From positions 19,344,001 to 19,408,000 of the forward strand of contig OX597830.1 in the NCBI GenBank assembly GCA_951406725.2: a DNA stretch of 64,000 bases, given 5' to 3'. Of the stretch, positions 1-64,000 are shown piece after piece. This DNA is from Octopus vulgaris (taxonomy: Eukaryota). The notes beneath the pieces are model-generated. The model did no database searches and was not told the DNA's origin. It saw only the letters and a program-made list of their open reading frames with translations. How positions within the stretch are numbered: position 1 is the stretch's first letter; each line of letters starts with the position of its first letter. The position numbers and the translations under genes were made by a program.

Positions 1-1848
1 TTGTATCTTGGGAGAGTGGTTATGCCAATCATAATAACACATGCACTGGGTCAATTCCACTTCTTTCTTGTTAGTCATTTTGTTGAATATGTAACCATCT
101 AACTAATCAAGCTTTTGTTTAATGTGCTCGTCAAACAATTGATTGGCTGTTTGTTAGTCAAAGTTCTTTCATTGGTGGTCTCCACCTTTTCAGTGACTTG
201 GTGATTTCCTCTCTCACTCTGAGGTCTGTAAGGTCTGCCCTTGTTATTATCATTGCTATTATTATTGGTGTAACCACTCTCCCAACACACAACAAAGTTT
301 GTTTCAACACACAAATTCACATCAAGAATCTTGCAAAACAAATACAACTTCGTCATTATTGTTTTGGTTGAAGCAAAAGCTAACATGGAATCTTGATGGA
401 AGATTTCAATTTAGTTCACTTTAGTACAGAAAGATTGTGTCATAAAATCAGGGGTGATCTCAGATATGTCGTTATCCAAAGGATTAATTTAATTAAAACC
501 TTAATTTTTTTTAAATTGAAAAAAAAATGTTTTTAAAATTTTTAAATATTATTATTATTATTATTATTACTAGTATTGTTGTTATACATACATACATACA
601 AGCATACGTAATAATAATAATAATGATAATAATAATAATAATAATAATAATAAGTGGATGTAAACACATGAACAAAATAAGAATAAACAAAAGCAAATTA
701 CACAAACTTATATAAACAGAAGATACAAATATTACTGGCATTCCCCCCCACACACACACACCAACTAAACATAGACGCACATAGAGATATACGCATGCGC
801 AAATGAAGACACATACAATAGAAATACAAAATGGCTGACGGTTAGTAAGGAGAGACACACAAATATGAAAGAAGAAAGCAAAGGACCACTGATGCTGTCA
901 CAGGAGTGTGACGAAAGAACTCTGGCCGAAATAAGATTAAGTTTAATGTAAAAAATAAATAACACTGAAGCAAAGTAACACCAAATATATAGTGCGTGTG
1001 TTTTTATTGGCTAAACTGGCAAAATAACCATTCCGAAATACAACAGTAACTTCATTATAAAGTTGAGCAAAAAAATGCTTGATGAACGAAATTAAATATT
1101 GATTGATTTTTAAAATCCAAATTGTGACCTACCCTCATTGAAGAACTTATCAAACATAGATTTGTTGATGGTTTTAAGTGATGAAAGCGATGCAGTAACT
1201 ACTTAAAATAAAATGTCTTTCTGGATTATTTTTTTTTCCTGCTACTTTCCAGTAAAAGAAAAACGAATCCTGCAAGGAATACACTAAACGTCATTTACTA
1301 ACATGTCTAATATGACCGGATTAAAAGGAAAAATTATTTTATGAATACACATACATCAAATATCTGATAAATGCTATGTCTAACTAATTAGTGTTTTTAC
1401 CCGAAAAAGAGTTTTCACTTTTTGGACAAACATCTTTTAAAAAAACAATCTTTACAAAAAAAAAGCAAAAAGAGAAAATTCTTCAATTATTGATTTTTAA
1501 AATTATCAGTGCAATTTTTGTCTTTTGGAGTCTAAAAGGCATTTCATAAACAATATTCTGCAAGTGGGAAATGTGACATTTCCATACATGCCATCTCTGA
1601 AGAGCACAAGTATTAGATAACCATTCAGTCTACTAATATCCAGTGCAAAATTAATTGATGAAATCGGCTGTAAGGGATCTATAATACTGAATACTTTGAT
1701 TAATATATAATTGTTGATACGTTGTAAGCTTCTCACAGAGTGTTATGTTGTTGTTCCTTTATCATGCAATAAATACACGATTACAATAACTAACACAAAT
1801 CTAAACAACAACAACAAACATATTTTTTTGTAATAAATCATTATATTA

Positions 1849-2065
1849 AGGCGGTGAGCTTGCAGAAACGTTAGCATGCCGGACGAAATGCTTAGCAGTA
1901 TTTCATCTGTCTTTATGTTCTGAGTTCAAATTCTGCCAAGGTCGACTTTGCCTTTCATCCTTTTGGGGTCAATAAATTAAGTACCAGCTGCGTACTGAGG
2001 TTAATCTAATCAACTGGCCCCCTCCAACAAAATTTCGGGCTTTGTGCCTTGAGTAGAAAAGAATA
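1849..2065 (+). mobile_element. tRNA-derived SINE, family B
   Basis: GGCGGTGAGC(T)TGCAGAA head with GAGTTCAAAT B box. Further copies at about 27552-27692(-), 43060-43225(-), 55205-55437(-) and 60895-61085(+). Confidence 0.8.
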
Positions 2066-2479
2066 AATCATTATATTTGTAAAAGAAATTTTATTTTATA
2101 TAATATCTTTATTGAAGTTTAGTATCAAAATATTTCATTCATTTTTTATTTGTTTCAGTAATTTGACTGTGGCCATGCTGGGGCAGTACCTTTTTAGTTT
2201 AACAGATTGGCCCCAGTACTTGTGTATGTTTTTCTTTTTAAGCCTGGTACTTATTCTACAAGTCTTTTCTACCAAGCCCCTAAGGTATGAGGATGTAAAC
2301 AAACCAACGTAGCTTATCAAGCACCCAAACATACCAGAATGGCAAATGGATATTAAATGATGATGACAATGAATTCCAGTTTGGTTCTAAGCTTGGAATT
2401 TACTTTATAAAGTGATGGATTGCTTCATTGATGACATATTTAAAAATCCGTTCCTATCCCTAAAATTTATATAAACATT

Positions 2480-3120
2480 AACAAGGAGAATGGAGTGAGT
2501 AACTTGTTTGACTGCATGATTGAAGAATTGTTTCATCGATACTCAAACTTCTGGTAGAGCATTGAGGGATCTGAGTTGCTCGCTCTGTTCTCCATGTTGA
2601 CAGGCTTCCATAGAATTTCTGTGTACCAAGTTCACTCGCATAAACGGAGAAATTCCAACATATATTCTGAAACAATCCTATTTCTCCATCAGATGACAAC
2701 ACACGTGCTCTGGTTTTCTCGTAGGTCTTTGCAAAGGCAAGAAATAGTTCTTCTGGATTGTCACATGCTCAAAAGAATCTTGAACATTTTGTAACGATGA
2801 ATGCTATCAAATGCTTCCCTGAAATCCATGAAGCTTATAATGACAGGTAGCTGTTTCGATTCAACTCCTATGATACACATCAGGGCTAACATCTGAGATG
2901 TTGTGGTCTAAATCCATTTTGATTTGGTCTCAGATGGTTATCAGGTGCCTGGTGAGGATCATCCGGTTGATGACTTTGGGCAAGATGTTGGACAGTGAAA
3001 TTCCTATGTAGTTAGTTTCATTGTTGAGGTTTCCTGACTTTGGGATTAGCATCAAGTCAATATCGGATCAGTTTTCAATGCCTCACTGAAATAGCAAAGT
3101 TAACAATGGCAATCACTGCT
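2480..3120 (-). mobile_element. Degraded non-LTR reverse transcriptase fragment (RTE/RTE-X-like)
   Basis: The minus strand gives FMDFREAFDSIHR-like and SSDGEIGLF-like RT segments, with stops and frameshifts. Confidence 0.5.
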
Positions 3121-3373
3121 CAGTCATACGTTGGAAGAAGGAATTTGAACTGGAGACAATAAACTTTTCTTTTATTAATCTCTTTATCTGTCTTTATATA
3201 CACACACATACACACACACTCCCAGTTACATTTTTAGGAGTGCTCCGTTGTTTTTGTTTGTCTGTCATTCCAGCTTGTCAGCCCTTGCTCAAACCATCCA
3301 ACCCATGCCAGCATGGACAATGGACGTTAAACAATGATACCGACGATGATGAGGATTTATATATATATATGTA

Positions 3374-4500
3374 CAGAGGTTAGACAAAATAATAGAAACA
3401 CCTTAAAATTTCAAACAAATTTATTTTAATATGGGATAGGACCACCTTTAGGTGTAATCACAGCTTAAATTCTACAAGGTATGGACTCCTACAAAGTTTG
3501 AATTGTTTCCAAAGCAATTTTTGTCCATTCTTCAGCTAAAACAGCCTCCAGTTCTTGTAGTGGTGATAGTGGAGGATATTAACTCCTTACTTGTTTTTCT
3601 AAAATGCACCATAAATGTTCAATAATAGTGAGATCTGGGGACTGTGGTGGCCAAATAAGATGTTCAACTTCACCAGAATGTTCCTCGTGCCATTCAGTAA
3701 CAACTTCAGCGGTGTGAATTGGTGCATTATCATCCTGAAAGATTGCGTTTCCCTCCGGAAACAGTTCCACAACCATAGGATGAATTTGATCAGATAAAAT
3801 GCTTAAATAGTCTCGACTATTAATTCTGCCATGAAGGAAAACCATTGGGCAGACGGATTTCCAAGATATAGCCCCACACCCCAATCATCACAAATCCCCC
3901 TCCATGTTTAACAGTCTGGGTCAAATGCTTCTTTTGGCTGTCTCCACACGTATACTCGGCCGGTGGTCAGAAATAAGGTAATATCATTCTTCCACTGCTC
4001 TAGAGACCAATTCTGTAGGTTTTACTCCACTCTAAATGCTTTGCGACGTCCGTTTTTGAAAGTAGGGGTTTTCTGATTGCAGCCCTCCAGTGAAATCTGG
4101 CTTTGTGCAGTTCCCGACAAACAGTTTTTGTGGAAACTGGGTTCTCGAGGTGGTCATTAATCCCTGCAGTAATTTTGGGAGCTGTAGTTTTGTGAGCCTT
4201 TCTAACAATTCGCATAAGAGTCCGACAGTCCCTATCAGAAAGTTTTGGTTTTCTTCCGGAGTTTTGTTTCAACGAGGAGGTTTTTCCCACTTTCTCAAAG
4301 GCTGTCATTACTTTCGAGACAGTACTTCTTGATGCATCAAACATTTCAGGTGTTTTCATAACGCTAGTGCTTGCCATACGAGCACCAACAATTTGACCTC
4401 GTTGAAAGTCCGATAGATCTGTCATTTTAATGAATTTTAATTACCTTTTTCTGATGATATCAGAAAAGAAACAGAAATTTTAGCAAGACATATTAAGCAA
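3374..4500 (-). mobile_element. Tc1-like transposon remnant (DD36E), one TIR visible
   Basis: TA|CAGAGGTTAGACAAAATAAT terminus. HTH ORF at 4425-4000 and catalytic ORF at 3884-3579 (FQDDNAPIH...WPPQSPDLTIIEHLW). Confidence 0.88.
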
Positions 4501-4691
4501 CAATAATAATAAATAAAAAAACATCCCCGCCAACAATACATAGAAAGACTGTACCAGAACAAGTGCTTGTGTTGCAAATACCAAGTGAGCTTGTTAAACA
4601 CATATATCCGTTATATCAATGATCCAGTTCTTAAAGTTGAATGGGATGAAGACGGATTAGAGAAGCAAAGTCAAGAATCAAGATGTTTTAA

Positions 4692-4910
4692 CCCTTTAGC
4701 ATTCATGCTATTCTGTCAAATATAATATTGATGTATTCCAAATTGTTTTACATTAATCATGTGTTACCTGGGAGTCATGAGATGTTGATGAGGTAAATTA
4801 ATTTTTAGAATGACATTGTAGGGTTGATGTGAAAGGCCAGATCTGGTTGGTTTGAACATAAATCAGGCAGAATATTTCGGATGGATATGGCTGGTTTAAA
4901 TGCTAGAGGG
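4692..4910. mobile_element. piggyBac-type MITE with TTAA target-site duplication
   Basis: TTAA|CCCTTTAGCATT...AATGCTAGAGGG|TTAA. Related copies at about 32765-33097 and 42751-42975 (opposite orientation). Confidence 0.8.
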
Positions 4911-5283
4911 TTAAAGGAAAAATTTACCAAAGACGAAAAAGTTTTAGTCAACAAGAAAGAAGACAGAACTTTATTGCCATCAAGGCAGTGGCAATGCCCA
5001 AAATGTTTGAAGGGATTCTGTGCAGTGAACCCAGCATAAACAATGGGTAAACTACAAGAGTTGAAGTGAGATCACAAGTAGGCTGAGAGAGAAGACAGAC
5101 TTTGTATGCAGCAGAATGTGTAATGCCAGTATGTATGAGTAACAGAACATGTGCTGAGGGAAAGAATTAGGTACGAAAGTAATTTGATGTGATGTGGTGG
5201 AGAGATTATATAATGAACTCATTGTATACGGTGCTCTGGTGCACAACTCATGAGAAACAGTACCCAAAAGTACAGGAACAGTA

Positions 5284-5788
5284 CCGTAAATCTTCGAGTA
5301 TAGTCCGCCCTTGAGTATAATACGCAAGAGATTTTTAGGGGGCTGTGCTTCTGAAAAACCTAAACCTTGTGTATAATACACACCTCTTCTCTAATCTGAG
5401 TCACGCATAATTAAGCCAGCAGCACCTAGTCGAACAAACACTTCCGTGCATGCGTAATACAATAATGGTGGTGTTCTTAACTGTTATATGGGAATGTAAA
5501 TGTTTGCAAATTGTGTTTGTTACATGTTATTCTATGTTCTGAATACTTTTATTTTAATAAATGTTGCTCACTGCAAGTTATGGATGATTCTTTTATGACT
5601 TCATTGCTTTCAGGCTTAACTTGATGTATTTTCGCGTCCGACATCACAAAATGCATCGGAATAAGCATTGAGGCTCGGACATTGCTTAGAAAATATTTTT
5701 CACTTTTAACCTCGTATGTAGTACACACTAGTGATTTTGACCCTTAAATTTTGAGGAAAAAATGCAGATTATACTCGAGGATTTATGG
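5284..5788. mobile_element. Tc1/mariner-pogo-type MITE
   Basis: TA|CCGTAAATCTTCGAGTATA...TATACTCGAGGATTTATGG|TA terminal inverted repeats. Confidence 0.78.
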
Positions 5789-6352
5789 TACATAGAATAT
5801 GCACAGGAAGTGAACAGTGAAAAAGTCTTTAAAAGAAAAGGGAGGTAAGGGTCATCAGGTGTAGAATACTGAGCTTGTAGAGATATGTGATACATTTAGG
5901 GATGATGGATGGGAGTAAATTAGTAGCAAAAGGATCCAAACAGAAGAAGTACGCAAAACAGAGGAAGACTAAGGAAGACATGGGTAGAAATGGAGAAGGA
6001 TGATCTCGGGAGGTTGAACGTCTGAACGTCATGAAGGAAGTAGAAAAAGTTGCAGCAAGTGGCACGTAATAAACTGTACTTGGCCAACAATAAGGATAGC
6101 AGAGGGGTGTAACTAGGTGGGTACAGATAGGAGATGTACACAACTTACTAGTTCAAGGGTGGCATGAAGTATTGTGGTAGTGGTAGACAAGACAAAGAAA
6201 GTATAAGCATGGGAAAATGGACATAAAATAATTATATACACACACACATACATACATATATATGAAATAGATATATGCGTGTTTGTGTGTGTGTGTATAT
6301 ATATGTATATATATATATATATGACATGATAAGATATATATATATATATATA

Positions 6353-6655
6353 ACACCATTTAAGCATGGCTGTTGCCTGTACTGCCTGACTGGCCCTTGT
6401 GCCGGTGGCATGTAAAAGCACCCACTACACTCTCGGAGTGGTTGGCGTTAGGAAGGGCATCCAGCAGTAGAAACTCTGCCAGATCAAGACTGGAGCCTGG
6501 TGCAACCATCTGGTTCACCAGTCCTCAGTCAAATTGTCCAACCCATGCCAGCATGGAAAGTGGACATTAAACAATGATGATGATGATAATGATATGTTCA
6601 TAAATGAGTCCAACCCATGCCAGCATGGAAAGCGGACATTAAATGATGATGATCA
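6353..6655 (+). mobile_element. RTE 3'-UTR-derived repeat with (GAT)n tail
   Basis: Ends in CCCATGCCAGCATGGAAAG..GGACATTAAA(TGA)n, the same tail as the RTE fragments. Copies near 8567-8940, 19650-19830, 34180-34595 and 41690-41940. Confidence 0.75.
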
Positions 6656-6759
6656 GACAGATATTCTCCCTATAGAATACACTTCATAGTGCTCAATAGG
6701 TTTAAATTTGAGCAGTAAATATAAGGGTAAGCAAGTTAGTCAAGTCAATATACAAAATA

Positions 6760-7140
6760 TATTAAATACATTTAATACAAAAAAAATGTACATATGTTTA
6801 CATATAAAAAGGTCCAACTTACACAGAACAGAAATGATAGGAATTAAAGGGGTCGAATAAGAGTTTTACAACTCGAACAGCTGTTTCTGGGGGCTTGATG
6901 GTTCAAAATAATGACTGTAAATTGATTCCATCATTGGATAATACCAGCCTCTGTCTTCAGGGAAGAATTTTACATATGAGGTGTTTACAGAAAGGAGATT
7001 AAAGAATCTTTATCCAATGATAAAGAATCTATCATCTGATGATGGAATCAATTTTATTCCTGATATCATTTTCATTGTGTGAGTTTGAACTTTTTATATG
7101 TAAACATATGTACATTTTTTATATTAAATGTATTTAAGGA
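6760..7140. mobile_element. Penelope-like terminal-repeat remnant with inverted duplication
   Basis: 6762-6825 is inverted relative to 7076-7138. A degenerate minus-strand CUGAAGA...GAAA-CAGCUG-UU motif lies at about 6872-6965. Confidence 0.55.
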
Positions 7141-7181
7141 GTAACCTGCCTATCTTTACATTTACTCCTTATATACATACA

Positions 7182-8470
<1,289 letters not shown>

Positions 8471-8566
8471 ATATATATATATATATATTATTGATTACTT
8501 TTTAAAGTTATCTCTACAGCACTGACTTATAAGCCTTTAATATACTTTGATACTTTGCAGTATATT

Positions 8567-9765
8567 CATCATCATCATCATCATCATTTAACGTCCGCTT
8601 TCCATGCTAGCATGGATTGGACGGTTCAACTGGGGTCTGGGAAGCCAGAAGGCTGCACCAGGGCCAGTCTGATCTGGCAGTGTTTCTACGGCTGGATGCC
8701 CTTCCTAACGCCAACCACTCCATGAGTGTAGTTGGTGCTTTTTATGTGCCACTGACACAGGTGCCAGACAAGGCTGGCAACGGCCATAATCGGATGGTGC
8801 TTTTTACGTGCCACCGGCATGGCGGCCAGATTAGGTGGCGCTGGCAACGGTCACGTTCAGATGGTTCTCTTATGTGCCACCGGCACTGGTATCACAACTA
8901 CAGTTTCCATTGATGTTGATCGATTTCGATTTTCACTTGCCTCAACAGGTCTTCACAAGTAGAGTTTTGTGTCCCAAGAAGGAAAGGTATGCATAAGTGG
9001 ACTGGCTACATCCCATGTAGAGGCCACGGGTTATGGTCTCACAGGTTTTCCTGGGTCTACCTTTTCCACAGGTTCCCTCAACCTCTAGGATGTGGCACTT
9101 TTTCCCACAACTATCTTCAGCCATTCTCGTCACATGACCATACCAGCGCAAACGTCTCTTTTGCACACCACAACTGAGGCTTCTTAGGTCCAACTTTTCT
9201 CTCAAGGTACTTACACTCTGTCGAGTATGAACACTGACATTACACATCCATCGGAGCATACTGGCTTCATTTCTTGTGAGCTTACGCATATCCTCAGCAG
9301 TCACGGCTCATGTTTCACTGCCATGTAGCATGGCTGTTCGTACACATGCATTATACAGTCTGCCTTTTACTCTGAGCGAGAGGCCTTTTGTCACCAGCAG
9401 AGGTAAGAGCTTTCTGAACTTTGCCCAGGCTATTCTTACTCTAGCAGTTACACTTTCAGCAAACCTGCCCCCGCTACTGACTTGGTCACCTAGGTAACGG
9501 AAGCTATCAAGTATTTCTAGTTTTTCTCCCTGGAATGTGGTGGAAGTTGGTCTCTGTGCATTTTCAGTGTTTATTGCTCCTGAGCATCTGCCACATACAA
9601 AAACTATCTTCCCAGTTAGCCTTCCTTTGACATTGCTGTACTTCTTATGTGTCCATAGCTTACACTTTGTGCATCTTATAGAGTTTCTACCTACGCCTTT
9701 TCTACAGATTGAGCAGGGCCATCAACCTGAAGGTGACCACCAGATAAGGGATCGGGGGACCCTGT
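8567..9765 (-). mobile_element. 5'-truncated RTE-clade LINE
   Basis: ETWAVTAEDMRKL..EASMLRWMC..RRLRWYGHV..GRPRKT-like C-terminus and (GAT)n tail. Same family at 10470-11680(+), 12600-13200(-) and 59640-59740(+). Confidence 0.88.
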
Positions 9766-10469
9766 CAAAGGTCATCATCATCATTGCTTAGCATCTATCT
9801 TCAAAATATGTAAATTTTGGGGACTAATGGGTCAATTAGTATGATAAGTAAAACACATTCATAGTTTAGTGTCATCCATGGTTGGGTTATGTTTCCACTG
9901 GAATCCCGCAGTGTTAGTTGAGATAATAATAATTAATGAAGGAAAGAGAAGATAGACTTAGCACTAGTCTTTATTCAGTACAACAATCATTTCAACGCAT
10001 CCTGCAACTGTCTATTATAGGTAGGATTTTGTGCATGTAGCTGTGCTGCATCAATCTGCACAGTTTGTGTCACATCAGGTACATACATAAAGAAGCGGGT
10101 GTCTCATTAGATATACTGAAATGTCCTAGGCATATTGCTCATGCCTGCTGTATTTTGGTTATATATATGAGGTGAAGTCAGAAATTATCAACATATCTTT
10201 ATTATTGTGACACTGCCTTTTGCACATGCATGCTTATAGTTGGTCATGTGATCGAAGTTTGAGTCTGATTGTGCTATTTTTCTTTCTGACTTTACAGTTT
10301 AAACGTGGCCACTCCACTAGCAATGTGCACCAAAGAAGAACAAAAAGCAGTGATCCAATTTCTCTGGAAAAGAGGTGTACGATCAACAGTGGAAGATACA
10401 GTGCTTTGCTAGCTAACAAACTGAATGGAAGCAAGGTCTAGAATCAAAGGGCCTTAGAGTTAGCCTAGA

Positions 10470-11680
10470 AATAACCAAAGCCTTAGTAAGTAGGAAGGCA
10501 GAAAAATCACAAATCCCTTCAAGTAGATGGCCCTGCACAATCTGTAGAAAAGGTGTAGGTAGAAACTCCATAAGATGCACCCATAAAAGGTGCTGGGAAG
10601 GTTAACAGGGAAACTAACTTTTTGTATGTGGAAGGTGTACAGGTACAATAAATGCCAAAAATGTGCAGAAATTAGACTCTGTCAACTGCCAGTGGGGCAA
10701 GCTAGAGGTAGTAGATAGCTTCTGTTATCTAGGTGATCAAGTTAGTAGTGAAAGTGGATGCTCCGAGAGCATAGCTGTGAGAATAAGATTAGGCTGGGCA
10801 AAGTTCAGAGAGCTCTAACCTCTGCTGGAAACAAAGGGCTTCCCTTTCAGAGTGAAAGGCAAATTGTTTGATGTCTGTGTGTGAACTGCTATGCAGCATA
10901 GCAGTGAAACATGGACCTATAACAGCTGCGGGTATGTGTAGGCTTTACTGGATGTGTAATGTCAGTGTGCATGTTCTACAGAGTGTAAGCATCTTGAGAG
11001 AAAAGTTAGGCATAAGAAGCATCAGATGTGGTGTGCAAGAGAGATGACTGTGCTGGTATGGTCATGTGATGTGTATGGATGAGAACAGCTGTGAAGAGAA
11101 GTGCTGATCTCTAACTTTGGAGGGAACCTGTGGTAGAGGTAGACCCAGGAAGACATGAGACGAGGTAGTGACACATGATCTTTGAACTTTGAGCTTCACA
11201 GGTGCAATGACTGGTGACTGAGACCTTTGGTGATGTGCTGTGCTTGAGAGGACCTGTCAAGCCAAGTGCACCCATGCTGGTGGCATGCAAAGAACATCTT
11301 TTGAAGCAAAGTGGCTGAGTTCCTTTCGAGTGTTGGGCCTAACGGAGGCAAAGTGGCTGAGTTCCTTTTGAGTGTTGGGCCTCAGGGAGGCAATGACTTA
11401 GACCTTTGGCATTATGTCATGCTTGAGAAGAAGACCCATCAAGACGAGCAAAATTACAGTTGTGGAAGATACTGGTGTCACACAAATTGGCACCCGTGTC
11501 AGTGGTGCATAAACGCACGTGTTAGGAAGGGCATCCAGCTATAGAAAACCATCCAGCCGTAAAAAAACCATTCAGCTGTAGAAAACCACATCAGACAGGA
11601 GTCTGGCGTAGCCATCCAGCATGTCAGCTCAGTCAAACTGTACAACCCATGCCAGCATGGACATGTTAAATGATGATGAT
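10470..11680 (+). mobile_element. Degraded RTE-clade LINE fragment
   Basis: Homologous to 8943-9765 in the opposite orientation, with many stops. Confidence 0.82.
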
Positions 11681-12477
11681 CTGAAGGTTCAGATGTTAAG
11701 CTATCGATCATAGGTTGTTGGTTCAATTTCTAGGCCAAGTAACATGTTATTATACCCTTGAGCAATGCATTTCATTTCATGTTGCTCCAGTGCCTACTGT
11801 GTGTTGGTATAGCTCTCCCTCCCTGTGGCGGTCACCGCTTCTTTGATCCAATGAATTTAAACAAGAATGTGCTGAGAAGGTGTCTGTGTCTGCTGTTATG
11901 ATTGTGCTGTTGTCACAAACAATTAGTGAAAGAATCATATAAGTTATTAGGTCATACTCACTTGTGTGTAAAGCCTATGGTTATTATATATATAATATAT
12001 GTGTGTGTATGTGTGTATGTATGTATACATGAATATATGTACATATATATATGTGTGTGAGTGTCTTATTGTGTACATTTGTGGAAGACATATGACACAA
12101 CACTAAGATGTATATAACTGATTTTCTTTACACGTCATATATATCCATAAAAGCTTGGTATCAGCTGTCTTGATCAGGAAATGCTAAGCACTGTGTATGT
12201 ATGGCTGGATGATGTGGTTGCATGTGTGTGCTAATGTACATATATATATATATATGGACTCCGTGTGGGCTATGGACTCCGTGTGGGCAGTCATCTAAAA
12301 GTTTTTGTTCATCATGATGCTGACATAAGTTCCTTGTCTTTCCTGATGAGAAGGCGGCATAATGCACCTCTTATTCCTTCGAAATTAGGAATATGCAGTC
12401 TTCAAAACATATGTCGAGAATAAAGGAATTTTGTTAAATCGTCCTTCAACTCCATTCATTTATTCATATATTATATA

Positions 12478-12560
<83 letters not shown>

Positions 12561-13289
12561 TTTATGTTTATGCACTACAATATCAGTAAAAATCGCCACC
12601 ACCTCCAACATCACTTCTACCATCATCATCATCATCATCATTTCTATGTCCAAGATTTCCTGCTTGCATTAGTTGGACATGTTGCCTCTAGCAAAACGTT
12701 TCTTTGCTACCTATTGTCCCTTGTCGTCAACTCCCACATGAGATCAGCTTTCACCACTTTCACCCATATCTTCTTTGGCAATCTTCTTCTGCAGGTTCCT
12801 TCCATCCGGATTTCTTGGCCCTTCTTTACCCAGTTGTCATCTTCCACATGCGTCACATGTCTGTACCAGTAGAGTCTCCTTTCTTGCACTTAACATTGGA
12901 TTCCTCATACACCAAGTCTTTTTCTCAGCTCGTTTCTGCTCTGTCATTCACGCACACTAACATTACACATTCTGCAGAGCATGGTTTCCTTATTTCTTTC
13001 CATCTTTCATGTATCTTCTGCATATAATGCCATTCTTTCATTCCTATGTAACATTGCACTTTATGCATAAACATTATACAGTCTATCATAAAATGGAAAG
13101 AGAAACCTCTTGTTGCCTGCTGTGCTAATAGCTCTCTGAACTTTGCCCACCACGGTTACTATATTTTCAGGACACTCAGCCCCTCTGTTAATAAGTCATC
13201 TTAATAAGTCATCAGCTAGAGTCACCAAATACAGCTGTTTGAGCATTTGGAAGACATTTTCCCACTGGTGATCTAACTGTTAATTACTC

Positions 13290-13612
13290 CTGTATTCTTT
13301 GTAAGCCTAGCACTCATTCTATCGATCTCTTTTGCCAAACTGCTAAGTTACAGGGATGTAAACACACCAGCATCAGTTGTCAAGCGATGTTGGGGGGACA
13401 GACACAGACACACAAACACAAACACACATATTGACATGTACATATATATGACAGGCTTCTTTCAGTTTCCATCTACCAAATCCACTCACAAGGCTTTGGT
13501 CGGCCTAAGGCTGTAGCAGAAGACACTTGCCCAAGATGCCACGCAGTGGGACTGAACCTGGAACCATCTGGTTGGTTAGCAAGCTACTTACCACACAGCC
13601 ACTTCTACGCCT
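13290..13612 (-). mobile_element. tRNA-derived SINE, family A (internal TA/TG microsatellite)
   Basis: GGCGTAGAAGTGGCTGTGTGGTAAG head, GGTTCAGTCCC B box, CTTGGGCAAGTG core-like segment. Confidence 0.82.
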
Positions 13613-13737
13613 ATAAATTTTGGGAAAAAAATGCAGATTATACGTGAGGTTTTACAGTAAACAGATATATGGGAAAGGAAACTGTCGATGGAGGTAGAGT
13701 AACATGTGTATGTTTGCCTGTGTGTTTGTGTGTATGG

Positions 13738-13782
<45 letters not shown>

Positions 13783-13861
13783 TATTCAAAAAAAAAGAAT
13801 GCCAAGGAACAAAAAGAGCAAAGGAAGTTAGTCAGAAAATATGAGTATGAGTATGGATAAA

Positions 13862-14042
13862 TAAGTGGCTGTGAGGTATGTAGCTTGCTTACGAACCACA
13901 TGGTTCCGGGTTCAGTCCTACTGCGTGGCACCTTGGACAAGTGTCTTCTACTATAGCCTCAGACCAACCAAACCCTTGTGAGTGGATTTGGTAGAGGGAA
14001 ACTGAAAGAAGCCCATCGTATATATGTATATATATATATGTA

Positions 14043-14074
<32 letters not shown>

Positions 14075-14292
14075 TGTGTGTGTGTGTATGTATGTTTGTG
14101 TGTCTGTGTTTGTCGCCCCAACATCGCTTGACAACCAATGCTGGTGTGTTTATGTCCCTGTAACTTAGCGGTTTGGCAAAAGAGACGGATAGAATAAGTA
14201 CTAGGCGTACAAAGAATAAGTCCTGAGGTTGATTTGCTCGACTAAACGCGGTGCTCCTGCATGGCCACAGTCAAATGACTGAAACAAGTAAA
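13862..14292 (+). mobile_element. SINE family A, full length
   Basis: Head, (TG)n, then tail ending TGACTGAAACAAGTAAAA. Other copies at about 20355-20705, 29265-29636, 32170-32610, 49288-50160, 51160-51650, 52682-52968 and 54225-54680. Confidence 0.85.
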
Positions 14293-14589
14293 ACAATGAT
14301 AAATAAATAAATGAATAAATAAATAGATTAATATAATAATTATAAATATGACTTGTAAGGCCGAGACAAAACAATAAAAATACTGAACATTGGCAAAATG
14401 GTAGATGTGAAAAAAAAAAGAAGCAGTTACAAAATCAAAAAAGAAATATGTAAATGAAGACAGGTAAAATAAAAAAAATAATAAAAAGAAGAAAAAAAAC
14501 AGAAACAAAAAATAAAGAAGAACAAAAGAGGAGGGGGGAGCAAAAAAGGAGCCGATTGTTGTCTTGAGAACAGGTTTATGTGTAACTCA

Positions 14590-16230
14590 GTCTCTCTCAC
14601 ACCGGACACTATATCTACTAGGAAATTTACACCAGCAATGCTACAATGCTACCTTAAGAATGAACGCAACTATGCCTCTCCTGGTCTCGATAGTGTTACA
14701 TACCTACTTCTCAAATGCGGTGGGTACTTTCATCTAAACCAACTTTCACTATTCTTCCAATTCTGTCTTGACAATGATGTTACTCCAGAGCAGTGGAAAA
14801 CTGCCAGTGTTATCCCTCTGTTCAAAAAGCGTGACCGCACATTGCCTGTCAACTATCGCCCCATTAGTCTTACTACCTGCATCACCAAACTGATGGAATC
14901 CTGTGTCAAGGTAACCCTCTGGAATTTCTGGAAGTCTCACAGCCTCATCCAGCTGTCACAATTTGGATTTATTCCTAACTCCAGCTGCTGTAATCAACTC
15001 ATCGAGTTTCTTGAGGACATTACCCAAATCACTGATCGCGGATCCTGGGTGGATGTTGTTTACCTGGACTTTGCTAAGCCTTTTAACTCTGTGCCACACA
15101 AATGACTTATGGTGAAACTCTCTGCGTTGGGTGTAAGAGATGATCTCTATAACTGGTAGAAGTCCTTTATCGGCCAAAAAGAGGTTGTCACAGTTCTAGG
15201 ACAGCACTCTTCACCCTATGAGATGACATCTGGTGTAACACAGGGATCTGTTCTTGGCCCCCTTTTATTTGTTGCATATGTTAATGAAATAGATGCCAAC
15301 TTAAAGAATGCCACAGTGCTGAAATCTGCAGATGATATCAAGCTGTACCTCGAAATAAAGAGGTCAGATCCTGTACACTATAGATTTCTATTGCAATCAG
15401 ATCTGGACACAATGCAGCAGTGGATCATGGACTGGCAACTCAAGCTGGCTGTGGACAAATGTATCACCATGCATTTTGGGAGGAAAAACCCAGCGTCTAC
15501 TTACTCCCTTCACAACACTAATCTCAAAAAGTCTTCGTGTGAACGTGACCTGGGCGTCATTGTCGACAGCGATTTGCATTGGACAAAACACATTGCTAAA
15601 ATTGCCAAGAAGGCTTGAGGGTGTCTTGGCATCACTCACCAAGTCCTTTGTGAGCCACTCTCCGGCTATCTATCAGTGGCTTTATATAGCTATGTGCGAC
15701 CTCACCTGGAATTTGCATCACCGGTCTGGAACCCCTATCTTGCCAAGGATATTAATCGTCTGGAAGCCGTTCAGCGACGTGCAGCCAAGAGAATACCCTC
15801 CATCAGGCATTTGCCATATTCTGAACGCCTTACTTCCCTGGGCATGGACACATTGAAACACCGACGTCTGGCAGCTGACTTGGCAGACACCCATAACATT
15901 TTCAACCATCTTACAAACCATAACTCTGAGCACCATTTCAAACTCCACCTGTTTAACACCCATGGACATGTTTACAAAGTCAGAAAACAGCACAGCTCCC
16001 ATGACTTTCAGAAACATTTTTTCATGCTAAGAGTTGCTGAAGCATAGAACAAACTGCCAGCATCAGTTGTTAGTTGTCAGAGCACTGCATCCTTCAAAAC
16101 TTCCATGCTTCCTGAGATTCGCCAACACTACACCTGATTTTCTCCCCTCCATACACACGCAAGCATGTATCTGACTCATACACTGTTCGCTTTCCAGACA
16201 TTTGTACATTACTGCATGTAATTGATATGC
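14590..16230 (+). mobile_element. 5'-truncated CR1-clade LINE (RT pseudogene)
   Basis: NYRPISLT, VDVVYLDFAKPFNSVPH, GVTQGSVLGPLLF, ADDIKL and RPHLEFASPVWNP motifs, with stops and frameshifts. Confidence 0.92.
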
Positions 16231-16583
16231 ACAACAGAGAAAGTGGGTGAGTGGGAGATAGGGTGTGTCTGATTTAAATATCAGACTGTCTGCATATTTT
16301 ACCTGTGTGTAGTTGGATATTATTTTGATGTTGAACGGATATTTTGTGTGTCCTCTGTAGAAAGAGAGGTAAGTAAAGATATCTTTTTGGTTGGGATGGT
16401 GGTGTTCATAGGGTTATGATACCCGGATGCTATTATATATATATATATATACACACACTTGTACATTTATGCAATATGTATGTATGAGTATGTCTATCCT
16501 TCTGTGTCTCAATATGTTCATACTGTTGCATGTTAGGCATGTATCTACATATATCTTTATATACATATATATATATATGTATG

Positions 16584-16644
<61 letters not shown>

Positions 16645-17109
16645 AAATACTCACACACACTCACACACATGCACACACACAGACACACACACATAAACAG
16701 CAACACAAATACATGCATACATGCATACTGACAAACTATTACACACACATGTGTAAAAATAAAAATGGAGTTTCTACATGGTCACATAATGTGTTAAAAA
16801 AAGCAGCCAAACCTCCCTCTAACGTAGTCGTAGATACGTTATTCCTGAGGGCAACTCTTTCAATTACAGATCTAATCAATCAGTACTGACCTAGGGTTGT
16901 ACAATAACAGATACGCTCAGATATGGGAGTAGATGGACCCTGAACAAAAGTACCCTATGATAGTGTTCTGCATGTTAAATACTTTTACAGCCGTGTCTCA
17001 CACAAGTGTAAAATAGAGAGTAAAAAAAACTTTGAATAAGTAAGATAATCACTCACTTTTTCTCTCTACCTAATGTCAAAGATATGTAGTACATTTCTGT
17101 TATAATCTG

Positions 17110-17890
17110 AGTCCAGACTAAAAATTTTCTTAATTGGATAAAAATATCCCAGCCCAGGTTCAAACTGAAGTAGACACCTGCTTTGAAAAATCTGTTTTTT
17201 ACTGATTTTATTTTTATGAAAATTTCTCTAATTGAAAAAAATTCATTCCATGTTTAAATTGAGGCAGAAAACTTCAATGCAAGATCAGTTTCTTGTTTAT
17301 GAAAATTTTTCAAATTGATTAAAAAAAACCCAGGTTTTCAAACTGAAGTAGAGACCTGCTATAAAAGATTTACAGATCTGTTTGTTTAAAAAAAAATTTT
17401 CAATAAAATTTTCCTTTATTTATAAAAATTCATCCTATGTTTAACTCAAGGCAAAGATCTGCTGTGTAAGATAATGTTTTTGATTATGAAAATTTTCCTA
17501 ACTGGAAGAAATTCAGTCCAGGTTTAAATTGAGATAGAGAACTGTTAGGAAAGATTCATAATCTTTTTTAAAGAAAATTATCCTAATTGGATAAATAAAC
17601 TGGTCTGTGATAAAAAAAAAAAAATTATGGTAGGGATTGCTATGCAAGATTCAGTTTTTTTTTTGTTTATGAAAATTTTTCTTGTTGGAAACCGCACCCC
17701 AGCCCAGGTTCAAATTGTGGCAAAAACTGCTAGATAAGATTAGGCTTTTGCTTATGATAATATTTTTAATTGATAAAAAATCCTGTCCCAGTTAAAACTG
17801 CAGTAGAGTCCAGTTTTTGTTTATGAAAATTTTCCTAATGAGGCATAAACCCAGTTTGGGTTCAAACCGAGGCAGGGACCTGCTACAGAT
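17110..17890. repeat. Diverged tandem minisatellite, unit about 85 bp, about 9-10 copies
   Basis: TTTGTTTATGAAAATTTTCCTAATTGG..CCAGGTTCAAACTGAGGCAGAGACCTGCT recurs at 69-105 bp spacing. Confidence 0.75.
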
Positions 17891-17979
17891 ACTCTTAGCT
17901 AGTTTTTCAATTCAGTATATTATTTACATGTAATACTATTGTATATGAGCCTATAGACTAACATAGTCATGTTAACAGT

Positions 17980-18120
17980 GGAGGCACATGGTCTAGTGGT
18001 TAGAGCAGCGGACCCGTGGTTGAGGGATCGCGAGTTCGAATCTTAGACCGGGTGATGTGTTTGTTTATGAGAGGAAGACCTAAGCTTCACATGGCTCCAG
18101 CCACTCTTTTCACCACTCTT
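17980..18120 (+). mobile_element. tRNA-derived SINE, family C
   Basis: GGAGGCACATGGTCTAGTGGTTAG A box and GAGTTCGAATC B box; related copy at 52260-52445. Confidence 0.75.
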
Positions 18121-18786
18121 TGGAATATAGGTCACCATCAACCATATCTGACTTTCCTAAGTTCATCTGTCTCTGAGCAATCCTTTACTAACAGCTTCCA
18201 GTTGTGTTTTTGTTTTTTCACCTTAGAATACTGGAATAAGCAGATGTGCGTCAAAAGGACACAGCTTCAGATATAACCCATCTACATTATATACACACAC
18301 ACTCATAATGAACAGTGAGAATGAATGCTCAACACTGTAATAGTGGATAAATGTTCTTTATTTATGGCTTTACAAGACAACCGATTCACAATTGTTCAGG
18401 CATCCCCACATGGAAGTCCTCATGTATCCTCATCGAAAATTGAGACAAGTACCAACACTTCTATGTGACACGCTTGAACAATTGTGAAGATTGCTTCACG
18501 TGAAACCATTGGTTGCCTTGTTAACCCACAAATAGTGTGTGTGTGTGTGCGTGTGTGTGTGTGCGTGTGTGTGTGTGCGTGTGTGTGTGTGTAACTTTGT
18601 CTGATGATAAAACATAGTTACTTTTGTGAATTCTTTGCATGCTTCACTTATGATTTTATTTTGTGACTTTTTGCCAAGCCATACTTTACTGGTCAATCTG
18701 TATTGGTAAAAGTCTGCTTTTACTGTTGGCTGTTGTTTTAATTCTTTTGGTGTATATTCTTTTTCTAACAGGGATAAAAAAAATAT

Positions 18787-19160
18787 ACAGGGTGTGGTGA
18801 ATAAATTGTTATCTAATTTACGCAAAAAATGAAAATAACACTGACATCTCATTTTAACATATATTAACGAAAATTACATAAAAATATCTTGAGATACTAA
18901 AGAGTAAATCTATTCAATAAAATTGCCATTGGCCTCAACCACAGCCTCCAGACGACTTCAGAGTCTCCTGCAACACTTCTGGACAGTCTCCTTGTTTAAA
19001 TTGGTGAATGCCGCCATAATTTTTGCCTTCAGTTCATCTTTGGTGTTACAAGAAGTTTTGTTGGTCTCTCGGTCAACTGTACCCCACACAATAATCAAGA
19101 GAATTGCAGAGTTAGGTGATCAGATGTTAGGGGTGACGTGGTTCCAGAAATTGTCCGACA
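18787..19160 (-). mobile_element. Tc1/mariner (maT-like) transposase 3' remnant
   Basis: TA|CAGGGTGTG terminus. Minus strand gives NFWNHVTPNI..YVWGTVDRETNKTSCNTKDELKAKI..LEAVVEANGNFIE-like text. Confidence 0.7.
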
Positions 19161-19839
19161 GTGTGTGTATATGTTTGTGTGTCTGTGTTTGTCCCCCCAA
19201 CATCACTTCACAACTGATGCTGGTGTGTTTATGTCTCTGTAACTTAGCGGTTCAGCAAAAAAGACCGATAGAATAAGTACTAGGCTTACAAAGAATAAGT
19301 CCTGGGGTCAATTTGCTTGACTAAAGGCGGTGCTCCAGTATGGCCACAGTCAAATGACTGAAACAAGTAAAAGAGAGTAAAGAGTATACACACATATATA
19401 CATAGATGGTTGTATGTGAGTGTGTGTCTGTGTGTCTTTGTGTTTGTTTCCCTCCTTGTTCTACATAACAAGTGAGGCAATTTCTTTGACTAAACCCTTC
19501 AAGGCAGTGTCAAAGTAAGGCTGTTGTCCGATGACTGGAGCAAGTAACAAGTTAAAAAATACAAGATCCATCGATATAACTGCATTCTCTTTATTGGTGT
19601 CTTTAATTGCCAATCCATTATAATTTTTCAAACCAGTTATGCTGATGCTGGTAGCATGTAAAAAGCATCCAGTCAACCTGTATACTCTGTAAAGTGGCTG
19701 GCATTAGGAAGGGCATCAAGCTGTGGAAACCAAACCAAAACAGACTATGAAAGCTGGTGTGGCCCCTGGCCTTGCAAGCTCCTGTCAAGCCGTCCAACCC
19801 ATGCCAGCTTCGAAAATGGAATTCAAATGATGATGATGC

Positions 19840-19871
<32 letters not shown>

Positions 19872-20125
19872 GTGATGATGATTCAGTCGTTTTGAAGTTT
19901 GACTTCATCTATCTTTATCAGCTTCATCTCGAGAGCTGTGGCCATGCTGGGGCACTGCCATTAATTCTTTGTTTTTGTATAGTATTATATGATAAATTCA
20001 AACATTGTATTCCTATCCACTGATGAAAAATAGCTGCTTTAGTTTCTAACAAACTAGTAATCATTATTTACATTATTTACATTATTTACATTTGACGGAT
20101 ATTTGTCCTCATCTTGTTTGTTGTT

Positions 20126-20171
20126 AACACAACGTTTCGGCTGATATACCCTCCAGCCTTCATCAGGTGTT
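20126..20171 (-). ncRNA. Minimal type I hammerhead ribozyme motif
   Basis: Minus strand reads AACAC-CUGAUGA-A-GGCUG..CAGCC-GAAA-CG-UU-GUGUU. Helix I 5 bp, helix II 5 bp, palindromic helix III. Confidence 0.8.
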
Positions 20172-21793
20172 TTGGGGAAATGTCGACCCTGGGTTCTCAT
20201 TCATAAGGTTTTTTTTTGAAAACTTAGTAAACTATTAATCATTATTATTCTTTCCAAATTATTCTACAAGTTGTCATTTTCTACAAAGTTCTAAAGCCTT
20301 ATCTTTAATTTCATTCTAATAAGATTGCCAAAAAGGTATTCACTTATTCTTTTATTCATTTACTGTGGTCATGCTGGAGCATCACCTTTAGTCGAACAAA
20401 TCGACACCAGGATTATGGGGACGTAAACACACCAGCATCAGTTGTCAAGCGATGTTGGGTAGGGGTGGGTGTGGGGAACAAAGACACACAAACATATACA
20501 CACACATACACACACACCTATATATATATATATACATATATACGATGGGCTTCTTTCAGCTTCTGTCTACCAAATCCACTCACAAGGCTTTGGTTGGTCC
20601 AAGGCTATAGTAGAAGACACTTGCCCAAGCTGCCACGCAGTGGGACTGAACCCAGAACCATGTGGTTGGTAAGCAAGCTACTTACCACACAGCCACTCCT
20701 ATGCCACTGTGATAATATATTAGGAATGACAAGATATGTTGATTGGATTCTTGCTGTTCTTCTTGCACTCCATGAAGTATCCTTAATTTTATTATATAAA
20801 ATGATACATCCCTTAAAATAAGGAATTCTTTCATCTGTATGTAGTAAGGAGACCCTATTGGAGTGGGGGATAACCTCTTAATAGAGAATTTCAGGTTAAG
20901 TTGGTCTAAACAATCATCATCCTCATCACCATGATCATCATCATCATAATCATCATCAACTGTCTGTTTTCCATGTTGGTATGAGTTGGATGGCTTGATA
21001 GTAACTGGTAAGGCAAAGGGCTGCACCAGGTTCCGTAGCCTGTTTTGGCTTGGTTTTTAAAACTGGATGCCCTTCATAATGTCAACCCAACTTTTTATGT
21101 ACTGGATGCATTTCATGTAGCACCATCACCAATGTTTTTTTTAAGTGGCACCAGCACCCCAACCAATGCTTTTTACATGGCACCCTGGTTTTTGGATGAA
21201 AATTCTTAAACCTCATTTACGATATATAATGGACTTGATATGGTGAAACCTAAAGAGAGGAAGCATTACACATTTGTACAGCAAAACAATTGAAGAAGCT
21301 TTTTCAACTTTTAATATATGACTTGTAGTTCTTTCAAGGAGTATTTTTTGAAGTTTTCCTATGACGTTTCTTATATATGACATTGTTACTTGATACCATT
21401 GTATGTTTAGCAGATCAAAGGTGGAGAGGGATTACAGGTAATTAGATCAGAGAAACAGAATGCTTTGATTGCATATACACAGTTTTCAGTGCATTAATTA
21501 CATAAACACACATACACACACACACAGAAACACACACACATACACATGGCTGTTGTTAATAAAAAGAACAAACAATTGAAGACCAGTGATGCGAAAAATC
21601 ACTACAATTTCAAGGTGTGACCTGAAGAAAATTGACCTGCTATTTCTAGCAGACTAAGTAACCACACACAATCTATTTCTTAAGTGGAGGGAAATAAAAA
21701 CATGTCACAGGAAAAATAGTGAAAGTATAATATTTTATGTTTATGTATTTGTTTTGCAAGACTCTTGATGGGAAATCATGTGTTGAAACAGAT

Positions 21794-22575
21794 ACAAGAT
21801 CTGATTAATAAGTATACGGACAGTTGCCATAGTAACGAAACTAAAGAGTAAAGATGTTTGGCAAAGATTGAGCTTGCACTCTGCTGTGCATGCACACTAA
21901 GTTTTAATGTTCTAGCTCACTTCCACTGTTTATAGCAGTGCTTGGAAGGAAGGTGTGTAGTGTATTGATTTGTTGCATAGACTTGCTCAGAGGCCTTTAC
22001 AAGTTTGCAGAAAGTGTATGGAAAGGAGTGTATGAGCCACATACAAGTGTACGAGTGGTTCAGACGTTTCCAAGATGGTCAGTAAAACGTCAATATTGAC
22101 GAACGTTCTGGGAGACCAGCAACCAGCAGAACTGAGAAAAACATCACAGATGTGCATGCAGCTCTGAGGGGAAATTGTCAAATCACCATCTGTGAGTTAT
22201 CAGAGGATGTGCACATTAGTTACGGTTCAGTTCAGTTCATTTGCACTGAAGATTTGGGTATGAGACACATGTCTGCCAAGTTTGTGTTAAAACTGCTTTC
22301 AACTGATCCAAAACACATTCAGGTTTCAGTTGCACAAGATCTTGATTGTGTCGAGAACGGTGAAAACTTTTTGTAAACTTTGCATAGGCCTCTGAGCATG
22401 TATCGTCAAGCTTTTGGCAGAATTTCATGCAGATTCTCGGCTAAACTTTCTCTGTCATGGACAATCCGACGATCACACGCTATACACATTTTTTCCAAGC
22501 ACTGCTGTAAACAGTGGAAGTGAGTTAGAATGTTACAACTTCGTGCAGATACACAACAAGGTTCAAGGTCAATCT
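21794..22575. mobile_element. Rearranged mariner derivative with two inverted 5' ends
   Basis: HTH fragments on both strands (VYEWFRRFQDG on +, MKFCQKL on -). 21870-21965 is inverted relative to 22478-22575. Confidence 0.72.
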
Positions 22576-22616
22576 GTGCATTTGTGTCCCATTATAACTA
22601 AACATAAACACACACA

Positions 22617-22664
<48 letters not shown>

Positions 22665-23531
22665 CACACATATGTATATTAGTGTATGTAGATTGTTAGT
22701 GATTTTTTCTCCGTCTTAATTTTCTTTTGGACTACCCTCTGTTTCATGTTTCTAAAGAAGAGCTTTGCTCGAAACGTTAAGCACCCCTCTGTTCCTTTTG
22801 CTCCAAACCAAAGACAGTGAACGCCAGAGGATGACCCTACGTATATCACAGATTGAAATACAGAAAAATAGCATTTAGCAAACACATCGACATTTGTGCC
22901 ATTAACGAACAACCCAACTTCAGAATTTTCCCCTCTATAAATTCAGGGACAATTCAACCTATAATCAGCGCATTAGCAAAGAATCATATTTTATCGCAAG
23001 ATATAAATCCCTTTTGAATGCTTCCACCACAGATGACACTACTACAAGTCTCTTAGAATAATACCCACACAAATATTAAAAACGATATATTTAGAACAGT
23101 CACTGCCCATGAATTTATTCAGAACAATTCCAATCACTACTGCTATAACCACAACAGGTCACTTTTAGGTTACTTGACCATTCAAGAGGACTTTACGAAC
23201 AGCCTACTGCAGTCATACCACTCCCGTCTTTTTCTTCTTCTTTCTCTTCTTTTCTCCCCTTCGTCATCCTCCTCCTCTTTGTTCTTCGCCGTCTCCTTCC
23301 TTAGCTACTGCTACTAAAACAGTCAAAATCCAGAACCGACACCCACCATATTAAATATTTCTTCAGATCTGCTTCTACCTACCTACTTCAATTGTTTTTC
23401 ATACTTTACTCTACGTTGAAGAAGTCGAAAAGGCTGAAACCGGTACTAAAATGTTCTTCATGATAAAATTATTTTAGCATTTTCTACCTTATTTCCCTTA
23501 TAATATCAACTTGTGTGTTACTTTTCAACCT

Positions 23532-23598
<67 letters not shown>

Positions 23599-23600
<2 letters not shown>

Positions 23601-25131
23601 TGATAGAAACGGTAAGATAACAAAATAATGAAAGAGACCTCGATATTATGTAAATAGAGGAATTTATCTGTAAATATAATATGTGACAATTATTCGGCAG
23701 CCATGATAGAACTCCGAGTTTCGGATGTCGGGGCGGAAACCCACACCGCCATCTCTTCTGTTATCGGGCCATCGAAAAAAATTCTATGAAATAGACCGTT
23801 AAACAAAGGGAAATTACTGTGTGATTGACTGTTATTAAGACAAAAGAGCAATTAGAATGACCACTAAGGGAGGAGAGAGAGTAAAGGCAAGGGAGTAAAA
23901 ATGATCATAGTATTCGCGTAAGCGCACACGTCCATACATACACATGCGCGCCCGCACACCCACGTAATGCGCCTATAAGTATATACTCATCCACCCTCAC
24001 TTGAAACACAGACATGCTCACCCACACATTCGCCAAAAATTATATACATTCCCGCATACACGCTCGCACACAAGATTCATATACACGTCTATATACGCTC
24101 ATGCACAACAGGGCTAAATGCAAAATACAGAAAAATGTGTAAAAAGGTGTAGAAAATAAGCAATAAGAGTAAAACACGTTTATATACGCACGTACTCGCA
24201 TGCACGCACACACACACGTCTATATACGCACATACCCGCACACACGCACACATCCTCACGCGCACACAGAAGATTTCATATGCACGTCTATATACGCACA
24301 GGAAAAATGCAGGGTGGAAGGTAGAATACAGAAAAAATATGTGTAAAAAATATATGAGCAATAAACCTATAAAACATTATCTCTATAAATATGTAAAAAA
24401 TATATAATAATATATAAGAAATATAAGTAAAAAGTATAGAGAGATAAAAAAGCTTGAACGTGGACACAATATAGAAAGCAAATCCTATCTGTAATCTCGG
24501 GGGGACCAAAAACGTAACAATATTTAGCCACGTGTGGTCATTAGCCGAAAAGTTCAGTTCTTGAATTTAGACATGTGCTGCTTTTCCAGATGAACCATTT
24601 TTCCATATCACAAAGACTGCACTTCCCACTACCGTTGGTGTAGGGCTTACACTTGGCTAAAATATTCCAATGGATGTTGTAACTGACACCTTTATCTTTT
24701 AAGGACCATATATGACTGGATAATTTAGTCGTTTTTCTTTTGTCACAGTGGCTGAAGGTCAAGGTGTGATTATTGAACCGGGCCTTAAAATTACCCTCTG
24801 TAAGGCCCACGTATTTCTTCGTCGAAACCGTGTCCTTAGTGGATATAGAGTCCACGGCGGCTTCATAAATCGTGGTCTCGGACATGCATTTTTACGCGAA
24901 TACTATGAACATTTATACTCCCTTACCTTTACCCCACCCCCGCAATTAGCGGTCATTCAAATAACTCTTTTGTCTTAATAACGGTCACACGCAAACTAAT
25001 TTCCTATTTGTTTAGCGGTCATTTTCATAGCAATTTTTTTGATGGCTCGATAACAGAAGAGATGGCGGCGTGGGTTTCCGCCCCGACATCCGAAACTCGG
25101 AGTTTTATAATGGCTGCCGAATAATTGTCAC

Positions 25132-25135
<4 letters not shown>
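23599..25135 (-). mobile_element. Penelope-like element 3' remnant with inverted pseudo-LTR
   Basis: GIY-YIG ORF at 24885-24541 (IYEA..YVGLTEGNFKARFNNH). Inverted arms at about 23678-23845 and 24968-25135; (TA)n flanks. Confidence 0.85.
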
Positions 25136-25224
<89 letters not shown>

Positions 25225-25228
<4 letters not shown>

Positions 25229-26486
25229 TAAATATGTTCCAAAAAGAAAATATAAAATATAAAATACACGTGGAAATGTAAGGGGAAAATAAGAAAAATC
25301 AACGAAAATGCACATTGTACATAAAAAAAGAAAAGGCTTTTTATGAAAGGTAACGACAGATATATACATTTAGATGGACTGAGGTAGTAATAAATGTTAT
25401 AATAGTCATTATTATGAGATGATTAAAATGTCAGAAAGCAAAGCATACCATGGTTTCGTCCTAACCTATTCATTGCTTTGAATAAACACCGGCTAATGAA
25501 CGGTGTCAGGACTAATAGTTCCTGAGTAAAAAGATTATTTGTAAGGGAGGTAAGTAGTTCTGGATTTCGTGCAGCTGTGTTAGATATAGAATTGTAATGT
25601 GAATGGTGTAGGCAGTATATAGGGGTTAGTAGTGTTAATTGAAGGGTTAGTGGTGCTCTGTATTAAGTTGTGTGATCATATTTAATTGGGGAAGATATTT
25701 ATTGATGAAAATTGCCTCTTTATTCAACCTTTGTTGCATTGCGGTGTTCTGTGAACATTGATAGAAGGGGAAGATTTTGAAATTAGTATCAAGATTCATA
25801 GCACACCTTTCTATGTGTTCACTAACCTGTAACTGTCTGTATTGTGTTTGGCGGATTTATTCTTTGTGGATGGTAGTTCTTCGACGGAGTGATATTCCTG
25901 TCTGTCCAATATAGTGGTTACCACATCCTAAGCATGTCATGACATAGATCAGATTTTCCGAGGCCCAGGTGAAATTTGATTTGATCTTAAATATTTTTCC
26001 TTGTTTGAAGTGAAATTCTGAACCCTCCAAAAGTTGGGGGCATGTTCCATAGTTAGGATGACCACATTTTTTCACTTTTGGCTATGTTGTTAGTGGATAA
26101 AGTCTTGCGCTGAATAATATTTTTTTCAGTGACTTCGGTTGCTTTTTGCTTTTTATAATTTTGTATGAGCTTAAAATTTCGTTCATTGTTTTGTCTGCTG
26201 TGAGGACGGGAAGATTTTGGGTGATAATGTTGAAGGCTTCGTTGTTTCTAGGGTTATGTGTGGAAATGTACGGGAGTATTTTTAAGTCTGGTTTAGTATT
26301 TCGGGTGGCTTGACTTAATATTTGTATATCTATTTCCTTAGCTCTTAATGACTTTTATGACTTTTATGACTTTTATTACTACCTCAGTCCATCTAAATGT
26401 ATATATCTGTCGTTACATTTCATAAAAAGTATATTCTTTTTTGATTTAATATGTGAATTTTCGTTGATTTTTCTTATTTTCCCCCT
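25225..26486 (-). mobile_element. Penelope-like element 3' remnant with inverted terminal segment
   Basis: NLIYVMTCLGCGNHYIGQTG GIY-YIG motif. 25283-25395 is inverted relative to 26372-26485; (TA)n flanks. Confidence 0.85.
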
Positions 26487-26526
26487 ATATATATATATAT
26501 ATATATAAACACACACACACACACAC

Positions 26527-26593
<67 letters not shown>

Positions 26594-27229
26594 GACAAAT
26601 ATGATTATTAAGATTATGAGACAAGGAAGAGACAAACGAACAATACATGATATTTAAAAAGCAAAGTTAAGCGAACGCTGAAACAGCTTAAGAATATGAA
26701 ATGAAACAATTACAGTGGAAGAACGTGTACATTGAAAATACGCTAATGAAAGAAGCAGAAGCGAATTTGATATTTCGGGTAATACTCTTTATCAAAGTGG
26801 AGAGAAAGGAATAAGAAATGTACGAGATAATACATATATAAACGAATTACATGGTAGGCTTGGTGTAAAGTGATAGGTGGAGTGTGGGATACTAGGACCA
26901 GAAATGGCGCCACAATTTGGTTGACAGTGAAAGAATGAGAAAAAAAATAAGTGGGGAGAGAGTGGGAGAAAGGTGAGGAAGAGAGATAGATGAAAGGTGA
27001 TGAGTGTTGTGTGAGTGTATGAGAGAGAGAGAGAAGAACCACAAGAAAAGAAATGAGAAAACAAATCTTCAAACATGAAGCTGAAATTCAAGTCTTTTCA
27101 TTCCATTTCTAAAGGGTTAGAAGATTACCAATGGTTTCAGTTTGCTATCTCTGCTTGCGTTGTCACTAAACATTGAAATTAGTCGATCTTTCGAAACTTT
27201 AAATACAGACATTGATGATTCTTGGTGGT

Positions 27230-27420
27230 ATTCTTTTTAATCTCCAAAAGAATCCTTCCCCATCCACATTGAAAACTTGCCTTGACATGTAATTTCCTTC
27301 TCCAGTAATTTTTTCTTAAATTTTGTGCACAAAATTTTACTGCTTCATCCTCTGTGATTCTTTATATTGTGCCAACCTGCTCTCTTCTAGCGCCCAAACC
27401 ATCCACAGTTTACAGTAAGG
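27230..27420 (-). mobile_element. pogo/Tigger transposase remnant
   Basis: Minus strand gives GWFGR*KRAGWHNIK and GEGNYMSRQVFNVDGEGFFW, resembling the CENP-B/Tigger GWF and FNVDETGLFW motifs. Confidence 0.65.
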
Positions 27421-28410
27421 TGTTTTTTTTTAACACAGCGCCCATAGTCCTTTTTTAGGACCAGAAGGACAATAGATCATACTTCTGCAATACCTGTATT
27501 TTTTCGAGATACCTTAAGTTAGTCATCAAGACTGGAGTGTCTTTCAAATATTCTTTTCTACTCAAGGCACAAGGCCCGAAATTTTGGGGAAGGAGGCCAG
27601 TCGATTAGATTGACCCCAATACGCCACTGGTACTTAATTTATCGACCCCAAAAGGATGAAAGACAAAGTAGACCTCGGCAGAATTTGAACTCTTTCAAAT
27701 ATTGTAACAAAATGTTTTTATATATTTAGTATCAGATAAAGTTGTATAAAAAAGTCTTTAGATAATAAATCAAATAAAACAATTTGTGGACTAATGTGTT
27801 AATGGTATTTCCAGCATGGTACTACCTTATAATACCATACATTTTCCCCCAAAGTTATGGTTCCTTCTAGTTTCTTATTTAATGTTCCAGTTAGTGTACT
27901 AATGTATTTTGGTATGTTAAAAAAAAGGATGCCCAATATTCTAAGAGAAAGACAGAGAACGGAGCAGTCAAGGAAAGTATTCTAAGATGTCTCGGAAACA
28001 TTCACTTGTTAATTAAAAAAATGGCGTATTTTAATTGCAGCAAATACGATGGTGCACAGCAAAGGAGAATGGGAGTTGCTGGCTCTCGCCGACATCATTT
28101 GGCCTTTAGCTTAGCTGACAAATGCATTCATTGCTTTCAGACAGCCCACATTGAGTTATAATCAAATTTTAAAAAAATATATTGCTTTTTATTTTTGCCG
28201 CTGAAAATTCTCATAGAGCTGTAAAGTTGTGAAAAACAAACGCCGAGAGTGAGAACTACCTGTGTATAATTGTATATTTTCATACAAACACTCATATACG
28301 TAATTTGAACATTAACCACAGTATTATGAATTTTTTTTTTTACCAGGGAGGTATCTGAGACTATATACGGAAGTGGCAATAAAAGAGAGCAAAAGAAATA
28401 GAAACCGAAG

Positions 28411-28489
28411 ATGACAGCGGATACTGTACCGCCAGAGAGGAAGTTGGGGTTACTAAAGGGAATTTCTATGATAGTCGGCATCATGATTG
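28411..28489 (+). CDS. SLC7A9: SLC7 amino-acid transporter light chain (b(0,+)AT/SLC7A9-like), coding exon 1
   Basis: Encodes MTADTVPPERKLGLLKGISMIVGIMI(G), matching LAT-family TM1. An in-frame TAG lies upstream at 28399-28401. GTAAGT donor at 28490. A polyT/CAG acceptor ending at 28346 suggests an upstream non-coding exon. Confidence 0.88.
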
Positions 28490-28561
28490 GTAAGTAAAAT
28501 ATTTTGATATTCAAGTCCTTCTCTCAGCAATTAGAATATTAGTCGAGGTCTTCGTTTAAAG

Positions 28562-28885
28562 CAATGATTTTCAACCATTTTGTTTTTACCTGTGGACTCC
28601 TTTGATCACTATTCTATTCTAGCGCGCCCCGAAAGCCATCTGATGTTTAAATACTAGTTTTATAGACGCTTCTTTCAAAATACGTATTTTGTTCTTCACA
28701 CTTCAACCAGTTTAGGTTGAACTACGTAAAATGTTAAAGAAAGAAATCAAGTTGTTCCTTGCAATAAATACATCTATATGAACATTGTTTCATGAGCCCT
28801 TAAAATACTACTGTGGATCCTTAATTTACTATTTTACTTGCGTGGACTCCAAATTTCTTATAAGGACCCCATTTGAGAACCACTG
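28562..28885. mobile_element. hAT-type MITE (degenerate)
   Basis: CAATGATTTTCAACC...TTGAGAACCACTG termini. A second short hAT-like element lies at about 28992-29136. Confidence 0.5.
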
Positions 28886-30296
28886 GTTTAAGCAACCTTG
28901 TAATATTTTTTACATTGTCTTTTCAATTTTCAGAATTATTTAATAGTTTGTTCAACTTCTTCTTGGTTGCTTCTGACTAGTTCTGAACTACAACAGGCAT
29001 AGGCAACCTTTTATGAGAAGCAGGCTGCATGAAACATGACTTGTCATCAGGTGGGTCGCACTACTGAAAATAAAAGTAATTTTCTTTGGCGTGCTATTCG
29101 GAAAGATCCGCGGATCGGAGGTTGTCCAATGACTGATCTAGAACAATACTACTCAAAGTGGTGGTCGCGGACCGGTACCAGCCCGCGAGCCATTAGCTGC
29201 TGGTACACGGCGAGTTTCCAGAAAAGAAAGAAACATCACAAAATGCTTATATAATATTTATTTATTTACTCTTTTACTTGTTTCAGTCATTTGACTGCGG
29301 TCATGCTGGAGCACCGCCTTTAGTCGAGCAAATCGACCCCAGGACTTATTCTTTGTAAGCCCAGTACTTATTCTATCGGTCTAATTTGCCGACCCGCTAA
29401 ATTACGGGGACGTAACACAACAGCATCGGTTTTCAAGCGATGTTGGGGGGACTAACATAGACACACAAACATAGACACACATAAGCACACACACACACAC
29501 ATATATATATATGTATACGACGGGCATCTTTCAGTTTCCCTCTACCAAATCCACTCACAAGGCATTGGTCGGCCCGAGGCTATAGTAGAAGACACTTGCC
29601 CAAGGTGCCACACAGTGGGACTGAACCCGGAGCCACAAAATAAATATAAGATAAAAAAATGGTCAACTCTTATTATATTCATTATATGTATTGTTTCCGG
29701 TATAAATTAATATTACTAAGAAATATCACTGGTCCCTGGCACATTGGATGAAAAACACCCTGGTGGTATGCCCCATCAGATAGTTTGAGAAGCCTTTGTC
29801 TAGAGGATACTCATTGTTGATATGTATGACATAATGCAACAATGCATGGTATAACGTGGTCAGTTGTTACACCGTTGTGATGTTGCAGACTATAGATATG
29901 CGATGTGAAGTAAGGATGCCCAATATTCTAAAAGAAAGACAGAGAATGGGGCAGTCAAGGAAAGTATTCTAAGATGTCTCGTTAACATTCACTTGTTAAT
30001 AGTAAAAATTTCGTTTAAATATAAATATTTTTTTAAAGAAAGAGTGGTCTTAGGTAGATTAATATCAAAAGGATTTAGTAGCAGCCTCCCTAAATTCATT
30101 CACCTATTTCAAATTCTAGATCCTAAGTCTGAAAGAACATGCAAATTAGCTAGACCAGCCTTGTTACTGCTTCCCTCCTCAATATCTGAAATGTGTGTGT
30201 GTGTGTAGGGTCAGGTTTTAGCCAGGCCCATTGATCCACAAACTCAGGAAAGAAACAAAAGTTTCATTTCCTTGTAATCCATTTTCTCTAATTTAG

Positions 30297-30398
30297 GATC
30301 TGGCATCTTCATTTCGCCGAAGGGCGTTCTTGAAGCCAGCAAGTCTGTTGGATTGACCATGATTGTATGGCTTGGATGTGGTGTCATTACCATGCTCT
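30297..30398 (+). CDS. SLC7A9: SLC7A9-like coding exon 2
   Basis: TTTAG acceptor, then (G)[33 protein letters not shown], then GTGAGT donor. 102 nt, phase 1/1, contains the GSGIF motif. Confidence 0.93.
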
Positions 30399-32341
30399 GT
30401 GAGTACTTGCTTTATTTTTTTCTTTGTTCTCTGTTTTTCTCTCGTTCTCTCTCTTTCAATCTCTCTCTCACTCTATCTTACTCTTTAATCTATTTCCAGC
30501 ATTCTAAATTCTTCAGTAATACACAATTTTATCATAGTGTGTGTGTTAACTAAAGTACTGAGAAAATAGGAGAGTGAGAAATGGCTTTAAATGTTTACAC
30601 CTAATAAACCTAGATCTAGTCACACTCTTTTTTTGCCCTTTGCTACTTGGGCAGTTGGGTATTAAAAGCTGCAGAGAACTGCTGGAATCAAGCACTTGTC
30701 TGACGATGCTGAAAAGAGCTCAATGTAGATATAGGCGAAGAAACATGACCAGTAGACCTAGTTATGGATTCCATTGGTTATTTACGGGAATATAAGAAAA
30801 GAATTGGGTCCTTCTTCGGTCAGAATGGCCTAGTGGGCTGAAACTCAGACCTGGGAACACGGGTTCACAAAAAGAACGACCCAGGTTCAAATCCAGCTTG
30901 AGACAAGATTTTGGAAAGTTGTAGGAGGAAACCTAAGAGTCGTAAAGTGGGTGGGCCCGGCTCCCGTAGAGTGTCATGTATAAGGGCTGGAACGCTTGTT
31001 GGGTGGGAGTTCTTCCTCTAAACATCTCTCTAGCTTTATGTTCGCCCTGCGGCGAGTTTCTGTTTCTATTTTATGGACTCAACCATGTTCTAAAATAAGT
31101 CGAAAGGTAAGCTACTATAAATCGGCACCAACTTTCCGGACAACCCAATACATTGAGATCTTTACTAGGTTATTAATCTCACAATGCACATATATATATT
31201 GTATCTCACAATACATTATATATATGTGTATATATGCCTCTATTTATTTTTTTTTACTAGCTTTTCACGTCTTTTCTGAAGATTGTGTTGGTGAGATCTT
31301 TTATCTATTTTCTTGTTTCAGTCATTGGACTGTGACCATGCTGGGGCACCACCTTGAAATATTTTTTTTTAGTTGAACACATTACCCTCAGTACTTATGT
31401 TTTTTTTTCTTTTTTTAAAATTCTTGTAATTATTCTATCAGTTTCGTTTGTGAACTGCTAACTGATGATCTTCAATATACCAGCAGCAGTTGTTGAGCAA
31501 TGGGTTGGAAGGCTGGTGACAAACAAAGACAGAAAAATAAACACTCTTACATAATGGGCTGCCACACAGTTTCCATCTACCAAATTTACTTACAAAATAT
31601 TGATTGGCCTGGGGTTTTAGGAAAAGACACTTGATCTTCATTTTAGCATTTGAACGATGCCACCCCCACTGGTTAGGAGAGCAGACCGACATTGCATTTG
31701 ATCAGAAGACTAATTCATCACGGGGTTAACAATTCACAGCTGAGTGGACTGGAGCAATGTGAAATGAAGTGTTATGCTCAAGGACACAATATGCAGAGTT
31801 GGTCTGACAAGTGAAATCAAGAACTCTCAATTGTGGATCAACATCCTTTACCTCTAAATCACATACCTTCATGTACGTATTTCACCTTTTAAAATTTCTT
31901 AATATGCTTCTCATAGTCAACCACTCAGTTGTAAAATCGACAACATAAGCCATTTTAAATTAGCTTGTGTAGGCAAACAGGATCAAATTAAATCAGGTGT
32001 GCTTTGGTATTCTTACTTCTTTGTGGGTCAGAACGACATACAAGATTACTCAGCATTTACGAAGTTGTATACTGTTGCGTACAATAGTAATACAGGCCAT
32101 TACTGTTGCATACAGTGGTAATGTGGTTGTAACATGGCTGAAAATATAAACAGGCTTGTTTCCATAGATGCAAGCATGGCTGTATGGGTAAGAAATACAC
32201 TTTGTAACCACATGGTTTTGGGTTCAGTCCCACTGCACGACACTTTGGCCAAGTGTCTTTTACTGTAGCCCCAGGCTGACCAATGTCTTTGGGTTAGAAA
32301 ATGTCTGTGAATTTGGTAGATGGAAACTGTTTGGAAGTCTG

Positions 32342-32423
<82 letters not shown>

Positions 32424-33264
32424 TCTTTTTTTCCACCACTGCTTGACAACCAGTGTTGGTTTATTTATGTCTCTGGGAAACAAGCAGATTGCAAAAGAGA
32501 CCAATAGTATCAGTACCAGACTTAAAAACGATAAGCACTGGGGTTAGTTTGTTTGGCTAAATACTTTCAGTCAGTGGCTCAGAATGACTGCAGTCCAATG
32601 ACTTAAGATAAAAGCTAATCTCAAAGTCCTGGGTTCTATCCAACTGAGGGGCACCATGGGCAAGTGTCATTTATCATGACATTGAGTGACGCCAGATTTT
32701 GTGAATAAAAAATATGAAGACAGAAACGGTGTGAAAAGTTTTGGGGATGAATGTTACTTGTGATTTAATCCTTTGGCATTCGGATTCCTCTGTCAGATGT
32801 AATGCTTATTTATTCCCATTGCCAAAACAGACCATGGAACCTGGTGTGGCACCTGGCCTTGTCAGCTCCTGTCAAAATGTCCAATCCATGCCATCATGGA
32901 AAACAGAAAATGATGATATGTTGATATTTTGAATTAATTATGCATTGTCTTGTAATTTTGAGATTTTGATTACGTGATTCGTTATTTTTAGAATGACATT
33001 GTAGGGTAGGTGTGAGAGGCTGGATCTGGTCAATTTGAACAGAAAACAGGTAGAATATTTGAGCTGGATTTGGATGGTTTCAATGTCAAAAGGATTAAAA
33101 ATCTACCCTTGTCTTACATCATGTCGTGCTCACTCTGTCCAAAGATTATTTTAAGGTACACATGTTTCTGTGGAATACTCAGTCACTTAAGTGCTAATTC
33201 AATGAGCAAGTAGTTTAATTGACTGAATGAAGAAAGAGTCATCATTGAAGATATCATTGTTAGA

Positions 33265-33680
33265 ATCCTTTTGTCTCGGAAGACAATGGAGTTGCGCATA
33301 AACTAAACCAGTCCGGGTTTTACATTTCATGTCCTCTCCAGTTTCCTCTTCAGTTTTGCGCAGACCTAGGCTAGATGTAAGAAAATCCTGGGTAGTCCAA
33401 TCGTCAGGATTCTTCTATCGACCTTGCTGATGTAGTCCGAAGAAGCGCAAAGCATTACGTTTGGCACCAGCTTGGTTGCAGGGGCTACTGGAAGAGTGTT
33501 GAGTCGAACATTAAACCACCAACGGTGCTCCTCTCTGGATTTGTTTTAAGGTTGTCTCCTTTCCATAACCCTGGATAGGGACCCATACTAAGTACTGTCA
33601 GCACGAGCCAGCTGAGCCGAGGACTTGTGTCAGGCAGGGTCGTCACTCCCTGAAGTATTGAAGAAAATCGCTACCCACTA
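33265..33680 (+). mobile_element. Probable RTE-type LINE 5'-UTR fragment
   Basis: GC-richer island containing GCATTACGTTTGGCACCAGCTTGGTTGCAGG, recalled as typical of RTE 5' regions. Confidence 0.35.
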
Positions 33681-35004
33681 CCTACCCAGATATCATAAAT
33701 ATCCATTAATTTAGCATTTCCATATATGGGCATCTTTGCATGTGTGTATACTTGCCTGTGTATACTTGTGTGTGTGTGTGTGTGTGTGTTTTACAATGTT
33801 TACACTCTCGTCTGGGTGGGATATTCATATCTTTTATAAAGTGTTTCAATATTCTTTGCCAACCACTCAGCTATGAAACTATAACCCAAATTATTTTAAA
33901 TTCATCTCTTAGTCAAGGCACATAATCTGGATCAAACTAGATAAAGTGTCATTATGTTATGTCAGTGTAACATACTCATGCACATTATTGTCATAAATGT
34001 GTTACAGTAATTCATTATTATGAATCTGGCAGCCCAGTAAAAACTATGTTCTGCTGAAAAGGTCTAATAAGAACAAAATATGTTCAGTAATGTTATCATG
34101 TGTACCAAAAACCAGAATAATAGCTTCCCCATACCGCTATATTCTTATTCTTCCTTAAATGAGATTTTAATGTTGGTTTAAAAGCACATCCGAGCATGGT
34201 CATTGCCAGGTCCACGGATTGGCTCTCGTGCCAGTGGCATGTGAAAAGCACCATTTGAGCGTGATCATTGCCAGAGTCGCCCTACCGGCACATGTGCCGG
34301 TGGCATGTGAAAAACAACACTCGAGCGTTGTTGTTGCCAGTGCTGCCAGACAGGTAGCATGTAAAAAACATCTTTTGAGCATGGTCATTGCGAGAACCAC
34401 CTGACTGGCTCTCATGCTGGTGTCACGTAAAAGCACCCACTACACTCTTGGAGTGGTTGGCGTTAGGAAGGGCATCCAGCTGTAGAAACTTTGCCAGATC
34501 AGACTGAGCCTGGTGTAGCATACTGGCTCACCAGTCCTCAGTCAAACCGTTCAACCCATGCCAGCATGGAAAGCGGACGTTAAACGATGATGATGTGCAT
34601 TTTGACTGTTTGAAATTCAGAGTTATCTCCCTTGTAAACAGACTAACCTGTCTGTCCAATATTTATTTCTCCACATTATAGGTAGTCTCTTCCTCAATCA
34701 ATGCTTTCTGGTTTGGGACATTGTCTTAGTGCTCACTTTTCTAAATGAAATGTAATCATGTCTTGAGCTTGGGAACACAGCGCAGTGTTCTGTAATAATA
34801 ATTTGATGTGTGGTCTTATAAGCATGTAAGACCGGATAAATTCACCTTTTTTCGTTCTATTTGGTCAATGGTTCTATGAAATCCATTGCTCTTCAGTGCG
34901 GCAGTGATGATCTTGTTCGGCGGATCGCCACTAGCAATCGTCCATGCTCTTAGCAGATGATATATGGCGGATCGCCACTAGCAATCTTCCATGCTCTTAG
35001 CAGA

Positions 35005-35075
<71 letters not shown>

Positions 35076-35081
35076 CATATT

Positions 35082-35117
<36 letters not shown>

Positions 35118-35194
35118 TATATATATACTTATATACATATATACATATATATATATATACACACATATATATATATATATACATATATATATAC

Positions 35195-35261
<67 letters not shown>

Positions 35262-35290
35262 TATACATATATATATACATATATATATAC

Positions 35291-35364
<74 letters not shown>

Positions 35365-36643
35365 TTCCGGTTTTCGTAGAGGAAAGATGCGTATGATTTT
35401 GCTATGTGAAAAAACAAAACGGTTTGCATAAATCGACGAAATAATCTAAAACGAACAAAACGTAGAACTTGTTAACTCATAACAATCTACTAAAATACAT
35501 TAATTAAAAATATATTAATTAAAAACGTAATATATTTCGCTTGAAGCCAGATATAATACAGTAAAGTTAGTTACGCATGCTAGATTCTTCGCCGAAACGC
35601 ACGTGGTGGCAAATCTTTAATTTATCTCCAGCCAAATGTAATAAGGAAAAAGAATTGTTTTCTTTTCTGTTTTGAAAGAAAACTTCTTCACAGAAGCACG
35701 AGGGTTTGGACTGTACCTTTTACGATATGTATCGCTTCCATTTGTTTTATTATTCCTTTATTTTCCTTTAATATAAGCTAACATCTCAGTTACGATTTAC
35801 GAAGCCATCTTTGTTTACATTCTGAGAATAACTTTCTTTCAATTTCTGTTTCGCTTTCAATTTACCTTTAATGTCATCTCTATAAAACCAACATTTAAAA
35901 ATTCTTTTCATATGTTTATTTTCCTGTAATTTAAGCTAACGACTGAGTTAGAAATATATATAATCGTAATTAGTTTAGAATTAAATAATTCTATCATTTC
36001 CTCACTCTCTTCTACCTCCTCTCTCCTCCTTTACATATATTCCCCCACTTCCAGCTCCTTTCTCCCTTCCTTTATCTCTCTTTACGCTTACCTTTTCCCT
36101 CTCTCTTGCATATATTACTCTTTTTCTCATCCCTCTCTCTCCCTTTCATATCCTCCTCTTCTCTCATTTCTTTTTTTCTTTCCATCTCACATCTACTTCT
36201 CCTCTCGTCACCTCACCCTCTCTCTAATTTACTTCTCATTCGCCCATTCTTCTCACTCCGTCTCTCCCGCTCTCTCACATCCTTCATCCTGTCTCTCCTT
36301 CACTCTGTCTCTCTTTCTCTTGCTATCCTCTCCCCCCTGTTTTTCTCTTCCCCTCCTCTCCTACACTCTGCCTCTCTTTCTCTTCCCCTCTTCTCCTTCA
36401 CGCTGTCTCTCCTTCTATTCCCCTCCTCTCCCCCTCCCCTACCTTCCTCTATCTCTTTAACACATCTCACCGCCTTGCTTTCCTCCTATCACCCTCTCGA
36501 TTTCTTTCATAGCATCTCTCTCTTTCCTTCCTATCTCCCTCTCTCTTTCCCTATTTCTCCCCTCTGTGTTTCTTCGTCTCTACCTCTCTCTATCTCTCAG
36601 TACCTCTCCAGCCTCTACTCCCCCTCTGGGATTAAAAACGAAG

Positions 36644-37600
36644 ATGGCATTAAAGTGGGAAAAGAAAGAGTTAAATCTTTTGCTAAGAGCATGAACGATT
36701 GCTAGTGGCGATCCGCCAAACAACATCATCACTGCCGCGCTAAAGAACAATGGATTTCATAGTACCATTGACCAAATAGAACGAAAAAAAGGTGAATTTA
36801 TCCGGTCTTACATGCTTATAAGACCACACATCAAAACATTGGATAACATAATTGAAAATTATTGTGGCAAGGCTGATGAGGATGAAGAGGACCAAAAAGA
36901 GAAGGAACCCAGAAGTCTTTGTGATCCAGGGGTTCCTCAGGAAAATGGATCACCTTCCCCGGTGAACAACCAGGTAGTGAAGGATAGGGAAGCCAAGGGA
37001 GCAGAAACCGGAAGCCCCCCTGTACCAGTGGTCCTACAAAGAAATGAGAAATTAGAAAAACAGAAGAAAAAAGGAAGGACCGAAAACAAAAATAAGGAGG
37101 GAAAGGTAAAAAAAGGCAAAACAACCAAAGCTGAAACCCCAACCCACCACACAAATAGCAGAGAACCCCATGGAGGATCCAATGCCACCCAGTACACTTC
37201 AGGAAAGAAGAAATCTGGAAGGTACCGAAGAACCTGTAAGTTGTACCCGCAGGGCAAATGTTGGCATGGGGAGAACGGCAAAAACTGCCGGTTCACCCAC
37301 CCGACACCCCGCCAGAACTTCAGGGGACTCAAAGAGAAGAGCTTTTCTGAAGGAAGACAAGAAATGTCTCCCAGGAAAACTTTCAAAAAAGAAGTGCGCT
37401 CCTCAGATGTTCTGCATAACGCAGCAGCTGAGCAAGAGTCTTTTTTATGCATGGCGCAAAGAATTGTCCGGCAGCTAACCTGGCTACACCAAGCACAGAG
37501 AAGGAAACCTGCCCACCACTATGCAAGACCATCACAGCCAACAAACACGGGATGGCCTCCCCTAACGCCTGCACAGCCGTCACCACAATACTTTTACTAA
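36644..37600 (+). pseudogene. LINE ORF1 with N-terminal Myb/SANT-like domain and CCCH zinc finger (one premature TGA)
   Basis: ATG at 36644 is in frame with ORF 36812-37600. TGA at 36692 is TGG in the inverted copies near 34945 and 34990. Contains CKLYPQGKCWHGENGKNCRFTH. Confidence 0.72.
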
Positions 37601-38225
37601 ATATTGGGGGCCTGTTGCATCAAAATAGAAACAAAATTTCTTTCCTGGGAGATCTTACTGCATGCAATCAAGCCCTATGCATAACACTCGTGGAAACTCA
37701 CCTCAGCCCTGATATAGAGGACGCAGAAGTACACATACCAAACTATGCCATACTGCGAACAGACAGAAGGGAAAGGAGCCATGGTGGAGTTGCTGTATAC
37801 ATCCGAGATGACCTCACACCCCAGGTCTTGATGACATATTCAAATTCGGTATGTGACACTTTAATTGTATACATAAGATAACATAATATAGTCATATGCA
37901 ATACATATTGCCCACCCGATGCCCCAAATCACATAGGCAAGTTTGAAGATTGCCTCACAAGAATTAAAGAAATCCTCATGAATCTGGAACACCACGTGAC
38001 CATATTTCTTATGGGTGATTTCAACTTCCCCAACGTCAAATGGCCCGAAGGTCTCATACTCTCAGGAATGACTTATTGCAAGCAAGTACAGGTGGAGTCC
38101 CTGCTCAACATCACCAACGCCTTATTCATGGAACAAGTTGTACTCAAACCAACTAGGGCGAATAACATTTTGGATCTCTGCTTCACGAACAATATGGACA
38201 TCATTCATGATGTGAAAGTGACACC

Positions 38226-38333
<108 letters not shown>

Positions 38334-38348
38334 TTATATATATTATAT

Positions 38349-38405
<57 letters not shown>

Positions 38406-38520
38406 GTATATATATATATGAGTATATGTATATATGTGTTTATATATATAGGTTTATATATATGTATATATATATATACATATATATATATGTATATATA
38501 TATGTATATATGTATTTACA

Positions 38521-38572
<52 letters not shown>

Positions 38573-38973
38573 GAGGGAGATAAATTAATATTAATTTTAA
38601 TTTTAATTTAAAACCAGTAGTCTAGCATACAAAAAACTGAAAAATCAGAGAAAAATTCTAATACATGTGTATATTGACAGGGCAAGACTGCTAGGTAGTG
38701 TGCTAGGTAGACTGCTACTGGTTTTAAATTGAAATTAAAATTAATATTAATTTATCTCCCTCATTATTTAAATATTGAAATAAATACGTTCTCTAGTAGC
38801 CAGCACTAACCGCAGTGAATTATTTACTGCAGTTCTTCGCTTCAGGAATTTTTAGCGCGCCGGAACTAAGACATTTGAAATTTTTCCCTAATGTAATCGG
38901 TAAAACTAAAGACGTGTCTGTTTTGGCACAGAAAGCTGGGGTTAGTTTTTTCAAATTACGTTTATTCTGAACG

Positions 38974-39050
38974 ATCGTACTGACGAGGCCACGGACATTT
39001 GAATTATGTAAGTAATTCTTTTGTTAAAGGCTGAAACCGAGGTATGCGAT
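38974..39050 (+). ncRNA. Type I hammerhead ribozyme motif, sense to host intron 2
   Basis: AUCGUA-CUGACGA-GGCC..GGCU-GAAA-CCGAGG-UA-UGCGAU; intact core, GUA triplet. Confidence 0.8.
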
Positions 39051-39873
39051 TAATTCTGTTTTTATATAAATTTTCATCTGTCCTGCCCGCCAAATTTGGT
39101 TCTGGTGTTCGCTAAATTTTCCTCTAGAGAACATTCTTTGTAGTTTGATCGTTGATGATCTATTTCTAGCATGCGGCCGACTGCCTAGTAGTCTTGTCTT
39201 GTCAATATATATATATATATACCAGAGTTAAGGAAAACATGATGGTCCTCTGGCGGACATTCATCCTCAGCCGCCTGGATTACTGCTCACAGCTATGGTC
39301 ACCCACCAGTGTTAAGTTAACAGCGGACCTTGAGGCAATCCAGAGAAGATTCACAAAGAAGTTTGTCTCTTTGGAACAGCTCAGCTACTGGGAAAGGTTG
39401 AAACAGCTAAGACTCTACTCCCTAGAGAGAAGACTGGAGAGGTATGCAGTAATATATGTCTGGAAGATCCTGGAAAGAATTGTGCCAAATTTTGGCATTG
39501 CAAGCTACTCCAATACTAGAACGAGACGACACTGCATAGTGCCAAAGATCCCAGCAATGCCATCACGCTTCAGGACCAGTTTCTTCAACAGCCTGGGTTT
39601 CAAGGGCCCACAGATTTTTAATATTCTCCCAAAGAGTCTGAGGAACTTGCACAAAGTAGATGTAGCAGTTTTTAAATCAAAGCCGGACATCTTCCTGTCG
39701 AGAGTCCCCGATGAACCAACCTCACGGCAAGAGGTGCAAATGAGAATAGCTATGTCAAACTCCATTCTTCACCAAGTGCCACATATTAGAGGAGGTTCTT
39801 CGTAATAACAGTGTAGCACAAAACGGCGGGGCATCAGCATGGCCGCAGCTCTGAGCTGAAAAAAGCAAAACAA

Positions 39874-39992
<119 letters not shown>

Positions 39993-40046
39993 ACATATGT
40001 GTATATATATGTATATATATATATGTATATATATGTATATATATAT

Positions 40047-40084
<38 letters not shown>

Positions 40085-40273
40085 GAGTGTATTTTTACCT
40101 TGTTAACAATTAACACGGAAAAATAAATAAATAGTTAGCAGGGCAGCAAAAATTTCACAAGTAAAGATGTTGTAACTCCTTGTTTATAAAGGTTGAAACT
40201 TCGTATTTACATTGAATATTTTGAATAATATGAATAAAAAATGGAGTTAACGCAGGTTTAAACAAGTATTTTT

Positions 40274-40359
40274 ACTTTCGACACATGTTTCGAAAATTCC
40301 ACTGATACTATTCAAAATAATAAATGGTATAAACAATGCAATCTTCTCTTCGGGAAAGT
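40274..40359 (-). ncRNA. Hammerhead motif (U4C core variant) in PLE terminal repeat
   Basis: Reverse complement of 41115-41200. Confidence 0.7.
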
Positions 40360-41114
40360 GAAAAAAACGAAACTCGTCAATACGACATTTTAGCAAAAAA
40401 TGATGGATTTGTATAGCGATAGACAGAACGCTATTAATATTGTTTAAAAAAACGTTATATGATATAACGTCATAAGTAGTTAACAGAAAGAGTAGGGATA
40501 TTAATAGTGAATGTTAAATATAAAGGAAATTAAAGTTTAAATTATATATAATGATAGAGACTACTTATATGCACTAAATGTATGTTTCTGCCAATGCTTA
40601 CATCTGTATGCTCGTTCTATAACCGTGTTTACTAGAGTATTTTTAGGAAAAACAATGAAAAATAGCTCAGAATTGCAGAGAAGACAGAATTTCTTGCTTT
40701 TGTCATATGGTATCGAAATTGAGGGGATCAACCATTCTAAATGAAATTGTTCATTGTGGTCTTTTAAATCCCAAATCAGTTTGCTGAGACCGGTACTATT
40801 CCGTTTATTTCTATCCCTAAATGTTGAGTAATGGATAGAAATTCTTTTAGATAACTTTTACGATGTGCTTCCAATGTAAAATCGTACTTTATTACGAGTA
40901 CTGATTATACACTGGTATATAGAATTTTTAATCTTAGAGTCACTTGACATAAATTTAATTCTATTGGAATTGACTTCAGATACAATAACCTTGTTATTAA
41001 TATTTCTAGAGAGTTGGATGGTATTAGCTAAATTAATGTTAGTATTAGTAAATGTATTAATATTTAACAGTTTGTTATTATGAGAAGATATAATTTGCAA
41101 GAGATTTTTTTTTC

Positions 41115-41200
41115 ACTTTCCCGAAGAGAAGATTGCATTGTTTATACCATTTATTCTTTTGAATAGTATCAGTGGAATTTTCGAAACATGTGTCGAAAGT
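41115..41200 (+). ncRNA. Hammerhead motif (U4C core variant) in inverted PLE terminal repeat
   Basis: ACUUUC-CCGAAGA-GAAGAUU..AAUUUUC-GAAA-CAUGUG-UC-GAAAGU. Confidence 0.7.
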
Positions 41201-41239
41201 AAAAATACTTGTTTAAACCTGCGTTAACTCCATTTTTTA

Positions 41240-41308
<69 letters not shown>

Positions 41309-41576
41309 ATAAATATTAGGGAATAAATCCAAATTTACAGGGAAAAAATCAGATTTAGGATTAAATCCAATTTTGTAGTAAAATATAAAATATTATTAGA
41401 GACAAAACCACTATGTATTTTTACTTTCGACACATGAGGAGAGCACAGTCAAACGCAAGTATTTGACTGGTTCAATCTTCCAAGGTTTATAAAATAAAGT
41501 ACGTTATCAACTTTGGAAGGATGAAAGCTAAGTTGATCTAGGTGGGATTTGCAAAATAGTGGTTTTGTCTCTAATA

Positions 41577-41661
<85 letters not shown>

Positions 41662-43235
41662 TTATTTATTTATATATATATACATATAAATGTGCCGGTG
41701 TCACGTAAAAAGCACCATCCGATTGTGGCCGTTTGCCAGCCTCGTCGGGCACCTGTGCAGGTGGCACGTAAAAAGCACCCACTACACTCACGGAGTGGTT
41801 GGTGTTAGGAAGGGCATCCAGCTGTAGAAACACTGCCAGATCAGACTGGGCCTGGTACAGCCTTCTGGCTTCCCAGACCCCAGTTGAACCGCCCAAGCCA
41901 TGCTAGTATGGAAAACGGACGTTAAATGATGATGATGATGATATATATATATATATATAAAATGTGGCTGTCCATGCATATAGGCATGACCTCTACACCC
42001 TTCTCTCAGTCAGGAGATCCTAGTCTTGCAGGTTCCTGGGTGTTGGTGTCATGAAAAAGCACCCAGTACTCTCTGTAAAGTGGTTGGCATTAGGAAAGGC
42101 ATCCAGGCATAGAAACCATTCCAAAACACGCAAGTGGAGCCCAGTCAGTTCTTCAGCTGGCAAGCTCAAGCCAAACCATTCAATCCCTGGCAGTATGGAG
42201 AATGGATGTTAAAAGATGAAAATCTATATGTACGTGAATGTGTATGATGGTTGTAAATGAGCATCACTGTCATACAAGCGATGTTGTTCAATTCCAGTGT
42301 TCCATGGAAACAAGGAGAGTAACTGCTCCTGCAAAATCTTTCTAATCTATGTGAGTATGGTAGTCATTAAATAATGAAGGAAAAAATCAGGAACTCATGA
42401 GGAGAGCATAGTCAAACGCAAGTATTTGACTGGTTCAATCTTCCAAGGTTTATAAAATAAAGTACGTTATCAACTTTGGAAGGATGAAAGCTAAGTTGAT
42501 CTAGGTGGGATTTGAACTCAGACTGTAAAGAGCTGGAATAAATGCAAGTAGCTGGGTAAAAAATTAGTTTTTTATTGGTCCGGGTTGGTTATCTTATCAA
42601 ATCTGAAGGCTTGAAAGACAGGGGTAAACCCAGCAAATTTTGAACTTAGAATGTAAAAGTGACTTGATTGCTTATTACAATATATCTAACCCCTCATTCA
42701 TCCTATACATTAACCCCTTCTGTCAAACCCACCACCTTTCTTGGTCTTCCTTAACCCTTTGGCATTTAATCTGACGATATTGAGCACAAATATTCTACCT
42801 GTTTTATGTTAAAACTGCCCGGATCTGGTCTCTCTCACCTACCCTGCAATGTCATTCTAAAAATATACAAACGCACCATTGAGGTGTTGAAGCTACAAGA
42901 TAATATGTGATTAATTCAAGACAATGTGAATAAATAAGCATTACTTTTGACAAAGAAACCTGAATGCTGAAAGGTGTATGATTACTGTTTCATTGGCTAA
43001 TTTATAAATGTTTTATTAAGGCATAGTCAATTCAGTTTCCAATGATAGTAATAGTCTTCCCCAAAATTTCAGACACAAGGCCTGGGAAGTGGGTTAGTCG
43101 ATTAAACTGACTTCAATTCCTAAAAGAGTGAAAGGCAAAGTTGATCTTGGCAGGATTTGAACCCAGGATATCAAGAGCCAAAAGAAATGCAGCAAATCAT
43201 TTTATCTGATTCACTAATGATTTTTCTACCTTGTA

Positions 43236-43314
<79 letters not shown>

Positions 43315-43327
43315 GTAATAATATTAA

Positions 43328-44560
43328 TAGATAGGAAAACAAGAAAAATAATGACAGGATCTAGGATGCATCACCCAAAATCTGACATAGAAAGACTATA
43401 TATACAACGTATAGAATATGGTAGAGGCCTTATACAGCTGAAAAACTACTATAAAATAACCACCGTAGGACTGCAAAAATTTCTACTTCAGAAGGAAGAA
43501 AAACTGATACAAATAGCGGCAAAACACAAGCAAAACAAAAAACTATTCTCAGTATTTAAGGAAGCTGACAAATACAAACAAGAAATCATACCACCTAATA
43601 AATATGAAGAAGAAGAAGATGAAGAAACAACAAAAGCTATAAGACAAATGAAATCCAAACTAAAAACAGAACAGCAACGAACCATGATAAAACGATGGCA
43701 AGAAAAGCCCCTTCATGGTAAATACTGGACGAAACTAAACGCAAAAGAAATAGACAAAGAAAAATTCCAGTAATGGTTGAGAAGCTCAGGACTCAAAGCA
43801 GAGACAGAGGAATTTTTAATTGCAGCACAAGACCAATGCCTCCCCGCCAGAAATTACCAAAAACATGTAATGAAAAGAAATATAACAAGTAACTGCAGAA
43901 TATGTGGAGATGGACAAGAAACAATAAATCATATTATCTCTATCTGTCCAGTCCTGGCTAAGAAGGAATATATTCACAGACATGACAGAGTTGGAACCTA
44001 CATACACTGGAAGCTATGCCAACATTATGGAATAACAACAGAAAAAAGATGGTATAGGCACACACCAGAAAAGGTCACAGAAAACGAGAAAGCAACCATA
44101 CTCTGGGATATGCCGATACACACAGATAGAGAAATTAAGGCCAACAGACCAGATATAGTTGTCAGAGATCATGAAGAAAAAAATGCTTTCTAATTGATGT
44201 ATCAATACCGGCAGATGACAACGTTTCTCTAAAAGAAATGGAAAAACTTTCAAAATACAAAGACCTGGAAATAGAGGTAACCAGAATGTGGAATCTAAAA
44301 ACAGAAACAATTCCTATCATAGTAGGTGCATTAGGCATGATAAAAAAATATTCAGACAAATACATAACAAAAACACCAGGACTTACAAACACATATAACA
44401 TACAGAAAATTGCACTACTAGGCACTGCACACATCCTACGCAGAACACTTTCCATACAGTAACCATCAGAAAATCACAACAAATCACAGCACATACCTAA
44501 GGCACACAGAGCTGCGCTCGGTAGTGAAGTGAAAGCACGCTATAAAAATAAAACTACTGA
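43328..44560 (+). mobile_element. 5'-truncated R4/Dong-like non-LTR element with restriction-like endonuclease, in (TAA)n
   Basis: HPKSDIERLY, AAQDQ, CRIC..ETINHIISIC (CCHC), RHD, RPDIVV and KLSKYKDL motifs; TAA repeats on both flanks. Confidence 0.9.
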
Positions 44561-44632
44561 ATAATTATAATAATTATAATAATTATAATAATAATATTAA
44601 TAATTTTATAACTATTGTGTCTTCTTTTACAG

Positions 44633-44875
44633 CTTCCTTATCATATGTGGAATTGGGAACCTTTATTACTAAGTCTGGCGGAGAATTTGCATATATCTTA
44701 AACGGTCTTCCAGCAGTGTTGGCATTCTTGTGCAGTTGGTGTACGGCTTTAATCATCAGACCGTCAGCAATCGCTGTGAACAGCCTGGTTTTTGCTGAAT
44801 ATGTAGCTTCTCCCATCTTCGATTCATGTGGACCACCAGTTGTCTTTGTGAAATGTTTGGCTGCAGCAGCAATCA
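44633..44875 (+). CDS. SLC7A9: SLC7A9-like coding exon 3
   Basis: TTTTACAG acceptor, SSLSYVELGTFITKSGGEFAY...DSCGPPVVFVKCLAAAAI, GTAAG donor; 243 nt. Includes the extracellular Cys that bonds to the SLC3 heavy chain. Confidence 0.95.
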
Positions 44876-44964
44876 GTAAGTTCATTGACGCATGATAACA
44901 GGCTTGCACGCATACATACATACACACAAGTGTATGTATGTATGTATGTATGTATATATATATA

Positions 44965-45396
44965 TGTAAATGTAATATGTGACAATTATTCGGTAGCCAT
45001 GATAAAACTCTGAGTTTCGGATGTCGGGGCAGAAACCCATGCCGCCATCTCTTCAATTATCCGGCCATAGGAAAGAATGCTATGAAAATGACCGTTAAAC
45101 AAAGAGAAATTACTATGTGATTGACCGTTATTAAGACGTCATTCTAATAGCTTTTTTGTCTTAATATTGGTCAATTACACAGTAATATCCCCTTGTTTAA
45201 CGGTCATTTTCATAGCATTCTTTCCGATGACTAGATGACTGAAGAGATGGCGGCATGGGTATCTGCCCCAACATCCGAAACTCAGAGTTTTATCATGGCT
45301 ATTGAATAATTGTCACATATTACATTTACAAATAAATTCCTCTATTTACATAATATCAAGGTCTCTTCCATTCTTTTGTTGTCTTACCATTTCTAT

Positions 45397-45410
<14 letters not shown>
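44965..45410. mobile_element. PLE terminal-repeat fold-back (same family as 23599-25135)
   Basis: Inverted arms at about 44965-45137 and 45158-45330. 45330-45410 is the reverse complement of 23600-23680. Confidence 0.8.
45234..45294 (+). ncRNA. Hammerhead motif in PLE terminal repeat, sense to intron 3
   Basis: GAUGA-CUGAAGA-GAUG..CAUC-C-GAAA-CUCAGAG-UU-UUAUC. Related copies at 23705-23765(-), 25050-25108(+) and 45001-45061(-). Confidence 0.68.
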
Positions 45411-45427
<17 letters not shown>

Positions 45428-45430
<3 letters not shown>

Positions 45431-47735
45431 CGAGAAGGTTTACAAAAATAAACAAAAGACGAAGGCAGGTGGGGTACAAACAAACTAATGTAATAGTATA
45501 GCGCTCAGGAATAGAAATAGAAAATGTCTTTTATGTTTCGAGCCTATGCTCTTCGACAGAAAGATACACAGAAAAGAAACAAGGAGAGAAAAGAAATGCG
45601 TGTAGGAGCTAACGATCCAAAATGGCGTTCTGATTTCAGGCAGAAGTCAGAGATCAGACGTTAGACGCTAGAGGGATAGTAGGGGAGATAACAGGGTCAA
45701 GTGACCTCACCCCAACATGAAGGTGCGTGTGTGTATAATAGAGTATGTATGTGCGTGTGAAAGAGGGCTGGTGGTCTGGACGTGTGTATGTATGATGTGA
45801 TGTGTAATGTCGTATGGTGTAGTGTAGTGTGGTGTGATGTTGTGGAGAAGTGGGGGCGAGAGTGGAGAAAGCCCATGTGGGGTGTGGGTTCGGCTGGGGG
45901 TTGGGGTAGAGTGGGATTTGTGGGGAGAGTGAGAGGGGGAGAGAAGAGAGAGGGAGAGAAGAGAGGGGGAGGGAAGAGAGAGAGGGGAGTGGAGAAAGGA
46001 GATGAGGGATAGAGGGGAGGAGGAGGAGGAGGAGGAGGAGGAGGGAGAGGAGAAGGAAAGAGAAGAGGAGAAGGAAGGGGATGGAAAAGGAGGGGAGAGG
46101 GAGAGGAGGAGGAGTGGAGGGAGGGTGGGAGGGAGGGAGGGAGGGGAGAGAAGGGAAGTGAGGGAGCAGAGAGAAAGAGAGAAGGGGAAGAGGGAAGAAG
46201 AAAGAAGAAAGAAGAGGGAAGAGGAGGGAAAGAGAGTAGCGGTGAAAAGATGAAGGACTGAAGAGAAGTAGGAGTCAGGGGAGGTTAGATGAAAAAGGGG
46301 GGGTTAGATGAAAAGGGGGGAGAGTTGAGACCAAATGGCGTAAAAGAGCGAAGAGAGAAGATTAATCCCTGTTCACGGCGCAAGCGGGAACCCGGATGGC
46401 CTCTGTGCAAGGACAATCCGAACAGAGACAGGTGTTGCAAGGAGTGACCGGTGGAGTGGAAATGGCATGAGACCGGGGTGTCATTGGCAAGGCGGATGTC
46501 TCGGAGGTATTCCGCGAACCGGTCAACCAAGCGGCGTCCCGTTTGTCCGATGTACAGGGAACGGCAGAAATAGCAGGAGATGCAATAGATAATATTGCTG
46601 GAGGTACAGGTGAAGGAGTTGATGATGCTATAGGGTCGATGATGGGTGCCAGTGAAGAGGGTGGTGTTGGAGAGGTAAGGGCAAGTGCGGCAACGTGGGC
46701 GGGAGTAGGGGAACGAGCCAGGTTGGGAGGTAGGGTCAGGGAAGAAACTGTGGACCGAGAGGTCTCGTAGGTTATGGGCTCGTTTGAAGAAGGAGAGGGG
46801 TAGGTTAGGGAAGAGGTGTAAAGTGGACAGGTCGAACTGGAGATGCCGGAAAGCTCGAAGAATGGTGCGTTGGAGAGGTAGAGTGGTTGGGTGGTAAGTG
46901 AGGGTAAAAGGGAGGCGGGAGACTGCAGGGCGGGTTCGGGAGGAGAGAGCAGATGCACGGTCTACGGAACGTGCTCTGGCAAGGGCGGTGTGGATAGTGG
47001 TGAGGGGGTATCCACGTAGAATGAAGTGGCGAGCCATGCGTTGAGACTGAGTCTCAATGTCATGGTCGTCACTGCAGAGCCTACGTAGACGGAGGAATTG
47101 GGAATAGGGGATGGAAAGCTTGGTGTGTTTGAGGTGGGAGGAAGAGAAGTTTAGGTATGAGTGTGAGTCTGTGTGTTTGTTGTGAATGGAGGTGGTAAGA
47201 GTGGAGTGATGAATGCTGACCGAAATGTCAAGGAAGGAGACAGAGGTGTTGGAGATAGTAGAGATGAAGTGGAGGGCAGGATGGAAGGATTGAACGAAAG
47301 AGAGGAAAGAATCTAGATGTTCACGGGAGAGAGAGGTGGCACCGATAATGTCGTCAATGTAACGACCGTATAGTTTGGGAGTGGGACCAGTGAAACTAGA
47401 GAATATTTGGGCCTCATCATAGCCAACGAACAGGTTCGCATAATTGGGGCCCATTCGCGGTCCCATGGCCACTCCCGAGAACTATTGGTAGACCTCGCCC
47501 GCGAACGAGAAGCAGTTAAGAGAAAGGACAAGTTCGGTCAGACGAATGAGTGTTGAGGTGTCGGGCTCGGGGTTGGGGCGGAGGTCGAGAAAGTGTTGAA
47601 GTGCCCGCAGTCCTTTGTGGTGAAAGATGACGGTATAGAGGCTCTGGATGTCCATTGTAAACAGGATTTTGGAGGAGCCGGGAGGAAAGAAGAAAGAGTT
47701 GAAAAGCCTGAGAGTATGGTTGGTGTCGTGGATGT
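45428..47735 (-). mobile_element. 5'-truncated Penelope-like retroelement (RT + GIY-YIG)
   Basis: [39 protein letters not shown] and IIYCISCYFCRSLYIGQTG motifs; disrupted near 47482; pyrimidine-rich 3' UTR; (TA)n flanks. Confidence 0.93.
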
Positions 47736-47775
47736 GATATATACTCATACATATATACATATATATATGAATGAA

Positions 47776-47908
<133 letters not shown>

Positions 47909-49434
47909 GTATGCACACACAAACACTTGCATGTATGTAATGATTTCATTCAGGAGTTAACTTTTATGCATAACTTTGAATTTTGATCATCTCAATGACA
48001 CCCCATGAATCAATAACTGCATATATGATTGCATAACATAGTAATACACATGAGATCAGTTTTGATGAAACAATTGTAAATTAAGGTAATAAAAGAACTT
48101 GCTCACTCCATTTTCCTTGGTTATAATTGTACATACATACATACATATGTATACATTGTATGTACAATTATAACCACCAGAAAGTGCACATAGCATATGT
48201 TAAGTAATGCATACTCACACACATCCATATTCATACACGCATTCACATGCAAAGATAATACATGTACACATACATAATACATGTACAAGTTCAAACATTG
48301 TTTGTTTGTATGAGAGCTATGGTATTCAGGAGACCCAAGATGGCAGGTAAGGCTATGGAAGGACCGTAATTAGACTCTTGGTTTGAAAATAATACAAGTG
48401 AGCAGTCTAATGCAGGTCTTGTGTGAGCATGTATATGTTAAATAAAGTGAGACAAGAAAACCAAGGCTGTGTGGAATTTATAGGACATTTATAAATAGAA
48501 AGCTAGTCTTAAAGCTGTTTCTGGGATATAAAGGATATCCTTTCATCATTTTATACACTGTTCCATTGATTAGGTGGTGTCGAAAGGACTGGCATGTGTC
48601 ACCATATAAACTCTGTCAGTCAAACTCCCAACTCATTATTTCACGTCGTGATACTCTTTCTACAAAACTGAGCTGGGTGTGAATTCTAATTTCATACACT
48701 ATTGCAAATGTGTGTTTACAGTCTGCCTTTTTTGATTTAAACTATCTTCCTGCATGTTAAAAATCTTCTTTTTTTTTAGAGTCCTCTACAATATTCGCCA
48801 CCGAAATTCCATTTTTCACTTTTATGATTATACCCAGAGTGCTCTAATCGAATATGAACTGTCTTCCCATTGGCGGACGTTTGTCTTTTTTTTTTAGAAA
48901 CAAACGCATTGCCTCTTTCGTTTTAGAACAATAAAACAATGCTACTTTAATATATTGGTTCAACAAACAAAACATCACCCACTCTCATTCTTTTATGTAT
49001 CTGTCTTCCTCCACCACTCACTCTCTTTTCTCCCTTCCTTTCACTTTCTATCTATAACGTCGTTTCACAGCGTCTACCTCCCTTACCTTCACTTTCTCTT
49101 TATAACGTCGTTTCACAGCGTCCGTTATCCCCCCTCCCTGCCTTCCACAGCCCTTTCACACACTCTCTCTCCCTCTCTCTCTCTCTCTCTATGCATACGT
49201 ACTTCAAATATTGCGTATATCCCCTAAATTGTATATAACAAACACTCCCTTTACAAGCAGTCTGTAATCATTAATTATTTTTAAATGGCGTAGGAGTGGC
49301 TGTGTGGTAAATAGCTTGCTTACGAACCACATGGTTCCAGGTTCAGTCCCACTGCGTGGCACCTTCTACTATAGCCTCAGGCTGACCAAAACCTTGTGAG
49401 TGGATTTGGTAGACGGAATCTGAAAGAAGCCCGT

Positions 49435-49471
<37 letters not shown>

Positions 49472-49790
49472 GATAGTTGATGTTTTATTGATTTAAGTAT
49501 GTTTCTCCATTCTCTAATTTTGTAGTATATATATATATATAGATAAAATTAATTAAGAGTAGAAATTGATATTTATCAATTAAAACCAGTGGTCTAGCAT
49601 ATTAAAAAAGAATCCGAAGATTAAAATATTTATATATACCAATTAAGGACTGAACACGAAAAGTGGACAGTCAACATGCTAGATATAGACGTCAAATCGC
49701 CATTCTCCACAAAAGATTATGTTCTCAAATCAAACTCAGCACAAAACCAAAGCAATAAACAAGTGACAATATACGAAATAAAATAATTAC

Positions 49791-49854
49791 CCATGTACTG
49801 ATCAGTTTCGGCTATTATTATCCGCAACGATAACTGTAGCATTCATCAGCATGG
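49791..49854 (-). ncRNA. Type I hammerhead motif
   Basis: CCAUG-CUGAUGA-AUGCUA..UAGCC-GAAA-CUGAUCAG-UA-CAUGG; palindromic helix III. Confidence 0.75.
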
Positions 49855-50495
49855 CCCGCTATAAATGCAAGTGAGTATGTATGTATGTATGTATGTATGT
49901 ATGTATGTATGTATGTATGTATGTATGTATGTATGTATGTGTGTGTGTGTGTGTGTGTGTATGTGTTTGTCCACCCAACATTGCTTGACAACCGATGCTG
50001 GTGTGTTTATGTCCCCGTAAACTAGCGGTTCGGCAAAGGAGACCAACAGAATACATACTAGGCTTACAAAGAATAAGTCCTGGGTTTAATTTGCTTGACG
50101 AAAGGTGGTACTCCAGCATGGCCACAGTCAAATGACTGAAACAAGTAAAAGAGTAAGAGTACATTAAAAACATTTTTATTTGTTTTATTGTTGAAATTAC
50201 TTAAAATTGTTTTTCATATCTTTTACTTTAAATAATTCTTTTATCAGTTTCAAATTGTTTTCAGTGTTTCAAAAAAATTCTTTTATATACTTATCTAGAC
50301 ATTTTTAGCAATTATTCAATTTTGATTATAATTTCATTCCCCATTCTACTACCATTGCCATTACCATCACCAGTATCCCCCACCTCCCCCTCCACAAGTT
50401 CAGCTCCCACTGCCACCATTACCACCACTACTCCCAATTGCTGTCAATCTCCATTGCTATCAATAAAATGCTTTCTTTGTTTTGTTTTTGTCCAG

Positions 50496-50621
50496 TTCTG
50501 ATCACAGCAATCAACTGTTATAGCACTGATTTCGCAGCAAACATTCAGGTGGCTTTTACAGTAGCCAAAATCACAGCCCTCCTCATCATCATTATTGGTG
50601 GTTTTGTAATGATGGGAAAAG
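50496..50621 (+). CDS. SLC7A9: SLC7A9-like coding exon 4
   Basis: TCCAG acceptor, ILITAINCYSTDFAANIQVAFTVAKITALLIIIIGGFVMMGK, GTAATT donor; 126 nt. Confidence 0.93.
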
Positions 50622-50809
50622 GTAATTATAAGCAAAAATTTTGTCTTTTTTTGTTTTCATTTTTATTGTATGCATGTATGCTTCAGCATGACTGCAGTCA
50701 CATAGCTTAATTACATAAGAGAAATATATATATATATATATATATATATATTACGGAGATGTACTCGCATAGCAAGTAATTTGATCTGAGATCGTGTGCT
50801 GAAATGAAA

Positions 50810-51088
50810 ACAATTGCAGCGTGGAAGGTGTTTGTAAGCCATTTAAGAAACACACAAAAGCCGTTCGATTCACTTCAACATTTAAGTTTAATTTGTCAAA
50901 ATATTTTCGTCGCTAAAATCCGCGACCTGTTCACTGACAAAAATCCGTGCTGCATCTGATTTTTGTCAGTGAAGAGGTCGCGGATTTTAGCGACGAAAAT
51001 ATTTTGACAAATTAAACTTAAATGTTGAAGTGAATCGAACGGCTTTTGTGTGTTTCTTAAATGGCTTACAAACACCTTCCACGCTGCA

Positions 51089-51093
<5 letters not shown>
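50810..51093. repeat. Near-perfect palindrome: 136-bp arms, 12-nt spacer, one mismatch
   Basis: 50810-50945 is the reverse complement of 50958-51093 except at 50929/50974. Confidence 0.95.
50892..50941 (-). ncRNA. Hammerhead motif with G3:C8 compensatory core (GUGAACA)
   Basis: UUUGUCA-GUGAACA-G-GUCGC..GCGAC-GAAA-AUAU-UU-UGACAAA. The mirror copy at 50962-51011(+) has GUGAAGA. Confidence 0.68.
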
Positions 51094-51145
<52 letters not shown>

Positions 51146-51322
51146 ATATACACTTATACAGGAGTGACTGTGTGGTGAGAAATTTGCTTGCTTCTGGGTT
51201 CGGTCCCACTGCATGGTGCATTGGGCAAGTGTTTTCTACTCTAGCCTTGGACCAACCAAGGCTTTGTAAATAGATTTCATAGCTAGAAACTGAAAGAAGC
51301 CCGTTGTATGTGTTTGTATATA

Positions 51323-51429
<107 letters not shown>

Positions 51430-51735
51430 ATACATATGTATGTATGTATGTCTGTATCTATGTGTCTGTGTTTGTCCCTCCACAATCGCTTGACACCGAT
51501 GTTGCTGTGTTTATTTCCTCATAGTAGTTTGGCAAAGGAGGCCAACAGAGTACATACTAAGCTTACAAAGAATAAGTCTTGGGGTCAATTTGTTTGACAA
51601 ATGGCAGTGCTCCAGAGTGGCTGCAGTCAAATGACTGAAACAAGCAAAAGAATATATAATAATAATATGATGGAATATTATTCCAAACTTACAGGGAAAA
51701 TTTAAATTTAGAAACACTAAATCAAATTTCACAAA

Positions 51736-51800
<65 letters not shown>

Positions 51801-51957
51801 TAGAAAAAACACCTTTTATCAATTCAACAATGAAAAAATTAAATAATACCATTTAGAAAAAATTACGTCTTATAGAAAAATTAAATATAAGATAAAACAT
51901 ATACCAATGATTAAGTAATGTGAAAAATAATAAATAAAACGTATATATTTGGTAAAA

Positions 51958-52036
51958 TAACTACACGTGTTTCGTGGCTATATTTAAGAAATGATAACAC
52001 TAAAATCAATTCAATATATAGCCACTCTTCAGGTTA
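51958..52036 (-). ncRNA. Type I hammerhead motif
   Basis: UAAC-CUGAAGA-GUGGCUAUAU..AUAUAGCCAC-GAAA-CACGUG-UA-GUUA; perfect 10-bp helix II. Confidence 0.85.
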
Positions 52037-53191
52037 AAGATAAAAACAATATAATAATTAATTAAATAAAATAATAAATATACGTATATAATCTTGTAAA
52101 ATACGAAATATCTTAACAAATATATTCTTGTGTAAATAAAAAAATAGACTAAAGAGGTATAAATATTTATTATATCTATAAAAATATAAGTTTAACATAT
52201 ATAACAAAAGAATAATAAACTATAATATATCATTACTTGAAAATATACAATTAATTACATTATTTAAAACAAATAAATGAGGCGCAATGGCCCAGTGGTT
52301 AGGGCAGCGGACTTGCGGTCGGAGGATCGCGGTTTCGATTCCCAGACCGGGCGTTGTGTGTGTTTATTGAGCGAAAACACCTAAAAGCTCCACGAGGCTC
52401 CGGCAGGGGATGGTGGTGATCCCTGCTGTACTCTTTCACCACTCTAAAGGCGGTGCTCCAGCATGGCCGCGGTCGAATGACTGAAACAAGTACAAAAAAA
52501 AAAAAAAAAATATATATATAAAGTAAAAAATATGCATTAAGGGAAAACTAAAATACTATAATTTAATCTATATTCATTAAATTAAATTATTAATTAATTA
52601 ATTAATTTATTTAATAAACATCTAAATTAAATCTTATTCTAATTAAGTAATGTATACAAAAAAATTCATGTTAAGTAATAAGCGCAGGAGTGGCTGTGTG
52701 GTAAGTAGCTTGCTAACCAACCACATGGTTCCGGGTTCAGTCCCACCGCGTGGCATCTTGGGCAAGTGTCTTCTGCTATAGTCCCGGGCCGACCAATGCC
52801 TTACGAGTGGATTTGGTAGACGGAAACTGAAAGAAGCCTGTCGTATATATGTATATATTTGTATGTGTTTGTGTGTCTGTGTTTGTCTCCCTAGCATTGC
52901 TTCACAACCGATGCTTGTGTGTTTACGTCCCCATCACTTAGGGGTTCGGCAAAAGAGACCGATAGAATTTGAATAATATTTTGTGTGCATCAGAGGGCTC
53001 ATTAGGACATTGGACAAAATACCTTGTGGTACTTAGTCACACCTGTTTGATGGGTTCACTATCTGATGAAGTTAACCCATCTCTGATCTCGAGAAAATAA
53101 GCAGAACCAGCTAGCTGAATTTTCATAGACAGAAATGGCATGAAAACTTGTCTGTCTGTCTGTCTCTCTCTCTCTTCCTCTCTCTCTCTTC

Positions 53192-53222
<31 letters not shown>

Positions 53223-53776
53223 TCACACAGTTAAACACATATTTTTTCTCTATGCTGGCATTGGTTGGGTAGGTCTTCTTGAGCACATTTGCTGCATTTC
53301 TTTATCTCCTTTGTTAGAAACTTGGTAACATCTTGCTTGCCCAAATGCAGTCGGTTGAAAACTGCATTCTGGATACCAGTAGGCTTCAGGGGTTCTTCAA
53401 GAGTAAATGCACACCTTATCAGAGCTTCCCTGTCATATATAGTATCTTCTCAAGTGGGAAAAAAATTTAGCATTTATTTAATACAATTGAGAGGCAAATG
53501 TATTCCCTCTTATTTATGCTTGTGTTTCCTTTTCTCTTTTTTTATCCCAACTTTTAAGTGAATTCTCTTATTTATGCTTTATTTTTATCATGTTTTTTTT
53601 AATCCTATCTTTTAAGTGAAATATACTAAATTTCTTCCTCATGAAATATCCTTGTAAAAGAAGGGAACATCTTATGTGAGAGTATGTCTTACGTGCCAAA
53701 TGGGGGACTCTCCCATCGAAGACTATGTATAAGTGTTCAGCTTTTACCGAGTGACTTGCACAAAGGATTTGTTGAT

Positions 53777-53989
53777 CCCTTTCGTTACCGTATTTATTTT
53801 GAGATGCTCTGTGTTTCTTTCAATTATTCTAAATATTAAAAAAAATTTGTAAAATAACTTAGTATCATTAAGCTAGTGTTAGGAACATAGATTGTGACTT
53901 GATGGAAGATTTTGATTAAAAACTTATAAAAACAAGACATTTGTATTACAGAACCAGAACCGGTTTCAGCTGATTTGGTAACGAAAGGG
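53777..53989. mobile_element. Second piggyBac-type MITE family
   Basis: CCCTTTCGTTACC...GGTAACGAAAGGG TIRs; a related partial copy lies at about 350-487. Confidence 0.68.
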
Positions 53990-54451
53990 GTATAGTGATC
54001 AAATGTATGAGCTGTGCATTAGCTCTCTCTTTCCATCAATTTGACACATGCACTGTGTACCACACATCAGGTGGCAAAATGATCGCAGAGCAATGTGAGA
54101 TAGTGTTTTGTTCAAGAACACATTGCATCATCCAGTCTAGGAATTGAAACCATGATTTTGCGATCATGAGTGCATCACTCTAACCACTAGGTCATGTGCT
54201 GTCATTATATGCCAAATACCTCTTTTTACTCTTTTACTCTTTTACTCGTTTCAGTCATCTGACTGTGGCCATGCTGGAGCGCCACCTTTAGTTGAGCAAA
54301 TCAACCCCAGGACTTATTCTTTGTAAGCCTAGTACTTATTCTATCGGTATCTTTTGCTGAACCACTAAGTTACGGGGACGTAAACACACCAGCATCGGTT
54401 GTCAAGTGATGTTGGTGGGCGACAAACACAGACACACAAACATATACGCGC

Positions 54452-54534
<83 letters not shown>

Positions 54535-54709
54535 ACGGCCTTTTTTCAGTTTCCGTCTACCAACTCCACTCACAAGGCTTTGGTTGGCCCGAGGTTCTAG
54601 TAGAAGACACTTGCCCAAGGTGCCACACAGTGGGACTGAACCAGAAGACACTTGCCCAAGGTACCAATCAGTGGGACTAATAATTTGTTCTTATTATTAT
54701 ATCCTTTAG

Positions 54710-54809
54710 GTGAATTCTATGACCTCCCAGAGGGTTTCACAGGTTCTGAGACTTCAGGATCAGTTATTGCTTTGGCATTTTATGATGGATTATGGGCTTT
54801 TGATGGATG
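54710..54809 (+). CDS. SLC7A9: SLC7A9-like coding exon 5
   Basis: TTTAG acceptor, GEFYDLPEGFTGSETSGSVIALAFYDGLWAFDG(W), GTGAGT donor. TM6 GLWAxDGW is the b(0,+)AT-type signature. Confidence 0.94.
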
Positions 54810-55501
54810 GTGAGTAATTTTGTCCTAATTTCATTCATTATTATGTTTATGTGTGTTTTTTGTGTTTATGTTTTATGTTTGTTCTCTCCCTGTCGTTACT
54901 TGGCAACCAGTATTGTTTTGTTTACATCCTTGTAACTTAGCAATTTGGCAAACAAGAGCAATAGAATAAGTACCAGACTAAAAAAGCAAAAGAAAGTAAG
55001 TTCCCGGGGTCCTTTCGTTTGACTGTACCCTTCGGGGTGGCAGCCTCTCAGTATGGTTGCAGTCCAATCACTGAAACAAGTTAATAGGAAAAGATAAAGA
55101 TGATGTGCCATCAGACAAACATCATCATCATCATCATTGTCGTCACTGCTATTATCATCATCATCATCTTCATCATAACTGCCATCATCAGTATGCTAAC
55201 GTTTCTTATTTCTTTACTGCCCACAAGAAGCTAAACACAGAAGGGACAAACAAGAACAGACAAAGGAATTAAGTAGATTACATTAACACCAGTGTGTAAC
55301 TGGTACTTAATTTATCGACCCCGCAATGATGAAAGGCAAAGTCTACTTTTGCAGAATTTGAACTCAGAATGTAACAGCAGACGAAATACCGCAAAGCACT
55401 TCGCCCGGCATGCTAATGTTTCTGCTAGCTTGCCACCTTAATATTGATAATGATACTAATAACAATTATTATCATTATTATCATCGTTATTGTTGCTGTT
55501 G

Positions 55502-55663
<162 letters not shown>

Positions 55664-56299
55664 GATTGGAGTTTGTTGCTCAGGTGGTCTACATTATTTC
55701 CATTTCTCTCTCCCTCTCTCTCTCTTTATCTTTTTGTGTTTTGCCTAGTCTTCCTACTTCTTCAAGACAAGAGGCTCTGAAGTGATTCTTACTATACCAC
55801 ATGTTTCAACCAGGCATTTGGCCCTGTATTGTCAATCTTAAGCCCCCTGGTACACAGTTCTATTATGGAACTGTAGGATTATGAGTGCTTGGAAACCCAT
55901 TTTAATACCTCCTGACCACATGCAGCCTCTTATTAGGGCTGCTTTCGCTATTAACCCATACTGTGATACAAAAGTAATTACTAGCCATAGATTGGCGTCG
56001 TTTCTGATATCTTTTATTGTCACTCTTGTATTTCTTTGCTCCCATGTATTGGGGGTACAAATGTACAGCCAGATGTGTGTCCCAAACTTTCAGCCTGTGA
56101 TTTGGATGATTCTTTAATTTCAAAAGCATAATAGGATTTAACCCAAAAGAAAGCAAAGAGAAAAAAATGTATACTTGAAAGGCACAGGAGCCTCTATAAT
56201 TAAATAATTTATAAATTAAATAATTTATGTCTATCTCAAAATTAATTATTAATAACTTCCACTTTTTCTATCTTTTCCTTTTTTTCCCCCCCAAAACAG

Positions 56300-56344
56300 G
56301 AATAGCCTCAATTATGCCATAGAGGAACTTAAAAATCCATACAG
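56300..56344 (+). CDS. SLC7A9: SLC7A9-like coding exon 6 (45 nt)
   Basis: ACAG acceptor, (W)NSLNYAIEELKNPY(R), GTTTGT donor; phase 2/2. Confidence 0.92.
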
Positions 56345-56981
56345 GTTTGTACAGGTTGCAAATTTTCTATTTGAGATTTTCTTTATATTTTCTTTATATG
56401 AAATGTTAAGAATATACCAGTTTCTCTCTTTTTTTAATTTTAATTTAAGAATTTTTCAACGGATACTGAAGCTCTTATTCTTTCTAGAATAAGAGTGTCT
56501 GTAAAATAAATATGTGTATACACACATCTGTGCATGTATGTATATATGTGTGTGTGCCTATATATATATATAAGAGCAAAATGCCTCCCACCCCCGTCCA
56601 ATGGATGGTGCTGAGTTGTCAGACATTTAAACCAAATTTTCTCAAAACAACTTGTCTGACCGTCCCATAGGCCTCCCCTTTGAGAAACACTGATTTAACC
56701 TGAATTTGAGACACCAGCAAAAGAAGAAATAAAGATAGACTTTTTTTTCTATTCCAAGTAAAATGATTTTACAAATGCACGTTCCCACGGCTTTATCGAT
56801 CGCATTCTCACCTGGAATCGATTTTTGTAATTTTTTCAATATGACGCTGACTGCTTGTGCCACTACATATACATATATATGTAGTTAATCTAAACATGAG
56901 CAAAGAGAAAACACAACAACGTGAAGATGTGGAATAAGCATAGTGTTTTTGGACGCTGAGGAAAGAAAAGAAAGAAGGAGG

Positions 56982-57016
56982 ATTTAACGTTTCGAGCAGA
57001 GCTCTTCGTCAGAAAT
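56982..57016 (-). ncRNA. Minimal type I hammerhead motif (35 nt)
   Basis: AUUU-CUGACGA-A-GAGC-UCU-GCUC-GAAA-CG-UU-AAAU. Relatives at 22747-22783(+) and 45527-45564(-). Confidence 0.75.
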
Positions 57017-57085
57017 ATAGAAAAAAAGAAAAAGTCCAAAGAAGGGAAGACAGAGAAAGAAAATCGCCAATGATACACATGCGGT

Positions 57086-57120
<35 letters not shown>

Positions 57121-57225
57121 GCTATATGTATGTATGTTATTATAATTATCTTTTTAATAAATAAGTTAACATTTTAATGCTCTAAAGTTGATGGAGAAAC
57201 TATTGTGTTTCTCCATTTTCTTATT

Positions 57226-57303
<78 letters not shown>

Positions 57304-57585
57304 TTATATATATATGATGGGCTGCTTTCATATTCTGTCTATGAAACCCACTCACATGGCTTTGGTCTGGCCGGGGCTATCATATAAAACACTTGCCCAC
57401 TGTGCCACAGAATGGGACTGAACCTGAAACCATTTGGCTGGGAAGCAAACTTCCTGACGAGATAGATGTCACAGAAACAGCTGTAAGATTTTGAATTTCT
57501 TCCTATAATAATATTGTATATGACTTGAGATGTTTGCCTTGCCTTTATGTTAGCTGTCCTGTTTAACAATTAACTTGTTTCAGTC

Positions 57586-57673
<88 letters not shown>

Positions 57674-57796
57674 GAAATGAAGAAAATGCTGACAAAATAA
57701 TTTAAGTAATTTAAGTAATTTAATTAGGTGAAAGTTCTTTTTACCGGTTGCGCATTTTTTTTATATATCACAACTCGTGTTCCACATCTCATTTTT

Positions 57797-57867
<71 letters not shown>

Positions 57868-58044
57868 TTACAAGGGTGTGCTGAAAATTTCTTGGCTTTA
57901 AGGGTATCGCAAAAGGCCTGGCTGGAAGCCCAACTTCCTGAGTTCCTTTACAAGGTTGGAAAAACTGAAGGACTGCTGCAATAAGTGTGTGAATCTGAGA
58001 TGAGAGTGTGTTGAATAAAATCATAATTAACTGATACTCCTTTA

Positions 58045-58945
58045 TTTCAAATGATAATAATGAAATTATTGTATACAGTGCTCAGGTGCACCACAACTTG
58101 TCAAAAGTGTGTATAAAGCATATGCAGTAATGTACAAATGTCTGGAAAGTGAACAGTGTATGAGTCAGATACATGCTTGCGTGTGTATGGAGGGGAGAAA
58201 ATCAGGTGTAGTGTTGATGAATCTCAGGAAGCATGGAAGTTTTGAAGGATGCAGTGCTCCAACAACTAACAACTGATGCTGGCAGTTTGTTCCATACTTC
58301 AGCAACTCTTAGCGTAAAATAAATGTTTCCGAAAGTCATGGGAGCTGTGCTGTCTTTTGACTTTGTAAGCATGTCCATGGGTGTCAGACAGGTGGAGTTT
58401 GAAAAGGTACTCAGAGTTATTGTTTGTAAGATAGTTAACAATTTTATGGGTGTGTGCCAAGTCAGTTGCCACACATCGGAATTTCAATGTATCCATGCCC
58501 AGGGAAGTAAGGCATTCAGAATATGGCAAATGCCTGACGGAGGGTATTCTCTCGGTTGCACGTCACTGAATGGTTTCCAGATGATTAATATCCTGGACAA
58601 GATAAGAGTCCCAGACTGGTGATGCAAATTCCAGGTGAGGCCACACCATAGTTAATTAAAGCCTCAGATAGATAGCTGGAGAGCAGCTCACAAAGGACTT
58701 GGTGAGTGATGCCAAGACACCCTTAGCCTTCTTGGCAATTTTAGCAATGTGTTTTGTCCAACACAAATCGCTGTCGACAACAACACCCAGGTCACGTTCA
58801 CAAGAAGACTTTTTGAGATTAGTGTTGTGGGGGAGTAAGTAGACACTGGGTTTTTCCTCCCAAAATGCATGGTGGTATATTTGTCCACAGCCAGCTTGAG
58901 TTGCCAGTCCATGATCCACTGCTGCATAGTGTCCAGGTCTGATTT
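58045..58945 (-). mobile_element. CR1-clade LINE 3' fragment (same family as 14590-16230)
   Basis: Reverse-complement homology: QQWIMDWQLKLAVDK, CERDLGVVVDS, and a shared 3' UTR. Confidence 0.9.
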
Positions 58946-58980
58946 CAAAGCCAGAAACTTTTCAGTCCCCACCCCTAGTG

Positions 58981-59085
<105 letters not shown>

Positions 59086-59162
59086 ACAAGACATTTCCAT
59101 GCCAAAAAATTGTAAGTTATTCCTCCTTGGTAAAATGTATGTATTCTGATATTTCGTTATAG

Positions 59163-59286
59163 AAATTTACCGCTGGCAATAATAATTGGGATTCCCCTTG
59201 TCACCGTTCTGAATATTCTGACGAATGTCTCATATCTGGCTGTTATGACAAAACGGGAGCTCTTACAGTCAGCTATAGTCGGTGGG
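59163..59286 (+). CDS. SLC7A9: SLC7A9-like coding exon 7
   Basis: TATAG acceptor, (R)[47 protein letters not shown] donor. Confidence 0.93.
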
Positions 59287-61218
59287 GTACGTTGTTCTTT
59301 GTTTTCCTATCAAACTAAATATTGAATGTATTGACATTGAGGATAAATGCATTTACACCATGCATTTTATTTTAAGTTTCTCTGCCTCAACAGTCAAAGA
59401 TGTATGGCACCTTACATACACACACACACATGCACTAACATACCAAGATATATACTCCTGCTTTTATTTTTTCTTTCTTCCGTCTGACTTTCTGAAAAAG
59501 AGTGTAAGCTCAAAATATTAAAGACACTTTACTTTTCTTATCTCTCATTGTGTGCCAAACTAATTATCATTATATTCTGTTTTCACTTTGTCTTGTCATT
59601 ATTCTCATCAATAATATTCAACAGTCCTTTGCTCAGTAAACTTGTGGGGACTGAGGAAGCTGGAAGTAAATGAATGGCTTGTGAAAGCTGTACAAACCAT
59701 GTACAGGGGTATTGACAAGAGGGTGAAAGTTAGCAACAGTGAAAGCACGTGGCATAGTGGTAAGAGTGTTGCATGCATGATTGCCAGATTACAGGTTCAG
59801 TTCCTGGAAGAGGTGACACGTGTTCTTGAGCAAAACACTTCAAGTTTCTCTAGTGCTATGTGGAGACTGGCATGTCAAAAAGTATTTCCATATTCTCATA
59901 TTGACTGGCATGTCAAAGAGCATCTATATTTCCTCTGCATGTCATAAAAGGTGACTAAAAGAGATTGATATAGGATTTGAACATTGGGGTTGATTAATTG
60001 ATTAAGAGGGTAGTGAAATCAGTACTTGATCTATTTGAGGGCTTACTAGAAACTGATGAAGAAATTTAAAGACCTGTACCATGTTAAGCCATTGATTAGC
60101 AATGAAATGTAGATTGGGGAAATGGAGACACATAATATGAAAATAATTTCGAACATCAAAACACAATGAAAAAATGTAATGCAGTGCTTGGCACCTGATA
60201 CACAGATCAGGATGAACAAATTACATAGAACTCTGTTACCTTTGGGGCTCTGTTTTACATGGGTTGCTATTTCAGAGCTGTGAATGTTGGTTTTAATGTT
60301 GGGCAGTTACTTTTTGGAATTGGTGACAGCCATTGATTGTACAGTAGTTAAAAACTGTTATTTAGTAGCTCAATATGATACAATCTAAATAATAGTCTGC
60401 TTTGTTTGTTTGACCTCTAGACTTTAGTTAGTTAGAAAGGTGGAGTAAAAGTGAGAGGGGGCAGGAGAAGAAATGTGAGTAGAGAAGAAAGAAGAGAGGA
60501 GTATAATACACTAAGGTCAAATGCATCACATGGTTAGTTGAAGGGAGAGGTGAAGAGTGAGAGAAAAAGATGAGAGAAAAGTGGGAGAGAGAAGTGGTAA
60601 TGATGTACTGTAGGGTGGGGAAGGAAAGGTGAAGAGAAAGTGAGAAATGTTATGAAGAGGGGAATTACATGGTTAAAAAGTTTGTTGAAGAAGAGAGGAA
60701 TAGAAATTTGAAGTGCTTAGCAGAGGGAAGTTTTAAAATCATAAAATATATTATTGGGACAGGAAGTGAAATAATTTGGTAAAATAAAATAAAAAATCAT
60801 CCTTTCTTTCTTAAATAGCTTCTATTTTTTTTGTTCTGTGGAATTTCCACAGATCCCAATAGTATAATACATAATATAACATTTGATTGAGGAAAGGCGG
60901 TGAGCTGGCAGAAACATTAGCACGCTGGACGAAATGCTTAGTGGTATTTCATCTGTCTTTACGTTCTGAGTTCAAATTGCACCAAGGTCGACTTTGCCTT
61001 CGGTTCTTTTTGAGTCAATAAATTAAGTATCAGTTGCGTACTGGGGTCGATCTCATCCGCTGGCCCCCACCCCAAAAATTTCAAAGAATATTTGATTGAT
61101 GAAACACTTCAAGGTAGTGAGCAGCATGGCCAGAGTCCAATAACTGAAATAACTAAAGAGTGAATGGGTATTTCTGTTCATCTGACCACCTGTCTCCATT
61201 TGTTTACCTCTATTTCCA

Positions 61219-61425
61219 TACAGGGTGGCCCAAAAGTAGGTTTACAGTTATTCAACAATCTCTTTCACAATAATATATTAACAGTTTAGATCTTAATTAA
61301 AAACAAAATATGAACCCATTATTCTTTGCTAATTTAGTTAATTGTAAGATAGAAATTTAAATGTAATAAAATGTTTTAAAAGAAATTTAAAGTGCCTATG
61401 GAATAACAGTAAACCTACACCCTCT
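61219..61425. mobile_element. Tc1/mariner-type MITE
   Basis: TACAGGGTGGCCCAAAAGTAGGTTTACAGTTA...TAACAGTAAACCTACACCCTCTA degenerate TIRs. Confidence 0.55.
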
Positions 61426-61862
61426 ATATCTGTGTTGGTCTGGTTATTTTCATCTATCTCTATCTGTCTGTCTGTCAGTCCACCTGTCTGCCTCTGCCTA
61501 TCTGTCTGTCTCTGTCTATCAGCTTCTCTCTCTGTGTCTGTCTGTCAGTCTCTCTGTCTGTCTCTGTTTATCAGTCACTCTCTCTATCCATCTCTGTCTA
61601 TCTATCAATTTATCCCTGTTCCTCTATCTACTGTTGTCTGTCTTTTTCCGTAATAAATTTTTTAAAATGTACACAGTTACAAAGTTTACATTTATTTACA
61701 TGACGTTCAGGTCTGATAGTTCCTGCACCCCACCACAAGGTTTGGATATGATCTATGTTGTTTTTGTTCTTCTTTTTAATTAATCAGTCAAACACAAAAC
61801 AAAAAACAAACGAAACAAATTCTTCAAGATGCAAATTTCTAAAGAATACTTATTTTTTCCAG

Positions 61863-61966
61863 TTATGGGCTGATCGAGTTCTTGGGGTTGCTGCCATTAT
61901 AATACCAATTTCTGTGGCCATGTCAACGTTTGGGACAGTAAATGGAAATTGTTTCACAGGTGGGCG
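61863..61966 (+). CDS. SLC7A9: SLC7A9-like coding exon 8 (gene continues beyond the window)
   Basis: TTCCAG acceptor, LWADRVLGVAAIIIPISVAMSTFGTVNGNCFTGG(R), GTGAGT donor. Confidence 0.93.
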
Positions 61967-62199
61967 GTGAGTATAAGTTTCCAGCCCATATTTTGTTTCA
62001 TCTCAATAATAGTAACGACGTTGATGACGATGGTTATATTAATGAAGATGGAGGTGGGGATGATGAGAAAGTGACGATGGTGGTGTTGAAGATGATGTCA
62101 ATGATGACGGTAATGGCAGTGAAGTTTATTACATGATTATCAAAATATTTTCCTATTTTCTGCATGTAGGTTCTTGCATTTTATCTGGAGCGATGTAGT

Positions 62200-62470
62200 T
62201 TGTCCACCGATGCGACGAAGACCATCTAGTAATCCTGGGGTGGGGGTGGACTTGTTTTGTGAGTCTACAGATGGCTAGTGAGGCCAATCTGCGTCCGAAA
62301 GAGTCTTTGACAGTGTGGACAGGGAATGGTAGTGTCTGCTACAGGGTTGTTAGCTCTGTTCTCCCTGGCTTGTCTGCGGTCTTCTGCAGCAGTGATCCTA
62401 TTGGTCTTGCATGTGTTGGCACCCTTGTGGACAGCTGATATGGGTCTCAAATGCTGATAGAACGCCAGCA
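62200..62470 (-). mobile_element. RTE-clade 3' end with C2H2 finger
   Basis: CPHCQRLFRTQIGLTSHL. Confidence 0.7.
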
Positions 62471-62750
62471 ATGTTATGTACTGGAGTCAATCTGATCAGT
62501 TATACCTGTTCTCCAAAATGTGAGGCCTTGGGAAACATTATCATATGGGAAGGATCTAGATAGAATATTCCATTTCATATAAATTTGTTTATTATAAAGA
62601 TAGTGAAGAAAGGAAGAGAGGAGAGAAAATTACTTCTGGTTCTGATGTCTTGTTTACATAGGTAGTTCATCATCTCACTTGTTGAAAAGAATATCTAACA
62701 ATTACTCTACATACGTGCGTGTGTGTATATATACGTGCGTGTATGTATAC

Positions 62751-62804
<54 letters not shown>

Positions 62805-63326
62805 GTATATCTGTAAGTTTTATCATCTTATATTATTCTACTGGATTTGGAAAATTGTTGGCAGATTAATTCAGAATTTGATCTTTATAATGCTATTCTC
62901 GTATACTTGTATTTACTGTTATATACATCATTATATTAGAATTAATATTAATTACATATCACAAATAAGATGTTTTCATTATACTATTATACTAAATGAA
63001 TAAATGTATTAATACTTCCATTTCATTTATTAATTAATTGATGATAATTGTAATAACGATAACAATTATAATAGATAATTAGTTTTATTTCACTTAATAA
63101 ATAAATTTAATAACCAAAATATTATAGTATTGTATAGTTTATACGTTATATTATTATTACAACAATATTATTTTGTTAATTCTCAAAGAATTATAAAATT
63201 TGTATATACACTATTTAGAGTCACTTAATTCAAAAATAACAATATTAGTTATTTTTATTGTGAGAAATCCTTAATACTTGTTTTGTTATATTACTTAATT
63301 TACTTATCTACAGAGTTCTCTCTTCC

Positions 63327-63378
<52 letters not shown>

Positions 63379-63381
<3 letters not shown>

Positions 63382-63936
63382 TGGGCTGTCTGGAAAGTTT
63401 GTGCCGATTTTTAAAGGAAAGAAAAAGGTCAATAAATACTTGCCATTACATTTTTAATCAATTAAATACGAACGATTTTGTTACACAATGCATCTCCATC
63501 TTTCCTTTAACTTGAAACTACCCTCTTCCAAGAATTCAGGGGGTTTCATGGCAAAGAATTCATCAAGGTATCTTTTTACGTCATCCAAGGAATTGAAATT
63601 TTTACTATTAAGACTATTCTTCAGAGACCTGAATAAGTGGAAATCTGGAGGAGCAATATCTGGTGAATATGGAAGGTGGGGTAACACATCCCAGCTGAGC
63701 TGCAGCAATTTTTGCCTGGCTCCCAAAGCATCAAGTGCCGAAAATGAACTTCCTTATCTTCCATTTTAAAGGGTTACAGAATTAACACAGGTTATTGGAA
63801 CATAAACCTTCTTCCACGAAAAGATAGCTTAAACTGTGCTTTAAATGGAGGTGTAGTCAAATCCTATTTTATGGACTCAACCATGTTCTAAAATAAGTCG
63901 AAAGGTAAGCTTCTATAAATCGGCACGAACCCAATA
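63379..63936 (-). mobile_element. Internally deleted mariner (DD34D type)
   Basis: WDVLPHLPYSPDIAPPDFHLF; TATTGGG..GTGCCGATTT / AAATCGGCAC..CCCAATA TIRs. A solo end also lies at about 31066-31150. Confidence 0.85.
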
Positions 63937-64000
63937 TATATATAAACGTTTGTGATATTGTATGTTGTTGTTACTGTATTTACTGTTACAATAAATATCT

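What the first reader, a model, noticed from the sequence alone, without database searches (positions are those of the whole stretch)
50810..51093. 136-bp palindrome whose only mismatch is hammerhead core position 8; G3:C8 swapped ribozyme
Seen: the arms are identical except 50929/50974. The minus-strand arm core reads GUGAACA (G3, C8) and the plus-strand arm reads GUGAAGA (G3, G8). Known: C3:G8 is a tertiary Watson-Crick pair in the active HHR fold, and the double swap can rescue activity while single changes disable it. Inference: this family naturally uses G3:C8, with an unusual UUU triplet. The copy transcribed in the SLC7A9-like pre-mRNA (sense, intron 4, about 190 bp after exon 4) is the one with the disabling change. 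That could be chance or selection against intronic cleavage.
Basis: partly seen in the sequence, partly recalled or inferred. Interest (0 to 1): 0.76.

Follow-up and report, generated by a model that had tools for sequence, protein, structure and literature searches.

The report
Octopus transposon hammerhead with swapped core
The palindrome is an ordinary back-to-back insertion of a Penelope-like jumping gene, but this family's thousands of copies carry a hammerhead ribozyme motif whose core base pair is reversed (G3:C8 instead of C3:G8), which is predicted to remain weakly active and has not been assayed.

Summary
In detail: 136-nt arms, one mismatch at 50929/50974, which is hammerhead position 8, in coding intron 4 of an SLC7A9-like gene. 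Both arms are the terminal repeat (pLTR) of a young Neptune-like Penelope element (RT plus GIY-YIG). The true insertion starts at 50754. Head-to-head pairs are routine: 744 C8/C8, 18 C8/G8 and 9 G8/G8 in this genome. The family core is G3:C8 (6,323 exact copies against 220 G3/G8; 29 of 30 ORF-linked loci). A sister family has C3:G8 at the homologous place, so the pair covaries. I found only U3:A8 described as a natural swap, but four papers that could report G3:C8 were not held. Two first-reader points fail. U17 is common in Penelope hammerheads. Selection against intronic cleavage is unnecessary, because the hairpin buries the ribozyme whichever base is at 8. Unexplained: C8-to-G is about 12 times background, recurs on many haplotypes and is present in independent short-read data. 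Activity is untested.

The parts
50754..50957 (-). pLTR copy of a Neptune-like Penelope element, with tail (204 nt); carries the G3:C8 hammerhead motif
   Evidence: Matches at 94.6-99.3% the unit about 1 kb downstream of RT/GIY-YIG ORFs in 30 of 30 loci; blastn to window
50892..50941 (-). Type I minimal hammerhead motif, family-consensus core: helix I 7 bp, G3 at 50934, C8 at 50929, extra G after A9, helix II 5 bp, self-complementary AAUAUU helix III, U17 at 50899
   Evidence: Sequence, folding, family counts
50754..50809 (-). Tail: 5' part of the element's ORF beyond the shorter end point; present on this arm only
   Evidence: Tail on exactly one arm in 32 of 38 palindromes, on both arms in 0; aligns with the ORF N-terminus of the sister family
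50946..50957 (-). Apparent spacer; it is the first 12 nt of the minus copy, joined head-to-head to nt 13 of the plus copy
50958..51092 (+). Inverted pLTR copy without tail; carries the G3/G8 variant
   Evidence: copies L002 and L171 have no mismatch to it over unit positions 13-146 (L171 with 3 uncovered places)
50962..51011 (+). Hammerhead motif with G3 (50969) and G8 (50974); no Watson-Crick 3:8 pair; sequestered in the hairpin in the host pre-mRNA
50724..50751 (.). (AT)14 left flank, likely target microsatellite
51093..51150 (.). (TA)29 right flank, likely target microsatellite
50496..50621 (+). Host coding exon 4 of a b(0,+)-type amino acid transporter (SLC7A9-like) gene; context only
   Evidence: splice sites read

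Best explanation
The palindrome is a head-to-head insertion of two short terminal-repeat (pLTR) copies of a young Penelope-like retrotransposon whose hammerhead motif has the reversed core pair G3:C8, likely a weakly active dimer-dependent ribozyme, and the single mismatch is a recurrent G8 family variant that was likely already present in the template of one arm. Shown: the unit lies downstream of RT plus GIY-YIG ORFs; G3:C8 is the family consensus; the sister family has C3:G8; one arm has the tail and the other does not; the flanks are (TA)n. Inferred: G3:C8 keeps the tertiary 3:8 pair; the AAUAUU segment forms helix III only between two copies; the inherited U17 avoids a Watson-Crick G3-C17 trap and so made the swap tolerable. 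Inferred: at this locus neither motif can fold in a read-through transcript, so the insertion is a dead by-product.
For: Unit linked to ORFs of up to 1,025 aa with RT motifs, a Cys linker and GIY-YIG (Pfam GIY-YIG E=1.4e-4, just under its cut-off; Atlas hits at 0.97 to HTH_animal/GIY-YIG clusters). Exact 20-mer counts: G3/C8 6,323, G3/G8 220, G3 with A8 or U8 159, non-G3 203. Core-blind sample: 57 of 65 GUGAACAG, 2 of 65 G8. Sister family (57% protein identity): 49 of 52 hits read CUGAUGCG, with a compensatory G-C/A-U change in helix II and U17. The free position 7 varies in 137 copies and the constrained A6 in 45. Palindromes: 744 C/C, 18 C/G, 9 G/G; about 4.5 C/G expected from mutation after insertion. 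In 5 of 38 palindromes the two arms carry different loop II subfamily types. Literature: inverted truncated copy and one-sided tail (PMC8557442); both strands cut and extended, two RT start sites, partial rescue by C3G/G8C (PMC11167929); G3-C8 does better without C17 (PMC3884650, data not shown there).
Against: No cleavage assay. Rfam found no hammerhead. No copy with C3:G8 and this family's flanks was seen (0 of the first 100 of 203; 0 of 25), so the covariation rests on one sister family whose motif does not align well by sequence. Second arms starting at the predicted cleavage site are only 9 of 62, most with an ambiguous junction (read by eye), against about 770 uncut palindromes. The 12-fold excess of G8 is not explained if G8 simply kills a selected ribozyme. 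The position 7 versus 6 difference could be mutational. G3 can wobble-pair with U17. This locus's junction was not bridged in 4 runs.
Confidence: 0.78

Rival explanations
1. The motif is a catalytically dead relic: G3 and C8 were fixed by drift in a family that no longer needs self-cleavage.
For: Hammerhead mutants do not affect insertion in vitro for the anole element (PMC11167929). Nearly all palindromes run through the cleavage site. Naiads thrive without hammerheads (PMC8557442).
Against: Two transversions that restore exactly the 3:8 pair are unlikely by drift. Inherited subfamily differences lie in loop II and the flanks; the one in helix I (A to G, 13 of 199) keeps a U-G pair. Position 7 varies three times as often as A6.
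Confidence: 0.2
2. One reading: the sense-strand copy carries G8 because selection removed an active ribozyme from the host pre-mRNA.
For: The G8 arm is the sense arm. G8 copies are skewed to contigs C15 and later compared with A8/U8 copies (132 of 220 against 60 of 159, Fisher p=2e-5), which could reflect gene density.
Against: The hairpin buries the motif (helix II probability about 1e-20). A single copy cannot form a stable helix III. 744 palindromes keep C8 on both strands. With one G8 arm, sense orientation has a 50% prior. Selection should not prefer G8 over A8. Orientation against genes could not be tested (no annotation).
Confidence: 0.07
3. The mismatch is a private point mutation after insertion of a fold-back copy made from one template.
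For: 35 palindromes are C/T or C/A at position 8, so changes after insertion do occur. Many palindromes have nearly identical arms. G/G pairs (9) far exceed independent draws (0.4), so arms are correlated.
Against: Background C-to-G is 0.27% per site (13 of 4,774) against 3.3% at position 8. Identical G8 arms exist elsewhere. The arms have no other mismatch.
Confidence: 0.2
4. The palindrome or the G is an assembly artefact.
For: The junction was not bridged in 4 runs; palindromes in TA repeats are hard to assemble.
Against: The arms differ in tail and in position 8; about 770 similar palindromes have varied junctions. G8 words occur in short-read contigs of 3 studies at roughly 2-3% of C8 word depth, and at about 0.1% in a fourth.
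Confidence: 0.04

Closest known systems
Minimal type I hammerheads of Penelope-like elements (PMC4209133; main text parts 1-2 of 4 and supplement part 2 of 3 read)
   Same: Sits in the pLTR; short palindromic helix III (AAUAUU) implying dimers; extra nucleotide between 9 and 10.1; G10.1-C11.1 pair; U17 common; opposite-strand pairs noted there.
   Different: Core pair is G3:C8. In the parts read only C3:G8, U3:A8 and U3/G8 occur (0 of 44 listed motifs start with G3). The extra nucleotide is G, whereas the consensus there is H (not G).
Inverted, 5'-truncated PLE insertions with a one-sided tail (PMC8557442, passages; PMC11167929, parts 1-2 of 4)
   Same: Inverted copy joined at the 5' end, tail on one end, AT-rich or (TA)n target, tail equals the ORF's 5' part.
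   Different: Tail is about 57 nt rather than 30-40. Both arms are reduced to the pLTR. Arms sometimes come from different subfamilies, which the passages I read do not describe.
Engineered C3G/G8C hammerheads (PMC11167929; review PMC8495972, one passage; PMC3884650, discussion)
   Same: Same swapped tertiary pair; partial rescue reported, including in a Penelope hammerhead.
   Different: Here the swap is natural, family-wide and in an element with intact young ORFs.
Natural U3:A8 hammerheads (PMC3088659, section 8; PMC4209133)
   Same: Natural covariation at positions 3 and 8.
   Different: U3:A8 keeps pyrimidine-purine order and needs two transitions; G3:C8 reverses the order and needs two transversions.
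Non-LTR retrozymes (bioRxiv 10.64898/2026.07.22.740005, part 1 of 5)
   Same: A 16-unit tandem array of this unit exists at L112.
   Different: This locus is an inverted pair, not a tandem array, so it cannot give a same-strand dimer.

Membership tests
Penelope-like element (EN+) | Unit is the terminal repeat of an ORF with RT and C-terminal GIY-YIG endonuclease | tested here: met
   the unit lies about 1 kb downstream of the ORF in 30 of 30 loci; Pfam GIY-YIG just under its cut-off; RT motifs in a 1,025-aa frame
Penelope-like element (EN+) | Inverted 5'-truncated copy with a tail on one end | tested here: met
   tail on exactly one arm in 32 of 38 palindromes, neither in 6, both in 0
Penelope-like element (EN+) | Tandem pLTR-ORF-pLTR full-length copy | tested here: inconclusive
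   Not seen in 8 long loci of this family; seen in the sister family
Neptune clade | Cys-rich Zn-finger-like linker between RT and EN; (TA)n targets | tested here: met
   CxxC..C linker; TA flanks. Nematis shares the linker
Neptune clade | Placement in an RT tree with reference clades | not tested
   No named reference PLE proteins were in hand; the label 'Neptune-like' rests on the linker and target only
Hammerhead ribozyme (type I minimal, PLE type) | Helices I and II around the core, GAAA, A15.1-U16.1, NUH triplet | tested here: met
   7-bp and 5-bp helices; UUU in 63 of 65 core-blind copies
Hammerhead ribozyme (type I minimal, PLE type) | Canonical core sequence CUGANGA | tested here: not met
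   Core is GUGAACA; Rfam no hit
Hammerhead ribozyme (type I minimal, PLE type) | Watson-Crick pair between positions 3 and 8 | tested here: met
   G3:C8 in the minus arm and family; C3:G8 in the sister family. Not met in the plus arm
Hammerhead ribozyme (type I minimal, PLE type) | Palindromic helix III allowing a dimer | tested here: met
   AAUAUU is self-complementary; double-hammerhead fold -27.2 kcal/mol against -31.3 for the best dimer fold
Hammerhead ribozyme (type I minimal, PLE type) | Self-cleavage at H17 | not testable with these tools
   Indirect test inconclusive: 9 of 62 truncated arms are compatible with the site
Non-LTR retrozyme | Tandem same-strand units each with a hammerhead | tested here: not met
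   This locus is inverted; the array form exists elsewhere (L112)

The most novel reading that the evidence does not exclude
This is the first natural hammerhead family with a reversed G3:C8 core: active, kept by selection in a currently mobile element with over 6,000 copies, and made possible by an inherited U17. The 12-fold excess of G8 revertants and the mixed-subfamily palindromes record how Penelope elements copy two RNA templates at one double-strand cut, giving a genome-scale natural mutagenesis of the 3:8 pair.
Probability: 0.4. Interest if true: 0.66.

Novelty: new variant of a known kind. Interest (0 to 1): 0.5.

Why it matters
The 3:8 pair is the hallmark of the active hammerhead fold, and its G:C reversal was known to me and to the papers I read only as an engineered rescue. 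A natural family with that reversal, beside a sister family with C3:G8 and an unusual C9, shows that the standard CUGANGA searches miss whole young families, and gives matched natural constructs to ask whether Penelope hammerheads need to cleave at all, which is an open question. The palindrome counts also offer a genomic test of two-template insertion. The locus itself is an ordinary dead insertion.

Tried and rejected
Rfam scan: no hammerhead; only miRNA- and snoRNA-type matches below their gathering scores, mostly on microsatellites. A strict hammerhead scan of the window that allowed no more than the canonical layout found nothing. Upstream DNA of six G8 copies and one C8 copy held no Penelope ORF; the ORF was found by walking from the shared 3' region. 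Metagenome scan for related elements: 1 weak hit, unused. Read support for this junction: contigs of 7 run-layings break in the repeat; no bridge, which proves nothing. G8 as one subfamily: rejected, 39 changes for 53 G8 rows against a shuffled mean of 44, on a poorly resolved tree of 200 rows enriched for G8 by my sampling (the 15 tandem-array rows were left out). G8 as a relic of a C3-U7-G8 ancestor: no such copy among 25 double variants. Cleavage-site pile-up: inconclusive. MITE reading from the 8-bp CGGAGATG/CATCTCCG match at the ends: rejected, the unit is ORF-linked. Energies of constrained folds failed on a length error and were redone; the helix I probabilities used wrong pairs and are not used. 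Papers not held: PMC5785218, PMC1986816, PMC2271363, PMC3334697, PMC3004062. Searches for a natural G3:C8 report; none listed.

Full report
Observation. The inverted repeat is as described: arms 50810-50945 and 50958-51093, 136 nt, 12 nt apart, with one mismatch at 50929/50974. Each arm folds into a 7-bp helix I and a 5-bp helix II around GUGAACA-G (minus) or GUGAAGA-G (plus), followed by GAA, AAUAUU and U17. The neighbouring exon (50496-50621) matches L-type amino acid transporters, and its closest named relatives are octopus b(0,+)-type transporters. It is the fourth coding exon on the + strand. Rfam reports no hammerhead.

What it is. The arm is a repeat family. The minus copy continues to 50754, and (AT)14 and (TA)29 flank the whole. 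Walking upstream from longer copies reached an ORF with RT motifs, a Cys linker and GIY-YIG. In 30 of 30 loci picked by that ORF the unit lies about 1 kb downstream, and 29 of them read GUGAACA. Many ORF copies score identically and one frame is open for 1,025 aa, so the family is young. The unit is therefore the pLTR of a Penelope-like element. I call it Neptune-like from the linker and the TA targets only; no tree with references was made. The tail translates to the ORF's N-terminus and aligns with that of a sister family, as reported for the anole element (PMC11167929, parts 1-2 of 4).

The palindrome is routine. Exact patterns give 744 C8/C8, 18 C8/G8, 9 G8/G8, 35 C8 with A8 or U8, and 3 U8/U8 head-to-head pairs. 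In 32 of 38 examined, exactly one arm has the tail; none has two. This fits the published structure of Penelope insertions (PMC8557442, passages) and the finding that both strands are cut and extended from two internal start sites. In 5 of 38 the arms carry different loop II subfamily types, which a simple fold-back cannot give. I infer two templates in at least some insertions. Arms are still correlated: 9 G/G pairs against 0.4 expected from independent draws.

The core. G3:C8 is the family state: 6,323 exact 20-mers against 220 G3/G8, 159 with A8 or U8, and 203 with another base at 3. In 65 copies chosen without regard to the core, 57 read GUGAACAG. A sister family at 57% protein identity has, at the same distance before its ORF, CUGAUGCG in 49 of 52 hits, with a compensatory change in helix II and U17. 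Positions 3 and 8 thus covary between the two families, though the DNA alignment of the two motifs is poor. Inherited differences among 200 copies lie in loop II and the flanks, apart from one helix I change that keeps a U-G pair (this sample is partly selected on the core). The free position 7 varies in 137 copies and A6 in 45. These points favour selection on a working ribozyme but do not show cleavage. Among 62 palindromes with a truncated second arm, 9 are compatible with a start at the cleavage site (read by eye), which is inconclusive.

The triplet. U17 is not unusual: 20 of 44 motifs in part 2 of the PMC4209133 supplement have it, one as UUU, and none has G3 (my count; supplement file 1 could not be searched). 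PMC3884650 states, without showing data, that G3-C8 works better with G17 than with C17. I infer that the inherited U17 removed the G3-C17 trap and made the swap tolerable.

The mismatch. G8 makes up 3.3% of position 8, against a background C-to-G rate of 0.27% at 24 other sites, while changes to U and A match background (73 U and 27 A among the first 100 of 159, my count). It is scattered over the tree (39 changes for 53 rows) and occurs in short-read contigs of three studies at roughly 2-3% of C8 depth, so it is real and recurrent. Arms without a mismatch to this G8 arm exist at L002 and L171, and C/G palindromes are about four times what mutation after insertion predicts. The G8 arm was most likely copied from a G8 template. 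Why G8 recurs is unexplained. A slip of the RT at this sequence is my best guess; tolerance of G8 by the ribozyme is the alternative. No C3-U7-G8 relic was found.

Selection against intronic cleavage. In the sense transcript the insertion folds into one hairpin of -244 kcal/mol, and the ribozyme's helix II has a probability near 1e-20, whichever base is at 8. A lone copy lacks a stable helix III, and 744 palindromes keep C8 on both strands. I could not test orientation against genes. One point is left for the idea: G8 copies are skewed to contigs C15 and later relative to A8/U8 copies (p=2e-5).

Comparison and novelty. It works like a Penelope minimal hammerhead (PMC4209133, parts 1-2 of 4) and meets the structural tests, but fails the canonical CUGANGA sequence. 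Natural U3:A8 is in print (PMC3088659 section 8). G3:C8 appeared only as an engineered variant in six searches. The papers most likely to list it (PMC5785218, PMC3334697, PMC3004062, PMC1986816) were not held, so the claim of novelty is provisional. Two earlier scan notes from other genomes read similar palindromes the same way; I did not test them and they are not support.

Verdict. The locus is an ordinary dead insertion. The family-wide reversed core is a new variant of a known kind, probably functional and directly testable. Interest 0.5.

Noticed in passing
L240:2617 (G000 C26), also L241-L245: Very young sister Penelope family with 1,311-aa ORFs in 4.6-kb tandems; its hammerhead reads CUGAUGCG, so C replaces the conserved A9 in 49 of 52 hits.
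   Followed up: partly
Genome-wide, position 8 of the motif: C-to-G at position 8 is 3.3% (220 of 6,702) against 0.27% background, while C-to-T and C-to-A match background; it recurs on many haplotypes and is skewed to the smaller contigs. Ten further copies read GUGAGAAG.
   Followed up: partly
L112:1412-4100 (G000 C28, 5.21 Mb): Tandem array of 16 G3:C8 units of about 170 bp, retrozyme-like, at the 3' end of a longer copy.
   Followed up: no
L155, L158, L164, L171, L176: Palindromes whose arms carry different loop II subfamily types, pointing to two templates per insertion.
   Followed up: partly
Upstream of the unit in long copies, e.g. L024:1460-1490: Branch-point-like CTAAC, pyrimidine tract and YAG directly before the unit; most short copies start at about this point. 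It may be a pLTR intron acceptor, as in D. virilis Penelope.
   Followed up: no
L110/L117 (G000 C2, 59.4 Mb) and C2 56.2 Mb: Two copies with A3:U8, a further Watson-Crick combination (2 of the first 100 non-G3 copies).
   Followed up: no
Genome-wide, position 7: A7-to-U is the commonest change at the free position 7 (more than half of the first 100 of 137), an unusual transversion excess.
   Followed up: no
window 28411-61967: Eight coding exons of a b(0,+)-type amino acid transporter gene; several close paralogues are named.
   Followed up: partly
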